Origin: Promethearchaeota archaeon
GTDB taxonomy: Archaea; Asgardarchaeota; Thorarchaeia; Thorarchaeales; Thorarchaeaceae
Direction of reading: 5' to 3'
DNA: 64,000 bases
Assembly: GCA_048939765.1 (NCBI GenBank)
Contig: JBHLPF010000005.1
Span: 22,375 to 86,374, forward strand
Shown: piece by piece, positions 1 to 64,000 of the stretch
Layout of the letters: every line of letters begins with the position of its first letter
Position numbering within the stretch: position 1 is the stretch's first letter
Notes under the pieces: model-generated
Told to the model about the DNA's origin: nothing
Databases searched by the model: none
Seen by the model: only the letters and a program-made list of their open reading frames with translations
Position numbers and translations under genes: made by a program

Positions 1-636
1 GCGCTAAAGAAGGTCAAATATGCGCCAGAGAGCAAGCAACATGCTGGAGCAGGGTTTACCAAAGTGAGTGCGACAGGCAAGACTGTTCAGGGCGAGATTA
101 TTGCGGGATTCAAAGTGCCTATTCTGACCTATGGTTCAGGCGGCAGATTGGAAACAGTACATTACATAAGTGTCAGCAAAGCACAGGTACTAGTCAAGAC
201 CGGAAAGGGCACTGTTGAAGTAAGAGGCTCAGAGCGTATCGCTAGGAAGTTCCAAATGTTATTGGAGGAACATACGGGTGCCAAGCTTACTCCTCTGAAT
301 CTCAATTCTGAGGCAGTGAAAGAGGTCTATGGTGCTGCTACTGATATCGCGTCAGTCATGCTTTCTGGTGTCGAGAGAGGAAATCTCACACAAGCGGAGT
401 TCCGCGGCATTTCTATCAAGAACGAGGCTGAGATTGGTCTTTACACTCGCAAGTATAGAGGAGAGATTTCACGTTTCCGTGGCACATTTCCATATCCAAG
501 CGGTGCCCAGCATACGACGACTGTCAATGCTGACCTTGGTTCGTTGATGATCTATCGCAGCGGTGAAGGCATAGCAGAAAAGGATCTGAATTGGATTGTA
601 GGTTTGATGGAGGACGCCGCTCTAAACCACGGCTAA
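1..636 (+). CDS. Hypothetical protein, 5'-truncated by the window edge
   Basis: Frame 1 is open from base 1 (ALKKVKYAPES...) into the listed 64..636 ORF; no recognisable motif. Confidence 0.7.
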   Translation, partial: ALKKVKYAPESKQHAGAGFTKVSATGKTVQGEIIAGFKVPILTYGSGGRLETVHYISVSKAQVLVKTGKGTVEVRGSERIARKFQMLLEEHTGAKLTPLNLNSEAVKEVYGAATDIASVMLSGVERGNLTQAEFRGISIKNEAEIGLYTRKYRGEISRFRGTFPYPSGAQHTTTVNADLGSLMIYRSGEGIAEKDLNWIVGLMEDAALNHG

Positions 637-684
637 TCTGGGTAGGCCTAGATCGCCTTCCCGATTCTTGCTTTCCAACCCAGA
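637..684. terminator. Hairpin between convergent genes
   Basis: TCTGGGT (637-643) pairs with ACCCAGA (678-684), with an inner AGGC/GCCT stem; lies between two convergent stops. Confidence 0.35.
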
Positions 685-696
685 AGCTATCTCTAG

Positions 697-993
697 CTAT
701 AACCATTCATCTGTATCTCTCTTGACACCGATGATGGTCCGCGTGTTGTCTAGATAGAATCGCGTCTTGTCTCGGAACTTAGGCCAAAACTCAAAGAATC
801 GCTCAGGGTTCTCGACTTCTATGAGAAGAAATCCATTCCAATCACTTCCCCATGCATGTCGATAATCCCCCAAGATTCTGATGTCGCTTGGCCAGTCATC
901 CTTTGAAAAGATGGTCCAGAATTTCTTGGCCTTCTTTGCTTTTTCTTCATCCATTAACTGAAATCTGTAGAACACAATGAACGCATACGTCAT
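697..993 (-). CDS. Small ferredoxin-like/dimeric alpha-beta barrel protein (GYD/DUF3303-like)
   Basis: 98 aa with a beta-alpha-beta-beta-alpha-beta pattern (AFIVFYRF...WNGFLLIEVENPE...TRTIIG). Confidence 0.5.
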   Translation of the reverse strand: MTYAFIVFYRFQLMDEEKAKKAKKFWTIFSKDDWPSDIRILGDYRHAWGSDWNGFLLIEVENPERFFEFWPKFRDKTRFYLDNTRTIIGVKRDTDEWL

Positions 994-1063
994 CCTAGTC
1001 CCCGAAAATCACATGCGTTCGGTGAATTAAAAAGATTGAGCACTGGCAAGAATTCGGTGAGTC

Positions 1064-1795
1064 ATGTCTTCTAGAGAGCCTGATATTGTCGGACGCGAAT
1101 TCAAGCATGGAAAAGTTGCATATGGCTTTCGGTGGAATAAGACTCATCATGAGCGAATGGGAAAGGACGAGGGGGATCTTGCTTCCTTATGGGCTCACAT
1201 GACAAATATCACCTCCGGGAGAGTTCCCTCTGCACCATTCTCCGATCCATTTTACGAGAGGGCTTCTTCCCTGAAGTTGACAAAGATGAACGCTGCAAAG
1301 AAGGCAGCTATGAAGAGCCGCCTATTCAGAATAGGATCTGTGAAGAGTTTCATGGATAGTGATCTCATTAGCAAGCTAAGGAACTATCATCGAGCAACCA
1401 ATAATCTAAGTTACAATGCTGACCACGGAATAATGACAGAATTCCTGCATCAAGACCCTAATACTATAGCAATCGAAGTACCCGTATGGTCTGACCGATA
1501 TCGTCTATCAGGGCATATAGACCTCCTTAGATTCGTAGGATCTACCGTTGAGGTGTGTGATTACAAACCAGGGCCTATGCATTCCACCAGCAATCGATTC
1601 TTGGAATCAATACCGCAAATTGCGGCATACGGCGAGATGATGGCTCATCATCTGGCAGGCACTCTGAGAAGCGCCTTTGATGCGCCACTTCTCCCCAAAA
1701 TCCGCTGCTGTATCTTTGACACACATGCTTGTTGGGAGTTCGGTGCTGAAATGTTTGTGACTCTATTGGAATCTGACAAGATATCTGGCTTTTAA
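1064..1795 (+). CDS. PD-(D/E)XK (RecB/Cas4-like) nuclease family protein
   Basis: Motifs EVPVW, LSGHIDLL, VCDYKP, QIAAY; no Cas4 Fe-S cysteine set. Confidence 0.75.
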   Translation: MSSREPDIVGREFKHGKVAYGFRWNKTHHERMGKDEGDLASLWAHMTNITSGRVPSAPFSDPFYERASSLKLTKMNAAKKAAMKSRLFRIGSVKSFMDSDLISKLRNYHRATNNLSYNADHGIMTEFLHQDPNTIAIEVPVWSDRYRLSGHIDLLRFVGSTVEVCDYKPGPMHSTSNRFLESIPQIAAYGEMMAHHLAGTLRSAFDAPLLPKIRCCIFDTHACWEFGAEMFVTLLESDKISGF

Positions 1796-2628
1796 TTCTG
1801 GCTGTTCTTGACAATCGCCATAGTCACATTTTCTTCTATGCTAAGCGATCCTGTATCAGGATTCTTGGTCTTCAGTAGGATTGTGGGCCTCTGTGAAACA
1901 AGTCCTTCTCGAACTCGTGAGAAGTAGTTCTCGCTCAGAACACCAAAACGACCTAGCGCAGGGTCAACCGGAACCCATCCTCTTCTCTCCAGGAAAATCT
2001 CGCACCATGCATGTGGTTCTGGCATGGTTTGCTTCTTGAAGAAGTGTCCAATGACTCGTCTAGAGGGAATCTTGACTGCTCTCGCAAGTGCGATGAATAG
2101 GTCAGCATGCTCATCACAATCGCCCTCCTTTTCCATCGCTGCCCTCGCTGCTCCTATTCTCTCATCTAGATGAGTCTTTAGCTTCACGCGCTCTCGAACC
2201 ACTTGAAATGCAAGCCTACCATATGAGAGATCTCCATCACTCTTCTCTGCGATGCTCTGAGACAATGTCTGAATGATCGGGCTTTCCACTTCCCAGTATT
2301 TCTGCATAGAGCTGTACATACCGACAGTCTGCTTCCTGATTGATTCGGGTATCGACTGTTGCTCAATCAGCCAATCTCTAGTCGTGGTGTCTATTCGCAA
2401 AATCGCAGTGGGAGAGAATGCTTCACCAGGGCTAATCTCCGGAACCTTCATGACTGCAACAATATTCTTCTCTGCTCGCTCCATCACCCTAGCTGGAGGA
2501 AAGACATCAATCATCTCAACAAATTGATTGTCCATGTCAGTAAAGAGATGCCAAATAAGCCGGCCATTACGAATCTTGGATTTTCCGCGATTTAGTATAT
2601 CGGCTTGCATCTCAATACGTAATCTCAC
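1792..2628 (-). CDS. Transglutaminase-like (Cys-His-Asp) domain protein
   Basis: GDCDEHA...ARAVKIPSRRVIG...HAWCE...WVPVDP. Confidence 0.9.
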   Translation of the reverse strand: MRLRIEMQADILNRGKSKIRNGRLIWHLFTDMDNQFVEMIDVFPPARVMERAEKNIVAVMKVPEISPGEAFSPTAILRIDTTTRDWLIEQQSIPESIRKQTVGMYSSMQKYWEVESPIIQTLSQSIAEKSDGDLSYGRLAFQVVRERVKLKTHLDERIGAARAAMEKEGDCDEHADLFIALARAVKIPSRRVIGHFFKKQTMPEPHAWCEIFLERRGWVPVDPALGRFGVLSENYFSRVREGLVSQRPTILLKTKNPDTGSLSIEENVTMAIVKNSQN

Positions 2629-2740
2629 TACCTGGCCTCGCTTAATTCGAACAAGTCGTTCCTACTGCGAATAGATTTATGTGTTGTCTGCTACTCCAGT
2701 CCTATTGCCTCAATGATTGATAGGTTAGCGAGGTTCGTTT

Positions 2741-4198
2741 ATGAGCAAAGATCCTAAGGACTCCCCTGACCGAACAGGAGTGGTCGACGAATTACTTGAG
2801 GAACTTGGTGTCGATGACAGTTTGAAAAAGGAGCTCATCGATTCAGGACGACTACAGACTGATGTATTCATGGTAGAGTCTGCAGAACAAGTTCGACGGC
2901 GTTTGGAGATAGAACGAAGCGCTGAAAGGCTCAGAGATAGTCTTGTTCTCCTAGAACGCAGCATGATGAAGGTCGATGCTACAGTTGACAGAGTCGAACG
3001 TGATTTGGTACCAGTTGTCCTCTCATTCTTGGTCGGGCTAAAAGGGAACCTTGTGAATCTCAGGACGACGATTATCGGCCGGAGCAAACGTAGAGCTAAG
3101 ACGAACTTGCAGGCCTCATATGTTGAAACAGAGGTAAAGTCCATCGTAGAGGAAGAGTTTGAGAGAGTTGAGGAAACACTCACCACAGGAATGTCTGCCC
3201 CAATAATGGAGAAGGTGAAAGACATCACTGATGGCCTTAAGGGTTCCATGAAGACTACGTTTGAGGAAATGACCACTCTGAAGTCAAGTGTGGATGGTTT
3301 TACACAGCGTGCAACAACGGAGCTTGAGTTCCTCTCTAAGGAACTACTGATGAAGCCAAAGGAAATCACTTCTGCCGAACTCACTAGCAAGGTCAAGGAA
3401 CTCGAAAGACAAGTGGAGGAGCTCACACGTGATCTTGGCGTCGCTGAGGAGCGCCTGAAGAACAGAGAAGAGGAGATTGCCAGAGTTCAGAGTGATTTCA
3501 TTGAGGCCAAAGCCAAAGAGGACTTGCTTGAAGAGACCATTGCGAAGATGAGAGCTGCTCCGCAGGTTGATGCAGATGTTCTTGTTGACCTCCGACAAAA
3601 GGTGAAGTCTCTGGAAACCGAACGTGATCTCCTGACAAAGAGAGTGGGAGAGGAAGAGACTCGTGCTACCACTGCAGAGAAGGCGGCGGCTGAACACAGA
3701 TCAATCGTTTCAAAGAAGGAGATTGAGATTGGTGACTTAAAGGCTCAAGCAGCTGGACTTCAGACTCAAATCGATTCTACTAGAGAACAACTGCTTGAGG
3801 TGGATGAACTTCGAGCCCGCCTTCGTTCATATGAGTCGGGAGATAAAATGCGAGAGCTTGAACGACTACACAGTGACTACGATCGAATCAATGCCACCTT
3901 TGAACGACTGAAGAAGGACCATAACAAGACCCTTGCAAGATTGCGATATACACAGCTACGTTTGGATGGATATCTCGGGCTGATGGAATCAACTGACAAA
4001 ACAAAGGGCTTTCTAATGGTTGAAGAGAATAATGAGATGTCCGTGAAAGCGATAGCTAATTCATTAGGTGTGTCCCAACCCATAGTCAGGAAATGGGCTG
4101 AGGACTACCAGAAGCTTGGTATTGCACAAATCAAGGGTGACGGAGAAACAATAGTCCTAGACAAGATGCTAGTAGTGTTGGAAGAGGATGAAGAGTAG
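2741..4198 (+). CDS. Long coiled-coil protein with C-terminal winged HTH
   Basis: About 300 aa of E/K/R/L heptads, then MSVKAIANSLGVSQPIVRKWAEDYQKLGIAQI. Confidence 0.75.
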   Translation: MSKDPKDSPDRTGVVDELLEELGVDDSLKKELIDSGRLQTDVFMVESAEQVRRRLEIERSAERLRDSLVLLERSMMKVDATVDRVERDLVPVVLSFLVGLKGNLVNLRTTIIGRSKRRAKTNLQASYVETEVKSIVEEEFERVEETLTTGMSAPIMEKVKDITDGLKGSMKTTFEEMTTLKSSVDGFTQRATTELEFLSKELLMKPKEITSAELTSKVKELERQVEELTRDLGVAEERLKNREEEIARVQSDFIEAKAKEDLLEETIAKMRAAPQVDADVLVDLRQKVKSLETERDLLTKRVGEEETRATTAEKAAAEHRSIVSKKEIEIGDLKAQAAGLQTQIDSTREQLLEVDELRARLRSYESGDKMRELERLHSDYDRINATFERLKKDHNKTLARLRYTQLRLDGYLGLMESTDKTKGFLMVEENNEMSVKAIANSLGVSQPIVRKWAEDYQKLGIAQIKGDGETIVLDKMLVVLEEDEE

Positions 4199-4202
4199 TA
4201 CT

Positions 4203-4658
4203 CTACGCTTTCTGCACCTTTCCAAAAAACTGGACTATCTCTAGGAGTCCATCTATCTGTAACACGCTTTCGTAGAGTTTCTCAATCCCTTCCGAGCTGA
4301 TTGAACTAGTCATGTATTGCTTCATAGCGGGTTTCAGGACATCCTGCACGAAGGCCCTTCTTAGACATTCAAGGGCGTTAATTAGCTGAGAGCTGAGTTG
4401 ACCAGATTCAAGAGCATTCTTGACAGTAAGATACTGCTCTCTACATTTCTTGGATGCAACGTGCTTTTTCCTCGGTCCTTCCAAAGCTTGCCTTGCAAGA
4501 GAGAAATATTGATCCGTGGCTTTGTTGAAGTCGGTTACTGCCAGATATTTGGTTTCTGAACACCGACTAAGGAACAGTCTGGTTCTATCTGTAACTGATC
4601 CAAATAGACCGCTGAGTGTTTCGAGCTCCCTAGGCGTCTTCAACAGAAGGACCATCAA
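4203..4658 (-). CDS. Hypothetical all-alpha protein
   Basis: 151-aa ORF filling the gap between real genes. Confidence 0.6.
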   Translation of the reverse strand: MMVLLLKTPRELETLSGLFGSVTDRTRLFLSRCSETKYLAVTDFNKATDQYFSLARQALEGPRKKHVASKKCREQYLTVKNALESGQLSSQLINALECLRRAFVQDVLKPAMKQYMTSSISSEGIEKLYESVLQIDGLLEIVQFFGKVQKA

Positions 4659-4751
4659 TAAATAGGCCAGAACTCATTTTAATTTTCACTCGCGATTTTG
4701 TGCTCACACACCATAAGACGAATAAGAGTCGACGGGAATGAAACCTTGATT

Positions 4752-5798
4752 ATGAAAGAAGCGGTGCTCTATTCCAGCCTTAAGGAAGGAGTCAGATGTG
4801 ATCTATGCGCCCGGAGGTGTGTCATACATGAGGGCGAGACCGGATTTTGTAGAGTAAGAAGTCTGAAGGAATCCAAGCTATACACATCCGTCTATGGGCT
4901 GATTGATGGAATGGCAGCTGATCCAATAGAGAAGAAACCGCTGTTTCACTTTGCACCTGGTTCTAGAACGTTTTCTATTAGTACCTCTTCGTGTAATTTC
5001 AGATGTCAATTCTGCTTGAACTATCATTCCTCACACCGTGAGAGTCCAGTAGGTCACCAAATGAGTCCTGAAGCAATTGTCACTCAGGCTGAACGAACAG
5101 ACTGCGCTGGAATAACGTACACATATACTGAGCCCACAATCTTCATGGAGCTTGCACATGATACTGCAAAGATAGCAAACTCGAAGGGAATGTTCAACAC
5201 ATTTGTCACAAATGGCTACATGACAGAAGAGGCGGTAGATTACATAGCACCGTATCTTGATGCAGCATCTGTGAACCTCAAGGGGAGTGCCAACAAGGAG
5301 TTCATGCAACAATACATGGAAGTTCCTAAGCCTGAACCTATCTATAATTCAATGGCCCGTATGAGAGAGAAGGGCATCTTCATAGAAATCACAAATCTGA
5401 TTATTCCCGAGATTGGCGATCATGAAGACGACACAAGAGCATTAGCAGAGTGGGTGGTGGATATTCTTGGCCCTAGAACTCCACTTCACATCATTGCATT
5501 CTCTCCCACTTTTAAGATTACGAACATTCCCCGAACTCCAGCAAGAATGTTGGAGAAACACATCAAGATAGCAAAAGAGGTAGGATTGACTTTTGTATAC
5601 TCTGGAAACATTGGTGGACATGACTATGAGAATACCTACTGTCCAGAATGCGGCTTTAGGGCTGTAGAACGCTATGGAGTCTATTTGAAAAAGAACCATC
5701 TGAATGAACAGGGTCATTGTCCGAAATGCAATGCAGACCTGAATATTCAGGGAGTGCAATGGATGGGCGAAGGTACTCCACGTTTGACATTTTTCTAG
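4752..5798 (+). CDS. amrS: AmmeMemoRadiSam system radical SAM enzyme
   Basis: N-terminal CDLCARRC..GFCRVR, DPIEKKPLFHF, CNFRCQFC, YTYTEP, C-terminal CPECG/CPKC; ATG at 4752 preferred. Confidence 0.93.
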   Translation: MKEAVLYSSLKEGVRCDLCARRCVIHEGETGFCRVRSLKESKLYTSVYGLIDGMAADPIEKKPLFHFAPGSRTFSISTSSCNFRCQFCLNYHSSHRESPVGHQMSPEAIVTQAERTDCAGITYTYTEPTIFMELAHDTAKIANSKGMFNTFVTNGYMTEEAVDYIAPYLDAASVNLKGSANKEFMQQYMEVPKPEPIYNSMARMREKGIFIEITNLIIPEIGDHEDDTRALAEWVVDILGPRTPLHIIAFSPTFKITNIPRTPARMLEKHIKIAKEVGLTFVYSGNIGGHDYENTYCPECGFRAVERYGVYLKKNHLNEQGHCPKCNADLNIQGVQWMGEGTPRLTFF

Positions 5799-5809
5799 GA
5801 GTCTTCGAA

Positions 5810-6703
5810 ATGCAGGTGATGAATGTTCTCTGGCGACCTACAGGTCAGGACACCTTCGAATCCGGCATCAGGGTTTGGCCAGATGAATCAGACACCCCAA
5901 TATTCCTGGCCCTACCCTCAGAGTACGATGTGGAGTGGACCATCCTAGGGCCCAAGCGCTGTATTGGTCATTTGGATTCACAAGGCACGCCGGTGAGATG
6001 CCCTGAGAACAGTCTAGTTCGCAGAGGTATGCGTCGATGTGGTCCGTGTTCCGCAATGGACGAAATAGACCAATGCATTCGTTGTGATGGTAGCTACTGT
6101 AATGCGAGTGAAGAGCGAAAGGAGCGGTGCTTTTCAAGCGAATATGCCGTCTATCTTGCCGTCTTCAATGATGGTACTCTAAAGATTGGTGTTTCTTCGA
6201 GGTCTAGGGTAGAGACCAGATGGGTTGAACAGGGTGCAGACTATGGTGGAGTGATTGGGATCATCGAAGGAGGTTTGAGGGCCCGTCAGATTGAGCACAA
6301 ACTGGGTGCTAGATCTGCTGTAAAGAAACAGGTCAGAGCTGAACGCAAGGCTATGCACCTCTTGAAGCCTATTGGTGGGGAAATAGCTCAAGAAATCGCT
6401 CAAGGATTTCTTGACACTGTCAAGGAGAAAGAGATTGAATCTGAAATCGCACTTCAGGACTTATCAGACCACTATCATATCGATTCATTGAACGCAGAAC
6501 CTCAGAGATGGAGGTCGGGAAGAACTCCGGTCGAGGAACTGCAGTTAGCAGGACGGGTTGTAGGCATGAAAGGGTCATTGCTTGTAACCCGAATTGGTTC
6601 AGCTTTCACAGTTGCAAATCTGTCAGAGCTAATCGGCTACTCCATAGATGATGCTTCTGAGGTGCGAATTACTTCTCAAACAGGCCTTCTTGATTTCTTA
6701 TGA
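5810..6703 (+). CDS. DUF2797-family protein
   Basis: RCIG..CP..CGPC..C..C, VYLA..LKIGVS..RWVEQGAD, GxVVGMKGSLL. Confidence 0.8.
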   Translation: MQVMNVLWRPTGQDTFESGIRVWPDESDTPIFLALPSEYDVEWTILGPKRCIGHLDSQGTPVRCPENSLVRRGMRRCGPCSAMDEIDQCIRCDGSYCNASEERKERCFSSEYAVYLAVFNDGTLKIGVSSRSRVETRWVEQGADYGGVIGIIEGGLRARQIEHKLGARSAVKKQVRAERKAMHLLKPIGGEIAQEIAQGFLDTVKEKEIESEIALQDLSDHYHIDSLNAEPQRWRSGRTPVEELQLAGRVVGMKGSLLVTRIGSAFTVANLSELIGYSIDDASEVRITSQTGLLDFL

Positions 6704-6749
6704 TGTTCAGATAAGTTATATCTGGTCAATTGTCATGCCAGTAATTACG

Positions 6750-7607
6750 ATGAGTGAGTCAAAAGACCAAGGTGCAAAGGTCCGCTATCTCTCCTTAGTG
6801 AGAAGAGAGGGTGGTGAGCCAATAATAGGCATCCCCTATCGTGAGATGTCTGTGGACCCGGATTTGGTCGCGAGTTTTGTGTTAGCTATCATCATTTTTG
6901 AGAACCGGCAATTGAAAACGTTCACCAAAGAAGGCTATGTGGTTGTCATCGAAGAAGGGAAATATGTGGTCGGACTACTCATCATTGACAAAGTCGAGGA
7001 CGACACTGAATACCGACGAGCTTTGATCAGACTCATTGAGCAATTTGAATCCGAATACGAAGTGCATCTGCAGAACTGGAAGGGTGACATACGTCCTTTC
7101 AGGGAGTATGCACTTACTATTCTCGGGATTTTCCCGTACCGAAGGCTCGATTGGGACTTGGTACCTCGAATGGTCACGAAGTCCGAGGCAACTCCTGATC
7201 TTCAGGCGGCCATACCTTGGAGTGTTGGAGAAACTGATGAGAAATTGCAGCTTATTTCAGGCTACATCAATGGCAAGCGAACAATCGGTGAGATAGTTGA
7301 TCAGTCAGAAATACCTGAGGCCGAGGCATTGGCGCTTTTGTCAATGCTTGATCGGTATAAATGGATCACAATGAGTAGACGTTTGGAGGAGAAGAGTGTA
7401 CTAGTGAAGGTAATGGAGCCACCCCTTCTACTACGAGGAGTATATGGGGACCAATTAACGGCTCTTGTGGAACTTTGTGATGGTACTAGGACTCTTCTCG
7501 AAATCTGTGAGTTGCTGCCGTATAATATGGAAGCAGTCAAAACAGTAGCAAAGAACCTGATAGATGCGGGGGTGCTGGGTTACTATGATTTGGAATTGGC
7601 CAAATAG
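6750..7607 (+). CDS. Longin + tandem winged-helix protein (NPRL2/NPRL3-like architecture), paralog 1
   Basis: Longin pattern (YLSLVRREGG..DPDLVASFVLAI..IEEGKYVVGLLII..EQFESEY) followed by LVP and two wHTH (YINGKRTIGEI; LCDGTRTLLEIC); ATG 6750 follows a TATA-like TTATAT near 6716. Confidence 0.75.
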   Translation: MSESKDQGAKVRYLSLVRREGGEPIIGIPYREMSVDPDLVASFVLAIIIFENRQLKTFTKEGYVVVIEEGKYVVGLLIIDKVEDDTEYRRALIRLIEQFESEYEVHLQNWKGDIRPFREYALTILGIFPYRRLDWDLVPRMVTKSEATPDLQAAIPWSVGETDEKLQLISGYINGKRTIGEIVDQSEIPEAEALALLSMLDRYKWITMSRRLEEKSVLVKVMEPPLLLRGVYGDQLTALVELCDGTRTLLEICELLPYNMEAVKTVAKNLIDAGVLGYYDLELAK

Positions 7608-7702
7608 CAACCGTACTCACTCACCAACAATTGCCATCAATACAGCATCGCCGCTCCAAGATGACTCTACGAATGAATACTGGATAGGAGGCATGACCTG
7701 CT

Positions 7703-8533
7703 TTGTCCATTGATACAACAAAGGTCAGATACATCTCTCTTATCCGAATGGAAGGCGGAGAGTCAGTTCTCAACGTTCCCTACGCTGAGATGACCGTTGA
7801 TCCGGACCTTATTGCAGGCTTTGTGACGGCGGTGATCATCTTTGCCAAGACTCCAATTCGAACAATAAGAAAAGCTGCGTATGATATTCTAATTGAAGTT
7901 GGAGAAACTGTGTTGGTGCTTCTTGTCGTTGACCCAGTTCCGGATGAATCTCCATATCGTGAGAAGCTCAAGAAGATTCTACAGAATGTTGAATCAACGC
8001 ATGGCAGGAAACTGAGGGATTTTGAGGGCGATGTCAGAATATTCAGGGATTTTGCTCTAAACATTATCAAAGAGTTTCCATACATGGAGATCGACCTTGA
8101 TTTGGTGCCTATACGCAGGTCTGGAGGATCTCGAATAGGCTTTCGTGTTGGCGATGTTGATAAGAAGCTCGAACAGGTTGAAGCCTTCATCAATGGAAAA
8201 CGCACTGTTGCAGAGATACTTGATTTGATTGGTCTGCCAGAAGAAGAGGTTCTCGCGGCTATCTCTGCTCTTGCCAAGTATAAATGGATAGGCTTCAAAC
8301 GCAGGCTTACCGAGAATGATATTCTTGTACGCAATGACTGTCACGACGTAGATATTGACAAGCTTCGAATCCAATACGAAGCCAATGCAGTAGATGGTTT
8401 GATTGCTAGTTTTGATGGTGTGAAATCGATTACCGAAGTCTTTCAATCATTGCAAAATGATCGCTATGATCGCAATGCACTTTGGTTTTTAATTCACAAG
8501 CTTGTAGAATACGGTTGCCTCACTCCTGCCTAA
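7703..8533 (+). CDS. Longin + tandem winged-helix protein, paralog 2
   Basis: Collinear with the 6750 gene (KVRYISLIRMEGGE, VDPDLIAGFV, GDVRIFRDFAL, DLVP, FINGKRTVAEI, FDGVKSITEV). Confidence 0.75.
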   Translation: MSIDTTKVRYISLIRMEGGESVLNVPYAEMTVDPDLIAGFVTAVIIFAKTPIRTIRKAAYDILIEVGETVLVLLVVDPVPDESPYREKLKKILQNVESTHGRKLRDFEGDVRIFRDFALNIIKEFPYMEIDLDLVPIRRSGGSRIGFRVGDVDKKLEQVEAFINGKRTVAEILDLIGLPEEEVLAAISALAKYKWIGFKRRLTENDILVRNDCHDVDIDKLRIQYEANAVDGLIASFDGVKSITEVFQSLQNDRYDRNALWFLIHKLVEYGCLTPA

Positions 8534-8539
8534 TGTGAG

Positions 8540-9364
8540 TCAAAGCGGAGTATCATTTCCGGGTATTCCAACAACATCGCTTCTACATTGCTGACAATGA
8601 TGAAACTGTTCAATATAGGCGGAAGCAGTCTTTCTTGCCATTGCTATTTCATGCTCCGAAGGTGCTTGCATCTGTATCATATTGGCGTTTGGGACCAGTG
8701 GTACGATATTATGAAGAGTAGCTCCAGCTTTCGAGATGCTTCTAGCCAAGGAGCCAATGTCGCCCCCGTTTATGGATGGAATAAGAATTGAATTCACCTT
8801 TACACGAATGCCAACGCTACTTGCTCTGCAGATTCCATCCAATTGTTTCTCAATCACGCGTTCACCCATCTTCTCGCCCCGCATCAGATTCCCATCTACT
8901 ATTGCCCACTCATAGATTCTCGCCGCAGAGTGAGGATTGACTGTGCTTATTGAAACTGACACTGTTTCAACATTGAGTCGCAGAAGGTTCGGAACATGTT
9001 CAGCTAGTAAAACTCCATTTGTGCTTATGCAGAAGTGGATGGCAGGAAACGCCATTTTGACTCGCTGAAGAGTGCAGAGTGTTTCATCATTTGCCAATGG
9101 CTCTCCAGGGCCTGAGACAGCCACGATCTTAAGGTTGGGTCTTTTCTCGATTTCCTCAACAGCTCTGCCTGCAGCATCTTCAGGTGCCATTAGGATTCGA
9201 GAAGTACCAGGCATGCTAGTATGGCAGGCAGAAGCGAGCGCTCTATCACAGAAAGCACATTTCACATTGCACACTCTTGCCACCGGTAGATGAATCCGCT
9301 CCCAGATATTGTGCCTGGATTGAGACCAACACGGATGGAATTCTGAGGGATAGGCTTGCTGCAT
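8540..9364 (-). CDS. nifB: Stand-alone NifB-like radical SAM protein (divergent)
   Basis: HPC, RIHLPVA, CNVKCAFC, SGPGEPLAN, CISTNG, KVNSILIP, C-terminal CQQCRSD. Confidence 0.8.
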   Translation of the reverse strand: MQQAYPSEFHPCWSQSRHNIWERIHLPVARVCNVKCAFCDRALASACHTSMPGTSRILMAPEDAAGRAVEEIEKRPNLKIVAVSGPGEPLANDETLCTLQRVKMAFPAIHFCISTNGVLLAEHVPNLLRLNVETVSVSISTVNPHSAARIYEWAIVDGNLMRGEKMGERVIEKQLDGICRASSVGIRVKVNSILIPSINGGDIGSLARSISKAGATLHNIVPLVPNANMIQMQAPSEHEIAMARKTASAYIEQFHHCQQCRSDVVGIPGNDTPL

Positions 9365-9375
9365 TGCTTTGTCAC

Positions 9376-9768
9376 TCAGGTAAGGTCTCGAAGAATCTTG
9401 CTTGCCTCCCTCGCCGTGCGCTTCGCATCATTGAAGATTAGCCCTAAACTCGCATTTTCAGGGGCAGTTACGGCAAGGAGGTATTCTGAGGGCATTGCAA
9501 TTACGAGTGTAGAGCCTCGGCTTCCCTGGATTATTATGGATTTGAGATTCCCCTGACGTAGTTCCCGTACTGCTTGTTCTCCCGCGGAATGAATGCCTGC
9601 CACCATTGCAGCCACCGCAACCTCTTCAGTTCTTCCATGAAAATGGCTCACGAGCGGCAGTCCTTCCACAGAAAGGATGGCGGCACCCAGTATTGGCGAA
9701 TTATTTGAGAGTTTCTTCAGAACCTCTTTGAGAATGCTAGGCATATCTTCCGCGACAGGCTTTGCCAA
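9376..9768 (-). CDS. Roadblock/LC7 (MglB/LAMTOR-like) protein
   Basis: GAAILSVEGLPL..VAAMVAGI..L.QGNLKSIIIQGSRG..LAV..SLGLIF. Confidence 0.9.
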   Translation of the reverse strand: MAKPVAEDMPSILKEVLKKLSNNSPILGAAILSVEGLPLVSHFHGRTEEVAVAAMVAGIHSAGEQAVRELRQGNLKSIIIQGSRGSTLVIAMPSEYLLAVTAPENASLGLIFNDAKRTAREASKILRDLT

Positions 9769-9879
9769 CTTCCATCCCTCGAAATGAATAAATCATCTCT
9801 CAAACGGCACTACTATGTCTTTTGGGAGGCTGGCAGCAAATAAAGCTTGGGAGCATATGTCCTGCAGCCTGGTTTCAGT

Positions 9880-10881
9880 CTATCCTATGAGTCTGACTGA
9901 TGTCACAGTGTCACTGTATATCAAACGAGCGGGAGTCTTCATGATTCTCAGAACATTGTCTGCATGTTTCGCCATTCCGACATCGCGCAACATATCAACG
10001 AAATCTAGACCTGTCGTTACTGCTAATCCCTTCAGGGGCTTACCTACTCTGCAAGACTCGAGGAGGTCATCAGCAGAAACAATTTTGCATCGTAAGCCAT
10101 CACCAACATGCTTCTGCAAATGAGAAATTCCTTTTCTTGCTATTCCCTTGTTTTCCTTTTGTTCAGTAGTATAGACTCTTCTCTTTGCAATATTGCGGAG
10201 TCTTGCCAGTCCTCTTTCGATGACTTCTTCTGATGTTATTGTGGCTCCATAGAGATAGCTTACATCTTTGGTAGTTGAGGTCACGAGCCACGCCGTACCA
10301 TAAACCGCTTGGTATCGCATTCCTTTGAGTATCTCCGACTCACTGAGAAGTGTAATGGAACGATATCCCTTGTACTCAACTGAGATTGTCCAATCTGGGT
10401 CCTTGTGTTTCACCATGAGATCTGGACTCAGACCCTCCCCAGTCGAGGGGACACTCGTTTCTACGTCAGGAAATAAATGAGTGATATATCCATGAAATGC
10501 CTCGTGAAACAGGTTGTGCCTGAGATTCCGCGCTTCCTGAGGATGGCGAAGACCGGCCTCCTGATAGAGAACCGGCATCTCCATCTTTTGGCCAGTCTTA
10601 AGCCGAACTTCGCTCTTTGTGGTCTGTTTTCCTCGGGCGTGATTCTCTTGTACAAGGCGAATCGCTGCAGTTCTTCCAAGAAGACGAAACATAGACTTTC
10701 CAAGTTCTATACCCTGGGGTGGCTTTTTTCCATCCTGCTTTCTTTTCGCTTCTTTATAGGCCCAGTCCACTACTTCCTGAGCATCTTCATTGAGCAGATA
10801 GAAAATCGAGCTAAGTTTCTCTCCCAGATTGTACCTCCTCACATACTTCTTCAATTCTGGAGCATACTTAATTCTTCCCAA
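9880..10881 (-). CDS. Restriction-endonuclease-like PD-(D/E)XK protein
   Basis: FHEAF..ETSV..PDLMV..SVEYKG motif spacing. Confidence 0.55.
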   Translation of the reverse strand: MGRIKYAPELKKYVRRYNLGEKLSSIFYLLNEDAQEVVDWAYKEAKRKQDGKKPPQGIELGKSMFRLLGRTAAIRLVQENHARGKQTTKSEVRLKTGQKMEMPVLYQEAGLRHPQEARNLRHNLFHEAFHGYITHLFPDVETSVPSTGEGLSPDLMVKHKDPDWTISVEYKGYRSITLLSESEILKGMRYQAVYGTAWLVTSTTKDVSYLYGATITSEEVIERGLARLRNIAKRRVYTTEQKENKGIARKGISHLQKHVGDGLRCKIVSADDLLESCRVGKPLKGLAVTTGLDFVDMLRDVGMAKHADNVLRIMKTPARLIYSDTVTSVRLIG

Positions 10882-10924
10882 AGATTCACACTCTCAAGGT
10901 CATTTACCAGATGCTTCTCCGGAC

Positions 10925-11599
10925 CTACATTATTTCCTTTATCAGCTTGACCTCTTGTGTTTCCTCATCGTAGGACACTAAATCCGCGTTCCTCAGGTCA
11001 TGGATTGCCTTCATGACCGCAGTAGCCATAATTCCAGTACTGGATTCAATATTTTTCCTTGTAATAGCTGTCTTTGTGTTGTGCAATGTATATAGCACCC
11101 TGGCGTGAGGCTTGCCTCCAAATATGTTCTCAATAAGAATAATGTAGATTGCTAGCAGATCACTCACATCTACTTTCTCTTGGAGTTTCTCTTTCTCTGC
11201 TGATGTTTCGCGGTAGAGTTCAGATACTCTTTCCAGTTTCGAATTGATTTCATCCATCTCAGCTCTGAGTTCATCTCTTTCTTTTCGAAGTTCATCAATC
11301 TCAGAATCCTTCGTTGTGTCCGACCTCAGTGTCTCCAATTCTTCGGTTGAACTCTGGAGGGACTCTTTTGTTGACTCAAGTTCAGACTCCACCTTGTTTG
11401 CTCTCTCCTCTGCTGCCCACGATTTCTCCTCAGCTTCCCTCTTGGCAGCGCGGAGTTCTTCTGCCTCACTTGCATATCTATCAATGTCGCCAGACAGCCT
11501 ATCATGCTCTTCCAACAGTTTGACGACTGTGTTCCTCAACTCATCGAATTCTTCGAGAGTCTTCTCTTTATCCAAAGACATAGTATCTCCACCAATCAT
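10925..11599 (-). CDS. Coiled-coil protein with C-terminal winged HTH (start may be 11581)
   Basis: Acidic heptads, then ARVLYTLH..ITRKNIESSTGI..AVMKAIHDLRNADLVSYD. Confidence 0.75.
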   Translation of the reverse strand: MIGGDTMSLDKEKTLEEFDELRNTVVKLLEEHDRLSGDIDRYASEAEELRAAKREAEEKSWAAEERANKVESELESTKESLQSSTEELETLRSDTTKDSEIDELRKERDELRAEMDEINSKLERVSELYRETSAEKEKLQEKVDVSDLLAIYIILIENIFGGKPHARVLYTLHNTKTAITRKNIESSTGIMATAVMKAIHDLRNADLVSYDEETQEVKLIKEIM

Positions 11600-11617
11600 G
11601 CCTGACTATTCAGTGTC

Positions 11618-11827
11618 TTATATCAGTTTCACATCATAGTCAAGTGCTTTCGCTTGAATGTACTTCATACATGCTGTTTTCAATTGATTTAGTGGCAACC
11701 AAAAAGCCTGAAACTCCTCCAGCTCTCCTTTCGTCGTCTTTCTCAGCATGGTATTATTCACGCGAATGAGCATTTCATCCTGACCTATCGCCTGAATCGG
11801 ATTGATTCTGGCGCGGGCATTTGACAT
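11618..11827 (-). CDS. Small hypothetical protein
   Basis: 69-aa ORF co-oriented between two real genes. Confidence 0.45.
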   Translation of the reverse strand: MSNARARINPIQAIGQDEMLIRVNNTMLRKTTKGELEEFQAFWLPLNQLKTACMKYIQAKALDYDVKLI

Positions 11828-11870
11828 CCGAGTTGCTCATCACCTCTAGGGAAACATACTGTATCTAATA

Positions 11871-12770
11871 CTATAGCATTGGAACCACGAAGTAGCCTGC
11901 AAGAAGTGTGGATAAAAGCGAGACCGTCAACAGTACCCAAATCGGTCTGCTCCATCGAAATATGGTGCTTCCATCAAAACCAGGAATGGGTATCATGTTG
12001 AATAGGCCCAGGAATGAATTCAATAGCATTCCATAGAATATTATGAACTGAACCGCGGAGGCCAAAGGTCCTGTTGTGATTACAATTATCTCTGCAATGA
12101 TAAAGAGCAGTCCTGCGATTATTATGTTGGAGAAAGGACCCGCGACAGTTGATTTTGCATAGTCTTCAACGTCCCTCACGCCTCCAACAGCCATCACTCC
12201 AGTACCGAAGATGGGGATTGCAAACAGGATGGCAACTGCAGATAGATAATATCCCTGCATTGTCATCCGGAAGTGTGCGTACATTCCATATCTTTGTGCT
12301 ACGAATTTGTGGGCAAATTCATGAATCATGAATGACAGCCAAAAGATCAAGATCATCGCAATAGGAAACCACCACAATGACGAGAGTAGAAGAGCTGGCA
12401 TCAATAGGAACCCATTAACAATTGCGATTGGTGATACTGGATTGTTGATTCCGAAAATCGCTATGCTAACAAGAATCGTCAAAACAGTGGCAATCCCTAG
12501 ATCCCTAATCTCGGTATCCGTGAATCTTTGCTTTCTTGGTTTCTTCACTTTCACTTGACGGTGCTGCATGAATACGTCTTCATCATAGTCTTCGTCATCA
12601 TATTGGCCTGTAAAGGAGTCAGCAATTTTCTGGCGTGCGCCATCCTTGACCTTTTGCATTGCAGTGCAGCCATGTCCCTCAGGAAGTCTGTGATCAGAGC
12701 AATAGACTCCTCTGCAATAAGGACACACAAACACTAGATCTTCCTTGCCGCATAAGGAGCAGTTGGCCAT
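11871..12770 (-). CDS. AN1-type zinc finger fused to M50 (site-2) intramembrane metalloprotease
   Basis: CSLC..CPYCRGVYCSDHRLPEGHGC; HEFAH; AGP; FNMIPIPGFDG; multiple TM helices. Confidence 0.9.
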   Translation of the reverse strand: MANCSLCGKEDLVFVCPYCRGVYCSDHRLPEGHGCTAMQKVKDGARQKIADSFTGQYDDEDYDEDVFMQHRQVKVKKPRKQRFTDTEIRDLGIATVLTILVSIAIFGINNPVSPIAIVNGFLLMPALLLSSLWWFPIAMILIFWLSFMIHEFAHKFVAQRYGMYAHFRMTMQGYYLSAVAILFAIPIFGTGVMAVGGVRDVEDYAKSTVAGPFSNIIIAGLLFIIAEIIVITTGPLASAVQFIIFYGMLLNSFLGLFNMIPIPGFDGSTIFRWSRPIWVLLTVSLLSTLLAGYFVVPML

Positions 12771-12953
12771 AGTTATTGCCTCTCAGAGTTCAGTTTCACA
12801 CCGAATACAGTCTTTCTTAAGGGTATTCGTAGTGGAATTCGATTGTCTTCTTGAGTTGGAATCATGTGCGTTTCCAAAGTTATTAAGAAAATCGTGCATC
12901 TTAGTAAAGGTTCATATACTTTCTAATGTAACTTTCCAACATACGCTTGAAAT

Positions 12954-13030
12954 CTAGGCTTGTCGAGAGCGGCAATGGCCCATCTTTCAGACGGCCACGC
13001 GTGAAGCCTAGCTTCCTGGAAAGCGGGAGG
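12954..13030 (+). promoter_or_regulatory. Structured 5' leader of hsp20 with SD-occluding hairpin
   Basis: CTAGGCTT(12954-61)/AAGCCTAG(13004-11) encloses TGGCC/GGCCA; then CTTCCTG-GAAAG-CGGGAGG pairs over the GGGAGG SD. Confidence 0.5.
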
Positions 13031-13041
13031 AACCAAGTTTA

Positions 13042-13473
13042 ATGATTGACGATGACGAATTTCAGAAGATTTTCCGCAGAATGATAGAGCAATTCTTTGG
13101 CACCTTCGGGATGCAGCCCGGAGGAAGCGGGATGGACGGATTGTGGGACGGTGGTTTTGATGAATTGGATGAGATACCACTAGATATGCCTCGTGAAGAT
13201 GCCAGAGTCGAGCGCATAGACCTTGGAGATACCGTCATCCTAGTTATGGACGACTGTGCTCTTGAAGAGGGCCTCCAAGTGATTGTCAAAGGGAGAGTCG
13301 CAACAATTTCCTACGGTCCTGACAACCCTGTTCAGACAATCGAGGCTCCCTTTGTCATTGATGCGAATCGTTCCTTTGTTTCGTGCCGAAATGGAGTTGC
13401 TGAGATTCGACTGCAGAAGGATGAGAATAATAAGGAATCTGATGACGTAGAGAGATTGTTGAGATTCGAATAG
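13042..13473 (+). CDS. hsp20: Small heat-shock protein (Hsp20/alpha-crystallin-like)
   Basis: Acidic FRRMIEQFF N-terminus, CRNGVAEIRLQK, C-terminal LRFE (IXI-like); directly upstream of cdc48. Confidence 0.75.
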   Translation: MIDDDEFQKIFRRMIEQFFGTFGMQPGGSGMDGLWDGGFDELDEIPLDMPREDARVERIDLGDTVILVMDDCALEEGLQVIVKGRVATISYGPDNPVQTIEAPFVIDANRSFVSCRNGVAEIRLQKDENNKESDDVERLLRFE

Positions 13474-13486
13474 AGGGTGTGTTTGG

Positions 13487-15715
13487 ATGGCGGAAAGCAC
13501 AGACAATTCAATTAGATTGAAGGTCGCGGCCGCAATGCCGAAGGATCAAGGTCGCGGGATAGTTCGATTGAACACAGAGGTGCGTGATCTTCTCAAGGTA
13601 CGTTCGGGTGACTATGTCCTGCTAAAAGGAACAAAAGAAACCGTTGCAGTTTGTTGGCCCAGCCTCAAGGAGGATGAAGTGCTTGATATGGTCAGAATGG
13701 ATGGCCTCATTCGCGCAAATGCAGGAGTGAAACTTGGTGAAATGGTGGAGGTTGGGACAATTACCATCCCTGATGCAACCAGGGTTGTTCTAGCACCGAG
13801 TCAGCCAGTAAGATTCCAGCCTGGATTTGAGGAATACATTAAGCAACAGATAATGAACCGGCCCATGACGAGAGGAGATATCATCCTAATAGCATCCATA
13901 GGACAAGGTCTTCAGTTCACTGCGACCTCTGTTGGTCCAACCAAGCATGTTAGAGTTACTGCTTCAACCAAACTCGAGGTTCTCACTAGACCTGCAAAGC
14001 CTGAGGAGATTACTATCCCACAGGTCACTTACGAAGATATAGGCGGTCTGAGCAAGGAGATACAGAAAATCCGAGAAATGGTGGAGCTCCCCATAAAGTC
14101 GCCCGAGCTCTTTAGACGTCTCGGAATATCACCTCCAAAAGGCGTCTTGTTACATGGTCCGCCTGGAACAGGCAAGACACTTATCGCGAAGGCTGTTGCA
14201 AATGAGTCAGGCGCGAACTTCAAGACGATTAATGGACCAGAGATAATGTCCAAATTCTATGGCGAATCTGAACAGAAATTGAGGGAGGCTTTTGAGGAAG
14301 CCGAGAAGAATGCCCCAAGCATTATCTTCATCGATGAACTTGACAGCATTGCACCAAAGAGGGCTGAGGTAACGGGAGAAGTTGAGAGAAGGGTCGTTGC
14401 CCAACTACTTGCTCTGATGGATGGACTGGCCGGCAGAGGACAGGTCATAGTAATTGGAGCCACAAACCGGGTGGATGATGTTGATGAAGCTCTAAGAAGG
14501 CCAGGTCGATTTGACCGCGAGATTGAGATTGGAGTGCCTGATCGACAGGGGCGTCTTGAGATACTTCAGATTCATACCAGATCCATGCCTCTCGAGGAAG
14601 GGCTTGACCTTCAACGGTTGGCTTCAGTCACTCATGGATTCGTGGGTGCGGACCTGGCGGCCCTAGCTAGAGAGGCCGCGATGGAAGCACTCCGCAGAGC
14701 ACTGCCGCATGTGGACCCTGAAACTGGAGATATTCCTCCAGATGTGCTTCGTGATCTCTTTGTCACACAGAATGATTTCGATATTGCACTCTCCGGTATC
14801 TCACCTTCTGCTCTGAGGGAGGTGCTTGTGGAAAAACCCAATGTGCAATGGGAGGATATTGGCGGACTGGAAAATGCGAAAAAGGCGCTGTTGGAGTCCG
14901 TAGAAGGGCCTCTCAAGTTTCCGGATGTTTTCACAGAAATGAAGATTAGGACGCCAAAGGGGATTCTTCTCTACGGTCCGCCAGGCACTGGAAAGACTCT
15001 ACTCGCTAAGGCAGTCGCCACTACGAGTGAGGCCAACTTCATCTCAATCAAGGGACCTGAGATATTCAACAAATATGTGGGAGAATCAGAAAAAGCTGTG
15101 AGGGAGATCTTCAAGAAAGCTCGACAGGTTGCTCCATGCGTAATCTTCTTTGATGAGATAGATGCGCTGCTCAGCCAGCGAGGGCAGCAAGATGACACCG
15201 GAGTGACACAGAGGATTGTGAACCAGTTCCTAGCTGAGGTTGATGGACTTCAGACTCTGCAGAATGTCCTTGTTATTGGCGCTACAAATCGTCCAGACAT
15301 TATGGATCCAGCAATGCTTCGTCCAGGTCGGTTCGATATTCTATTGCATGTGGAAGCACCAGACAAGAATGCAAGATTGGAAATACTCAAGGTACACACA
15401 GTTGCAAGAGGCATTCCTGGTTCCGAGAATCTCGATTTGGAGAAACTCGCAGAAAAGACAGCCAATTTCTCTGGAGCGGACATTGAGGGCTTGGTAAGAG
15501 TGGCGGTGATGATTGCTGTCACTGAAGGTTCAACGCCCACGAATATTAAGATGAAGGCCAGGAAAATTGAAATGAAGCATTTCGAGGAAGCTCTGAAGAC
15601 AGTACGACCCACTTTGACACCGAAAGTGCTGGAATATTATGAGAAGATTTCTGCAGCTCTAGAAGGCCGTCAGATTGAACCAGAGAGATCGGCGCGATCT
15701 GATCTTTATGTATAG
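13487..15715 (+). CDS. cdc48: Cdc48/p97/VAT AAA+ ATPase
   Basis: N-domain, two AAA modules ([30 protein letters not shown]); C-terminal LYV HbYX motif. Confidence 0.97.
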
Positions 15716-15727
15716 TTCATCAATTCG

Positions 15728-15750
15728 GAGGGTCATTCGCCCCGACCCTC
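15728..15750 (+). terminator. Hairpin after cdc48
   Basis: GAGGGTC-9 nt-GACCCTC, 12 nt after the stop. Confidence 0.45.
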
Positions 15751-15818
15751 TAGCATTTCACTAGGGTCGTAACACTTTTGGCATCCATCTTACACAACAC
15801 ATTGATGTGTGACCTACA

Positions 15819-18311
15819 ATGGGGCAACGCTGGATAGTTAATCTATGCCCATTTCTGCATTTTGACAACTCAAGAGTACAGACGTATGAGCATAACATCA
15901 GCATAGTTTCTTGGAACGTCAAAAGCATTCTGGACTATCTTGAAGTGAATCCAAGTCACAAATTTAGCGTTGACCAAGTGACACTTCTTGATGGGTTCAA
16001 GCGGCTCTTTCCTAATTACTGGGACTCCCTTCATCAACGGGTTTTGGAAGGGAGGATTGAGATTGTGGGTGGCACATATGTGATGCCTGACTTCATCATC
16101 CCGGATGGAGAATCCATAGTCCGCCAGTTTATGTTTGGCACTCGCTTCATCAGAGAGGAATTAGGAGTTGAAGTGAAGACAGGATGGGCAATAGATTCCT
16201 CCGGTCATTGCTCTCAAATGCCCCAGATTCTCCGGCAATGTGGGATTGATTCCTATGTGTTTTGGAGGGGAATGCCCTACGACTCACCAACTGAGTTTGT
16301 ATGGAAAGGGCTCGATGGCAGTCGAGTAAATGCGGCATGGCTTTCAAATGGCTATGACAGCTCCGCATGGCTATCGGAGAATCTTAGGGAGGCATTCAGT
16401 AATCTGCTAAAAGTCGCAGAACTAACTGGAGCGAAGGCTTCCTCCCAGAATGTGCTTGTGCCCGTTGGCGGCGAGCTTGTGCCTCCGCTGCCTCACTTAG
16501 CTGACATTGTTTCCCAATGGAATGTTACTTTTCCAGACATGCGGATGTCGATTGTAACTCCAAGAGAGTTCACTGAGAAGATCAAGGCAGTACAAGCCTC
16601 TCTACCCATGATGTCTGGAGAATTGGCATCTGGCCGCTTCTCATCTGTGAGATCTGGCGGTTTGAGCGCTAGAGTGAAGCTGAAGCAGATGAATCGCCAG
16701 CTGGAATCTATGCTGTATCTCACTGAGCTATATCTATCATTAACAGGTGATCTAGAGAATACAAGGGCATTGGAAAGCCTCTGGCTAATACTTCTCTTCA
16801 ATCAAGATCACAATATTATTAGAGGCACAATTGCCGATGAACCCTATCAGCTCGCCGAGCGTAGATTCAAACAAGCATTAGACCAAGCTGGCGAGATTCT
16901 TGAAGATGCCATAAGTGGTATCGCGTCACAGATTCCCTCTGACCCATCCAAGGCTTCATTTGTGGTATTCAATCCTCTTCCATGGCGCAGGGATGATGTG
17001 ACTCGGCTTTCCCTAGATCTCTCCAAGATTCACACGCAGTTCTTCAGAATCCATGATTCAAATGGAAACAGTGTCCCGTATCAAGTAATTGGGGAAATTG
17101 TTGAGGGAAGCCCCGCAGATGTTCTTCTTCTTGCACGAGATATGCCGAGTCTTGGATATAGAGTCTACACTATTGAGCCCTCAGAAAAGCCTCCAGAGTT
17201 TGAGTCTTCTTTGCGCACTGGCAACAATTGGGTGGAGTCAGATGATTTCATCGTCGAGTTTGATGATTTCAGTGGTGCAATGACTAGAGTGTTTGATAAA
17301 CGCAATCAGTTTGAAGCTCTACGCGGTCCAAGCAACTATCTCACAATGGAAAGCGATGTTGGAGACCTCTACAGATATGCGAGATCCACACTTTCTGATG
17401 AGGAATCGGATCTTACGACATTGCGCCATTCAGGCAAGCTCTCGGTTGCTGAGTCTGGTCCACTCAGAGCCACAGTACAGGTCGAGGGAGATTTCAAGAA
17501 CTCTAAGATGATACAACGGGTTGTGCTGTACGAGAGCCTTCATAGAATCGACCTTGAAACGGAACTGAATTTCAAGGGTCATAGTAAGCGTGTCAGAGCC
17601 AATTTCCCTCTAACAGTACTAGCAGACAAAGTCGTAGTGGGTTCTCAATTTGGTGCGGAGTCCAGGACAGCCACACCGAATGATCCTGAGGGATGGGCTG
17701 ACGCCAACCAGGGGCTATTTTCTGGACTTGACTGGGTGGATTGCCCCGGACCGGAGTTTGGGATAGGATTGTCTGCATTTGGCCTGCACGAGTTTCAATT
17801 CAGAGATGGAATGCTCAGCGTAACTCTGCTGCGGAGTGTGGAACACCTGTCACATGGACGAGATGATGATGTTCTAGAGTCGAAGACTGCAAATGAAAAG
17901 GGTGACCATTCATTTCGGATGTCCATTATTCCACACAAGGGATCTTGGAAGAACGCTGCAGTCTGGAGAACAGCCGCAGAGCATAGGCTTCCATTAATCG
18001 GCTATCCGCTGGAGGTTTCTGGGGGGTCATTGCCTGCTGAGAGATCATTTCTGAAAATTGAGGGAATGGAACTTGGTCTTTCCTGTTTTAAGATCGGCTC
18101 TTCTGATCAGGAGGTCGTCATTCGACTCTATGAGATGGCCGGCGAGGAGGGACGTGCAACTCTTGAATTTCCTTTTGGAGTATCCAAGGTCAGTCTATTA
18201 GATCTCCGTGAGAATGCCATTGGAGACCTGCCAACATCTGGTTCAACTGTAACATTTCCAATTGATGCTCACTCGATAATCACTCTCAAAGTCACAAAAG
18301 CTTCCGGGTAG
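15819..18311 (+). CDS. GH38 alpha-mannosidase-like protein
   Basis: LHFD, GRIEIVGG, DGESIVRQF..G, WAIDSSGH..QMPQIL, FVWKGLDGS, VFNPLPW, IRLYE. Confidence 0.88.
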   Translation: MGQRWIVNLCPFLHFDNSRVQTYEHNISIVSWNVKSILDYLEVNPSHKFSVDQVTLLDGFKRLFPNYWDSLHQRVLEGRIEIVGGTYVMPDFIIPDGESIVRQFMFGTRFIREELGVEVKTGWAIDSSGHCSQMPQILRQCGIDSYVFWRGMPYDSPTEFVWKGLDGSRVNAAWLSNGYDSSAWLSENLREAFSNLLKVAELTGAKASSQNVLVPVGGELVPPLPHLADIVSQWNVTFPDMRMSIVTPREFTEKIKAVQASLPMMSGELASGRFSSVRSGGLSARVKLKQMNRQLESMLYLTELYLSLTGDLENTRALESLWLILLFNQDHNIIRGTIADEPYQLAERRFKQALDQAGEILEDAISGIASQIPSDPSKASFVVFNPLPWRRDDVTRLSLDLSKIHTQFFRIHDSNGNSVPYQVIGEIVEGSPADVLLLARDMPSLGYRVYTIEPSEKPPEFESSLRTGNNWVESDDFIVEFDDFSGAMTRVFDKRNQFEALRGPSNYLTMESDVGDLYRYARSTLSDEESDLTTLRHSGKLSVAESGPLRATVQVEGDFKNSKMIQRVVLYESLHRIDLETELNFKGHSKRVRANFPLTVLADKVVVGSQFGAESRTATPNDPEGWADANQGLFSGLDWVDCPGPEFGIGLSAFGLHEFQFRDGMLSVTLLRSVEHLSHGRDDDVLESKTANEKGDHSFRMSIIPHKGSWKNAAVWRTAAEHRLPLIGYPLEVSGGSLPAERSFLKIEGMELGLSCFKIGSSDQEVVIRLYEMAGEEGRATLEFPFGVSKVSLLDLRENAIGDLPTSGSTVTFPIDAHSIITLKVTKASG

Positions 18312-18462
18312 ACTATTTCGTACATTCAAGATAGCCTTTTGAAGCCAAGAAAAAAGACTCATAGGACCAAGACATCAGTGAGGTCTGATATTGAGCGACT
18401 TCTATCCTATCTCACCATTGGTTGGTATCACCAACACAAGCTATGCGGCTCAAGCTGGAGTT

Positions 18463-19257
18463 ATGGATGAAAAGTGGGCATGCCGGGTGGTCAGAGGCAA
18501 GAAGATTCTTGTCGAGAAGACAGTCCATGAATTGGATTTGGATTCCTTTGTGGGAGTGATCTATGGTCACATAAGACTTGAAGGCCTCAGCAGACATGCA
18601 GTGGCTCAATGCGCTGGCCGACTGATGCAGTTCTCCCGGAAGTATCAGACTGCTGGAGTATGTCCGAACTACGAGCTTTCAGACCTTGTATATGATGACG
18701 GCAGCTCGCCCACAGCTCCTTCTGAGGGAGAATCTGAGGTTCAGGCCGAGGCTTCTACAAGTATCGATGATATCTCTTTGACTGGCGTCGGTGCCATTCC
18801 CAAGCTCGAGTCCCTGAACGGCAACGAGCTCTGGAAGCACGCAATCCATTCCTATGGTGCAATGCTATCTGAAATGGCAGCATATGGTGGAAATCTTCCT
18901 TCTGGCCATCTTGATGTCATGTTCGAGAATGTAGCAAATGAATTGGTCAGAATATGGAGTGCATCTGGTGAAGGAGTTGATGTCCTTTCGAGTTTTGGAA
19001 ACATGATTCTCAGTTGCTCAAAAGAAGCGCAGCTCCCTGCAGCTCCAGTGCACAGGATGAAGATAGAAACAGGACGTTGTGAGCTTCTGGCAATGGCCAG
19101 GCAGATTGATCCCGATGGGAAGAAACTTCCAGCGGGCTATCCATGTGCATTCCATGAAAAGGTCGCAGAGAAGGTTAGCAAACTTATCGGAGCCAAAATC
19201 GAAGTCAATACCTCCTCAACTGGGTGCATTGTTCAAATCACTCTAGACCTAGGCTAG
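18463..19257 (+). CDS. Two-domain hypothetical protein; C-terminal V4R-like Cys-containing domain
   Basis: GGAG RBS before ATG 18463; acidic linker; RCEL..PCAFH..GCIVQI. Confidence 0.55.
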   Translation: MDEKWACRVVRGKKILVEKTVHELDLDSFVGVIYGHIRLEGLSRHAVAQCAGRLMQFSRKYQTAGVCPNYELSDLVYDDGSSPTAPSEGESEVQAEASTSIDDISLTGVGAIPKLESLNGNELWKHAIHSYGAMLSEMAAYGGNLPSGHLDVMFENVANELVRIWSASGEGVDVLSSFGNMILSCSKEAQLPAAPVHRMKIETGRCELLAMARQIDPDGKKLPAGYPCAFHEKVAEKVSKLIGAKIEVNTSSTGCIVQITLDLG

Positions 19258-19348
19258 AATATCGCCGACAGCCTTAAATCGCTCCTCCCGCCTGAGGTAG
19301 AATTAGACGAGACCGCGTGGTAAGAGTCTCGATTAGGAGCTAACTCAA

Positions 19349-19630
19349 TTGGCTTATCTTACATGGCGTTCATATGTCCGTTCAGGGCCGGTATGTCTTG
19401 GAGCACTCCTGGTTATAGCAGGGGCAATTATCGCACTACTCCCATCTATTGACGCACAATACGCTTTCTTCGGTGAAATGACAGTGCTCATTGGTGCAGG
19501 TGTTGCAGTGCTAGGGCTTATCTTTATCCTGGTCGGATTCTTCTTCACAAAGAAGAAGCGCGATTCAGTTTTGGCACCAGTGGATACTAAGGTCGACGAC
19601 ACACCACCTCCACCACCGCCGATGGATTGA
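19349..19630 (+). CDS. Small 2-TM membrane protein with poly-proline C-terminus
   Basis: AGGAG RBS, TTG start, two hydrophobic helices, KKKR, ends TPPPPPPMD. Confidence 0.7.
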   Translation: MAYLTWRSYVRSGPVCLGALLVIAGAIIALLPSIDAQYAFFGEMTVLIGAGVAVLGLIFILVGFFFTKKKRDSVLAPVDTKVDDTPPPPPPMD

Positions 19631-19659
19631 ATCGAATTCATCGAACCACTCTATAATCT

Positions 19660-19725
19660 GGGTCTGTGGGCCGTCACTGGTCCATAGCCCCATTTTGTCT
19701 CTTTTTCATTTCATCTTTATTTTTT
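19660..19725 (+). terminator. Hairpin plus long T-rich tract
   Basis: GGGTCTGTGGGCC..GGTCCATAGCCC followed by TTTTGTCTCTTTTT..TTTATTTTTT. Confidence 0.55.
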
Positions 19726-19800
19726 AGTTCACCTCCATCCAGCAAATCCCTATATGTAACCGAGCCAGTCTGAGTTTAGAATTGACAAAGGTAGGGAACT

Positions 19801-20091
19801 ATGACATTCCTAGAATACAGAGACAACCAGTTTCATGAGTGTTCAGGCACGCCATCTTCTGAGATCACATTGAAGGTTGACGATGCCCAAAAGAAATTGA
19901 TACTCACCGTTCCTGGTGGTGTGGGAATGATTGCGAAGCGTTCAGCAGAACGCGGAGCGCGATCAATTCAGAAGTCAGGCTTTCAGACTGCTAGGAAAGG
20001 CCGCATTGGGGCTGGCTACGAGCTTGTCATTGAGGGTCATGGTGGGTCTCTGCCTGATAGGCTGAAACACTCTCCGAGAGAAGTATACTAG
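19801..20091 (+). CDS. Small protein, probable degenerate gelsolin-like domain
   Basis: ITLKVDDAQKKLIL..GVGMIAKRSAERGARSI aligns by eye to VVCVVDDETKSIYL..QAGIRRKFIGARVATNL of the 24563 gelsolin. Confidence 0.55.
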   Translation: MTFLEYRDNQFHECSGTPSSEITLKVDDAQKKLILTVPGGVGMIAKRSAERGARSIQKSGFQTARKGRIGAGYELVIEGHGGSLPDRLKHSPREVY

Positions 20092-20162
20092 AGCATGACT
20101 AATAGCTATGACGTACTTGACTGAGAACCAATGGTTCAGAGGGAGCTGGAGGTCGAGGAACC

Positions 20163-21941
20163 GTGTCAGATGAAGATGTAAGACGTATGATTGAGGAAGC
20201 AACAAAGGAGTCTCTAAGACAGTCCTTTACTGAAGCTGGACGGAAATTCATTGAGGCCGCTGAAACCTCAGAGCGAAGAGGTGACTACGAGGGGGCAGAT
20301 AAGCTATATCGTCAGGCCGCTGATGCCTATGAAAAAGCTGCGGACAAATATAGAACTGGCAAGGGATTCAAGAATTCCGCCCTGAATATGTGTGCTGCTG
20401 GGGATGTCTATTCAGAGCTGGGAGAGTCGCAGAAAGCTGTTGATTCCTATGGCCATGCCGCAGAGGATCTATTTGCAGCAGCAGGAGAACACCTACTCTG
20501 GGGCGAAGACGCAGAAACCGCCAAGGGTACCGCCCTTGCAATGGCAGCCTGCATGCTCCTTCTAATGATTGGAAGGGAGGCTGATTCTTTCTATCGAGCC
20601 CGTACATTCTCAGCTGAAAATGCCTCGAAGCTTAGATTCCCTGCTATCGTGCGTCTAAGTCAAATCCCCCAGATGATTGAAACCTCGATTCAAGCGATGG
20701 ACCTTGAGGGTTTTGCGACTGCAGAAACCGCTGCTGTGACAGAGTTGAAAGCAGCCCTGGCCAACGCCAATGCTCAGGAGTTCACCAAGTATGTGGATAA
20801 AGGACTGGATATGGTCAGAGAGATTCTTAGGGGCAAGCTCAAGGTTCCTAGGCTTGTTCCCCAGTTGGCCCTGCCAAATGACATGACATTTTCAGAGGAA
20901 TTCCCAATTCGTGTCTTAATCCAAAATGCAGGTGATGGTGAAGCTACAAACCTGAACCTAGAATGGCATATCGATGAAGATCTTGTAGTCATGTCCGGTG
21001 AACAGAAGAAATCGATTCCAATGCTTCCACCTGGTGAATCCCTTGACATAGCTGTTGTTGTGAAGGCGAAAGAAGGCATAATGGGTGTAAAGGAATACAC
21101 CATCATGATGAAGGGTGTCTATAGCGACAAGCTGAAGACTGAATACTCACTTCAAGCGGGGCCCGGAACGCTGGTACTCAAAGACTTCAAAGAAACAGAG
21201 AAACTTCAGCAAGCTCTTGATGTCACAGACACTCGATTAGGACTTCTTGCTTCCACAATTGAGGACTCGCCATTTGAAAAGGAAGTATTGCATGGCGTTG
21301 TTTCATCCATTAGCAACTCAGCAAAGCAGGCACGCACCTACCTCGAAGAAGGAGATATCCCCTCTGCTCGTGGCTGCGTTCACGTAGTAAACCAGATGGT
21401 TGACAGGATTGATGCAATCCTTGGTGATGAAGAGCTTATCACAAGAGTTTCTGAAGCCAAGGAGGCTAGGAAACGATCCTATGCTAAAGTAATGCTTCAA
21501 TCAGCCAAGGAAGAGATTGATTCTACACTAAAAGGTAAGCAAGCTAAGATTGAGGCAGCCTCTCTTGAAGCCAAGGTTGAGTGGGGCAACGAAGCTGAAT
21601 CCAAGAAAGGGCTAGCTGCGTTAATTTCTGGTGCACGCGATAAGGCATCCGATCTGATGGGCGACCTGGAGGTTCTGAAAAGCGAACTGCCCTCCGCTGC
21701 TGATTCAGTAGATCCAACTGAAGGTGCTTTGAGAACCAAACATCGTGCCATGGTAGAAACTGCAGCTAGTAGACTATCTGGGATACGAGCCGAGCTTGAA
21801 CGTATATCGAGTGACAGAGTACTTTCAGTGGGCGTAGCGCCGGACACTCCGGAGAAAGTGGCGCTGGCGAAGAAGCTAGTAGACGAGCTGATCTCCGACA
21901 TTGGTGCAATAATTGAATCAAAGAAGACAGAAACTGGGTAG
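20163..21941 (+). CDS. TPR/SNAP-like N-terminus + Ig-like (CARDB-like) domain + coiled-coil C-terminus
   Basis: AGRKFIEAAE..ADKLYRQAADAYEKAA..AVDSYGHAA helical repeats; IQNAGDGEATNL..LPPGESLDI beta-sandwich; no signal peptide. Confidence 0.65.
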   Translation: MSDEDVRRMIEEATKESLRQSFTEAGRKFIEAAETSERRGDYEGADKLYRQAADAYEKAADKYRTGKGFKNSALNMCAAGDVYSELGESQKAVDSYGHAAEDLFAAAGEHLLWGEDAETAKGTALAMAACMLLLMIGREADSFYRARTFSAENASKLRFPAIVRLSQIPQMIETSIQAMDLEGFATAETAAVTELKAALANANAQEFTKYVDKGLDMVREILRGKLKVPRLVPQLALPNDMTFSEEFPIRVLIQNAGDGEATNLNLEWHIDEDLVVMSGEQKKSIPMLPPGESLDIAVVVKAKEGIMGVKEYTIMMKGVYSDKLKTEYSLQAGPGTLVLKDFKETEKLQQALDVTDTRLGLLASTIEDSPFEKEVLHGVVSSISNSAKQARTYLEEGDIPSARGCVHVVNQMVDRIDAILGDEELITRVSEAKEARKRSYAKVMLQSAKEEIDSTLKGKQAKIEAASLEAKVEWGNEAESKKGLAALISGARDKASDLMGDLEVLKSELPSAADSVDPTEGALRTKHRAMVETAASRLSGIRAELERISSDRVLSVGVAPDTPEKVALAKKLVDELISDIGAIIESKKTETG

Positions 21942-21951
21942 ATATCTCTGG

Positions 21952-23157
21952 TCACATTCTTCTCTTGTCCATGAATTGTTCTAGCCTGTTCATTGCCTCC
22001 TCTATCATATCAGGTGGAGGAAGGAATACGCTCCTGAAATGTGCGGAGCCATATATCGGATCAAAGCCAGAACCGGGGACAAACACGACGCCTGTGTTTT
22101 TGAGAACATCGAGCACAAACTCCGTGTCATTTGCCCATCGGCCCATCAGCTCAATCCTCGGCATGATGTAGAATGCGGCTTGAGGCAACCGTGTTGAAAT
22201 TGAATCAATCTCATTCAGCCTTTTCCATATCAGATCTCTTCTCCCTCTCAATCTAGCTATTACGTCTTTCAGATGACTGCCATCACTTCTGAGGGCGGCT
22301 GCAGTGGCTAGTTGTGCCGGGGCATTTGAGCAGATTCTGACTCTGGCTTGCCTTACCATCGCATCGCGAAGCGGCTCGAGTTCTCCATCTTGGTCATGAT
22401 AGTACACATACCCCACTCTCCACCCGGGAGCGAGGTAGACCTTGCTGACACCATTAAAGCCCATGACTGGATTCTCTCCTGCTGCATTGGCCATTGGAGT
22501 CTGATCCTTGTCGAAGGTGAGTTGGTCGTAGATCTCGTCGGCGATAAGTGGAAGTCCGTATTCTCCTGCTATTCCCGCTATATCCTTGAGTGTCTTCTCA
22601 TCATAGACTGCTCCTGTTGGATTATTCGGATTGATGACGAGGATTCCTACGGTCCTCTCATTGATTTTCTTCCTAAGGTCATCGGTATCTGGAGCCCAGT
22701 CTTCATCCTCTATTGTACGATATGTCTTTGGAACTCCACCAAAGAAGCTGACATAACCGATATACGGCGGATATGAGGGACCCGGAACCAGAAGCTCGGA
22801 CCCATCATTCACGAGTGCTCCCGCTAGAAACTGGATTGCCTCTGAAACCCCAGTCGTGGCAATGATTCGAGCAGGATCAACATCGATTCCGTTAACTCGC
22901 TTTTCCTTCTCAGCTGCTGCTTCCTTAAGTTCATCAAGCCCTTCTGACGGAGAGTAACCATTAACGCCATCACGTGTAGCCTTACACATGGCATCAACCA
23001 TGAAATCAGGCGTCTTCCAGTCATACTTGATTGGATCGCCGATGTTGAGATAGAGTGGGGGTTCTCCACTCTCTTTCTCATACTGCCTGGCAGCCACTAC
23101 CACATCTCTAATGGCATATTTCAGGTTTGCAGCTCTGGATGTGATTCTCAATTTCAA
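21952..23157 (-). CDS. Class I/II PLP aminotransferase (alanine aminotransferase-like)
   Basis: LNIGDP, INPNNPTG, ADEIY, SKVYLAPGWRVG, VPGSGF. Confidence 0.93.
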   Translation of the reverse strand: MKLRITSRAANLKYAIRDVVVAARQYEKESGEPPLYLNIGDPIKYDWKTPDFMVDAMCKATRDGVNGYSPSEGLDELKEAAAEKEKRVNGIDVDPARIIATTGVSEAIQFLAGALVNDGSELLVPGPSYPPYIGYVSFFGGVPKTYRTIEDEDWAPDTDDLRKKINERTVGILVINPNNPTGAVYDEKTLKDIAGIAGEYGLPLIADEIYDQLTFDKDQTPMANAAGENPVMGFNGVSKVYLAPGWRVGYVYYHDQDGELEPLRDAMVRQARVRICSNAPAQLATAAALRSDGSHLKDVIARLRGRRDLIWKRLNEIDSISTRLPQAAFYIMPRIELMGRWANDTEFVLDVLKNTGVVFVPGSGFDPIYGSAHFRSVFLPPPDMIEEAMNRLEQFMDKRRM

Positions 23158-23166
23158 ATGAATCCA

Positions 23167-23186
23167 CTCGAGTCTGTCGACTCGAG
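23167..23186. promoter_or_regulatory. Perfect 8-4-8 palindrome upstream of the aminotransferase (candidate operator)
   Basis: CTCGAGTC-TGTC-GACTCGAG, between a TATA-like element near 23195-23201 and the start at 23157. Confidence 0.4.
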
Positions 23187-23222
23187 GCCTCCGTATATTA
23201 TTTCCGATGCTTCTAGTAAGGG

Positions 23223-24041
23223 CTAGGACCTTCTCCTCATAATGATGACAATTACCACTAAAGCAACAAGAGCTCCTCCACCAATCACTGCAATCATGAC
23301 GACGTCAATCGGCGGCGGGGGGGGTATAATCTCGTCATCAACCACAATATTGTCAATCGCAGGACCTCCTTGACTATAGATCTTGAAGCATTCAGGGGTG
23401 TCGTAGGAAGTATCTACCGCTGACATTCGAAGCACGCCATTGAGATAGACTTCGAATTGTCCAGAGGAGTTCCTCGTGATGTCGATATGGTGCCAACCTA
23501 TCATTTCAGGTGGCCTATATCGATCCAATGTGGTGATAGACCCTGTCCCTGGAGTGCGCCGGTACAAGACAAACTCGTCGCTCCAATCATAAAAACTACC
23601 TGTGAATGGTATTATCCCATACTCATACGGTACTGAACTCAGCCAATCTGGCCAATCAATACTGTCATTGTCCCAATAGCCACTGAAGAATGATACATAG
23701 AAATGATGCCTGTATTGATCTTGCACATCAAGATCAAAGCTCCACGTGCCTGTACCCTGAGTGTAATTGTACATTGCAATAGTCCAATGATTATTTCCTC
23801 CTAGGAATCGTAGCATGCCTTCGGACACAGAATAGTTGGCAGGGAGAGGAAATCCATCTTCATAATGCATTCCCCAAAACTCCCAACCGGATATATCATT
23901 GAAGTCTTCTGACCACACAACGTCACTAGGCGAGTAGCTCTTCTGTATACTAGGAGTGTTATTATGAGGACTGATAGCCAAGACCGTGATCAGCAAACAT
24001 GAAATGAGGAGCATCACAGTAGCTAATCTTCTCATTTCCAA
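23223..24041 (-). CDS. Secreted, C-terminally anchored ConA/LamG-like beta-sandwich protein
   Basis: Signal peptide, WSEDFND, GTWSFD, WHHIDITR..FEVYLNG, IDNIVV, PPPPP stalk, TM, RRR. Confidence 0.7.
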   Translation of the reverse strand: MEMRRLATVMLLISCLLITVLAISPHNNTPSIQKSYSPSDVVWSEDFNDISGWEFWGMHYEDGFPLPANYSVSEGMLRFLGGNNHWTIAMYNYTQGTGTWSFDLDVQDQYRHHFYVSFFSGYWDNDSIDWPDWLSSVPYEYGIIPFTGSFYDWSDEFVLYRRTPGTGSITTLDRYRPPEMIGWHHIDITRNSSGQFEVYLNGVLRMSAVDTSYDTPECFKIYSQGGPAIDNIVVDDEIIPPPPPIDVVMIAVIGGGALVALVVIVIIMRRRS

Positions 24042-24146
24042 TTCAATCTCTCCTCCATTCAGCTTTCCTTAGCTGAATGTCGGAAAGATATGCTCTAGCT
24101 TTAACAAAAATCTGCCGGTTTGAATCGAGGGTGAATCCGCTCTATG

Positions 24147-24542
24147 TCACGTCGAGAGCAAGTCGCCAACTTCTTTGGCATACTTCCTCATCTGAGTTGT
24201 AGCCAGACCCATGGATGTCAAGTCCTTGGCAGCACCCATGAGTAGAAACTCTCCGGCTTGCGAGAGAACTGCAAATCCCTTCGCTCCTCTGACCGTCACC
24301 TCGAAGAGGTCCCCCAAGTCCAGTTTCTCAGGGGATGCAGCCATTTCTCCTGTCATCAATAATGCGGCGCTTACAGCTGCCATGAGGTCCGGATCTGCTT
24401 CAGATTCTTCTGTGGCGAAGTACGCCAATTTGACACCTTGTTTGCTGACCACTGCAATTGCGTCAAGGTCTGCATAGTTAGTCAATCCCATCAGGAGTTC
24501 TACCAATTCTCTCTCTTTTTCTGGGTCGAGATGTTGCGACAT
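24147..24542 (-). CDS. Roadblock/LC7 protein
   Basis: AIAVVSKQG..DLMAAVSAALL..LDLGDL.EVTVRGAKG..MGLA. Confidence 0.88.
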   Translation of the reverse strand: MSQHLDPEKERELVELLMGLTNYADLDAIAVVSKQGVKLAYFATEESEADPDLMAAVSAALLMTGEMAASPEKLDLGDLFEVTVRGAKGFAVLSQAGEFLLMGAAKDLTSMGLATTQMRKYAKEVGDLLST

Positions 24543-24562
24543 TGTATTTTGCTCCCTATTGA

Positions 24563-25486
24563 TTATTTTGCGACAAGCTTCTTCTTCTTTTTAGCGGTCT
24601 TGGCCTTTTCATCCTCGTCTGGTAAGACGGGTGTTTCCGTTTCGGAACGGAAGAATGTGATGAGGTCTCCCAGGCGCTCCCTCATCTCCTGTTTGATCGG
24701 GCTCAGGATGGCTTCGGGGGTGCCTTTCAGCAGTTCGATACCTAGGACCTTTCCCTCTTTCACAATGACACGAGGTATAAATCCCTCCGCCATAAAGGTA
24801 CCTTCCGGAGGATCTTTGACCTTCTCGAATTTCCTCTCAACTTTCTCTTGACCGAAGACTGCTACTTTGTGTTCTGCAACTGTAAACAACTCGTTATACA
24901 CTATTAGCAATTCTCTCTGATAGCCTTCGGGAGGATCCGTTTTCTGTAGCTCCTCAATCATTGCGCTGATTTCACCTGAAATTGGAGCCGATGGCCTAGG
25001 AGCTGCCCTTGGAACTGCAGCTGGTGTTGATGGCGCTGCAGTGGTGGCAGGCGGCTTTGGAGGTGGTACAGTCGACTTTGGTGCCGGCTTTGGAGGTGGT
25101 ACAGATGCGGTCCTCGGTGTTGGCGCTTCTGCGGCAGGTGCCTTTGGTTTGGGCGTTGGTGGAGCTGTAGGTGGAGCCTTCTCCCCTGGCTTAAGGACAC
25201 GGGTTGCAGCAGTGGTCCCGTCCAAGGCGGTGAAGAATGTGGGTGGCTCTTCTCCTTCATCAACCGCCCTTACCTTGAAATGGAAACCATATTCAGTTCT
25301 AAGATTGGTCGCTACTCTTGCACCAATGAACTTCCTTCTGATTCCTGCTTGAGTGCCTTTCCAAAGGTAAATAGACTTGGTTTCGTCATCAACTACACAG
25401 ACTACCATTTGAGAATCCAAGTCTGCTTTGGAGATCTCAACCTCGTTGAGAGTTCCATCCTCCATCACCTCATAACCTACGACCAT
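24563..25486 (-). CDS. Asgard gelsolin-X (1DGelX-type) protein with Pro-rich linker
   Basis: Gelsolin domain (LDS..VVDDE..IYLWKG..KFIGAR..VDEGEEPPTF), about 70-aa P/A/T linker, second domain PPEGYQRELLI..PEG..RVIV..VLGIELL. Confidence 0.85.
   Translation of the reverse strand: MVVGYEVMEDGTLNEVEISKADLDSQMVVCVVDDETKSIYLWKGTQAGIRRKFIGARVATNLRTEYGFHFKVRAVDEGEEPPTFFTALDGTTAATRVLKPGEKAPPTAPPTPKPKAPAAEAPTPRTASVPPPKPAPKSTVPPPKPPATTAAPSTPAAVPRAAPRPSAPISGEISAMIEELQKTDPPEGYQRELLIVYNELFTVAEHKVAVFGQEKVERKFEKVKDPPEGTFMAEGFIPRVIVKEGKVLGIELLKGTPEAILSPIKQEMRERLGDLITFFRSETETPVLPDEDEKAKTAKKKKKLVAK
25052..25104. repeat. 20-bp direct repeat encoding VPPPKP twice
   Basis: CGGCTTTGGAGGTGGTACAG at 25052-25071 and 25085-25104. 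Confidence 0.85.
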
Positions 25487-25700
25487 GATTATTCACTAAC
25501 TTGCAGTTTTTGTCTTCTTGCTCCTATGCACCCAAATTGGGCAACTGAAGACTAGTTGAGATATGGTCATCTCTGTGGACAGCTGGATATCTCTGTTTGG
25601 GATATAAGATTGTTATTGTGGTGGATGTTTCGTGTGTAAATCCCAAAACTGAGGGTGGTCAACAAGCCTTATGTAGAAGGGGAGCTAACAGCCTTAGTCG

Positions 25701-26732
25701 GTGCCAATGACTGAACAGTCGGCTGAAGCATTCTACGCTGAACAATTTGGTAAGAGCAAGGATCTCACGGTGAGAGAGCTCATCTTGGGTTTCATCTTGT
25801 CAACGCTGATAATGATAGGGTCAACATGGGGACTAATTTACGTCTATGATGTTCTAACGCCATTCGATATCTCACCTTCGAATCTAGGTCTATACACATT
25901 GGCAATGCTGGTCGGGTCTCTTGTTGCCACGATTATTGGAGCTGCAATATGTTTCATTATTCTGAGGTTTCCACGTGCAGGAACACTATTGCTTAGAGTC
26001 CATCGGTTCTTCAAGCGTGGAACAGGCGAGTATTTCCTATGGCCTGAGCCAAAGAATCAGAGTTTGAGGCTTGCCTTTCGACGGTCATTGTACGGGTCGA
26101 TTCTAATTGTGGGCATTGGCATGACAGTGGTCAGTTTTGAACTGATGGGTGTCGCACAGACTGCAGATCTTGCTGCTTTTGGTCTTTGGGTCGTCATAAT
26201 CTCAGCTGCCATTCTCCCGATAACGGTCATGGTACTATATTATGGTCCGTGGCTCATCAAGGATGCAGGGCTCTTTCACCTGGATCTTGTAGACCGTTCG
26301 CTGAGTAATGTAGGTGATGACCTAGAAGACATACTCGAGTTCTTTGCGGGGGCAGACCTCTTTCTGGTTTGGATTGAGCTGACTTTGACTGCTGGGTTTG
26401 AACAGCCATGGTTCTCCATTTTCGTCATAATGGTCGCTGTGGGTCCACTACTCTCTATAGTGTTCAATTTCACCCTTGTATTCATGTATGTAAAGACCCG
26501 GGCAACCTTGCAGACAATTGATCTTATCGTTACCCGACTTGATCCTCCTGATATGTTTGATTCATCAGACGCAATTCGACAAAAGGTTCTAGCACTAATT
26601 GATCGGGACATTCTTGCATCATTAGAGCATGAGCAGGCTGAACAAGAGAACTCAGACGTTACCAAATCAGACGCTCTTCAGACTGAGTCAGACGATATTC
26701 CTGTCCCAATTGACGAAGATGGTTATGAATAG
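25701..26732 (+). CDS. Polytopic membrane protein of unknown function
   Basis: About 6 hydrophobic segments and an acidic tail. Confidence 0.7.
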   Translation: MPMTEQSAEAFYAEQFGKSKDLTVRELILGFILSTLIMIGSTWGLIYVYDVLTPFDISPSNLGLYTLAMLVGSLVATIIGAAICFIILRFPRAGTLLLRVHRFFKRGTGEYFLWPEPKNQSLRLAFRRSLYGSILIVGIGMTVVSFELMGVAQTADLAAFGLWVVIISAAILPITVMVLYYGPWLIKDAGLFHLDLVDRSLSNVGDDLEDILEFFAGADLFLVWIELTLTAGFEQPWFSIFVIMVAVGPLLSIVFNFTLVFMYVKTRATLQTIDLIVTRLDPPDMFDSSDAIRQKVLALIDRDILASLEHEQAEQENSDVTKSDALQTESDDIPVPIDEDGYE

Positions 26733-26739
26733 GCACTGA

Positions 26740-27798
26740 CTATCCAATCAGCGTCACTCCGCCATCTACAAAGCTAAAGCCAACCTCAGGTTCCTTCATT
26801 GAACGGAGCTTTCTCGCAAGTGATTCATCTGGGACCGATGCCACTAGTATCTGGCCTTTGAAATCTAACGTGATTCTAAAGATGCCAATCCTAGGAACTA
26901 CCGAGAGGACAATTGCGGTAGGAACGCCTCTCTCGGGATGTACATGTAGGGAAATATCTTCAGGCTTGACGGTGAATTTCACTTGTTCCCCCAATTTCGC
27001 AACGCCTTTCACTGTAAATTGAGCACCGTTTGTATCTATGATGATGCCTCTCTCATTCTCCTGTATCACTTCTCCGGTGAGAACATTTCCGCTACCCAAA
27101 AACTTGGCAACAAACTCGTTAGCAGGCCTTTCGTATAGCTCCTCCGGCCTACCCACTTGGTTGACTACTCCATCACTTAGAATTGCAACACGGTCAGAGA
27201 TTGCAAATGCCTCATCTTGACTATGTGTGACATAGATGGTTGTAATCCTCAGTTCATTCTGTATTCTCCGGATTTCCGTCTGGAGCCGTTCTCTTAATTG
27301 CGGGTCCAAGGCAGAAAGCGGTTCATCAAGAAGCAAGAGATTGGGCCTCTTTGCAAGAGCCCTAGCTAGTGCAATCCTTTGTGCCTCGCCCCCGCTGATC
27401 TCATTACTCCGCCTCATCAGGAGGCCTCGAATACTGAGTAGGTCCGCCAGAGATTCCACACGTTCAACCGTTTCTTCCCGGCTCCATCCTGCCATCTCAA
27501 GTGCAAATGCTATATTCTGATAGACATTCATGTTTGGAAATAAGGCCACAGATTGAAACACCATTCCGATGTTCCTATCTCTCGGAGGAGCGAATGTCAC
27601 ATCTTGACCATCGAACAGAAGTCTGCCTGCCTGTGGCCTAAAGAAACCTGCAATCATTCTGAGTGTAGTTGTCTTTCCCGATCCACTTGGCCCTAGAAGG
27701 GTCATCAGCTCGCCGTCATTGACTGCTAGATCGATAGGACCAATGCTTGTCCCATCAATGAATCTTCGCATGAGTCCATCCAATTCGACATTGACCAT
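26740..27798 (-). CDS. thiQ: ABC ATP-binding subunit, thiamine transporter
   Basis: GPSGSGKT, ISGGEAQR, LLLDEP, H-loop, TOBE-like tail; last gene of the operon. Confidence 0.85.
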   Translation of the reverse strand: MVNVELDGLMRRFIDGTSIGPIDLAVNDGELMTLLGPSGSGKTTTLRMIAGFFRPQAGRLLFDGQDVTFAPPRDRNIGMVFQSVALFPNMNVYQNIAFALEMAGWSREETVERVESLADLLSIRGLLMRRSNEISGGEAQRIALARALAKRPNLLLLDEPLSALDPQLRERLQTEIRRIQNELRITTIYVTHSQDEAFAISDRVAILSDGVVNQVGRPEELYERPANEFVAKFLGSGNVLTGEVIQENERGIIIDTNGAQFTVKGVAKLGEQVKFTVKPEDISLHVHPERGVPTAIVLSVVPRIGIFRITLDFKGQILVASVPDESLARKLRSMKEPEVGFSFVDGGVTLIG

Positions 27799-29441
27799 TA
27801 CAATGTGCCTCCTGAAGTTTCGTCTGAAAGTCTGCCAATTACAAGAAAAGCGATGAAGCAGATTGCTACCAGGACAAAAGCAGCCGCTCCCGCATCCACC
27901 ATTCTCCTAACACCCAGATACTGATAGATTACAACTGCCAACGTAGTATTCTGCTCAAGTGCAATGAACAATGTCGCTGACATCTCGCCAATGGCCATAG
28001 CAAATGCGAACACTCCTCCCGCAAGGATTCCAGGCCCGAGCAGAGGGAGCTCAACGTAGAACAATCTCTGTAGGCGCGATGCACCTAACGATTCCGCTTG
28101 CTCAATGACTTCACTGTCAATATTCCTAAGAGATAACTCGATCGCTCTGGCGCTGAAAGGCAGTCCAATGAGTGTCTGAGCTATAACAATCAGAATCCAT
28201 GGATTCGTTGTCAGCCCCAACGGGACCGCAATAATTCGCATGAGTCCGTAGGCTACAGTGATTGCAGAAACTCCCAGTGGCAGAAGCGTCATTGCTGATG
28301 CTATTGTTGGCAAGCCCCTTTGTCGAGTACGATGTAAGTATGCCAAGGGTATACCAAGCAGGACAGCTAGGATAGTTGCTAGGACCGCATACAGTAGAGA
28401 GTTGGCAAATGGTATTAGGCCGCCTCCTGCACCTGAGCTAAGTAGATTAGCAAATCCCTCCAATGTGTATTGGCCACTGAAGGGATTGTAGATAGATGCT
28501 TGCACGATTGCAAGGATGGGCCCCGCAACTAGAATTGAGATTAACAAAAGATAGCCGACAGCACACGATTTCCAGAACAAGCTGATCTCATCAAACGACA
28601 GTGTCTTGATTACGCCAGTCCTTCCACCCTCATCCTCAATCCTACCTAGTCTGACATACGAATAGGCGAGTGCCAAGGTGATTAGGATTTGAATCATCGC
28701 CAGGGAACTGGCCTCACCAAAGTCAAAGGTCCGAAAAGCATACCAGATTCGCACCTCGAGTGTCATGTATCTGCCCTCGCCTAGGGCTAGCACGATAGGG
28801 AAGGACATGAAGCAGAATAGGAATGTAAGAAGCGCCGCAGCCAAAAGCGAAGCCCGAATGTGAGGTAGAATGATGTGTCTGAATTTCTGTAAAGTCGTGG
28901 CTCCAAGAATCTCTGCGGTCTCCTCAATCTCTGGATTCAACCTTTCAAGGGCAGATGAAACCATCACAATGACTAGAGGTATATTATAGAACGTATGCGC
29001 TAAGATTATTCCAACGAATCCATTTGCCAAGTTCAGAATACTATCAGAGGTTCCAGCCAAGGCCATAAGGAATGTATCTAGGATTCCAAACTCTCCAAAA
29101 ACACGAAGGAAGCCCACCACCACCACAATGGGCGGCAATACGAAGGGAACAATGAGCGAAGCTCTCAGCAGAGATTTCCCTCTCATTCTCAGTCTGGCTA
29201 GAAGAAATGCGCCAGGCAACCCGAGAATCACAACGAGTACCGTGCTAATTAAGGCTTGAACTACAGTGAAATTGAGGACAGACTGTGTCACTGTGGAGGA
29301 GATGGCTTCGATGAATGATGTGCCAGGTCCATAGATGAGGCCTTCAACCAGAACTGAAACGACAGGGAAGACTAGGAATGCTCCCAAAAGCACTAGCGGA
29401 GAAGCGATGGCGGCCCATCTGATCGAAGTTCTCCAATCCAT
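27798..29441 (-). CDS. thiP: ABC permease (duplicated TM module), thiamine transporter
   Basis: PFVLPPIVV, LAHTFYNIPL, two EAA-type motifs (AEILGA, AESLGA). Confidence 0.87.
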   Translation of the reverse strand: MDWRTSIRWAAIASPLVLLGAFLVFPVVSVLVEGLIYGPGTSFIEAISSTVTQSVLNFTVVQALISTVLVVILGLPGAFLLARLRMRGKSLLRASLIVPFVLPPIVVVVGFLRVFGEFGILDTFLMALAGTSDSILNLANGFVGIILAHTFYNIPLVIVMVSSALERLNPEIEETAEILGATTLQKFRHIILPHIRASLLAAALLTFLFCFMSFPIVLALGEGRYMTLEVRIWYAFRTFDFGEASSLAMIQILITLALAYSYVRLGRIEDEGGRTGVIKTLSFDEISLFWKSCAVGYLLLISILVAGPILAIVQASIYNPFSGQYTLEGFANLLSSGAGGGLIPFANSLLYAVLATILAVLLGIPLAYLHRTRQRGLPTIASAMTLLPLGVSAITVAYGLMRIIAVPLGLTTNPWILIVIAQTLIGLPFSARAIELSLRNIDSEVIEQAESLGASRLQRLFYVELPLLGPGILAGGVFAFAMAIGEMSATLFIALEQNTTLAVVIYQYLGVRRMVDAGAAAFVLVAICFIAFLVIGRLSDETSGGTL

Positions 29442-29456
29442 GAATTCGCACCCAAA

Positions 29457-30596
29457 CTAGGCTATTCTAATCTCGTCAAACGTGTCAAGCCAGGTGGTTA
29501 GATTGGCTGCAATCTCTGTTCTTGGGAGGAGTTCGTTCAACAATGACACATCACTAGGATGCAATGCATATTCAAAGGCAGGATCCAGTGCTATTCCAGT
29601 TCTTACAGGAAACATCCACTGGTTTGTGGCTATTAGAGATTGAACTGTTTCATTCAAACAATAGTCAATGAATAATTTCGCAAGTTCTGGATTGGGTCCG
29701 TTCTTGACTAGTCCCATTCCTTCAACCTGCATCCACGCATAATGGTCGCCATCATGATAGATGGGAGCAATTCCGGTTTCTGGCTCTCCTCCGTAGAAAT
29801 ACACAGAGTATGCACCATCTGTTCCATAGCTGTTCATGATATGTTTGCTTGGAGAATCGTACCAGACACTCCACGATTCAGACCATCCTGGCTGCACATC
29901 AATATATTCATTGACATCCATCCACCAGTCCGTCCAGTTTACATGTAGAATCTTCTCATGAACAGCAATCTCTGTCAATAGAAACGCAAGTCCTGGGCTG
30001 CTGAATTTAGGATCTTGAGTCACAAAGCCACTTGCCAAGGCTGGGCTGGCCAAATCGGCGAAAGTTAGGTTATTCAACTCAGGAAACAACTCAAGACTGC
30101 TGTTCTTGTATATCAAAGTCACTAAACCGAAATCAAATGGAACGACATAGTGGTCAGGATCCAAAGCATCAATGAAGGTAGAGTTTACGACATCTAGGTT
30201 GGAGGGTTCATATGGAGTAAGGAGGTCTGTGACTCCTGATTGCAGAATGAGGATGTTATCTATTCCAATGACTACATCAGCGACTGGATTGCTCTTCTCA
30301 GTACCAAGTCTTGAAACAATACCATTGGCATCAGTCTGAAGCCTTTCTATGGTCACGTTGCAATCGTATCGCTCTTCAAATGCACCAAATGCCCGTTCGA
30401 AAATTGTGTCCGGGTCATCACCCCACCACATGAAACTGTCATAAGTGTAAACCAAGAGAGTAGGCCTCTCAGTTGCGGGTGGAGTGGAGATGATGACAAT
30501 TGAAGCAATTGCGATAACAACTACGACAGCCAATCCAAGTACAACGAGTCTGGGGTCTCTTCTTTCAGGATACTCTGACATCGCAGACACAACCAT
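29457..30596 (-). CDS. thiB: Thiamine ABC substrate-binding protein (start may be 30581)
   Basis: VYTYDSF, P.ADVVIGID, PFDFG, DP..SSPGLAF, SYGT, QVEG, QWMFP. Confidence 0.9.
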   Translation of the reverse strand: MVVSAMSEYPERRDPRLVVLGLAVVVVIAIASIVIISTPPATERPTLLVYTYDSFMWWGDDPDTIFERAFGAFEERYDCNVTIERLQTDANGIVSRLGTEKSNPVADVVIGIDNILILQSGVTDLLTPYEPSNLDVVNSTFIDALDPDHYVVPFDFGLVTLIYKNSSLELFPELNNLTFADLASPALASGFVTQDPKFSSPGLAFLLTEIAVHEKILHVNWTDWWMDVNEYIDVQPGWSESWSVWYDSPSKHIMNSYGTDGAYSVYFYGGEPETGIAPIYHDGDHYAWMQVEGMGLVKNGPNPELAKLFIDYCLNETVQSLIATNQWMFPVRTGIALDPAFEYALHPSDVSLLNELLPRTEIAANLTTWLDTFDEIRIA

Positions 30597-30599
30597 CCT

Positions 30600-30627
30600 T
30601 ATATCTTAGTTATACAACTAAGTTATA
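30600..30627. promoter_or_regulatory. Candidate ThiR operator in the thiB/thiR divergent promoter
   Basis: Two overlapping TATAAC-N3-GTTATA-like boxes (30600-14, 30613-27), forming perfect CTTAGTT-ATAC-AACTAAG. Confidence 0.6.
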
Positions 30628-30658
30628 GAACTGGATGAAATAAATAGTTTGCCCCGGA

Positions 30659-31594
30659 GTGATTATGATGAGACCCCCATGTGAACTCGTTCAGAAGGAG
30701 TATTTGCCAAATTTGAGAGCCAATCTTGCTCAGAGGCTTCGCGAATCCGGCCAGTCACAGATTGAAATTGCGAGAACAATGAATATCACCCAAGCAGCAG
30801 TGAGCAAATACCTTAGTCAAGGAAGCAAGAAAGGCTCATTGCAGAAAGAAGTGGACATTCTCGCAGAGAAGCTCACCAGCATGATTCTTTCGGACACTCC
30901 TCGACAAGACATTATGGTGAAAGAGATCTGCAGGACATGCATGTATCTTCGAATTGGCTCCACTATCTGCAAAATGCACAGGGACTCCGTATCTGCTTTG
31001 GGTGATGTAAAATGTCAGATTTGCACCGGCCTCCTCGCGGGGGAAGAAAAGGAGTTCGCAGGGAGAGGAAGAATACTGAGGGACCTTCAAGACGCCCTGG
31101 CGCAAATATCGAACGCCTCACGGTTCTCACTCCTAATCCCTCAGGTGAGAGCCAACCTTGTGGCATGCGGGTCTGATGCCAGGACACACATGGATGTAGC
31201 CGGAGTTCCTGGAAGAATCACGCTTGTCAACAACCAAGCAGTTGCTCTCACATCTCCTCAATTTGGGGCATCGCGGCATACTGCCAACCTACTTCTTTGG
31301 GCACGATCCAAATGGCCATCTATTCAAGCCTGCCTCGGTATAAGCGGAACTGAGGAGATAGTCGCGGCGGCAGAAGAGAGCGGTTTCAGAGTGATTAGTC
31401 TTTCAATGCCAGCCAGTGATCCTGATGCAATATCTAACGCGGCTCAGAAAATCGCAGGGGGCTTGAAGAAGACACTCCAGTTTGTCGCGATTCATGTCCC
31501 TGGTGGCTTTGGTGTTGAGCCCATTCTCTACCTATTTGGTCCGAGTGCGATGGGCCTAGCAACTGAATCAATAGCCTTGAGCATGAAGCTGTGA
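30659..31594 (+). CDS. thiR: ThiR regulator (HTH + ThiN-like domain)
   Basis: PPCE..LP.LR..SQ.EIA..ITQAAVSKYL; LIPQVRANL, VAGVPGRI, PQFGASRHTA, GGFGVEPILYLFG. Confidence 0.87.
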   Translation: MIMMRPPCELVQKEYLPNLRANLAQRLRESGQSQIEIARTMNITQAAVSKYLSQGSKKGSLQKEVDILAEKLTSMILSDTPRQDIMVKEICRTCMYLRIGSTICKMHRDSVSALGDVKCQICTGLLAGEEKEFAGRGRILRDLQDALAQISNASRFSLLIPQVRANLVACGSDARTHMDVAGVPGRITLVNNQAVALTSPQFGASRHTANLLLWARSKWPSIQACLGISGTEEIVAAAEESGFRVISLSMPASDPDAISNAAQKIAGGLKKTLQFVAIHVPGGFGVEPILYLFGPSAMGLATESIALSMKL

Positions 31595-31639
31595 GGCCCC
31601 GTCATACACATCCTTATTTCTGCTTAGAACGAGCATCAG

Positions 31640-32515
31640 GTGACACGGCAATCTGGGCGATCCGCGATGGTCAAGATTAGAAATGGATTGTTAAAGGACT
31701 GCAGAGACCTCTTGGAAGTATATATGGGCACTCGTTGGTCAGAGGGCTTTACAACTGTTGAGCAGGTGAAACTAGAACACAAGGGTGTGGCCTTCGAGAA
31801 ATGGGGCTGGCTCGTGGCTGAGGTAAGAGGCAAAGTAGTCGGTGAAATCCTGTGTCGCATTGAAAAGAACCCAATTGCCGGAAGAATCGGAATCATCCGG
31901 AACCTCGGCATAGATGTTCGGCATCAGAAGAAAGCAATCGGGACTAAACTGACCAAAGCAGCAGAAAAGGTGCTACGCCTGAAGAGGGCTGGAAGGTTTG
32001 TTGGTACCACTACACCAGAGGCCTACAACTACTGGATGAAGGTTGACTATCACAAGCGATACTGGCTGATGAGAGTTGAAGCGCCACTCTCGAAGATACC
32101 TTCAAAAAGCTCAAGGAGGTTGCATCGAGAACTCCTCTCAAGCCCAAAAGGACTTCCAAAAAGCATGCGTTTTTCTAACATTGCCTACCCCGGAGAACTG
32201 GCGGAAGTCGTGAGAGAAATCATCACCTATGGAAAATCAGGACTAATGATGGAGTTCCACTCAGATGATGTATTGGCGGGTGTGGGTGCTGTTGTTATGC
32301 AGGATGACAAGACAGCGAAGTTCATAGCAGATGTGACTCCAAAAGGCAATGATTACGCTAATCTCGTAGTATTGCAGACCGCAAAGGCAGCGGCTAAATT
32401 GAAACCCAAATCTGTCTGGACTCTAATTCCTGAGGACAGACTACCTTGGTACCAGAGTCTGGCCAAATGGAAGTCCGAGATGTATCGGAACTTTCCTATT
32501 ACCAAGTTGGCCTAG
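31640..32515 (+). CDS. GNAT-family acetyltransferase
   Basis: LVAEVRGKVVG..LGIDVRHQKKAIGTKL. Confidence 0.75.
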   Translation: MTRQSGRSAMVKIRNGLLKDCRDLLEVYMGTRWSEGFTTVEQVKLEHKGVAFEKWGWLVAEVRGKVVGEILCRIEKNPIAGRIGIIRNLGIDVRHQKKAIGTKLTKAAEKVLRLKRAGRFVGTTTPEAYNYWMKVDYHKRYWLMRVEAPLSKIPSKSSRRLHRELLSSPKGLPKSMRFSNIAYPGELAEVVREIITYGKSGLMMEFHSDDVLAGVGAVVMQDDKTAKFIADVTPKGNDYANLVVLQTAKAAAKLKPKSVWTLIPEDRLPWYQSLAKWKSEMYRNFPITKLA

Positions 32516-34710
32516 GCTTCTTCTTCTGATTCCATTGCTAGAGGTACAGCAATATTAGTGAAGATCAACGCGGCTCCCAATGCCCATATACTTGCCATAT
32601 TGATGTGCCATATTAGAAATGGAATCGAGTTTACCCCCAATGCAAAGAAAAGTCCTGCAGCTACTACGACAAATAGGAGGTCTGCAATGAGCACAGCCCT
32701 AGTAGAGCCTCCGGCTCTCCTTCTCCGAAGTGGGAAGCCGAACGCAATAGCAAGAATGACGATTATGCTGACGATCTCTTCAATCTTGAAGTTTGCGAAA
32801 CCATAGTTCTTTTCGCTGAATCCTTCAAGCCCTTCATCTGTTACAATTAGGACTTTCACAACATGCTCCCATTTGCTGTACTGGTTTGTATCAATTTCGA
32901 ACGTGACTTCTCCGACATTTACCCGGAGTCCTTCAAGAGCAGGCACAACTTCATCATCCACAAATACAGTCATGTTAACAGTATCCCAATTGCTGTCAAT
33001 ATCTACGGTGTATGTTGTGACACCGACAACAACATCACCTAGTGGAGTAACGAAACTCACAGATGGTGCGCCATGATTGTCAACTTCAAGTATTATCTTG
33101 TAGGCGTATACGAATCCACCAATGGCATACGCCCTGAATGTGAAATTATGCTCTCCTTCAGTGTATCTAGAAGTGTCAATCTTGAACGTTGCAATTCCGG
33201 TCTGTAGAGTTATGTTCACAACTTCAGGAGCAAGTGCGCCATCAACATAGGCAGATAGTGTCACATTGGGATAGGGAGATGCAATACGGAGCATGATAGT
33301 TGCGTTGCCTGAGACTTTGTCATAAGCGGTGAGTTCTAATATTTGTAGCCTCACATGATCAAGGAAATTGTAGACCCTTGATGCTGTGCTCTGAAGTCCT
33401 TCTTCAGTTTCAACAATCGCCACAATCGTTTGGTCGCCATTTTCGTAGCGGCTTCCATTAATTGTGTAGATACCGACTCCTCTCGCAACAAGAGTATGAT
33501 TATACTCCGGAGTGATTTCGTCATCTACAGTAATTGTCAGGTACACGAATTCGTAATCTGAAGTTATATTCAATGTAAACTCGTCAAGTCCTGTGAAATC
33601 TGAACCTGCATCTGGCGTTAGAAACACGACAGCTGGCGTCCCATGATTGTTGACTGAGAAGATATACAAATAGATGATGCGAGCGTTTTCCCCAGTCACA
33701 TTGTACTCCAACAATAATGTGAAGTTCAGAGCGCCCTCTGCGAGGATTGTTGTATTCAGCTCCAAATCGTGTTCGCCATTGGCAATATATGTCGAATTGA
33801 ATTGGGGATATTTGATCGCTCCCTCGACAAATATGGTTAGATTTGCACCACCGTAGTCTGAGCCAAGCTCCACTGTGAGGTTGAAGGCGTCACTCACTTG
33901 GCTCTGGTTAGTCGGAGAAATCAGGGAGAGCGCTATAGGCTGCCCATCATTATCCACGATGAAAACAAGGTATAATTGATGCGTTTCCTGAACATCAGCA
34001 ACATCATACTCAAACATGAGGGTGAAGTTAAGCAGTCCCTCTCTCATCGTGGTCGTGTCAACCTGAATTACCTGCGGCTCACCAACTATTGTGACACCAT
34101 CATATGCAGGATAGATCTCACCTTCTATGTAGAGCGTGAGGTTAATGAACGCAAAGTCTGAAGTGATATTCAGCAGTAGACTTTCTGTTCCTGTGAGCGT
34201 GCTCTCATTTGCCGGACTTGTGAGGCCTACCTCGAAATTCACGTGGTCGTTGTCAACGAAATACTCCAAATAGAAGGACTCCTTCTCATCCCAGGTCGCA
34301 TCCTTGTATTCTAGGAGTATAGTGAAGTTTAGATTGCCTTCTGGAATAGACGCCAAAGTTGTGTCCACTGACAGTACCTGATTCCCAGTTCCAATCAGGG
34401 TCTTGTTGTATGCTGAGTAGATTGCACCCTCAATGAACAGTGTGACATTCAGATTACCGAAGTCAGATGTGATGTCAATTGTGATATTCAATGTGCCCGA
34501 AGTTCCGCTCCTATTTGTGGGGCTGACCAGACTAACAGAGATGTTCTGAGAGTCGAAGCCACCAGTAGCAAAATGATTAGAATCCTCAAGGCTGGCTGCC
34601 ATGGAGCCATCATTTGTGGTCATAGCAAGCGGTTGAATATGGGCAACTCCAGCCAGCATCATGGCCAGGAGCAGTATTGATAGCAGTCTACTCGTTGACT
34701 TCATAGTCAA
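32512..34710 (-). CDS. Surface glycoprotein with about 6 Ig-like repeats and 3 C-terminal TM helices
   Basis: Signal peptide; repeats of about 97 aa (SPxN..NITSD..N.TL..EG..DT..EG.LNFT..VDN); many N-x-S/T sequons. Confidence 0.8.
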   Translation of the reverse strand: MTMKSTSRLLSILLLAMMLAGVAHIQPLAMTTNDGSMAASLEDSNHFATGGFDSQNISVSLVSPTNRSGTSGTLNITIDITSDFGNLNVTLFIEGAIYSAYNKTLIGTGNQVLSVDTTLASIPEGNLNFTILLEYKDATWDEKESFYLEYFVDNDHVNFEVGLTSPANESTLTGTESLLLNITSDFAFINLTLYIEGEIYPAYDGVTIVGEPQVIQVDTTTMREGLLNFTLMFEYDVADVQETHQLYLVFIVDNDGQPIALSLISPTNQSQVSDAFNLTVELGSDYGGANLTIFVEGAIKYPQFNSTYIANGEHDLELNTTILAEGALNFTLLLEYNVTGENARIIYLYIFSVNNHGTPAVVFLTPDAGSDFTGLDEFTLNITSDYEFVYLTITVDDEITPEYNHTLVARGVGIYTINGSRYENGDQTIVAIVETEEGLQSTASRVYNFLDHVRLQILELTAYDKVSGNATIMLRIASPYPNVTLSAYVDGALAPEVVNITLQTGIATFKIDTSRYTEGEHNFTFRAYAIGGFVYAYKIILEVDNHGAPSVSFVTPLGDVVVGVTTYTVDIDSNWDTVNMTVFVDDEVVPALEGLRVNVGEVTFEIDTNQYSKWEHVVKVLIVTDEGLEGFSEKNYGFANFKIEEIVSIIVILAIAFGFPLRRRRAGGSTRAVLIADLLFVVVAAGLFFALGVNSIPFLIWHINMASIWALGAALIFTNIAVPLAMESEEEA

Positions 34711-34858
34711 GCCTTCCTGATACCCAGTGACCAGTGGTCAGGCTGGGGCGACAGGATTGAGCCCGTTTTTAAAGCTAGCGCCAGTTTGATATTCGTACGA
34801 CTATTGATGTTGAACCGCATTCAATTCCCTTATATTGGATTACGGAGCACAGCCTCTG

Positions 34859-35788
34859 ATGACTCAGACCGGACTAATAACAAACATCCAACGATGTTCA
34901 ACCGAGGATGGACCAGGCATACGCACGACTGTCTTCATGAAAGGTTGCCCTATGAGTTGCACTTGGTGCCACAATATCGAGACTATTGATTCTCATCCAC
35001 GAACAGTCTGGTACTCTACAAAATGCATCGGTGACAAGGCCTGCATCGAAGCCTGCCCCGAGGGTGCCCTTGCGCTTCTCGAAGAGGGCATGCGGATTGA
35101 CCTGGAGAAATGTACGACATGTGGAAAATGTGAGGATGTCTGTCCAACGGGAGCCATTAAGGTCATGGGAAAAGAATGGGATTCGAAGGCTCTTGTTGAG
35201 GAGCTGCTTCGCGATCGAGTCTTCTTCACAACATCTGGCGGTGGAGTCACTCTCTCCGGAGGAGAGGCAACCTATCAGTCCGATTTCATGGTCGAGGTTG
35301 CTGAGGGCCTACGTGCCAAAGGAGTTCATGTCGCACTAGATACCTGTGGTTACTGCAGTGAGTCTGTTATCAAGAGAGCCTTGGCAGTAGTAAGCATGGT
35401 TCTCTACGATTTGAAGGTGATGGACGCCAAGAAGCATTTGGAATACACTGGAGTTCCGTTGGACCTAGTCTTGACGAATGCCAAGATTGTTGCTGAAAGC
35501 GGGTTGCCCGTTTGGATCAGGACGCCGATAATTCCCGGATATACGGACGAAGAAGAGAATATCAGGGCAATCTCACGATTTGTGGTCGATAATATGCCCA
35601 ATGTTGAGAGATTCGACCTGCTAGCATTCAACAAGATGTGCATCGACAAGTATGCTCTTTTTGGATTGGAGTATCCTCTCAAAGATAAAGATCTTATGAC
35701 ATCAGAGAGAATGGAGCATCTAGCCTCGATCGCTAGGGTGGAAGGCGTATCGAATGTTGTATGGTCTGGAATGACTAAAGTGAGTTGA
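34859..35788 (+). CDS. Glycyl-radical enzyme activating enzyme (with ferredoxin insert)
   Basis: DGPGIRTTVFMKGCPMSCTWCHN, CxxDxxCxxxCP/CTTCGKCEDVCP, GGVTLSGGE. Confidence 0.92.
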   Translation: MTQTGLITNIQRCSTEDGPGIRTTVFMKGCPMSCTWCHNIETIDSHPRTVWYSTKCIGDKACIEACPEGALALLEEGMRIDLEKCTTCGKCEDVCPTGAIKVMGKEWDSKALVEELLRDRVFFTTSGGGVTLSGGEATYQSDFMVEVAEGLRAKGVHVALDTCGYCSESVIKRALAVVSMVLYDLKVMDAKKHLEYTGVPLDLVLTNAKIVAESGLPVWIRTPIIPGYTDEEENIRAISRFVVDNMPNVERFDLLAFNKMCIDKYALFGLEYPLKDKDLMTSERMEHLASIARVEGVSNVVWSGMTKVS

Positions 35789-35810
35789 TTAACTTGCCTA
35801 GACATACTCC

Positions 35811-36407
35811 ATGATAGGAAATGCCACACCACAATCCTTTTTGTTCACATTATTCAGCAATTCGTTCGAGCCATCGATGAGGACCTGGGAATATTCGACG
35901 AAGGACGGAGTCAGCTTAACAGTGCGCCATGCAGTACCGGCTGATGCCAGGAAACTTCACGCTGGATTTGATGAGGTCATCCAAGAGGGAATTTGGCTTC
36001 CAACATTCAATGCGAACAGCAACATTGCTGACTGGGTGAACTGGATTCAACGGACCAATCAATGTCGTGATGTGATGTTGGTTGCGGAGATTGATGATGA
36101 ATACACGGGCCATCTCACGCTTCAGACGGAGGAATGGATGGCATCCAGACATGTTGCCAAGCTGGGCATTATTGTAGCCAAGAAGGATAGAGGAAGGGGT
36201 ATTGGCCGGGCTTTGATGAGAGCAGCTGAAAAGGCAGCCCTGGACTCTGGTTTTGAGAAGATTGTGCTCAGCACTTTTGAAGACAACGCTATCGCTAAAT
36301 CATTATACCTGGCTATGGACTACCGCCAAGTCGGCATCAGGAAGCGTCATTTCAAGATGCCGAAGGGCTATATAGACGAAGTACTATTTGAAAAGCAACT
36401 AGTCTAA
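35811..36407 (+). CDS. GNAT-family acetyltransferase (start may be 35877)
   Basis: HVAKLGIIV..RGRGIGRALM..N..AKSLY. Confidence 0.88.
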   Translation: MIGNATPQSFLFTLFSNSFEPSMRTWEYSTKDGVSLTVRHAVPADARKLHAGFDEVIQEGIWLPTFNANSNIADWVNWIQRTNQCRDVMLVAEIDDEYTGHLTLQTEEWMASRHVAKLGIIVAKKDRGRGIGRALMRAAEKAALDSGFEKIVLSTFEDNAIAKSLYLAMDYRQVGIRKRHFKMPKGYIDEVLFEKQLV

Positions 36408-36422
36408 TGATTCAAGCATAGG

Positions 36423-36944
36423 GTGGTCACATGGATGTGGCGAGACATTGTAGAGTATTTTCATGAATCACCTCAAAGGTTGAAGGTGGCCCAGGCGATA
36501 GTTCGCCATGGTTTCCATATTGAACAGCCAGGTCTGGTACGCTGTGGTCCTATTCGTATTCCGTTGAAAGCGATTGGTGACGCACTTGGTATCGATAGGC
36601 GAACAGTCCGAGCAACCACGGAAGACATCTGTCAGAACGAACGACTCTGTGAATTCTTCAAACGTTTGCAGCCAGCGGGTCCTTCATTGGAGAAGGTACG
36701 CGAGGTTTTAGGTTATGGCGTATTGACTATTTATGTAGACTCTCCAGAAAATGCAGGAATTCTTTCTGATGTGACATCAATAATAGCTGGATATGGCATT
36801 TCCATCCGTCAAGTTTTGGCTGAGGACATTGAGATTTACGAACAACCTTGTTTGAAAGTCATTACTCATGAGCCTCTTCCAGGCAGGGTCATTGAAACAC
36901 TCACTGCGATTAAGGGTGTGAATCGAGTCATAATTGAGAAGTAG
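36423..36944 (+). CDS. Archaeal ACT-domain regulator of amino-acid metabolism (COG2150-like)
   Basis: MW..I..F..SP.R..VA..G, IGDALGIDRRTV, GIL..V..I..GISIRQ. Confidence 0.85.
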   Translation: MVTWMWRDIVEYFHESPQRLKVAQAIVRHGFHIEQPGLVRCGPIRIPLKAIGDALGIDRRTVRATTEDICQNERLCEFFKRLQPAGPSLEKVREVLGYGVLTIYVDSPENAGILSDVTSIIAGYGISIRQVLAEDIEIYEQPCLKVITHEPLPGRVIETLTAIKGVNRVIIEK

Positions 36945-36992
36945 CAGAAACACCACTTAGGAACACTGAAAAGGCTGCACCAATGCCCCGCT

Positions 36993-38282
36993 TTGAGCGA
37001 TTCTCACATGGATGACTTAAAGGGACAACCAACAGTGGAGCATGCCTGGAGTCAAGATAGCGTACATGATCGGAGATCCGGGATGAACCAAGTCTGGATG
37101 TTGGCTCTGTCCCTGAGTATCCTCCAAGTGGGCTTCGGTATTGTGACACCAATTTTCCCATTCTATATCGTAGAATTGGGAGTTGGCGCGACGGAGCTTG
37201 GCGTGTTGGCGGCATCATTTGCGCTAACAAGAATTCTCCTAGCAGGTCCGTTGGGAGGGCTGTCGGATAGAGTAGGAAGAAAGAGAGTCCTTCTTGCGGC
37301 TCTTGCTGGCTTCGCTGTTTCGAATGTAATCTATGCGCTAGCTAACGGCATCTTAGTGATGATTATCGCTAGAGCGCTGGAAGGCGGCATTTCTGCGGGA
37401 TTCTATCCAGCGGCAAATGCATTCGTTTCGGACATGACAACACCTGAGAATAGGGGAACAGCCATGGGCTATCTTAGCATGGGCAATATGGTCGGATTCG
37501 TTGTGGGCCCATCACTCGGAGGGGTATTGGCTGAATTCCTCGGTATCCGTCTTCCCTTTGTTGCTGCAGCCGCAGCCAGTCTTGTGACTCTCGCTGTAAT
37601 GAACCACATTGTACGCGAGCCCGAACACCAAACTTTCCGCTCAGAGTTGGAAAGGCACAGAGTCCCCGTAAGAGAGGTTCTCTCAAAGAATGCAAAAGCA
37701 TACTCTGCGCTTGGCGTCACAATGTTCTCCAACATGTTTGCCATTGGCATCCTTGAAGTCGCCTTCATGCTTGACGCTGTCCAGAGGTATGCCTTTACTC
37801 CCCTCGAGATAGGATCGTTCTTTGGCATTCTTGGATTAATTGTCATAATTGGAAACCTCGGTTTTGGAAAAATATCGGATAGGATTGGCAGAAAATGGCT
37901 TATCACGACCGGGTCGGTAGTCGCCGCATTATCCCTTTACATGTTCATGAATGCAACAGGTACGATGGATTTCTACCTAGCAGGTGCAATTCTGGGAATT
38001 GCTGTTTCCATGAGAGGCCCTACAACACAGGCAATGATTGCTGATCTCTCGGATGTAAGAGCATATGGAAGCGTAATGGGTACGTTTGGTGCAATAAGCA
38101 ACTCTGCATATGTCATTGGACCGATATTGGGTGGTGTGATGTTCGATACTAGTGGTGATTCAATCAGTGCGCTAGGACTGACTGTGGTGGTGTCCATCAG
38201 TTCTGCGGCAGTAGCAGGAATTGGTCTACCCAGCTATCGGCCCGTGGAAGCGTCTTCCGAACTCGAAACAGTTGGCGATTAG
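36993..38282 (+). CDS. MFS transporter (DHA1-like)
   Basis: GGLSDRVGRK and GKISDRIGRK motif A; 12-TM pattern. Confidence 0.92.
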   Translation: MSDSHMDDLKGQPTVEHAWSQDSVHDRRSGMNQVWMLALSLSILQVGFGIVTPIFPFYIVELGVGATELGVLAASFALTRILLAGPLGGLSDRVGRKRVLLAALAGFAVSNVIYALANGILVMIIARALEGGISAGFYPAANAFVSDMTTPENRGTAMGYLSMGNMVGFVVGPSLGGVLAEFLGIRLPFVAAAAASLVTLAVMNHIVREPEHQTFRSELERHRVPVREVLSKNAKAYSALGVTMFSNMFAIGILEVAFMLDAVQRYAFTPLEIGSFFGILGLIVIIGNLGFGKISDRIGRKWLITTGSVVAALSLYMFMNATGTMDFYLAGAILGIAVSMRGPTTQAMIADLSDVRAYGSVMGTFGAISNSAYVIGPILGGVMFDTSGDSISALGLTVVVSISSAAVAGIGLPSYRPVEASSELETVGD

Positions 38283-39136
38283 ATAATCTCAGCTGAGACA
38301 TATGCGACAACATCATTGTAGTTGCCAGTCATATCTCCAGAGTTGGCATATTTCAAGACTCCAAATCTGGTCGCGCCGCGCTCCTTTGCATATACCATTG
38401 CAGTGGCAATAGGACCGGCACCACATATGCTTACACGATGACCTCGTACAAAGTCGATGAAGCCCTTAGGATCTAAAAACTCCAAGTACTCCATAGCTTG
38501 ATTGTCCTTCTTTTTGGCACTCTCTGCCGACTCGAAGTGAGTGAAATCTGAACTAGCAATCACTAGAATATCCATATCATCAGCTAGCGATGCAATTGTC
38601 TTCCCAATTGACTCACATAGTTCAAAGGTGGGCTCCCTGATACAAATCGGAACGATGCTAAAGTTCTCCTCAAACATGAATTGAAGAAATGGAAGCTGCA
38701 CTTCGATTGAGTGCTCGCTACTATGTGCAACACAATCATATGATGCGTACTCATTTTCATCAACCATAGCCGAGCCCAACTCTGTGTCATACCGAACGAC
38801 ACCAAGCGGTGTTTCCCAGTCTTCGTTGCAGACTGCCGCGCGAGCCCCAACACCATAGTGATTAGGGCCAATGACCACAATATGGTCTGGCTTGCCATCT
38901 TCCCAAAGCCGCAGAAAGCTATGCGCAGCAGGCATTCCCGAGTACATATATCCTGCGTGGGGAGTGATGACTGCCTTCAGTTCTCGTGTTGTCCCTGGAT
39001 CTCCTTCGGGGAGACGTCCGGGCCCAAGTCCCGTCAGAAAGGAGTTCCGAATTCTCTCTGTGAGAAGCTTCACCTCTCCTTCATAGAATCTACCTGCAAC
39101 CACGGGCATACGAACCATATCAATCACAGAGTACAT
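38279..39136 (-). CDS. amrB: MEMO1-family AmmeMemoRadiSam protein B
   Basis: VAGRFY, PHAGYMYSG, GPNH, EHSIEVQLPFLQ, ASSDFTH, SICG. Confidence 0.93.
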   Translation of the reverse strand: MYSVIDMVRMPVVAGRFYEGEVKLLTERIRNSFLTGLGPGRLPEGDPGTTRELKAVITPHAGYMYSGMPAAHSFLRLWEDGKPDHIVVIGPNHYGVGARAAVCNEDWETPLGVVRYDTELGSAMVDENEYASYDCVAHSSEHSIEVQLPFLQFMFEENFSIVPICIREPTFELCESIGKTIASLADDMDILVIASSDFTHFESAESAKKKDNQAMEYLEFLDPKGFIDFVRGHRVSICGAGPIATAMVYAKERGATRFGVLKYANSGDMTGNYNDVVAYVSAEII

Positions 39137-39189
39137 TGGACATGGTGTGAGAAAAGCATTACCTTCGCAGGCTAACTTGCCTAAGTTGT

Positions 39190-40494
39190 CTAAAGACGGC
39201 CCTTGATTACCTGAATCAGGTCCTCAATCTTCACTTGTGAGGTGTCCTTTGTCGTCATATCTCTTAGACTGACTTGGCCTTTTTGGAAATCTCGTTTGCC
39301 CACTATAACCACGAATCTAGCCTTCTTGGAGTCCGCCTGGTCAAACAGCTTCTTCAGAGGTCTGTCCATTATATCGCACGTTCCTGAGATTCCCTCTCTT
39401 GCAAGGTCCGCGAGAATTCTCATGCCATGCTTCAACATAGGTTTCCTGATTGGAGCTACGTACACCTCAATCCCCTCATCCAATTTCTCACCAAAACCAC
39501 GTGCCATGAGGATGTCAATTAAGCGATCAATCCCCATAGAGATGCCTGTCGCAGGAGTGGGTTGTCCTCCGAATTGTTCGATAAGATTGTCATATCGGCC
39601 TCCTCCGCCGATTGACCCAACCCTAGGCTCTCCTAGATATGCAACTTCGAACACAGGTCCAGTGTAATAATCAAGTCCACGAGCCAAAGACATATCGAAT
39701 TCTGTGAATTCTTCTGCTCCACTCTGAGCGAAGATCTCGGCCATGAGCTTGAGTTCATCGACACCAGCAACCCCAGTAGCGGATCCATCGAGTAGAGAAC
39801 TGAATCTGTCGAGAGTTTCTAAACCCGGACCTCTAACCTGAATCGCATTTAGCAGGAAATCACTCTCTTCTATCCCAATTCCTCTATTCTTCAGTTCCTC
39901 TTGAACTCCTGCTCTGCCAATCTTGTCGAGCTTGTCAATTGCTCTGAAGCATTCGAATGCCAGGTCATCCGAAACTCCAGCTTTCTCCACCATGCCCTTG
40001 AGCACTTTTCGATTGTTGATTCTTATGACATAGGAATCTCCAAGTACACGCCTCAGAAACTCTAGAGCAACAAGAACCACCTCGGCGTCGGCAGCCGGGC
40101 TGCTTGCGCCCACTATGTCGACATCTGCCTGGCTGAATTCTCGATATCGCCCTGGCTGGGGTCTATCATATCTCCATGCCTTGCCAATCGCATATCGCCT
40201 AAAGGGCTTTGGCAGATGCGGATTTGTTGCTGAGATACGTGCCAATGGAATTGTGAGATCGAAAATAAGTCCAACCTCTCGGTCGCCCTTGTCCTTGAAT
40301 TTGAACGTTTCAGCCTCTATTTCTTCGCCGCCCTTCGCTGAGATTGTTTCCCAAAGTTCCATCACTGGAGAATCCAATGGTTCATAGCCAAAATACCTGA
40401 AGACCTCAATCGCAGTTGAAGTCAAATACTCCCGTATTCTCATCTCAGGGCCCATCAGGTCCCTCATACCTCGTACTCGTCTCAACTCTGACAA
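39190..40494 (-). CDS. hisS: Histidine-tRNA ligase
   Basis: RGMRD, DLT.PLAR, WRYDRPQPGRYREF.QADVD, LARGLDYYTG, GGGRYD. Confidence 0.97.
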   Translation of the reverse strand: MSELRRVRGMRDLMGPEMRIREYLTSTAIEVFRYFGYEPLDSPVMELWETISAKGGEEIEAETFKFKDKGDREVGLIFDLTIPLARISATNPHLPKPFRRYAIGKAWRYDRPQPGRYREFSQADVDIVGASSPAADAEVVLVALEFLRRVLGDSYVIRINNRKVLKGMVEKAGVSDDLAFECFRAIDKLDKIGRAGVQEELKNRGIGIEESDFLLNAIQVRGPGLETLDRFSSLLDGSATGVAGVDELKLMAEIFAQSGAEEFTEFDMSLARGLDYYTGPVFEVAYLGEPRVGSIGGGGRYDNLIEQFGGQPTPATGISMGIDRLIDILMARGFGEKLDEGIEVYVAPIRKPMLKHGMRILADLAREGISGTCDIMDRPLKKLFDQADSKKARFVVIVGKRDFQKGQVSLRDMTTKDTSQVKIEDLIQVIKGRL

Positions 40495-40650
40495 TTGAAT
40501 GTCCTCCGTAAAATCCCCGCAGCGGCAACTTCTGAGCTGGCGAAATAGAGTCCACTAGAAAGGTCATCGTTGCAGATGAACTAAGCCACCAACATTCAAT
40601 GTTGTCACCAAAGTCGAGTCTGAGGAGTTGGACTTTAAGTCTTGCGCTTC

Positions 40651-41991
40651 TCATGTTAGTGGAAGAATCCCGAAGACGAGAAGGAGAATGAAAATCACTA
40701 CTCCAGCAGCCATTATCAATGAATCCCTAGCCACCATCTTGAGCAAGGTGGTTTCACGGTCTGAAGTATAGACATAGACCATCTTGTTCAGCACCGAGGT
40801 TGTGGTGGCAATTATCACCGCGTATACGGCAGTAGAGATTGACATGGTTGCGCCAGCAAATCCAATTCCAACTATTGCAACGATTGCTCCAGCTGAGGCA
40901 AAACCTCCAATGAATGCTGCCACGAGAACTCCAAAATCGGCATAGACATTTTGCAGGAACAGCGACAAGATTGACACGCCTGCAAAAACAAGAGCAAATC
41001 GAATGGCCGCTCCAAACTCAAAGGGAGACGCTAATGCGCCTTCAAGTAGGTCATCTTCAACTTCCTTGGTCTTCTTACTCACCCTAAGCATTCGATAGAT
41101 TCCAACAAGGAGTAGAATTGCCAAGGGGATTGTGTAGTGTATGAAAATCTGAAGCGATGGATCTAGTATGATAAGAATAACTCCATTTCTTAGGACCATC
41201 GCCACATTGGCAAGTATCGCTCCTGCGGCAGTCCTATTCGGAAAAGCCCGCCCAGTACGAACATGGAAATCTGTTAGGCTCGAAACAGTCGCTTCGCTGT
41301 TGGCGAATCCTCCAAAAAAGCCAAAGAAGTAAGGACCCCTTCCTTTGAACTTCTTGATCAAGAGGTAGTTTACAAAGCTGATACTCAAGAGAAGAATCGC
41401 GAGTTGATAGATTTGGAATGCGGGAACAGTAATTGCCCACAGCTGGACGGTCTGAGGCATCAGCGGCCATAGAAACAATATCAGTACTCCAAGCTCTGCC
41501 GCACTGATCATTTCTTCTCGAGTGATGACCTCCACAGCTGCTCTGAATTCCTGTTTAAAGCCCAGCACCAGGAATACAAGAAATGACACAGTCATCGCAA
41601 ACACCTGCAAAGGTCCAATCAGCTGTCCGGGAGCTGGTAACTCATCAAGGCCCACAATCGTGCCTAATAGGAATGCGACTGCAAGAACAATCGATGTGGT
41701 CATTCCTTTCCGCATGGTCCGAAACATCTTATAGATGACTTGGACACCAATCAAGATTGTAGAGATTGCAATCGCGTAAATAAGAATCAGCGCATTGTCT
41801 GTTATCGTATAAATATAAGAAGCGACTGTCCCAAAGAGGCTCAGGAGGCCGAACGATCTCACACCTCCCGGTGATTCCTCAATATCACGTTTCTGACGCT
41901 CAAGTCCAATGAGTGCTCCAACAGCGAATCCTATCAAACATCTCACGACAAGGTCCGAACTGGGGAGTATCTCTTGCATCCTAGTCACCAC
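40651..41991 (-). CDS. MgtC/SapB-DUF4010 membrane protein
   Basis: GALIGLER..GVRSF, GMTT, FGGF..S.AT, PFEFG.A. Confidence 0.85.
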   Translation of the reverse strand: MVTRMQEILPSSDLVVRCLIGFAVGALIGLERQKRDIEESPGGVRSFGLLSLFGTVASYIYTITDNALILIYAIAISTILIGVQVIYKMFRTMRKGMTTSIVLAVAFLLGTIVGLDELPAPGQLIGPLQVFAMTVSFLVFLVLGFKQEFRAAVEVITREEMISAAELGVLILFLWPLMPQTVQLWAITVPAFQIYQLAILLLSISFVNYLLIKKFKGRGPYFFGFFGGFANSEATVSSLTDFHVRTGRAFPNRTAAGAILANVAMVLRNGVILIILDPSLQIFIHYTIPLAILLLVGIYRMLRVSKKTKEVEDDLLEGALASPFEFGAAIRFALVFAGVSILSLFLQNVYADFGVLVAAFIGGFASAGAIVAIVGIGFAGATMSISTAVYAVIIATTTSVLNKMVYVYTSDRETTLLKMVARDSLIMAAGVVIFILLLVFGILPLT

Positions 41992-42086
41992 TCCGCATGA
42001 TGCGGAACTAATGGTTTGATGTGGCCTCCATTTAAGGGATTTTGTCGTTGCATAATTGGGTGAAGAAAAGAGAAGACGAGGCTGAC

Positions 42087-42770
42087 TCAGTCAAGCCTCG
42101 TGCTTTCCAAGAGACGAGTTAGTGGAATGTCAAAATGCTCTCCGGTTGGCAATGTCCTCCTGACTGTCATTGGAAGCACACGCGCCCGGAGCTCTGCTTC
42201 AGCTAAGGCGAAAAGCTCGCTTGGAGCTGTTTTTATACTGATTATTATTGGCGCACCCATTGAAATCTGCAATGCACGTGCGCCAATTATCCTGGCCTTC
42301 TCAAACTTGGTTAGCCACTTAGGACCAATAGGAATGCCCATAGCGACCTTGTCCGTTTCAAGTCCTGTTTTGAGACTTGACCGAATCTCGGCACGGGCAA
42401 TCTTCTCAGCAGGAGGAAGCTCATGAACGTCAGGCTCTGGTTCTGGAGCTTTCTTTCGCTTTGATTTCTTGCCCTTGCGAGTAAGGTCGATTTCACCGGC
42501 TTCTATAGCATCCAACAACTTCACTGCTGCTGTGATGAAATCCACTGCCTTGGCAGTACTGACCCCTGGAACGGCTGCTGCGAGTTCCTCAGAATCTGCT
42601 GAAGCAATCTTCTCAATGGTGTCATATCCAGCAGCGACCAATTTCTCTGCATTCTTTGGTCCCACTGATTGAATGTTCGTGAGTATCTGGGCCTTCTCAG
42701 CATCGGATTCCTCAGGGGAATCCTTCTCAATTTCGGTTTCCACTTCCTGTGGGTCGTCTGACATAAGCAC
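42087..42770 (-). CDS. rpo6: RNA polymerase subunit Rpo6/RpoK with N-terminal helix-hairpin-helix domain
   Basis: C-terminal LTKFEKARIIGARALQISMGAP..AEAEL..LPMTVRR.LP; N-terminal IQSVGPKNAEKL..GYDTIEKIA..VPGVS. Confidence 0.92.
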   Translation of the reverse strand: MLMSDDPQEVETEIEKDSPEESDAEKAQILTNIQSVGPKNAEKLVAAGYDTIEKIASADSEELAAAVPGVSTAKAVDFITAAVKLLDAIEAGEIDLTRKGKKSKRKKAPEPEPDVHELPPAEKIARAEIRSSLKTGLETDKVAMGIPIGPKWLTKFEKARIIGARALQISMGAPIIISIKTAPSELFALAEAELRARVLPMTVRRTLPTGEHFDIPLTRLLESTRLD

Positions 42771-42798
42771 ACCTGCTCTTTATTGTGATTGGTCTTTT

Positions 42799-44454
42799 CT
42801 AGTCCTCATCTGCGTCGACATCGCCGCCAGGACCTGCTCCGCCTGCACCAAAACCTGCTCCCTTTGAGCTGATCACATCGTCTATCTTGAGAATCATTTG
42901 CGCAGCTTCCGCCGCTGACATAACAATCTGCTTGTTGACGAGTGCTGACTCGATGACTCGCGCTTTCTTCATATCATCCACTTTGCCCTTGTCGATATTG
43001 ATGCCGTAGGTCACTTGGCCATTCGCATGGGCATTTCTGAGATTGACAATCATATCAATGGGATCTAGCCCGGCGTTTTCAGCGAGAGTATTAGGCAATG
43101 ACTCAATGGCATCGGCAAACGCGTTTACAGCATATTGCTCGCGTCCCTCGAGTTTCTCGGAATAGTCCCGCAATTGCTTGGCAATCTCTCCAGCTAGAGA
43201 GCCACCTCCGTAGGTAACATATGGGTGGATTACCACATCACGTACAACATAGAGTGCATCATTCAGTGCACGATCCACTTCGTCCACAATGTGGTCTGTT
43301 CCTCCTCTAACGAGAAGAGTGACAACAGAAGTCTTCTTAGTTCCCTCTATGAAGAGCATCTTGTCTTCACCCACAGTCCTCTGCTCGACTTTCTTAGCGG
43401 TTCCAAGGTCATTCTTTGTTAGGTTCTGAATCTTGGATACAATTGTTGCACCGGTTGTCTTATGTAATCTCTCTATGTCTGATTTCTTGATTCGCCTCAC
43501 TGCTAGGATTCCTTCCTTCGCCAAGAAATGCTGGACGACATCGTCAATTCCCTTCTGGGCAATAACAACATTTGCGCCAGACTCGACAATCTTATCCACC
43601 ATCGACTTGAGCATTCGCTCTTCCTCATCTAGGAAGCTCTGCATTGATGTGGGATCACTGATTGAGATCTTGGCATCAAACTCAGTCTTCTGCACTTCTA
43701 ATGGGCTCTCAAGGAGTAGCAATTTGGCATTCTCAACTTTCTTTGGCATTCCTGGATGTACTACTTCCTTGTCCAAGACAAGACCCTTGACAAGCTCGGT
43801 TGCATCTACGGGCATTCCCTCTTGCTTTTGTCGGGGAATGTCATCGATGTTCAATTCCTCATCTGGATCTCTGTCCTTGTTGATGGCAAGTACTGCATCC
43901 ACAACTACCTTTGATAGCTGGTCACGTGAGGTCGAGACGAACTTGCTGGACATGGCAGTTTTGGCCACATCGAGTAGTATTCTCTTGTACTCACTGCTCT
44001 CAGGATCGATTTCTTCTGCCACCTTATCTATTACTTCAAGTGCCCTATCCGCAGCTTTTCGATATCCGCTGATGATGGTAGTTGGATGTATCTTCTGGTC
44101 GAGAAGGCCTTCAGCAGTCTTCAGTAGATCACCAGTAAGGATAGCAGCTGTTGTGGTGCCATCTCCAACCTCTGCATCAACTGTCTTTGCGACCTCAATC
44201 ACCATCTTAGCAGCGGGATGAGCGACATCCATTTCCTTCAAGATGGTTGCACCATCATTTGATACAGTCACATCACCAAAGCTGTCGACTAACATCTTAT
44301 CTGCGCCCTTGGGGCCTAGAGCAGACTTGACAGCCTCAGCAATTACAATCGCAGCCATGATGTTGTTTCTCTGTGCATCACGACCACGGGATCTTTCTGT
44401 GCCTTCTTTCAGCACAATTATTGGTACTTGTTGACTCAATTCTAGTTCCTCCAC
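42799..44454 (-). CDS. ths: Thermosome (group II chaperonin) subunit (TTG start at 44439 plausible)
   Basis: LGPKGADKM, NDGATIL, GDGTTT, AENAGLD, KIDD. Confidence 0.97.
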   Translation of the reverse strand: MEELELSQQVPIIVLKEGTERSRGRDAQRNNIMAAIVIAEAVKSALGPKGADKMLVDSFGDVTVSNDGATILKEMDVAHPAAKMVIEVAKTVDAEVGDGTTTAAILTGDLLKTAEGLLDQKIHPTTIISGYRKAADRALEVIDKVAEEIDPESSEYKRILLDVAKTAMSSKFVSTSRDQLSKVVVDAVLAINKDRDPDEELNIDDIPRQKQEGMPVDATELVKGLVLDKEVVHPGMPKKVENAKLLLLESPLEVQKTEFDAKISISDPTSMQSFLDEEERMLKSMVDKIVESGANVVIAQKGIDDVVQHFLAKEGILAVRRIKKSDIERLHKTTGATIVSKIQNLTKNDLGTAKKVEQRTVGEDKMLFIEGTKKTSVVTLLVRGGTDHIVDEVDRALNDALYVVRDVVIHPYVTYGGGSLAGEIAKQLRDYSEKLEGREQYAVNAFADAIESLPNTLAENAGLDPIDMIVNLRNAHANGQVTYGINIDKGKVDDMKKARVIESALVNKQIVMSAAEAAQMILKIDDVISSKGAGFGAGGAGPGGDVDADED

Positions 44455-44587
44455 GTAAATTGAACCGGAATCATAAAACTGTACATGGACTTCGGGCTGC
44501 GCATTTAAAGATTACCTTCCGGCGGCAGTCGGTAAAGCCTGAGGCGAAGCGTTTGTCATAAAAACCTTGTCTAATCGACAGTGATTT

Positions 44588-45532
44588 CTATAGCGCCGGG
44601 CGTCTAAGCACAACATTGTCACCCTTGTTCGCGGAAATCGCTCTGGAGATATGAGCACATTTTCCCCTCGTAACGTAGTAGGTTTCTATTCCATATTCCC
44701 TTTGGATTTCAGGGAAAGACTCGATATTGGCCTGCCCCTTTGAGATGACTATATCACTATTCTGCACGGTATCGAGAAACGCATTGGCTACCAAATTCTT
44801 GGGAACACCGTAGGCCCACGCGCCGGTGTCTATAATCTTCGATAGACGCTCTACTTCTGTACCCTCCACATCTGACCTAACTGCATCATTCGCGAGAGGC
44901 TTTCCTTTCACCGCATAACTGACATGCCATCCAAGGTCATTGATCATTCGCAGCAGTGGAATATCAAAGAGCGTTTCACCTGCATTATCACCCAAAAAGA
45001 GGACCTCGCCTTTCTTGGAGGTCAGGGAGTGCCATAAGTACTCAGAGTGGTCGACTGCAAATCCTTCTTCAAGTATCTCCTCGTAGATTCTTGTGAGCTC
45101 ACCAAGATCAGGGCTATGACCGGCTGTGTTGAAATCGATTACATTTCCTGCGATGGCTGCCGCCAAGGCCGCCCTCAGTTTCTGGTATCCCGTTTTCTTT
45201 GAAATCGATTTCTCAACTGCAGGAAGAGCCTTCTTTGCGGCCTTGATGCTCCTCTTCTTAATCTCGGCATATGGATCCTCTTTGCCAGATCGTTCATAGA
45301 GTTCTCTATATAGATCGACTGCTAACTCTAGTGGGGGTTCTCTTTTGTCGTAGCCCCTTGCTATTCTGCGATAAGCATGGTTGTATAGATTATATTGTTC
45401 ATCTTTGTCATCCGACAGCAACGGAATCAATAGACCAAGAGAGTTGACAATGCACGCTGAACATTCGGGAACGAGAGGGACATGTATCTCATCAGTAGTC
45501 ATTGGATTCTGCTTCCTCGTCCATGCTATCAC
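44588..45532 (-). CDS. DUF89/ARMT1-like damage-control phosphatase
   Basis: CxxC, DPY..K, GNVID, DNAGE, NDA, KGQAN.E, KC. Confidence 0.88.
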   Translation of the reverse strand: MIAWTRKQNPMTTDEIHVPLVPECSACIVNSLGLLIPLLSDDKDEQYNLYNHAYRRIARGYDKREPPLELAVDLYRELYERSGKEDPYAEIKKRSIKAAKKALPAVEKSISKKTGYQKLRAALAAAIAGNVIDFNTAGHSPDLGELTRIYEEILEEGFAVDHSEYLWHSLTSKKGEVLFLGDNAGETLFDIPLLRMINDLGWHVSYAVKGKPLANDAVRSDVEGTEVERLSKIIDTGAWAYGVPKNLVANAFLDTVQNSDIVISKGQANIESFPEIQREYGIETYYVTRGKCAHISRAISANKGDNVVLRRPAL

Positions 45533-46004
45533 TTTGTCGAACCATTAGATATGCGTCTTCGCCATCACGGTAGTAGCCTTTCAATACGCGTCCAACTTCA
45601 AAGCCCAATTCCTCATAGACAGTTACAGCTGCTGTGTTGCTCCTTCTAACCTCCAGAAAGAACTCTGTTGCGCCGTAACTGACCATACCTTCCATCCCCA
45701 GCTTAATGAGATCTGTTCCAATTCCTCTATGCCGATAGTCATGCATAACTGCAACTGATACAATATGTCCTTTCTTCACCGGAAATGCTCTCTTGAAGTT
45801 TGAAATACCTCTCTCAATTCTACACATGATATAGCCGATGATTCTCTCATCCTCTAGAGCAACGAGAAATGCTTTGGGTGCATGTGTATGAAGGCCTATG
45901 AAAAAGGAGCTGGGGTAGTTTTCAGGCAAGCAAGTCTGGTTTATTCTCATGACCTCATCTATGTCTTCCTTCTTAAATTCGCGAACGACATAAGTTACTG
46001 TCAT
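45492..46004 (-). CDS. ard1: N-terminal acetyltransferase (Ard1/RimI)
   Basis: CLPENY, GYIMCRIE, KGHIVSVAV, RHRGIG, LEVRRSN, YYRDGEDAYLM. Confidence 0.93.
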   Translation of the reverse strand: MTVTYVVREFKKEDIDEVMRINQTCLPENYPSSFFIGLHTHAPKAFLVALEDERIIGYIMCRIERGISNFKRAFPVKKGHIVSVAVMHDYRHRGIGTDLIKLGMEGMVSYGATEFFLEVRRSNTAAVTVYEELGFEVGRVLKGYYRDGEDAYLMVRQSDSMDEEAESNDY

Positions 46005-46102
46005 AGCTTGCTATCTCCCGGTCTATCTTGACTCGGTCACAGAAATTCAGTCTTCTTTTATGGATTATGCCATGGGAGTATTTGAGGTCTGACTTCAATC
46101 TT

Positions 46103-46861
46103 CTATCGATTGTCTTCAACCCACCGCCGAATATCCTCAGGAGACAGCATAATGTGTTCATTGGCTGCAGCTATCCAGTGACGAGCACTCCAAATTGTGA
46201 ATTCATGACCCTCTGGCACCCTGATGGTTCCATTCTCCACTGCTAGCTCGATTCTCTTGATGATCTCTTCAGCATCCGACATCGCCAGCTCAAGCACACT
46301 CGTCATGCCAGCTCCCATGAATATCGCGATCGCATCAGCCACCCATCCAGCAGCTTCATTTGGAGTGATTTCACACGCTCCCTGAACTCGTTCTGGACTA
46401 GAGAGAGCAAGCTCCTCAAGGTTGGTGATTCCAATCTCGCGCAGTTTCATCCCATATGCTTTGCCTATCCCATCAATTACTTCAACAGGAATTTCATGCT
46501 CAAGTACTGCAGATGCCTCATCTACTTCATCTACCGGGATGGCATAGCTCTCATCTGGTTCCTTCTCTTCCTCCATCATCGCAATCTCTTCGAGAGATTC
46601 CCGCATTCGCTGTTCAAGTAGATCTAATCTGTCAAAAGACATACCGTCCCATCTTCTTCGCCCTACTCTAGGGGATGGCTGATCCAATGGAAGGCTGCAA
46701 AGCGTGTATACAGCTAAGAACATCGCTGCAAATAGAACAAGCATCGCCGCGACAGTATTTCCCCACCAGATGACAATGGAAGCCAAGATTAGCGCTATCG
46801 TTGCTATGAGGAACATACTTCTGCGCCTTTGCTCCGAATCAGCGCTTCCTTTCAATTCCAA
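46103..46861 (-). CDS. Membrane-anchored HhH (DUF4332-like) protein
   Basis: Two N-terminal TM helices; IDGIGKAYGMKL..GI..LEEL; C-terminal W...A. Confidence 0.75.
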   Translation of the reverse strand: MELKGSADSEQRRRSMFLIATIALILASIVIWWGNTVAAMLVLFAAMFLAVYTLCSLPLDQPSPRVGRRRWDGMSFDRLDLLEQRMRESLEEIAMMEEEKEPDESYAIPVDEVDEASAVLEHEIPVEVIDGIGKAYGMKLREIGITNLEELALSSPERVQGACEITPNEAAGWVADAIAIFMGAGMTSVLELAMSDAEEIIKRIELAVENGTIRVPEGHEFTIWSARHWIAAANEHIMLSPEDIRRWVEDNR

Positions 46862-46985
46862 TACGGCTTTGCTCCTTGATTTCTACTAGCCGCTATCGGC
46901 TTATAAGCGCAATTCTTCGGCATACAATTTGCCTTGAATTGGACATCGCCAATTCGTTCATAACTCAAGTCCTTCTTGGGGAGAA

Positions 46986-47570
46986 TTGAGTGAATCTGAT
47001 ATGTCTGCTATTCTCGTCGGCGGCACGCCGGGCACAGGAAAGACAAAGGTTGCAAAGATGCTGGGAACTAGACTCAGTGTACATGTTGTTGAGCTTGGTG
47101 AGCTGGCAGAGAAAGCTGAGTGCATCTCCGCCCAAGACAAGGCTCGAGATTCAGGCATCATTGATGAGGACTGTCTAGTCAATGCTATCCAGGTTGAGGT
47201 AGCAGATATCACAAGGCAAGTTGTAATTGTTGGCCACTACATCGACTTGGTGCCATACTCCTCAGTTGACCATGTCTTTATACTGAGAACTCATCCAGAA
47301 ACTCTTAGACATCGACTCATTGCACGTGGTTGGCCTGAGGCAAAAATCACAGAAAACGTTGAAGCCGAGGTAATCGGTGTATGCCAACTGGATGCCGTTG
47401 AGTCTTTTGGGGAAGACCTTGTCAGCGAAATCGATACAACTGATATTGCTCCTGCCGAAGCTGTTGATACAATCCAGAAGATATTGAAACACCGTGTGGA
47501 ATCGGTGAGAATTGACTGGCTCCGTCAATTGGAGGAGGAAGGCCGACTCGACGAGTTTCTCTCCGAGTAG
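46986..47570 (+). CDS. Adenylate kinase AK6/Fap7 family
   Basis: GTPGTGKT, VGHY, LR..RL..RGW.E.KI.ENV.AE, EIDTT. Confidence 0.9.
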   Translation: MSESDMSAILVGGTPGTGKTKVAKMLGTRLSVHVVELGELAEKAECISAQDKARDSGIIDEDCLVNAIQVEVADITRQVVIVGHYIDLVPYSSVDHVFILRTHPETLRHRLIARGWPEAKITENVEAEVIGVCQLDAVESFGEDLVSEIDTTDIAPAEAVDTIQKILKHRVESVRIDWLRQLEEEGRLDEFLSE

Positions 47571-47582
47571 TCTTTTGAGATA

Positions 47583-47708
47583 TCACCTATATCTTTTCTT
47601 TAAGCAGAATTGAAAGAAGTGATAGCACTCCGGTTCGACAGCATCAATCATCTTAGAAGCGAGCTCTTCTGAAACTGCATCATCATCCGACTTCTCTTGG
47701 TTGGTCAT
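47583..47708 (-). CDS. Possible 41-aa small protein (below the ORF-track cutoff)
   Basis: MTNQEKSDDDAVSEELASKMIDAVEPECYHFFQFCLKKRYR fills the gap between adk and the MTase. Confidence 0.3.
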   Translation of the reverse strand: MTNQEKSDDDAVSEELASKMIDAVEPECYHFFQFCLKKRYR

Positions 47709-47767
47709 CGAGGCGATGAGAGTCCTGCCATCTGTTTGAGCATCGGCATCAGTGGTGGTCTTCGCAA

Positions 47768-49666
47768 TTACATTCTCGGTGCTGTTTCAATTTGCCTGAC
47801 CATTTCATTCTCCATTACTGTGCCAAGGAACTCTCCAACTTCTCGACTTGATAGAGCCTTTACCAGTTTAGCTGAAGCGATTGGCTTCGAAAGACGAGAT
47901 ATCGCTCTTGATGCCGCATCTATGAGTTCGGTTGAGTCAGTTAGGTACATCTCATAGACAAGGGCGTTGGCAATCTGCTCCAGTAAAGTTATCGGATGTT
48001 CAGGATTCTCCTGTGATTTGGTATCTTGATACAAATCCTGCAATGATTCGAAAATCTGCTTGAAGAGTAGCTGATCCTTTGGCACAATAATTGGTATCTC
48101 TTCCATGATTCCTGTGTTGAGGCATGTTGTAAGCATCGAATAATTAGTCAGATACTTGATGCAAAGGTATCTCACGATGTTCGAGTTGAGTATCAGACCC
48201 AGGGCTTCAACCAGAATATCACTATGAAGTGGAATGATCTCCACCACTCCTCCACCATGAATCATTCCAGGGGGCTTCATCACGCATCTTGGGTATGGAT
48301 AGTTCTTTGTTGCAACGAGGAAATTGCTTCCGTAGGATTCTCTTAGTCCGCTGTCTTCTTTGTACGCGTTATCCGCATAGAGTAGATATCTGGAATCGAA
48401 ATGGAATCTCCTCACGCTTCGTCCCCTTGTAGCATATGGGACTTGGTCCTTCTTTGTCTTCTTCTTACTGACATATGATTTTGATAAATCTCGCCCTCTT
48501 CGGGCCTTTGCCCATCCCTTGGTTGCCCTATCAAGTATTCGCTCCAAAATGCCATCATAGTAGATTGAAAAGATCTTGCTTGACCTCAGAATCTTCCGTG
48601 GTACACTACCCCGCCAATCAATGCCGGGCCTTCTTGATTCGACCTTTACATCTCGAGTTGCATGTCCAGCTTTACAGAAGATGCTTACCATTTCTAGAGT
48701 GACACCTTCGAAAGGACTCCCTTCATCTACGATCATCCATAGAGGCATTTCATCAACGAGGAATCTCCTTACACGCCTGAATTGCTTGGTCCTTAGTACA
48801 CTGTTGGGTATTAGAAAGCCTAGGTGCCCTTTGGGTTGGAGCAATTCATGGGCTCTTGCTATGAAAAGGGCGGCTGCATTCCAAGTTCCATTTCGACTTC
48901 TACTGACATCGGCTTTCCATGTCTTGCTAATAATGCGCCTTTCGAATTCTGATAGAATATTGCCATATGGAGGATTACCTAGTATGATGTCAAATCCCTC
49001 TCCTTTGCTCATGACTTCTCGAAACTCCGCTGGCCAATGAAATGGCGACAGATGGTTCATGATATCATTGGAGGCGGTATTCAGTCTTTCAAGCATAGCC
49101 TTGTTGAAGCATGCTAGATCCACTCGATTACATCCCTCTGGAACCTGAGACCAACCAATTAGACTGTTGCCATGCTTGATATTCTTTGCATGAATCTCAT
49201 TTTTGAGATGTTCTGTATTCTTCATACCAGTCCATGATGCCAATGCATCAGAACAGATAGTGACTGCATCTTGGCGGATATCCACGCCGAAGAGATTGTG
49301 TTTCAAGATATCTGACTTCACCCTATGTTCAGGTCGGTCATCGCCTAGAAACCTTCGTGCAGCTAGTAGCCATTCGGCCGCACCTCTGAGGAATACACCT
49401 TCGCCAACTGCAGGGTCCAGTATTGCAATATCCTGAAGGTGCTTCAGCATCAACTCCTTCGAACTCATGCCTAGATTGTCCAGAAAGGGATTGATGTCAA
49501 GGGGATTTCCTATGTGACTGTTGAGAAAGGCCATGAGAGTTTGGCTCGCAATGTCAAAGGCGAGATCGGGCGGCGTGTAATATGTGCCCGTTCTTCTGCT
49601 CACATTGGTGGCTTGTTCTCTTTTTGATAACATCACATCATCACTGGTTGCGAAATTGAGGTCCAA
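47768..49666 (-). CDS. Gamma-class N6-adenine DNA methyltransferase (TaqI/Eco57I-like) with C-terminal TRD
   Basis: GTYYTP, LDPAVGEGVF, GVDI, FDIILGNPPY, LGFLIPNS, LILNS. Confidence 0.9.
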   Translation of the reverse strand: MDLNFATSDDVMLSKREQATNVSRRTGTYYTPPDLAFDIASQTLMAFLNSHIGNPLDINPFLDNLGMSSKELMLKHLQDIAILDPAVGEGVFLRGAAEWLLAARRFLGDDRPEHRVKSDILKHNLFGVDIRQDAVTICSDALASWTGMKNTEHLKNEIHAKNIKHGNSLIGWSQVPEGCNRVDLACFNKAMLERLNTASNDIMNHLSPFHWPAEFREVMSKGEGFDIILGNPPYGNILSEFERRIISKTWKADVSRSRNGTWNAAALFIARAHELLQPKGHLGFLIPNSVLRTKQFRRVRRFLVDEMPLWMIVDEGSPFEGVTLEMVSIFCKAGHATRDVKVESRRPGIDWRGSVPRKILRSSKIFSIYYDGILERILDRATKGWAKARRGRDLSKSYVSKKKTKKDQVPYATRGRSVRRFHFDSRYLLYADNAYKEDSGLRESYGSNFLVATKNYPYPRCVMKPPGMIHGGGVVEIIPLHSDILVEALGLILNSNIVRYLCIKYLTNYSMLTTCLNTGIMEEIPIIVPKDQLLFKQIFESLQDLYQDTKSQENPEHPITLLEQIANALVYEMYLTDSTELIDAASRAISRLSKPIASAKLVKALSSREVGEFLGTVMENEMVRQIETAPRM

Positions 49667-49967
49667 TTTGGTCTATCATTGGTGCCATATAATGCCAGTG
49701 GAGAAAAGACTGGCATGTTCACAAGTCAAGTGCTAATAGTCCTGTGTCACTGTTTCTAATGACAGGAATGAGTAGACAAGCAATTAGACATCGTAGAAAC
49801 GTTTCTCGGGGACTAGCGCTATTCTTGCTCAGCACCATTGCTACTGGGTTGATGCTTTCTAGGGGATGGAAGCCGACCAGTAGTGTCCGAGGAAGTCACA
49901 TTCACCTTCCATCTGACGCGAGGGTTCTAACATTGCCTGAGTACACATTCTGGTTCTGGATACGCAT

Positions 49968-52508
49968 CTAACCCGATGCATATCCCGTGGATGGTCTATT
50001 GCCCCTCAAGCGCGGCCAAATGAATATACCAATTATTATTCCAAGATAGACGCCAATTCCCATAATCCCAAGACTTGCAGGCAAATCCAATTGTGGTTCA
50101 GTTGGACTGGTTGGAGAAAAAGTTGTAGTCGTTGAGCTTGTAATGGTTGATGGCTCCTCAGTTATGAAAACGAAGACACTTAGTATGCTGTTTCCTGCAT
50201 TATCCGTGGCATTGACGAAGAGAGCATGATTTCCCACACCTGCGGGAGTGTATGCCACATATGGGGGACTCCACTCAGTCCAATCTCCGGAGTCCCATTT
50301 GAAGAATACAGATACGAGGTATAGGTCAGTGACTTCAATTGTTACCTCTGTATCCATTGGGACCGTACTTCCCTCCAAGGGGGATGTAAGAGTGACCTTG
50401 GGCGCTGTGTTGTCAACTATGAATAGGAACGAGGCTGAGGCCCTATTGCCTGCTACGTCCGTTGCATTAACAAATAGCCAATTCTCACCTTCTAAAGGAG
50501 GTGCATAGAGTACGATATCGCTAAGGTCAGAGCTCCCTGAATCAGCCAAATCCCAAAGGTATCCTACCTTCTCGAGGTGCATATCTGTGACTATCAAATT
50601 CAGGGGTGAACCTGTTTTCAGGACCGAGTTATTTGCTATGGTAGACAGAGTAATGGATGGCGCCATATCATCTGTAATGAATTGAAAATGACCAACTCTA
50701 TAGTTACCCGCTAAGTCAGTTGCATTTACATACAAATCGTGAGCGCCATCGCCAGCAGGTAATGACACTTCAAATGGAAAGATGAATTCACTGTCACTAG
50801 TCTGATCCCAACGATACTCCACCCTGTCAAGATGTGTATCATTGATGGCGAAACTGATTGAAGATTCGCTGGCCATGATTGAACCATTTGCCAGGCTTAC
50901 TAATGCGATGTTTGGAAGGACATCATCGCATGTGAATCCAAACCCTTTGGCGTTCTGGTTACCAGCTGCGTCGAATGCAATGATAGTGATTGTATGGATT
51001 CCATTTCCTGTAGGAAGCAGCGTTTCATAGGGCGGATTGAATGATGTCCAACTGCCAGAATCCCATTTCGCAATTGCATTCAGAAGATGATCATCAGTGA
51101 GGTTGAATTCAATCAGTGTATTTCCCTTGAGCACTGAGTCAGTCGGATGATTTCGTGGTTCAATTAGTGGTGGAATGGCATCACACTCAATTGACACATT
51201 GGCGTATCCCCTTTGTCCATAATTATCTTCGCAGACAACACGGATGGTATGATTTCCATGTGTCAGTGGAAGCGTGTGAGTTTCCGAAGACAAGCCTGTA
51301 ACAATCAGCTTTCCATCGATATAGATGCTATAGGACGGATTGTAAAGCATTCCGGGTATCATGGAGCTAGAAGTCCAATCTAGTTCTAGTGGTGAGTTCT
51401 CAAGACTTCCACTACTAGGAGCAATTACATCAACCAGGGGTGATTCATAGAGGCCAAAGTGGGATAGTGTTCTGTTTAAGACGTCCATTCGGCCAGACGC
51501 ATTCGAAATTGCATCGACTGCAAATCCAAAGAATAGGCTGTTTACGAATGGAGAACCTGTCGCCGCATATTCATCGTATCCGCTGCTCTGATACTCGATC
51601 ACTCCTAAGCTGAGTTCCATGGTACTCACCCAATCAGCACCGCCTCCCGCCCTGGAACCATCTCCACCACCATAGGTATAGCTGACCCCAGAATAGGGAC
51701 TTCCAACACTTCCCAGAAGGGTTTCTGAATTGCCGCCATCACGAATGTAGCCATTGACACCGAAATTGCTGCTGAGCCACCCTTCGAAGAACCCAATGTT
51801 ATAGGCGCTCCATGCAATTTCAGTGCCTGTCAGCAACATCTTCCTTACGGATGGGTCCATGAGATATGTCTGAATATCATTTCGCTCGTCTAAAGAGAGT
51901 GGATTTCCGTAGTCACTAGTAAACCAAATCACAAATTGATAGCCAAGCAAATCAATGTCATTGGGTGAACCAGAAACCTGTGTTCGCCATACATTGTAAT
52001 CTGAACCATTGGAGAAGCCAAGGCTCTCCAGCGCATCTGTGTAGTAGTCGGTGACAGTTGCGTTGTCATAGTCATCGACAATGAGGATTGGAGGCTGTTC
52101 CCAGTCGATATAGGCTTCAACAGATGCTCTAGCCGTTCCATGCGAAGTCACTTGTTTGGCTTCGAATGTTGCATTTCCACTTGGCAAACAAGACACATCC
52201 ATTGGATATTCGTATAATCTGGATGTTGAATTGTACAAATCCGTGATGTCAATCCAAGAATCACTAAGCCACCGCAGCATTACATTTGCGCCAGCAATTA
52301 CTGTCGCATTCACCTTGATTGTGATGTTCCCTGACAAGTATTCGCCTGCGGCTGGTGAAGTGAAGTTCAATCCAATTGGTTCTTGGGCGAGAGTATACGA
52401 AGATGCATCACGCGATTTTGGAGCAACTTCCACAACAGTAGCTGAGCCACTAGACAAAATGAGACCAATTCCAATAGCCATCACTAAGAGCAGTCGCTTC
52501 AAATGCAT
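49968..52508 (-). CDS. Surface protein: Rossmann-like domain + multiple Ig-like repeats, S/T stalk, C-terminal TM
   Basis: Signal peptide; ILIVDD..YQFVIWFT; repeated W D..G.H.L.V.ATD.AGN; TTTT stalk. Confidence 0.8.
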   Translation of the reverse strand: MHLKRLLLVMAIGIGLILSSGSATVVEVAPKSRDASSYTLAQEPIGLNFTSPAAGEYLSGNITIKVNATVIAGANVMLRWLSDSWIDITDLYNSTSRLYEYPMDVSCLPSGNATFEAKQVTSHGTARASVEAYIDWEQPPILIVDDYDNATVTDYYTDALESLGFSNGSDYNVWRTQVSGSPNDIDLLGYQFVIWFTSDYGNPLSLDERNDIQTYLMDPSVRKMLLTGTEIAWSAYNIGFFEGWLSSNFGVNGYIRDGGNSETLLGSVGSPYSGVSYTYGGGDGSRAGGGADWVSTMELSLGVIEYQSSGYDEYAATGSPFVNSLFFGFAVDAISNASGRMDVLNRTLSHFGLYESPLVDVIAPSSGSLENSPLELDWTSSSMIPGMLYNPSYSIYIDGKLIVTGLSSETHTLPLTHGNHTIRVVCEDNYGQRGYANVSIECDAIPPLIEPRNHPTDSVLKGNTLIEFNLTDDHLLNAIAKWDSGSWTSFNPPYETLLPTGNGIHTITIIAFDAAGNQNAKGFGFTCDDVLPNIALVSLANGSIMASESSISFAINDTHLDRVEYRWDQTSDSEFIFPFEVSLPAGDGAHDLYVNATDLAGNYRVGHFQFITDDMAPSITLSTIANNSVLKTGSPLNLIVTDMHLEKVGYLWDLADSGSSDLSDIVLYAPPLEGENWLFVNATDVAGNRASASFLFIVDNTAPKVTLTSPLEGSTVPMDTEVTIEVTDLYLVSVFFKWDSGDWTEWSPPYVAYTPAGVGNHALFVNATDNAGNSILSVFVFITEEPSTITSSTTTTFSPTSPTEPQLDLPASLGIMGIGVYLGIIIGIFIWPRLRGNRPSTGYASG

Positions 52509-52640
52509 CTACCTCCATCGCCGATACGAATACCCGTTCCTGATGCGCCTAAGACACATAAACTTCGTGAATTCTAGAAATTCAGAAATTACAATCATTT
52601 ACAATAACGCATTGAGCTAGCAACTGCTGTCATTTTGAAC

Positions 52641-52675
52641 AAAAAAAGGGATAGTGAGTGGGATTGCACCCACTC
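52641..52675 (-). terminator. Terminator of the SPFH gene
   Basis: GAGTGGG/CCCACTC stem followed on the minus strand by T7. Confidence 0.65.
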
Positions 52676-52685
52676 CACTTCTATT

Positions 52686-53600
52686 CTACCCTATCTTGGT
52701 GCCGCAGTTCGGACAGAACTTGGCTCCATCAAGCTGATTGCCGCAGTTGGGACAGAATTTCGCTCCTGCAGGAGCTGCTCCACCGCCGGAAGGCTGCTGT
52801 TGTCCGCCGCCCATCATACCGAACGCGGCTCCAAATGCAGCACCAGGACTCTTTCCTAGTGACTCAGCAACACCTCTCTGGGTTTCTGCACCCATAACCT
52901 GCGTACCAGTTGCACCACCAGTCCTCAGCCAGAATAGTCTCTCACGATACTTCTCGGTGGTATCTATTCCCTCGAACTTCAAATCAACTAACTCAAGGCC
53001 TAGCCTCTCAAAGGCCATCCTGACCTTGGTCTTGACCTTCATTGAGGTCTCATCAAGCTGAGTGAAGACAGCCTGTAGATCGTAGTGAGCAAATTCATCA
53101 ATGATTCTTTCGTTCATGAACGATCTAAGGTAGTCGTTGATCTTCCTGGTATTGAATGCATTCTGGTTGCCAACAACATCCTGAACGAAGATGTTAGGCT
53201 CTTTCACGCGGAAGAAAAACACGCCATGAAACATCAAGGGGGCCAAATCACTAGTCTGTCCCCTACCGCCGAACTTGCCTTGGAATTGCGAGCGTGAGAT
53301 GAAGACACAGGTGGCCTCAAAGACATCACCTTTGACCTTCTTCTGTAACCATCCAACTAGACCAGGCATGCTGCTTGTTGTCAGTTTGTGGCGTCCAGCT
53401 AGGAATGTGTCCAGAGCTTTGCCATCACGATAGAAGATGGCGGCCTGGTTTTCCATGACAATGAGCTGTGAGCCCCAATCTATTCTGTTGTCGGGATAGC
53501 GCCAGACTACATCGTCTGGGCTGGCATTTGTCCACTCTATAGCGTCTGCCAAATCAGAATCTCTCCTATAGTCGAGTTCTGTTTGGTCTAGGGTCTTCAT
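52686..53600 (-). CDS. SPFH/Band-7 (YdjI-like) protein with double zinc ribbon (likely start TTG 53552)
   Basis: GSQLIV.ENQ.AIF..DGK, G.H.LTT, G.F..RV, FCPNCG twice; AGGAGA precedes TTG at 53552. Confidence 0.85.
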   Translation of the reverse strand: MKTLDQTELDYRRDSDLADAIEWTNASPDDVVWRYPDNRIDWGSQLIVMENQAAIFYRDGKALDTFLAGRHKLTTSSMPGLVGWLQKKVKGDVFEATCVFISRSQFQGKFGGRGQTSDLAPLMFHGVFFFRVKEPNIFVQDVVGNQNAFNTRKINDYLRSFMNERIIDEFAHYDLQAVFTQLDETSMKVKTKVRMAFERLGLELVDLKFEGIDTTEKYRERLFWLRTGGATGTQVMGAETQRGVAESLGKSPGAAFGAAFGMMGGGQQQPSGGGAAPAGAKFCPNCGNQLDGAKFCPNCGTKIG

Positions 53601-53687
53601 AGGTTTTAAACGTTGACATGGTGGGTTTCGCGGAGCACTTTTGGGTTTAAGGACACCAAAAGCATGTACGCGTCGGGCAAGTGAGCC

Positions 53688-54458
53688 TTATGGGGCTATT
53701 GTCATCAGGTCTCTGGCAAGCATAACCTCCGCATTTGTACTACGACCAACTGTTGCGAGTACCTGCTTCTCTTTGGCAACAACCTCAGGAGAAACGTGAG
53801 TTATCACTACCTTTCTTGGTTCTGTGAATTCAACAATTTCAGCAAGCTCGCTTGGACTAGTGTGAACCCCATTTGGATGGTCTCCATCAAGCCAGTTGCA
53901 TTCATGGATTAGAACATCGACTCCAGTGGCCAAATCTACAACTTCTGGACAAGGTGCCGTGTCTGACGAATAGACAACCGACTTTCCATTATGCTCCACT
54001 CTAAAAGCACGGCTTTCGATGGTACCATGTGTAGTTGGTGACATAGATACGACCACGGGGCCAAGATGTACGACGTCGTTATCCCAGAGTAATCTTTTCT
54101 CAACCAGAATTTTCTCGCGTAGGTATGGGAACGCAATATCATACACTCCTCTTGACCACTCTCTCATCCTTGGAGGCGCATAGAGTTCTAAGGTCTTATC
54201 GTAACCAAGAAGCCAAAGGGTCTGGCACAGTGGGAGAAAATCAGAGCAGTGGTCAATGTGAAAGTGACTAATGAACACATGACTGATCGAAGTGAGGTCG
54301 AGATCCGTTTGTGTCAGGCGTTGCAGTACTCCAGACCCAATGTCCAGAAGCAATGCTGTTTCATCAGCCTCAATTAGCACTCCTGATTGTACCCTGTTTG
54401 GGTCTGGAAGAGAGGTTCCGGTCCCAAGAAGCCTTACCTTCATTGCAATCGGATTCAC
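53688..54458 (-). CDS. Metallo-beta-lactamase-fold hydrolase (RNase Z/BN-like)
   Basis: LLGTG, LLDIG.G, SHFHIDH, YSSDT, IHEC, HTS, ITH. Confidence 0.88.
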   Translation of the reverse strand: MNPIAMKVRLLGTGTSLPDPNRVQSGVLIEADETALLLDIGSGVLQRLTQTDLDLTSISHVFISHFHIDHCSDFLPLCQTLWLLGYDKTLELYAPPRMREWSRGVYDIAFPYLREKILVEKRLLWDNDVVHLGPVVVSMSPTTHGTIESRAFRVEHNGKSVVYSSDTAPCPEVVDLATGVDVLIHECNWLDGDHPNGVHTSPSELAEIVEFTEPRKVVITHVSPEVVAKEKQVLATVGRSTNAEVMLARDLMTIAP

Positions 54459-54493
54459 CCTCAGCTGGCTGCGTAATCAGTCTTCCCTTGTTC

Positions 54494-54871
54494 TTATCTG
54501 ATCCTAGTTGGACAAATGAGCTGCTTGATTGTGTTCTCGAAGACCCTCAGCTCTTTGGTTATCTTCCTGCGCTGGAGTACTTCCGCCTGCAACTGGTCGC
54601 TCAGATCAAAACGAGCAATGTCTCTCAGAGCCCTCAAGAGCGCAATGGAATCCACACTGACTCGCCCGGCTTGAACATCCCACCACAGGGTTTCGAGAGA
54701 ATTCACAAGTATCTGCTGATGTCTCATTAGACCAAGCCTCTCGTCAGGCTGAGCTTCTTGGTCCAGCATGGCCGCCATCTCATTTATCGAATTCAAGACA
54801 AGTTCTGAGGGCGTGAAGACAGCTTGTTTCTGGGGTTCTGTTTCTACCTGACGTGCCTTATTCCTTAACAA
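54494..54871 (-). CDS. Hypothetical helical protein
   Basis: 125-aa ORF co-oriented in a gene string. Confidence 0.55.
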   Translation of the reverse strand: MLRNKARQVETEPQKQAVFTPSELVLNSINEMAAMLDQEAQPDERLGLMRHQQILVNSLETLWWDVQAGRVSVDSIALLRALRDIARFDLSDQLQAEVLQRRKITKELRVFENTIKQLICPTRIR

Positions 54872-54930
54872 TTATCTCCACCATTATCTGGCACAGGAAT
54901 TGGATATTTAACGCCCACCAAAGCCCAGAA

Positions 54931-55224
54931 TCATGATGGCTGTCTTCTTCCGAGTATGTCGTCAGCGAGCAGATAGAGACCGAGGAAATCTGCGGCTATT
55001 ATGCCTCCTGCTAAGACAATGTCTGCAAGCGGCATCGATGCAGCGACTAAGAAGACCGATATGAGAATCCACGATGTGAGAAGACCTACCAGTACTGCAG
55101 TCCAAGACATGAGTGCGATCCTGTCTTCATTGGATGCCCATTTTCGAAATAAGAAGTAGAACATGTAGCCAACGAGGACAAAGAACTGAACGCCGATAGT
55201 GATTGTGAGATATGCCCCTTGCAT
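54931..55224 (-). CDS. Small 3-TM membrane protein
   Basis: Three hydrophobic segments; GGAAGG upstream. Confidence 0.65.
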   Translation of the reverse strand: MQGAYLTITIGVQFFVLVGYMFYFLFRKWASNEDRIALMSWTAVLVGLLTSWILISVFLVAASMPLADIVLAGGIIAADFLGLYLLADDILGRRQPS

Positions 55225-55269
55225 GAGATACCTTCCCAGAAAAAGCAGTTAGTTCTTGTGATATGGATT

Positions 55270-55308
55270 AAGAAAAGAAGATGAATTCCGGAGCAAAAGC
55301 CCCGGAAT
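55270..55308 (-). terminator. Terminator of the 55321-55881 gene
   Basis: ATTCCGG/CCGGAAT stem followed on the minus strand by TCATCTTCTTTTCTT. Confidence 0.55.
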
Positions 55309-55320
55309 GGTGTTTTGAGA

Positions 55321-55881
55321 CTAGTCTTGGTAACCCTTCATGTATCCTTCACGCTGCTTCCATTTTTCTTCGAGGCGCTGCATGACGGTGTACATTCGGT
55401 GAGTGTAAGGCCATGCTTCATCGAACTTGCCTTGGTTCATATCGCCGGTGAACTCCTCAGCGACGTCATTGATGTCACCAATGTCATTTATGATGGTGGC
55501 ATCGAACTCGTAGACCTTGTCAAGCTCACTCTCATTGATTTTCTCCTTTGAGCCCCAAGCAGCATAGCCATAATCAGCATAGCGGATGGATGACTCAATC
55601 TTGTCTGTGAGAGCCAGCATGCGATCAAAGGTTTCCCACGTGTTCTCTAGATTATAGTCTACGACCAAAGTCTGGAGTTTCTCAAGATCCTGCTTGACGA
55701 GTCGAAGCTGGTCAGCCATGAACTCGCGTAGGACTTTGTCTGCGGCGCGTCTCTCCTCCTTCTCCTGGTAGCCATGCCACCCCGGAATGTAATGAGTTAT
55801 CAGTCCGAAGAACCCGCCCTTGATGTCCTTGGCAGCTTTCTTCCTAATCCGCTTCGCAATGGGGTCAGCTTTCTTGCCCAT
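55321..55881 (-). CDS. Conserved hypothetical helical-bundle protein
   Basis: IPGWHGY.EKEERRAADK.LR..YADYGY..KI.E.EL..VY.FD pattern; AGGAG RBS. Confidence 0.75.
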   Translation of the reverse strand: MGKKADPIAKRIRKKAAKDIKGGFFGLITHYIPGWHGYQEKEERRAADKVLREFMADQLRLVKQDLEKLQTLVVDYNLENTWETFDRMLALTDKIESSIRYADYGYAAWGSKEKINESELDKVYEFDATIINDIGDINDVAEEFTGDMNQGKFDEAWPYTHRMYTVMQRLEEKWKQREGYMKGYQD

Positions 55882-56103
55882 AGAATTAATTCTCCTGAGT
55901 GATTGTTCATCCCTACGACCTAAGTTGTAGGGCTGTCTATGGAGTCGTGCTCTTCTTCGTATTTAAACAATGTCACTGACTGCTCCTGCGCTATGGATTC
56001 ACAATTGATGCCCACTTGGTCTGCAAAATAGACGGTTCGAACTTGAACAACATGCTTAAGCCATCCTGCAACACTAATGGATTGAGCCAGAGGAGCAGTT
56101 CAT

Positions 56104-56634
56104 ATGTCAGAAGCATCTAAACAGAGGACTCAGATGTCGATTCTTTTGGCATTGCTGCTGGTGATGTTGCTTGCCCCTATGGGAATGGTGGTTTATTTCT
56201 TTGATATGGGATATTGGTATGCGAACATAATGTCAATGTCATGGATTGCGAACTTTGAAACAAATGGCATCTTTTTCAGTCCTGATCCAATAATGATACT
56301 CGCCACTTTGCCTTTCTCTTTCATGCGGATTGGATTTGTATACATGATTTGGAGGGCATATCTGGGAAAGACTACGACACGCCGAGCACTATGGGTTGGT
56401 GTTGCAATGGAGCTTTGGTTCTCTCTTCTCTTCTACCTGCCCAATCTTATTGCCCTCCTGCTAGCCCCAATGGTTTTCATGTTTTGGCCATGGGCAATAC
56501 CGTTACCAATTCTTCTGATCAGTGGATGGTTGGCTTTTAGATTGAGCCCACCTGTTGGAATACCTACTTCGTGGGCAGATCAGGAGCAGCCAGAAAAATG
56601 GTGGGAAAGCTCCAATCTCAATTCAAAGCATTAG
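56104..56634 (+). CDS. 4-TM membrane protein
   Basis: Hydrophobic helices; W-rich acidic tail; GGAG RBS. Confidence 0.7.
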   Translation: MSEASKQRTQMSILLALLLVMLLAPMGMVVYFFDMGYWYANIMSMSWIANFETNGIFFSPDPIMILATLPFSFMRIGFVYMIWRAYLGKTTTRRALWVGVAMELWFSLLFYLPNLIALLLAPMVFMFWPWAIPLPILLISGWLAFRLSPPVGIPTSWADQEQPEKWWESSNLNSKH

Positions 56635-56687
56635 TTCAGAAGCTGAAGACTTGATAAGGAGGTCATATTCTCTCCAGCATCCTGAAA

Positions 56688-57458
56688 GTGATCAAAATGG
56701 GAACCAAGTACAATCTAGCCAAGATGACCTGGCCAGAGGTCGAAGAGCGTCTCAAGGAATGTAGTACGGTGATTGTTCCAATTGGCTCTGTGGAACAACA
56801 TGGTCCTGCACTCCCGCTTGACAACGACCACTTCATAGCGCAACGCATCGCTGAGATGGTGGCAGAGCATCTGTGGCCTGACATCAAGGTGACGGTTACT
56901 CCACCAATTGCCTATGGATATTCCCCTCACCATATGGACTTCAAGGGCACAATCACTCTTCAGGAGTCAACCTTGGCTGACGTGATTGTTGATGTCTGTG
57001 CTTCGTTGGCACAGCATGGCTTTTCCAAGATTATCCTGATTAATGGACATGGGGGCAATGGAACAGCTATCAGCATGGCTCTGCATATACTTCGTGATAT
57101 GTCAAGCGCAAAGGTGTATCATATCGATTGGTGGGCGATGGCACCAGATACGATAAGGGAAGTAGCAACTCCTCCGGTGTTTCATGCATGTGACATGGAA
57201 ACATCAGTTGCGTGGCATGTCGGGCAACGCGTTGTTGAGGACAAGCTTGTTGATGAACCGGGAAGGCCAATTGTGGAGGGTTTTATAGAACCAAATATGG
57301 CTTCAACTGCTCCCAGGGTTGGTACCTCATACGTGATGAAAGACCTGTCCGATTCTGGCGTTGTGGGCTATGCTACCAAGGCGACAAAAGAGAAGGGCGG
57401 CAAAGTAGTCAGGAAAGTAATTGAAACTATTGAAGCCTTCATTAGGAAGATAGACTGA
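56688..57458 (+). CDS. Creatininase/ArfB/MftE-family amidohydrolase
   Basis: PIGSVEQHG.LP..D, YGYS.HH, NGHGGN, HA..ETS. Confidence 0.92.
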   Translation: MIKMGTKYNLAKMTWPEVEERLKECSTVIVPIGSVEQHGPALPLDNDHFIAQRIAEMVAEHLWPDIKVTVTPPIAYGYSPHHMDFKGTITLQESTLADVIVDVCASLAQHGFSKIILINGHGGNGTAISMALHILRDMSSAKVYHIDWWAMAPDTIREVATPPVFHACDMETSVAWHVGQRVVEDKLVDEPGRPIVEGFIEPNMASTAPRVGTSYVMKDLSDSGVVGYATKATKEKGGKVVRKVIETIEAFIRKID

Positions 57459-57589
57459 TAATGAACCATCCTGAGGAATCTCATCGTGCTTGAATATAGC
57501 CAATGGACCTACTATTGCCTCAGTAGCTTCTTAGAACTTGTTATTAGGGAGATATGAGGTAGATAGCAAAAGTCACCGGAGGCAGAGAG

Positions 57590-58321
57590 ATGAGCAAATT
57601 CCTTGAAGATAGGCGGTTCTATGGATTAGTCGCACTATCACTAATACTAGTGGCCATTGCCATCATAGTGCGGTGGTATGATGTGACACTCAGCATGTAT
57701 ATACTGGGCGGGTCATTGATTTTGATTGCCTTCATGAGTTATCTCCTCTATGGTCCACCGGCAACTGCTCCTGATAGCAGAAAGCCCCGAAAGAAGACGG
57801 TCGAAGAGAAACCCGAGCCTACGCCCGAAGTGCCAGAGTCTAGACCAAGTCCCAAGCCAAAACCAAAGCTAGATCAAAAGCACGCTGAGCGGCATACACC
57901 TGAGGTTATGGAGCCTAAAGTCAGTCTCAAAGAATTACCCATTGAAACCATCGAAGGCATAGGGGAGATATATGGCAGGCTGCTTCGAGCAAAGGGACTC
58001 GATTCTGTTGACGATCTAATCAACGCAGATCCTATTCGGGTAGCTGAAATCACAGATGTAAGCGTTTCAGTTGCCAGAAGATGGATTGCCATGAGCAGAT
58101 TTGCATGGCTTGAAGGCATATCGGAAGAAGATGCCGAAGCAATCGTATTTGCGACTGGCATAAAAACAGTCAAGGCGCTTTCGAGAGCGAATCCCGCAGA
58201 TATGCTTGAGAAAATCAAGAAGGCCTTGGCTGAAGGTGATGTGCGAATCCCTGCAGGATACGAGTTCACAATCGAGATGGCAGAGAGATGGGTAGAATCA
58301 GCTCAAAATGCCTTGGAATGA
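57590..58321 (+). CDS. Membrane-anchored DUF4332-like HhH protein
   Basis: Two TM helices, Pro/Lys linker, IETIEGIGEIYG, LEGISEEDAE, RWVESA. Confidence 0.8.
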   Translation: MSKFLEDRRFYGLVALSLILVAIAIIVRWYDVTLSMYILGGSLILIAFMSYLLYGPPATAPDSRKPRKKTVEEKPEPTPEVPESRPSPKPKPKLDQKHAERHTPEVMEPKVSLKELPIETIEGIGEIYGRLLRAKGLDSVDDLINADPIRVAEITDVSVSVARRWIAMSRFAWLEGISEEDAEAIVFATGIKTVKALSRANPADMLEKIKKALAEGDVRIPAGYEFTIEMAERWVESAQNALE

Positions 58322-58333
58322 TCCCACTCTTCA

Positions 58334-59401
58334 TCAGTCTGCTCTTCCTCTTTGAACGAGAATCAACGCCTCGATGAGTGCAATAAGACCGAATACCACC
58401 GAAAGCATCAGCAAAGCAAGATTCAGAGTTGTTCCTGCCGCTCCAGCTCCCTCAGCCTCAAGACCTGATGTCAAAGCTCCCAAGTTGTAAGTCATCAGCG
58501 CGATATAGTCCGCAAGTTCTTCGAAGAAGATTGCTCTACACCAGACCAGAGGTAGATTATAGTCATTAGCCAACTGCTGAGCATACTCTCCACCTGCTTG
58601 CAGTTTTGCAACATCCGATCCCAGAATAAGACTGACATTCCCCGCACGAATGGCGTCTTGGACTTCAATCAACTCAGTTCCTGAGATGAGGACTTCGTCA
58701 ACTTGTAGGACTGCCTCTACTTGAATACCGAAGGCTTCTGCAATGTATGCCTCGGCGGGAGTCACGACAATCGAATGCATCTGTGTGAATGAATAATCAG
58801 CATCTGCAGAGGCTACCAAATCCATGAATGCCTGAATGTCTTCCGTGAAGCTGTCAAAGTTGTCCTGCCATATTGCTGAGAAGCTTGCGTTGAGTTTGGC
58901 GAAGGCAGAACGAGTCGCATTGGCTACTGCAATTGCATTTCCTGGCAAAAGCCACCAGGCGTGTGGATTACCTTCATGATCATGCTGTGCAATAACGCCT
59001 CCATCATGATTTCCTGGCATATCAGAGAGTCTAGCGCCGAAGTCTTCATAGCTTTCCAAAGCTGAATCGTCATGCAAGGTGAGAAATGGCGTGTCAACAA
59101 CAGATAGAAGATCATCTTCCCATGAAAAGTGTCCAGTCAGGACCAAAAGGTCTGCTTCTTCCGCTGCAGCAATAGCTTCAGGTGAGAGGGATGCTGCATG
59201 GGGTTCAATTCCTTCAGGAAGCATTACAGAAGTGTAGATGTATGATCCTCCGACTCTGTTGACGAGACCTGCAAGAGGGGCAATTGAAACTGCCACTTCC
59301 AGTACTGGCTGTGACTGAGCCATTGCTTCTGGAGCTAAACCAGCCAAAGAGGCAATAACGAGAAATCCAAGAAATACCAATGAGATTCCTTTTCTCTTCA
59401 T
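58334..59401 (-). CDS. znuA: Cluster A-I metal ABC substrate-binding protein with C-terminal TM anchor
   Basis: EPH, ADLLV..G, HDHEGNPHAWW.P. Confidence 0.85.
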   Translation of the reverse strand: MKRKGISLVFLGFLVIASLAGLAPEAMAQSQPVLEVAVSIAPLAGLVNRVGGSYIYTSVMLPEGIEPHAASLSPEAIAAAEEADLLVLTGHFSWEDDLLSVVDTPFLTLHDDSALESYEDFGARLSDMPGNHDGGVIAQHDHEGNPHAWWLLPGNAIAVANATRSAFAKLNASFSAIWQDNFDSFTEDIQAFMDLVASADADYSFTQMHSIVVTPAEAYIAEAFGIQVEAVLQVDEVLISGTELIEVQDAIRAGNVSLILGSDVAKLQAGGEYAQQLANDYNLPLVWCRAIFFEELADYIALMTYNLGALTSGLEAEGAGAAGTTLNLALLMLSVVFGLIALIEALILVQRGRAD

Positions 59402-59472
59402 TCAATCACCTGCTGGGCTTATGCCCAGCTGAGTAGAGGTTCCTTCTCTTGGTTATGGAACATATCCGTAGA

Positions 59473-59500
59473 TTATTAAGTATTGTTAAATAACTAATAA
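59473..59500. promoter_or_regulatory. Candidate NikR-type operator (6-16-6)
   Basis: TTATTA-N16-TAATAA in the divergent promoter. Confidence 0.6.
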
Positions 59501-59512
59501 CCACATTCTGAG

Positions 59513-59914
59513 GTGAACATGATACCGATAGTTGCAATTTCAATGCCTGATGAGGACTTGGCCAAATTGGAGCACCTTCAGAAAGAAGGAGGCTTCTCCA
59601 ACAGATCAGAAGTCGTTCGACATGCCCTTCAGTCACTGCTGGAAGAACATAGAAGTTTGGAGGAGTACTCTGGAGCTGTCACTCTGGTTGTGACTACGAT
59701 GATTGCGCCTGGCGGGAAGGGTGGCCAATTGAGCAGGATTCAGCATTCACATAACAGCCTTATCTCAGCTATGATGCATGCTCATTCTATGGACGGGGCA
59801 TGCGTTGAAATCATGGTCGTAAATGGCGAGGCAAATGAGGCTCGCCAGTTTGTCCAGAAGGTGAGGGCGCTGAAGCAAGTTGTTCGAGTTCAGGTTAGTC
59901 TAGCGGGAACGTGA
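59513..59914 (+). CDS. nikR: NikR-family RHH metalloregulator
   Basis: VAISMP..GFSNRSEVVRHAL; QH..HAH..C.E metal-site residues. Confidence 0.85.
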   Translation: MNMIPIVAISMPDEDLAKLEHLQKEGGFSNRSEVVRHALQSLLEEHRSLEEYSGAVTLVVTTMIAPGGKGGQLSRIQHSHNSLISAMMHAHSMDGACVEIMVVNGEANEARQFVQKVRALKQVVRVQVSLAGT

Positions 59915-59920
59915 ATCACT

Positions 59921-60721
59921 ATGTCTGCACCCTTGATCGAGGCAGAGAATCTCGCAGTGAGATATCCTGACGGGGAGATTGCACTGCATCATGTTAGCTT
60001 CAGAGTAGAATCTCCTACGTTCATGGCAATCATTGGACCAAATGGGTCAGGAAAGAGCACTTTGCTAAAGACCATCTTGGGTCTTATGAAACCGATGAGA
60101 GGTCATGTGAATCTAATGGGGTATAACTCTGAAAAGGAACACTCCAAGATCAGAAGGATGGTCCGCTATGTTCCGCAGCGTGATCGAATTGGATTGAATG
60201 TCCCCATGAAGGTAAAGGATGTAGTTCTCATGGGACGTTTAGTGAAGAAACCTCTGCCGAGGTTGGCATCCAAGAAAGACGAAAAGATTGCCCAAGAAGC
60301 ATTAACTCAAGTTGCGATGGATGGCTATTGGGAACGTCCTTTCCCTGAACTCTCAGGAGGGCAAAGACAACGGGTATTGGTTGCGCGTGCCTTGGCAGGC
60401 GAAGGGCAAGTTCTGATGTTGGATGAGCCTTTGGCAGGTACAGACATGGAAAGTCAAGAGCTGATCGTGGAGGCTCTAGGTCAATATCATCAAGATAATG
60501 ATGTTAGTGTGATAATGGTCACTCATGATCTAAACCCAATACACACGCTAGTACGCGATGTACTCATGCTAAAGAACACCGTCGTTGGTGTTGGCACACC
60601 CTGTGATGTAATGGATCTAGAACTTGTTCAGAAACTCTATGGCCCCACTGCAAAAATAGTAGAACATTCCGGCCATCGCTATTGCCTAACACGTGATACG
60701 GGGGCAGATAGGCATGATTGA
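59921..60721 (+). CDS. znuC: Metal ABC ATP-binding protein
   Basis: GPNGSGKST, YVPQ, LSGGQRQR, LDEP, THDL. Confidence 0.88.
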   Translation: MSAPLIEAENLAVRYPDGEIALHHVSFRVESPTFMAIIGPNGSGKSTLLKTILGLMKPMRGHVNLMGYNSEKEHSKIRRMVRYVPQRDRIGLNVPMKVKDVVLMGRLVKKPLPRLASKKDEKIAQEALTQVAMDGYWERPFPELSGGQRQRVLVARALAGEGQVLMLDEPLAGTDMESQELIVEALGQYHQDNDVSVIMVTHDLNPIHTLVRDVLMLKNTVVGVGTPCDVMDLELVQKLYGPTAKIVEHSGHRYCLTRDTGADRHD

Positions 60722-61655
60722 TGCAATTCTGCTGATACTTGAGAGCCCCTTCATTCAAAGAGCTATCATAGGGGCTCTCATGATCGCAGTGGTTGCGTCA
60801 ACCAGTGGAAGTTTCTTGGTCTTCAGGGGTCTCTCATTCATGACAGCCGGGGTCGCTCATGCAGCCTTAGGAGGCGCCGCCCTGGGCCTCTTTCTGCAAG
60901 CTTCTGGTATTGCGCCTTGGTTTGATCCAATATTCGGCGCATTGATCTTTGCTGTCTTTGTGGCTCTGGTCACCGGCTATGCTGGCGAAACTGGTATCGG
61001 CGAGAAGATGGAGGTAGCAGTCGGCGTTTCTTTTGCATTGTCAATGAGCCTAGCAGTCTTTCTAATGTACTATATTCCTCCTGTCCAAGTCCCAAGTATC
61101 TGGGGCTATTTGGTCGGTGATCTTCTTCTCCTGGACAATCTCGATATTGTGATGTTGTCGGGGACTGCGCTCCTGCTGCTGATACTCACAATACTGTTCA
61201 ACAAAGAATTCATCTACGTAAGTGTTGACATGGAAGGATCTACCGCGCAGGGTCTGAATGCTCGAGCCTACCATTATCTCATGCTGATAACCTCGGCACT
61301 GGCCATTGCGTTAGCTACAAAAGCTGTTGGAGCTATTCTTGTCTATGCGATTCTAGTAGCGCCGGCCGCCGCATCAAATGAGCTTCTCAGCTCAGTTCGA
61401 GGAGTTCTCCTATCCGTCTTCTTTATCGCTCTAGTATCGCAATTCACTGGAATAACTCTCTCTTTGTCTATCAGGACATCACCAAGTGCCGTGGCTGGAA
61501 TATTGGCCGCTCTTTCCTATGTAATCGCGCTTCAAATCAAAAAGATGCGCGACCGCGTTCATCTTGATGAGGAACTGGACGAGCTATTGAAGATGGATGC
61601 AGAAGAGGCTCAACATGCCCATGCCGAGAGTCATGCACATGAACATAGCCACTAG
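60714..61655 (+). CDS. znuB: Metal ABC permease with His-rich tail
   Basis: FIQRA, AHAALGG, YLVGD, VGAILV..APAA; ends HAHAESHAHEHSH; ATG at 60714 overlaps the znuC end. Confidence 0.88.
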   Translation: MIDAILLILESPFIQRAIIGALMIAVVASTSGSFLVFRGLSFMTAGVAHAALGGAALGLFLQASGIAPWFDPIFGALIFAVFVALVTGYAGETGIGEKMEVAVGVSFALSMSLAVFLMYYIPPVQVPSIWGYLVGDLLLLDNLDIVMLSGTALLLLILTILFNKEFIYVSVDMEGSTAQGLNARAYHYLMLITSALAIALATKAVGAILVYAILVAPAAASNELLSSVRGVLLSVFFIALVSQFTGITLSLSIRTSPSAVAGILAALSYVIALQIKKMRDRVHLDEELDELLKMDAEEAQHAHAESHAHEHSH

Positions 61656-61822
61656 AAGCCATAGCCAAGGGAACAATTCAAGGAGTGTCTTCATCCCACT
61701 TTCCACGAGTTTTGGACAAGTCTGCTTGAAGTGGCCTCTGTCAAGGGTGGCTTAGAGCCCTCACCAACAACATTAACTGCTCACTCAACTATCCCCGCAC
61801 TTGTCTGAAGGAGTCATGGACC

Positions 61823-62422
61823 ATGTCCAAACATATCTACACAGGAAAAGGTGACAAAGGCGAAACAGGCTTGTTATCGGGGGAAAGGGTAGGGAAGGAT
61901 AATCCACGGGTGGAAGCATATGGGACTGTTGATGAACTCATCACGGTCCTTGGGATTGCGAAGAGTCACTTGGACATTACGTCTGACCCTATAGCCAAGT
62001 ACATTCATCATATTCAGCAGATTCTCTTCTATGTGGCCGCTGAACTCGCCACCAATCCTGAGAATGTTAATCCAGCTAGTGACATCTTGAGCTTGAAGAG
62101 AGTATCAGAAGACGATGTCACTCAACTCGAGAATATCGCCGATGAGCTCACCAAGGAGTTGCCTCCTCTGTCCAACTTTGTCATTCCTGGTGGTACGCCC
62201 GCCGCCGCTTTTCTTCACCAAGCTCGTACTGTGTGTCGTAGAGCGGAACGTAGAGTCATTACCTTCTCGAGAATTCAGAAGCTCAATCCAGAGCTAGTTC
62301 GCTATTTGAACCGGCTCTCAGATTTGTTGTTTGTGATGGCGAGATATGTAAACCAAGAGAAGGGTGATGGGGACTTCATAATTTCAAGAGAAGGAGTGAC
62401 GCGCCAGACACGCAGAGAATGA
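61823..62422 (+). CDS. pduO: ATP:cob(I)alamin adenosyltransferase, PduO type
   Basis: IYT.KGDKGET, RVEAYGTVDEL, FVIPGG, ARTVCRRAER, YLNRLSDLLF. Confidence 0.95.
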   Translation: MSKHIYTGKGDKGETGLLSGERVGKDNPRVEAYGTVDELITVLGIAKSHLDITSDPIAKYIHHIQQILFYVAAELATNPENVNPASDILSLKRVSEDDVTQLENIADELTKELPPLSNFVIPGGTPAAAFLHQARTVCRRAERRVITFSRIQKLNPELVRYLNRLSDLLFVMARYVNQEKGDGDFIISREGVTRQTRRE

Positions 62423-63696
62423 GAGTAGTGCAAATGCGGTATGAGTGTGTCAAGGCAAAGTCCCTTCTCTCCAAGCCTCTCAAGGCTGATGGGTGGTTTC
62501 ATGTAAACCGGACAATGAACGCATATCGTGGCTGCGAACATGGGTGTGTTTACTGCGATGGGATGTCAGAGCATTATCATGTGGATGACTTCATGACGCA
62601 CATCCGCATTAAGGAAAACGCTCCTGAGATACTTCGTAAAGAGCTCAACAAAGACGGCTATTCTTCACAAAGCGAATTGGAATCTGAAACATTATTGTCA
62701 TTCCTCGATCAGGATGATGCTATTCGAATTGCTCAGAAGGGGCCTCGCAGAAAAGTCATCGGCGTTTGCGGTGGCGTCAGTGATGGATATCAGCCTGCAG
62801 AGAAGGAGCATGAGGTGACACGATCTGTTCTGCATATTCTTCATGACTTTGGCATGCCTGCCTTCGTGCTGACAAAATCCGACTTGGTGTTGAGAGACCT
62901 GGATGTTCTCCAAGAAATTCACAAAGACGCTTTTGCTAACATTATGTTTACAATCACGCTCAACGATGAGGATGTTCAAAAAGTGTTTGAACCCCGAGCA
63001 TCTACAACTTCGGAGCGTTTCAGCGCACTGAAGGAGGTTCGAAAAGCCGGTCTATTTGGTGGAGTCATGGCCACGCCACTGATTCCAGGAATAGGCGATA
63101 GTATTGAGAACATTAGGGGTCTCACTAAGGAAGCGAAGAGGGCAGGAGCCGAGTTCATCCAATTTGGAGGAATGACGCTAAAGCCAGGAAGACAGAAGGA
63201 CTATTTCGTAAATGTAGTGAAGAAGCGGTATCCGAAACAGCTTGAATTGATACGTAGCGTCTATGAAGATGACCACCCCTATGGCCAGCCAAATTTCAGG
63301 CGACTACCAGTCAGCGTTATGACTCTAGGGTATGCTATTTGTAAAGAAATCGGAATCAGCGATCGTTCTATTCGGCATAAGATTCCGCATGAACATGATG
63401 CGAACAATTCAGTTCTCAGTGTTCTGTTGGATATCGTCTTTAGAAGAACAAACAATTTGGGCATGTCATGGAACAGAACGAAGCCCTTCCATGAGCTCGC
63501 TGTTCGGATAGAGAGCGGTGTTGAGAATCTCAAGGCAGTCCGAGAACGTGGCGAGTTGGCGGAATATCTTCACATAAGAGACCAAATGGTTGAAACTGTG
63601 GAGGAGATTCTTGATCGAGGAACCTGCCGAGTCCTTGAAGAGGCTGAAGGTCGCCTAGATGAGGTCTCTCAAAAGCTGATGGAATCACTGTCCTGA
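62419..63696 (+). CDS. SplB/Rv2578c-like radical SAM protein with C-terminal helical extension
   Basis: N.YRGCEHGCVYC, KENAPE.L..EL, SD.YQPAE, LTKSDLVLRDLD, FEPRAS. Confidence 0.88.
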   Translation: MRVVQMRYECVKAKSLLSKPLKADGWFHVNRTMNAYRGCEHGCVYCDGMSEHYHVDDFMTHIRIKENAPEILRKELNKDGYSSQSELESETLLSFLDQDDAIRIAQKGPRRKVIGVCGGVSDGYQPAEKEHEVTRSVLHILHDFGMPAFVLTKSDLVLRDLDVLQEIHKDAFANIMFTITLNDEDVQKVFEPRASTTSERFSALKEVRKAGLFGGVMATPLIPGIGDSIENIRGLTKEAKRAGAEFIQFGGMTLKPGRQKDYFVNVVKKRYPKQLELIRSVYEDDHPYGQPNFRRLPVSVMTLGYAICKEIGISDRSIRHKIPHEHDANNSVLSVLLDIVFRRTNNLGMSWNRTKPFHELAVRIESGVENLKAVRERGELAEYLHIRDQMVETVEEILDRGTCRVLEEAEGRLDEVSQKLMESLS

Positions 63697-63877
63697 CAGT
63701 AGCTCATCATGCCAGATTTTTGCGGGCACTAAGCTAACTCCTACCAATCCTTCGTCTGACTCATCCAGAGTCTTCTTTGATTCACCCTGAACTGCGTTCA
63801 TAGACTTTGCATGTGCGGACCCTTCTGAATAAGATGCATCTCCATAAAGCCGAGTTCCTATTCCTCAAGCCTTTTAG

Positions 63878-63898
63878 CCTAACTAAACGATAGTTAGG
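63878..63898. promoter_or_regulatory. Perfect 8-5-8 palindrome upstream of pirin
   Basis: CCTAACTA-AACGA-TAGTTAGG. Confidence 0.55.
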
Positions 63899-63924
63899 AA
63901 ACTTGAACTAAAGGTGTCTTGTCA

Positions 63925-64000
63925 ATGGCACAAGAACGATTCATCGAGAAAGCCTGGAAAAGCAGACCAACAATGGAAGGAGCAGGTGTACGTTTGAACC
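63925..64000 (+). CDS. Pirin-family protein, 3'-truncated by the window edge
   Basis: MAQERFIEKAWKSRPTMEGAGVRLN contains the pirin N-terminal EGAGV motif. Confidence 0.75.
   Translation, partial: MAQERFIEKAWKSRPTMEGAGVRLN

Follow-up and report, generated by a model that had tools for sequence, protein, structure and literature searches.

In this study, we show that two adjacent genes of a Thorarchaeial genome, P1 and P2, encode minimal proteins of the NPRL2/NPRL3 type, built from an N-terminal longin domain, a short strand with an LVP motif and two winged helices. We propose that these paralogs probably constitute a dimeric platform for the regulation of a small GTPase, duplicated within the Thorarchaeia in parallel to the eukaryotic proteins. 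Longin-domain GAP complexes such as GATOR1, folliculin and C9orf72-SMCR8 govern the signalling of nutrients at the lysosome of eukaryotes, and current work traces their origin to the Asgard archaea. The locus packs the NPRL2/NPRL3 architecture into two small genes whose products could be expressed, and a GTPase-fused paralog in the same genome provides a candidate client to be tested.

Both genes are located in a window of 64,000 nucleotides, the whole stretch of DNA that was analysed (Table 1). The preliminary description of this DNA had recognized two adjacent, collinear longin-wHTH-wHTH paralogs, and both open reading frames are present at these positions. They share 39% identity from end to end (BLASTP E 4e-58), and the motifs that had been singled out (DLVPRM / DLVPIR, YINGKRTIGEI...YKWI, LCDGTRTLLEIC, IEEGKY and IEVGET) were all located.

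Table 1. Features of the P1/P2 locus, with positions counted from the first nucleotide of the window.
Feature	Position	Strand	Description
DUF2797 gene	5717..6703	+	Directly upstream of P1; true start probably internal, near 5800
P1 (Paralog 1)	6750..7607	+	285 aa; NPRL2/NPRL3-like, with longin domain, LVP strand and tandem winged helices; alternative ATG start at 6735
P1 longin domain	6780..7130	+	Residues 11-127; beta-beta-alpha-beta-beta-beta-alpha-alpha; beta4-beta5 loop IEEGK, no Arg
P1 linker strand with invariant LVP motif	7158..7172	+	Aligned to VPVF of human NPRL2 (profile-to-PDB match)
P1 winged helix 1	7227..7409	+	INGKRTIGEI...YKWI; sub-threshold HTH_NPRL3 matches in relatives; also RRE/PqqD-like
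P1 winged helix 2	7425..7583	+	CDGTRTLLEIC
GGAGG Shine-Dalgarno-like site	7688..7692	+	10 nt 5' of the P2 TTG start
P2 (Paralog 2)	7703..8533	+	276 aa; same architecture as P1; TTG start
NifB-like radical-SAM core	8540..9364	-	Score under the NifB cut-off; convergent with P2; 11 bp 3' of the roadblock gene
Roadblock/LC7 protein	9376..9768	-	Single-domain, 130 aa; Robl_LC7 E 3.2e-15; conserved neighbour, separate convergent unit

The shared architecture is seen in an AF2 model of P1 (mean pLDDT 92.2, pTM 0.87), in which a canonical longin domain is followed by a strand at residues 137-141 and winged helices at residues 160-220 and 226-278. When this model was compared with the PDB by Foldseek, the first seven matches, with alignments that run through the whole protein (E 6.2e-7 to 3.5e-5), were to Npr2 and chains of GATOR1 entries, and NPRL3-sized chains came next (E 1.6e-5 to 3.3e-4), the chains of human GATOR1 entries being called NPRL2 or NPRL3 by their size. 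Since the best whole-length chains are those of Npr2 and GATOR1 entries, the NPRL2/NPRL3-like architecture suggested in the preliminary description is upheld. The C-terminal half was also used in a search without Foldseek, with a query taken from an AF2 run on a shallow alignment of close relatives, of which only the confident C-terminal half served (residues 1-83 had pLDDT <50). Here, NPRL2 (8fw5_B; Z 8.4, 149 residues aligned) and Npr2 (8adl_S; Z 8.3, 143 aligned, rmsd 3.1) were both matched across the two winged helices, and the tandem winged helices fit Npr2/NPRL2 as a single rigid body. The longin domain alone is nearest to SNARE-type longins (Sec22b, Z 15.1), and a rigid-body re-ranking of the full P1 model returned single longin domains only among its best 50 matches, with no NPRL2 or NPRL3 chain. 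The ESM Atlas yielded unnamed archaeal clusters only, the P1 structure itself being absent from it.

At the sequence level, NPRL2 was reached only by a diverse profile of 84 family members, whose matches to yeast Npr2 (E 3.7e-5) and to human NPRL2 (E 6.8e-5) extend across the LVP linker and winged helix 1, while nothing meaningful was retrieved from the PDB with single sequences or shallow profiles (P1, P2, A1, A2). The top PDB match of the same profile is the RRE domain of MusD (E 1.7e-5), which indicates that a part of the winged-helix signal is generic. Among Pfam models, HTH_NPRL3 (PF24064) matched 8 of 32 family members at E up to 0.01, the best match (E 2.4e-5) lying just below the Pfam cut-off; the best score in the relatives is 24.6 bits versus a cut-off of 27.2, and P1 itself reaches a non-significant 13.7 bits. 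Neither P1 nor P2 matches Pfam NPR2 (PF06218), no NPR2 or NPR3 match appeared at E up to 1, and the NPR2 model run against the genome gave nothing at the locus. Full-length profile matches of about 400-425 amino acids were considered as eukaryotic NPRL2 and rejected, given that they do not match NPR2 and that some of them carry a V4R domain.

The family as such is already known and was reported in 2020-21, as the preliminary description had guessed. In the passages of Liu et al. [quoted passage not shown] P1 and P2 are almost certainly members, as they agree with it both in domain organisation and in distribution, with 25 carriers among the 26 genomes of the archaeon's GTDB family and only rare occurrences in other parts of the phylum. 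The tandem pair, the roadblock neighbour and the GTPase-fused paralog are, however, not mentioned in those passages. New in our analysis are the restriction of the tandem pair to one GTDB family, its lineage-specific duplication, the presence of the GTPase-fused paralog in the same genome and the location of a distant member in a GTPase operon.

Compared to NPRL2 (Npr2) and NPRL3 (Npr3) of GATOR1/SEACIT, the order of a longin domain, a linker with a VP strand and two C-terminal winged helices is the same, and in the eukaryotic as in the archaeal case two paralogs stand side by side. Yet, the archaeal proteins count 276-285 amino acids versus 380-615 and more, lack the inserts of their eukaryotic counterparts and have neither an NPR2 match nor an Arg in the relevant longin loop, and their duplication is specific to the Thorarchaeia. 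The tandem pair is adjacent and collinear in 22-23 of the 26 genomes, which bears out the pairing as a conserved trait of this GTDB family. Genus g4 retains the P2 type only, P1 being missing together with the DUF2797 gene, and in the sister family, of which one genome was examined, a single copy scores equally against the P1 and P2 profiles. The duplication is consequently lineage-specific and took place inside the Thorarchaeia, so that P1 and P2 are a parallel to eukaryotic NPRL2/NPRL3 and a model by analogy, not the ancestor of the eukaryotic heterodimer. The preliminary proposal that a proto-GATOR1 pair of this kind illustrates the origin of that heterodimer is not supported, on the same grounds. 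One protein, P0248, was considered as a single-copy ortholog of another lineage, but its genome belongs to the same family, in which it represents a third paralog.

A role in the regulation of small GTPases is suggested by the relatives of the pair. The absence of a GTPase from the window had been pointed out before and extends to the whole contig (C55), whereas the genome contains 33 Arf-model matches as well as Gtr1/RagA-like matches elsewhere. The same genome encodes a protein of 648 amino acids in which an Arf/Ras-like GTPase domain (E 1.3e-17) is followed by the longin-wH-wH module of the family (E 2.7e-32). Frames of about 610-680 amino acids with a match to this C-terminal module are found in most genomes of the family (two are shorter, on fragmentary contigs); a GTPase domain is confirmed in the 648-amino-acid protein and in P0255 only. 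In addition, the distant member P0264 and a small GTPase are encoded in one operon-like row of genes, and a longin-GTPase protein at that locus matches the longin profile of the family (E 8e-14). Both the GTPase-fused paralog and the position of P0264 in a GTPase operon thus point to small-GTPase regulation. A search for the third GATOR1 subunit, DEPDC5/Iml1, with the model IML1 (PF12257) gave no match in this 88.5%-complete genome, with control genomes that contained no positive.

The arginine finger of NPRL2 (Arg78) is carried by the beta4-beta5 loop of its longin domain. The caution expressed earlier that this loop is Arg-less in the archaeal pair is justified: it reads IEEGK in P1 and IEVGE in P2, and is without Arg in 31 of the 32 aligned members of the P1 and P2 families, the exception being one P2-type member that reads IEVGR. 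Because neither paralog has the loop Arg, an arginine-finger GAP of the GATOR1 type is less likely than a platform without catalytic activity, a function as effector or GEF-like protein, or a GAP that relies on a different residue. Asgard longins have also been proposed as kin of eukaryotic longin GAP complexes for FLCN/SMCR8-type proteins, which possess a GP motif and an arginine finger; the GP motif precedes strand 2 in the catalytic subunit and is absent in the partner (Traffic 2025, PMC12290439). In P1, a Pro is found where strand 2 starts (GGEP), close to the site of the GP motif, and P2 reads GGES there. This asymmetry between the two sequences is suggestive, though G-x-P is not a GP dipeptide; the pair further differs from the FLCN/SMCR8-type proteins by the lack of an arginine finger and by a C-terminus made of tandem winged helices instead of DENN.

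Taken as a working model, P1 and P2 would dimerise via their longin domains and C-terminal winged helices, in the way of NPRL2-NPRL3, FLCN-FNIP and Mon1-Ccz1. The likely form would be a P1-P2 heterodimer wherever both proteins are present, and the dimer may be the platform on which one of the approximately 33 small GTPases of the genome is bound and regulated. It is rather unlikely, in our judgement, that no such heterodimer exists and that both proteins form homodimers or pair with other longin paralogs, the tandem being a recent duplication followed by functional divergence. The P2-only genus g4, which implies that an obligate P1-P2 heterodimer is not universal, and the single-copy sister family are in line with this alternative. 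So are the further paralogs available in the genome (a 204-amino-acid longin + wH1 protein, the 648-amino-acid fusion and a 580-amino-acid protein) and, in the window, the 95-bp gap between the genes with a Shine-Dalgarno site of P2's own. In the relatives, however, P1 and P2 are separated by a gap of 2-3 bp or overlap by 4 bp, the two genes stay adjacent and collinear in 22-23 of the 26 genomes of the family, and both copies are strongly conserved (mean column identity of 73 and 76% in the two paralog families). Moreover, the longin pairs of eukaryotes, such as those of GATOR1, FLCN-FNIP and Mon1-Ccz1, are typically paralog heterodimers.

The preferred reading of a GTPase-regulating platform also assumes that the winged helices bind proteins. 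That P1 and P2 are instead transcription regulators, with the longin domain as the sensor of a ligand or partner and the winged helices as the DNA-binding part, appears improbable to us. Winged helix 2 does superpose on DNA-binding domains of the MarR/ArsR/Fur type (Z 6-7), and weak sub-threshold matches to HTH_47, TrmB and MarR occur in the family. Against this, the proteins are acidic (pI 4.5-5.9 across both paralog families) and their putative recognition helices carry net charges of -2 and 0, for which reason we interpret the winged helices as protein-binding modules. NPRL2/Npr2, which fit best and with the most residues (143-149 aligned) over both winged helices, and FAM91A1, which spans them as well (Z 8.9, 122 aligned, rmsd 6.0), are protein-interaction modules, and members of the family are fused to GTPases or share operons with them.

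Radical-SAM genes flank the pair on both sides, encoding an AmmeMemoRadiSam enzyme and the NifB-like core, respectively. The latter lies between P2 and the roadblock gene and was passed over in the preliminary description; it apparently forms one operon with the roadblock gene, and we regard it as a neighbour of P1 and P2 rather than a demonstrated part of a module. The winged helices might be seen as RRE/PqqD-like peptide binders that present a substrate to these enzymes, since the MusD domain heads the profile matches, strand 137-141 with winged helix 1 can be overlaid on the RREs of MccB (Z 7.9), PbtF (Z 6.6) and TigE (Z 6.2), and winged helix 1, together with the additional strand at its N-terminus, shares the fold and the xDGxxTxxEI-type motif of RRE/PqqD; this reading is nevertheless very improbable, as the weak PqqD matches stay below the family threshold (19.9 bits versus a cut-off of 46), the flanking enzymes are not SPASM proteins or RiPP maturases, the NifB-like gene is not located between the genes in the sister family, the third paralog and the distant members have no radical-SAM neighbour, and neither the longin domain nor the GTPase fusions would be explained.

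The roadblock gene is, as described before, convergent on the pair and less than 1 kb away, its end being 843 bp from the P2 stop codon. It adjoins the pair or single copy in the archaeon's family, in the P2-only genus g4 and also in the sister family; the genome as a whole contains just 13 roadblock genes. Yet, this proximity is kept only within a syntenic block of about 12 kb that also comprises unrelated genes such as topoisomerase VI, and the gene belongs to another operon than the pair. The link to Ragulator drawn in the preliminary description is therefore weak, resting on block synteny only, and the roadblock protein is no more than a candidate partner of the Ragulator/LAMTOR or MglB type. 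A bolder variant of our model, which we consider doubtful, would have a minimal P1-P2 longin heterodimer act together with the roadblock protein to switch a Rag/Arf-like GTPase without an arginine finger, the 648-amino-acid paralog being a single-chain version of the same device. If true, the logic of GATOR1/Ragulator would have a functioning counterpart in an archaeon. On the other side of the pair, the DUF2797 gene likewise precedes the single copy of the sister family.

The tandem pair and neighbouring roadblock gene noted in the preliminary description are present as open reading frames, with the paralogy and the Robl_LC7 match, and every motif quoted there is found in the translations. 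The two proteins, P1 and P2, each combine a longin domain, an LVP strand and two winged helices (longin-wH-wH) and are collinear paralogs with 39% identity over their full length (E 4e-58). The genome is that of a Thorarchaeota (Asgard) archaeon, and the close relatives of P1 and P2 are all hypothetical proteins named Thorarchaeota, Sifarchaeia or Promethearchaeota. An AmmeMemoRadiSam radical-SAM gene also lies upstream of P1; because the listed DUF2797 frame overlaps its end by 82 bp, the true DUF2797 start is probably internal. The NifB-like gene scores 223 bits against TIGR01290, under the model cut-off of 344, and no nif context was seen around it. The region is flanked on either side by a coiled-coil protein that ends in a helix-turn-helix or winged helix, two in all (window 2741-4198, +; 10925-11599, -).

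Genes of the P1/P2 locus (window positions) and of an operon-like row in a distant lineage (L022 positions)
Feature	Position	Strand	Remarks
DUF2797 gene	5717-6703	+	directly upstream of P1
P1	6750-7607	+	285 aa
P2	7703-8533	+	276 aa; TTG start, 10 nt past GGAGG
NifB-like radical-SAM core	8540-9364	-	convergent; ends six bases past P2 stop
Single-domain roadblock gene	9376-9768	-	Robl_LC7 E 3.2e-15; 11 bp upstream of NifB-like gene, same strand
Distant-lineage operon-like row	L022:2926-7870	+	352-aa TrmB/HTH_9, 275-aa small GTPase, 164-aa, 217-aa, P0264, 171-aa, 102-aa

A first model of P1, based on an alignment of close relatives, was confident in the C-terminal half and not in the N-terminal half. 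Screening 1.8 billion representatives with a profile yielded 340 relatives (E no higher than 0.001), and the model from an 84-sequence alignment drawn from these (A4) has a mean pLDDT of 92.2 and a pTM of 0.87. Residues 11-127 are predicted to form a canonical longin topology (strands 11-18 and 24-29; helix 37-50; strands 57-60, 63-69 and 73-80; helices 86-108 and 115-127), followed by a strand bearing the invariant LVP motif (137-141) and winged helices at 160-220 and 226-278. When this model was compared with the PDB by Foldseek, yeast Npr2 (9h4q_T, 8adl_S; E 6e-7) came out on top together with chains from human GATOR1 entries, with alignments spanning the entire query. The GATOR1-entry chains of NPRL2 size score E 3e-6 to 3.5e-5 and those of NPRL3 size 1.6e-5 to 3.3e-4, where 8adl_S, 6ces_N and 8fw5_B are identified as Npr2/NPRL2 by a profile-to-PDB search and the remaining GATOR1 chains are named by entry and size only. 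Sigma-adaptin and zeta-COP longins rank after the GATOR1-entry chains. Independently of Foldseek, the C-terminal half of the first model, its confident part, was searched against 48,161 PDB representatives; few chains cover both winged helices, namely FAM91A1 (Z 8.9, 122 aligned, rmsd 6.0), NPRL2 (8fw5_B; Z 8.4, 149 aligned) and Npr2 (8adl_S; Z 8.3, 143 aligned, rmsd 3.1, 16% identity). At the sequence level, the A4 profile matches Npr2 (E 3.7e-5) and NPRL2 (E 6.8e-5) across the LVP linker and first winged helix, placing the archaeal l-i-P-v opposite VPVF and idGkrtieeI opposite IDGFRHIQKI. With Pfam HTH_NPRL3, eight of 32 family members score E 0.01 or lower (24.6 bits at best, cut-off 27.2). 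Four results speak against a simple membership: HTH_NPRL3 is not significant on P1 itself; Pfam NPR2 has no match at the P1/P2 locus; the A4 profile has an RRE domain as its top PDB match; and the longin domain by itself most resembles SNARE-type longins (Sec22b, Z 15.1), with no NPRL2 or NPRL3 chain among the top 50 rigid-body matches. The proposed NPRL2/NPRL3-like identity is thus supported by the modelled architecture and C-terminal module, and not by the longin domain.

As the preliminary description had guessed, the family itself is already in the literature: P1 and P2 fit the description and distribution of a family reported by Liu et al. [quoted passage not shown] An asCOG category called "NPRL2-like longin domain" is also in standard use. 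The text consulted from that study makes no mention of a tandem pair. Searching 151 genomes of the phylum (E up to 1e-25), we found the family in the only sister-family genome (G112), in just two genomes elsewhere and, within the GTDB family of the window, in 25 of 26 other genomes. Two full matches lie side by side on one strand in 22-23 genomes of the window's family; the spacing in relatives is a 2-3 bp gap or a 4 bp overlap. The single copy of G112 occupies the equivalent position, preceded by radical SAM and DUF2797 genes and followed by a convergent roadblock gene, and it scores alike on both paralog profiles (152 vs 154 bits). Two genomes of one genus of the window's family, G027 and G037, carry a P2-type gene only (406 bits on the P2 profile vs 215-232 on the P1 profile), both P1 and DUF2797 being missing there (L030, L031); a third genome of this genus gives partial matches only. 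DUF2797 is upstream of the sister-family single copy too; its joint absence with P1 from G027 and G037 suggests that the two behave as a unit. A maximum-likelihood tree groups P1 (support 99) and P2 (support 99) with the G112 copy in one clade (support 86), which is nested among other family members, GTPase-fused modules included. The distribution, the tree and the equal scores of the G112 copy therefore place the duplication inside Thorarchaeia. It is consequently not the source event of eukaryotic NPRL2 and NPRL3, for whose heterodimer the pair had been offered as a model of origin, and represents a parallel case.

With 13 roadblock matches in the 3.37 Mb genome, a roadblock gene would fall within ~1.5 kb of a given locus by chance in roughly 1% of cases, and chance proximity is unlikely. 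The adjacency extends to the sister family (L024), where roadblock gene and single longin copy face each other directly and no NifB-like gene intervenes. In the window, the roadblock gene is convergent on P1/P2 and apparently shares a transcription unit with a 333-aa protein and the NifB-like gene. Synteny across the family covers the entire block of ~12 kb, which runs from a transglutaminase-like gene to topoisomerase VI. Closeness by itself does not establish a functional link to P1/P2, and the Ragulator reading is a hypothesis. The suggested proto-GATOR1/Ragulator module finds partial support only: the longin/tandem-wH architecture and the neighbouring roadblock gene stand, but the duplication is lineage-specific and parallel, the catalytic arginine is missing, and coupling to the roadblock gene is hypothetical. 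A second roadblock/LC7 match lies at about 24237-24500 (-) of the window (G000:C55:46611-46874; E 1e-7). On another contig of the same genome, G000:C26:27527-29316 encodes roadblock, roadblock, small GTPase and roadblock on one strand; as a candidate GTPase-roadblock module this cluster is more typical than the P1/P2 locus.

The NPRL2 arginine finger (Arg78) sits in the beta4-beta5 hairpin loop. P1 has IEEGK and P2 has IEVGE as the corresponding loop, and arginine is absent from it in 31 of 32 aligned members of the P1 and P2 families, the exception being a P2-type IEVGR; in the wider family, a few distant members do have one. At the GP motif of longin GAPs, immediately ahead of strand 2 (PMC12290439), P1 has GGEP and P2 GGES, both without the GP dipeptide itself, an asymmetry that recalls NPRL2 versus NPRL3. 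Arg18 at the end of strand 1 of P1 is invariant in both paralog families and lies, by topology, on the same side of the sheet; that it could act on a nucleotide is speculation.

The contig of the window has no GTPase; the 33 Arf-model and 9 Gtr1/RagA-model matches of the genome all fall on different contigs. One 648-aa protein of the same genome (L012:1495-3441, -; contig C73) begins with a ~110-aa domain, continues with an Arf/Ras-like GTPase domain (residues 122-261, E 1.3e-17) and closes with a longin-wH-wH module of the P1/P2 family (E 2.7e-32). Most family genomes, and G112, have frames of ~610-680 aa that match the same module at their C-terminal end (e.g., P0255, P0266); two are shorter, from fragmentary contigs, and the GTPase domain is Pfam-confirmed only in the 648-aa protein and P0255. 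P0264, a distant full-length member (25% identity), stands in one same-strand row with a 275-aa small GTPase that has a ~120-aa N-terminal extension; the 171-aa and 102-aa proteins of this row give coiled-coil-type matches. A 380-aa longin-GTPase protein 3 kb away (L022:10101-11243) matches the family longin profile at residues 44-118 (E 8e-14). Mainly on the basis of these fusions and neighbourhoods, we infer that the family regulates small GTPases; P1 and P2 would most likely form a dimeric longin platform for a putative client small GTPase. They may instead act as independent homodimers, a possible arrangement given that G027 and G037 keep the P2 type alone. A role like that of an RRE, serving the flanking radical-SAM enzymes, is suggested by the top PDB match of the A4 profile, the RRE domain of MusD (E 1.7e-5), but is disfavoured: the PqqD score is far under cut-off, the neighbours are AmmeMemoRadiSam and NifB-like enzymes rather than RiPP maturases, and radical-SAM context is missing around other family members. 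DNA binding by the winged helices is disfavoured by the acidity of both families (pI 4.5-5.9) and the net charges of -2 and 0 on the putative recognition helices.

Several further arrangements were observed. A second large paralog of 580 aa (L013:1495-3237) shares the strand of the 648-aa gene and lies 3 kb from it. Coiled-coil-type Pfam matches recur in the L022 row, in small proteins at 4822-5316, 6852-7367 and 7562-7870, one of which additionally has a TrmB-like winged helix. A stand-alone 134-aa longin (L016:5252-5656, +; E 2.9e-14 to the family profile) is found just upstream of a third paralog, P0248, in a same-family genome, and two wider-family members from the representative library, P0283 and P0302, carry a V4R domain C-terminal to longin-wH-wH.

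Follow-up and report, generated by a model that had tools for sequence, protein, structure and literature searches.

NifB fuses two [4Fe-4S] clusters and inserts a carbide, toward FeMo-co. To our knowledge, before 2025 the NifB product was known from nitrogenases alone; since then, a nitrogenase-like C-S lyase and the MCR activation complex have also been found to contain it. NifB has been noted in Asgard archaea in general, and its occurrence outside nitrogen fixation is established. The MCR activation complex contains L-cluster-like centres, for which the NifB of non-diazotrophic methanogens has been proposed as the supplier, and NifB has been reported in TACK, Asgard and Euryarchaeota (PMC12176620). 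There is thus precedent for NifBs with non-nitrogenase clients (PMC12176620, PMC13474568), and a review describes the clients of many archaeal NifB homologues as 'of unknown identity' (PMC13474568).

In solved NifB structures, the K-cluster is held by a bridging cysteine of the HPC motif, a histidine and a cysteine of the core strands, and two C-terminal cysteines (PMC10114646). The canonical plug loop provides two further residues, both described as strictly conserved: a cysteine that caps the SAM cluster and the glutamate of the ExRP motif, a labile ligand that caps K1. Substitution of either residue greatly lowers the formation of NifB-co while SAM is still cleaved (PMC8179604). The second threonine of the TxTxN motif contacts the SAM ribose, a role played by a serine in MoaA (PMC8179604). 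ExRP, AGPG and TxTxN are among the six fingerprint motifs by which NifB has been defined (PMC5715403, Arragain 2017).

The locus described here lies in a window of 64,000 nt, the whole stretch of DNA that was analysed, from a Promethearchaeota archaeon (GCA_048939765.1, contig JBHLPF010000005.1, positions 22,375-86,374 of the forward strand). The host belongs to the GTDB lineage Archaea; Asgardarchaeota; Thorarchaeia; Thorarchaeales; Thorarchaeaceae, and its family appears in public records under the name Thorarchaeota. The window contains a gene for a Roadblock/LC7 protein (Robl) followed on the same strand by one for a single-domain, NifB-like radical SAM protein, P0001 (Table 1). The distance of 11 nt between the roadblock stop codon and the start of the enzyme, given in a first-pass annotation of this DNA, is exact. 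This short spacer has no Shine-Dalgarno-like sequence; it points to co-transcription of the two genes and probably to coupled translation. The promoter of the pair probably lies within the region 5' of Robl, and a gap of ~100-120 nt recurs at this position in related contigs. The convergent 276-aa gene had no significant match in Pfam or the PDB; a match to a wHTH domain was weak and sub-threshold. Upstream of Robl, genes of 333 and 224 aa look DNA-related, with coiled-coil/wHTH features and a PD-(D/E)xK-like motif, and they adjoin TopoVI in relatives. The evidence that they are members of the system was weak and they lie ~110 nt from Robl; we therefore treated them as context.

Table 1. Features of the Robl/NifB-like locus, in positions of the 64,000-nt window; residue numbers are those of P0001.
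Feature	Position	Strand	Remarks
Intergenic region 5' of Robl	9769..9879	-	111 nt; two TATA-like TTTATT boxes
Roadblock/LC7 (Robl) gene	9376..9768	-	130 aa; TTG start; first of the pair; PF03259, E 3e-15
Spacer, Robl stop to NifB-like ATG	9365..9375	-	11 nt; no Shine-Dalgarno-like sequence
NifB-like single-domain radical SAM gene (P0001)	8540..9364	-	274 aa; PF04055, E 3.5e-15
HPC motif (His10-Pro11-Cys12)	9329..9337	-	invariant in 112 clade members
His25 (RIHLP), equivalent of K1-cluster ligand H31/H42	9290..9292	-	invariant; aligned with solved NifBs
Cx3Cx2C radical SAM motif, CNVKCAFC 32-39 (Cys32, Cys36, Cys39)	9248..9271	-	invariant
Plug loop, residues 44-53, A-S-A-C47-H48-T-S-M-P-G	9206..9235	-	canonical: C-x(0-2)-E-x-R-P-G
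Cys112 (CISTNG), equivalent of K1 ligand C115/C128	9029..9031	-	invariant
C-terminal C257-Q-Q-C260-R-S-D, 257-263	8576..8596	-	cysteines correspond to K2 ligands C260 and C263
Convergent 276-aa gene (context only)	7703..8533	+	stop 6 nt from the NifB-like stop

P0001 matched the NCBIfam model TIGR01290 (nifB) by far the best, with an E-value of 4e-66 and a score of 223.5 bits, which is below the curated cut-off of 343.65 bits. The Thorarchaeota clade as a whole scored 185-224 bits against this model, as low as NFL-linked homologues without known function, versus 377-383 bits for other single-domain NifBs. The closest solved structures were those of NifB (6y1x, 7bi7 and 7jma), matched over residues 4-271 with E-values of 1e-55 to 1e-57. 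Together, the TIGR01290 and PDB matches place the similarity to NifB far above chance. An AlphaFold2 (AF2) model based on an alignment of 112 relatives had a pLDDT of 88.9. According to Foldseek, its top matches were again NifB structures (7jmb, 7bi7 and 6y1x; E 1e-27, TM 0.83-0.93), and the first radical SAM fold other than NifB followed far behind (E 1e-9). The modelling thus shows a predicted NifB fold. The sole disordered internal stretch of the model, with pLDDT below 50, comprised residues 43-53 and coincides with the plug loop.

The first-pass annotation had listed as retained the HPC motif, the Cx3Cx2C motif, the C-terminal CxxCRxD motif and the cysteine after the SAM motif. All are present, at residues 10-12, 32-39 (CNVKCAFC), 257-263 (CQQCRSD) and 47, respectively. 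His25 and Cys112, absent from that list, are also kept; both correspond to K1-cluster ligands in solved NifB. Conservation was counted over 112 members of the clade, in which 41 positions were invariant, every metal ligand among them. Thus, all five K-cluster ligands (Cys12, His25, Cys112, Cys257 and Cys260) are invariant across the clade, Cys12 being the counterpart of the cysteine that bridges both halves of the K-cluster in 7BI7. The C-terminal Cx2CRxDAxG motif reads CQQCRSDVVG in P0001: the C, C, R, D and G of the motif never vary in the clade, and the alanine is replaced by valine.

The changes reported at the other fingerprints, ExRP to TSMP (residues 49-52), AGPG to SGPG (84-87) and TxTxN to SVSIS (136-140), were confirmed, and the clade alignment shows how widely each is shared. 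At the AGPG site, 104 of the 112 members, including P0001, have SGPG and the remaining 8 have AGPG, around an invariant, SAM-binding GPGE core. The last position of the TxTxN site is asparagine in 8/112, and the ribose-contacting position is serine or threonine across the clade. As judged from the alignment, the SGPG and S-x-S substitutions are conservative. The ExRP site differs more deeply: none of the 112 members has the glutamate, and the position of the arginine, methionine in P0001, is lysine or arginine in 87. The plug loop of the clade reads C47-H48-[T/S]-x-[K/R/M]-P-G, with Cys47 present in 100/112 and missing in 12/112, and His48 present in 111/112. On this comparison, the rebuilt plug loop is a real departure from canonical NifB. 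We infer that the Cys47-His48 dyad may do the job of the canonical Cys-Glu pair. This inference is reasonable in view of the Methanothermobacter NifB, in which the plug-loop pair is likewise adjacent, as C52-E53 (PMC8179604). Judged by the fingerprint motifs (PMC5715403) and against the curated TIGR01290 cut-off, P0001 does not classify as a canonical NifB. It has nonetheless retained all that binding and fusing a double cluster would require.

Homologues at 45-90% identity were numerous and came nearly all from assemblies named Thorarchaeota, a few being labelled Sifarchaeia, Lokiarchaeota or Promethearchaeota. Among 400 genomes of the phylum that were searched, the gene was found in 71 of the 85 other genomes of the host's GTDB family, across 16 genera, and outside that family in ten genomes only, at 34-43% identity. 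Identity within the family clade was 45-100%. In a search against 1.8 billion representatives, the scores stepped from 258 to 220 bits, after which came about two hundred clusters of the NifB family. A literature search combining NifB with Thorarchaeota found no papers.

Quick phylogenetic trees (LG, 133 rows; PMSF, 72 rows) both recovered the clade as monophyletic, with SH-aLRT values of 95 and 97 and a stem of 0.25-0.37. It sits among the short, single-domain forms, and the deeper backbone of the trees is without resolution. The sister was P0217 (SH-aLRT 92-94), a placement of moderate support on a long branch within the same backbone. The closest branches from outside Thorarchaeota, P0217, P0135 and P0265, are bacterial single-domain proteins encoded beside NifH-like and Oxidored_nitro genes (NFL); their TIGR01290 scores are about as low, and the ExRP glutamate is missing from them too. 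The NifB of Methanomethylicia formed the next branch after these, and the sequences scoring above the TIGR01290 cut-off, which are of the canonical nif type, lay on the far side of the tree. Other Asgard homologues fell in other clades, that of genome G127 with Methanomethylicia and that of G308 with P0130. The annotation of P0001 as a divergent NifB relative is borne out by the phylogeny, in which it is not nested within canonical, nif-linked NifB. Taken with the motifs, the trees identify the gene, at the level of sequence, as a branch of the NifB/NflB family that is specific to one archaeal family and divergent in its motifs.

The frames of the NifB-like gene were intact in nearly all genomes that carry it. 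Its pairwise dN/dS was 0.10-0.23 in 12 of 13 genome pairs, dS being saturated in the other pair; in most pairs, the ratio was 0.03-0.07 for Robl and 0.02-0.10 for the convergent 276-aa gene. The NifB-like gene evolves 3-5 times faster than these two neighbours: the enzyme shares 78% identity with its counterparts in the nearest congeners, and the neighbours share 93-96%. The NifB-like gene is clearly under purifying selection, 3-5 times weaker than that on its neighbours.

We searched for known clients of the NifB product in the host genome (3.37 Mb, 88.5% complete) and in a family set of 86 genomes that includes it, 23 of them at least 90% complete. No match was found in any of the 86 genomes for PF00148 (NifDK/EN-type), for McrC (TIGR03264) or for Mmp7 (TIGR03274). 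Control genomes responded as expected to PF00148, and both control methanogens matched McrC and Mmp7. In the host genome, Mmp17 and Mmp3 were not found and NifH gave no match above the cut-off. NFL genes were found neither in the window nor in the host genome nor, according to the PF00148 search, in the family. All of these absences refer to metagenome-assembled genomes searched only with known families, and L-cluster sites need few ligands and are not recognisable from sequence. The earlier statement that nifH, D, K, E, N and X are missing holds for the window and, for NifDK/EN-type genes, genome-wide. Outside the window, however, contigs C18 and C35 of the genome carry three NifX-like (PF02579) genes between them. 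NifX-like carriers were considered as a missing link and set aside as uninformative: 129 of 151 good Asgard genomes have PF02579, whether or not they have NifB, and among 40 good family genomes with the enzyme, 8 lack it.

Other Asgard NifB homologues offer a comparison. Genomes G125 and G128 have McrC, and their NifB homologues are only 34-38% identical to P0001; in G007, the NifB homologue adjoins a PF00148 gene. In G127 and G308, which also have a NifB homologue, neither McrC nor an adjacent PF00148 gene was found. Given that PF00148, McrC and Mmp7 were each found in none of the 86 family genomes, while other Asgard genomes with a NifB homologue mostly have McrC or an adjacent PF00148 gene, the Thorarchaeota clade fits neither known use, nitrogenase-type nor MCR activation.

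Robl matched the domain model PF03259 (Robl_LC7) with 56.1 bits against a gathering cut-off of 23, and a profile search of the PDB identified the Asgard roadblock proteins 7f8m and 9jue as its best solved relatives (E 3e-19). The order Robl, enzyme and convergent 276-aa gene was found in all 30 related loci; orthologues of the last, 64-96% identical, were adjacent and convergent in every one. The spacer between Robl and the enzyme measured 3-14 nt in 28/28 loci in which both frames could be delimited, and 28 orthologues of Robl kept its TTG/GTG start in place. The gene order and the wider synteny were also shared by five public contigs, at 48-57% identity. The adjacency on which the first-pass annotation had remarked is accordingly not unique to this genome, being conserved across the whole archaeal family. 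At the level of gene organization, predicted co-transcription of Robl and the enzyme is demonstrable across that family.

The Robl orthogroup (at least 50% identity) occurred only in the host's GTDB family and always beside the NifB-like gene; elsewhere, the best matches to Robl were 44% identical or lower. That two adjacent genes are present or absent together in draft genomes does not count as independent evidence. Two apparent cases of separation were discarded: in G369, a candidate for Robl without the enzyme, a scaffold gap of 100 N begins 50 nt after Robl, and in G391 the contig breaks off within the gene next to it. No real natural uncoupling of Robl and the enzyme was found. Conversely, no Robl gene lay beside other Asgard NifB homologues in the five loci inspected, and of 33 Ras-family GTPase matches in the genome none was on the contig of this locus (C55). 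N-terminal NifX-NifB fusions prompted us to consider Robl as a divergent NifX-like carrier, which was rejected at an hhalign probability of 0.07%. No pairing of a roadblock protein with a radical SAM enzyme turned up in the literature searched.

The enzyme probably serves an undiscovered metalloprotein or carries out altered chemistry. We lean slightly towards a working synthase of the NifB/NflB family that would make an eight-iron core for an acceptor outside the known ones. Such a synthase would still load two [4Fe-4S] units beside the SAM cluster and, with SAM, would join and remodel them as an eight-iron core resembling the L-cluster. With Cys-His in place of Cys and Glu in the rebuilt gating loop, the control of SAM cleavage and the exact product may differ, and the product would be handed to a client outside the known set of nitrogenase, nitrogenase-like D/K/E/N proteins, McrC and Mmp7. 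The fold and family, the invariant ligands, purifying selection, the distribution over 71 of 85 genomes, monophyly, the operon and precedent argue for this reading. Against it count the loss of the ExRP glutamate in 112/112 members, the function of which His48 would have to have taken over, the 12/112 members without the plug-loop cysteine, the score below the cut-off, the fast evolution and the failure to find an acceptor. The earlier proposal that the protein may build a different metallocluster stays the best reading, once widened to include the same cluster delivered to a different client. The main rival, possible if on the unlikely side, is altered chemistry, in which the cluster sites are kept and no NifB-co is made; the end product might be a carbide-free fused [8Fe-8S]-type cluster, or the extra clusters might be auxiliary ones for a different radical SAM reaction. 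A strict reading of the six fingerprint motifs finds three changed (ExRP, AGPG and TxTxN; PMC5715403), the TIGR01290 scores of 185-224 bits are as low as those of NFL-linked homologues, the 86 genomes yielded no known L-cluster client, and constraint is weaker than on the neighbours, all of which suit this rival. However, the invariance of the five K-cluster ligands and the CxxCRxD strap is hard to explain without a NifB-like double cluster. Moreover, two of the three motif changes, SGPG and S-x-S, appear conservative, with serine at the ribose position also in MoaA, and His48 is nearly invariant beside Cys47, much as in the C52-E53 pair of the Methanothermobacter NifB. That the gene is a decaying, functionless remnant from an earlier nif, NFL or MCR system is extremely improbable: the failure to find a client and the faster evolution would fit a relic, but the intact frames in nearly all genomes, dN/dS of 0.10-0.23 and 41 invariant positions including every metal ligand do not.

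The role of Robl is a separate question. The chances are close to, though somewhat short of, even that the operon reflects hitch-hiking, a shared transcript joining genes of unrelated function, with Robl acting with GTPases or the convergent neighbours and the enzyme with an unlinked client. Asgard roadblock proteins have been described as partners of small GTPases (PMC10933270), the two genes differ widely in evolutionary rate, their adjacency is confined to one family, and NifB relatives elsewhere are paired or fused with NifX-like, NifN-like or NFL genes, never with Robl. What hitch-hiking explains less well is that the spacing stayed within 3-14 nt across 16 genera even as identity of the enzyme fell to 45-50%, and that the Robl orthogroup occurs only where the enzyme does. 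The same conserved operon, converging on the same neighbour genes at every locus, and the shared, family-restricted distribution of the Robl orthogroup and the NifB-like clade could be taken to favour the first-pass proposal of an Fe-S/SAM-state sensor that binds Robl and feeds GTPase-type roadblock/longin signalling. We consider this very unlikely. Co-distribution of adjacent genes is not independent evidence, the lone 'Robl only' genome being a scaffold gap, and the SAM motifs and every cluster ligand are kept, as expected of an enzyme. Similarly, the proposed link to roadblock/longin signalling or NPRL-like nutrient sensing gained nothing beyond the co-transcription: none of the 33 Ras-family GTPase matches is on the contig, Robl is not found at other Asgard NifB loci, and Robl and the convergent neighbour, with rates of evolution 3-5 times lower than that of the enzyme, are so much more conserved as to suggest a core role independent of it. 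A further combination, in which Thorarchaeota would use an L-cluster-like eight-iron, possibly carbide-containing, centre in a third class of client with Robl as the gate, chaperone or hand-over platform, we regard as unlikely.

Overall, a NifB relative complete in its ligands has been retained throughout an Asgard family in whose searched genomes no known client family turned up. This makes the family a clean natural setting in which to discover another user of L-cluster-type centres or, alternatively, to learn what the NifB scaffold does with a rebuilt gating loop. If the reading with a third class of client is true, nitrogenase-type cluster chemistry would occur in a close relative of the lineage of the eukaryotic ancestor, and a roadblock protein would gain a role outside GTPase control. 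A single protein of 274 aa makes the question directly testable, and the conserved roadblock partner adds a second, cheap hypothesis.

Among described systems, P0001 is most like the single-domain archaeal NifBs of Methanothrix thermoacetophila (6Y1X) and Methanothermobacter thermautotrophicus (7BI7/7JMA/7JMB), with which it shares the length class, the lack of a NifX domain, the fold (33-35% identity according to Foldseek), the radical SAM motif, the K-cluster ligands and GPGE. It differs from them in lacking the glutamate and arginine of ExRP (TSMP; T/S-x-K-P in most of the clade), in its C-H dyad, and in having SGPG for AGPG, SVSIS for TxTxN and CRSD for CRAD. It also falls below the TIGR01290 cut-off, and no nitrogenase was found in its genome or family. 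The NifBs linked to MCR activation in non-diazotrophic methanogens and alkane oxidisers (PMC12176620) are likewise single-domain proteins of archaea without nitrogenase, but the 86 genomes of the Thorarchaeota family yielded neither McrC nor Mmp7. NflB/MarB/IsrB, which occur with NFL reductases and are of largely unknown function (PMC13474568), are represented among the closest branches outside Thorarchaeota, with moderate support for the sister relation and a long branch, and these score similarly low against TIGR01290; in contrast to them, the Thorarchaeota enzyme had no NFL genes in the window, genome or family. Finally, compared with the Asgard roadblock/LC7 proteins (7F8M, 7F8F and 9JUE; PMC10933270) and bacterial MglB, the Robl protein described here is a plain Robl_LC7 domain of 130 aa. 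No GTPase gene lies near it; instead, it represents a one-family orthogroup encoded directly upstream of a radical SAM enzyme.

Outside the window's own family (Thorarchaeota), the protein closest by identity to the NifB-like radical SAM protein (P0001) in our phylum search was a homologue with 43% identity from an Asgard genome of another family (G127). This homologue clusters with NifB of Methanomethylicia. Its gene lies immediately 3' of an MvhA-containing [NiFe]-hydrogenase operon and overlaps the operon's end. Neither PF00148 nor McrC, the markers of known users of the NifB product, was found in genome G127. This arrangement may be a lead to a client linked to hydrogenase/heterodisulfide reductase.

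Features of the window and of related loci
Feature	Location	Remark
AmmeMemoRadiSam-system radical SAM gene, then DUF2797 gene	window 4698-6703	TIGR04337
333-aa gene upstream of the roadblock/LC7 gene	window 9880-10881	without family match
Two tandem NifX-like (PF02579) genes, then two MinD/ParA-type ATPases with ferredoxin inserts	L045:7474-9984 (own genome, G000:C18)	
DUF134 + NifX-like (PF02579) pair	L046:7767-8606 (own genome, G000:C35)	separate from the C18 genes
HdrA/MvhD-fusion - MvhG - MvhA [NiFe]-hydrogenase operon, then NifB homologue	L056:347-5914 (G127:C60)	

The PF02579 family is near-universal among Asgard genomes and its distribution therefore does not track the NifB-like gene.

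In the window, the AmmeMemoRadiSam-system gene, which scored 290 bits against TIGR04337, above the cut-off, and the DUF2797 gene lie upstream of the two genes convergent with the P0001 gene, an order kept in relatives. On the other side, the 333-aa protein has a PD...E-x-K-like stretch, PDWTISVEYK, and the Atlas feature search yielded only weak leads for it, scoring 0.88 at best, with a PDDEXK_3 cluster at 0.86. In other Thorarchaeota contigs, TopoVI-B and TopoVI-A genes lie between an AN1-finger/M50 protease gene and a 224-aa coiled-coil gene; in the window's genus, and also in G369, they are absent from that site, where only ∼270 nt are left (window 11600-11870). The nominally single-contig G369 (2.6 Mb) is in fact scaffolded, with stretches of 100 N interrupting it every few kb, one of them at L055:9468-9567 (G369:C1); gene absences in this genome are unreliable.

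The closest relatives of P0001 outside Thorarchaeota are located in bacterial nitrogenase-like (NFL) clusters (L041:2937-10824; L039; L040). In one cluster, NflD/K/H precede four radical SAM genes plus a methyltransferase, adjoining a CHAT/NB-ARC gene; in two, an Opp/Dpp-type ABC transporter and a nucleoside phosphorylase accompany NflD/H. Fusions within the NifB family include an N-terminal NifX-like domain and a NifN-like-NifB-NifX triple (P0133, P0160, P0161; P0196, P0235, P0263); fusion of NifX to the C-terminus of NifB is more often described than the N-terminal form.
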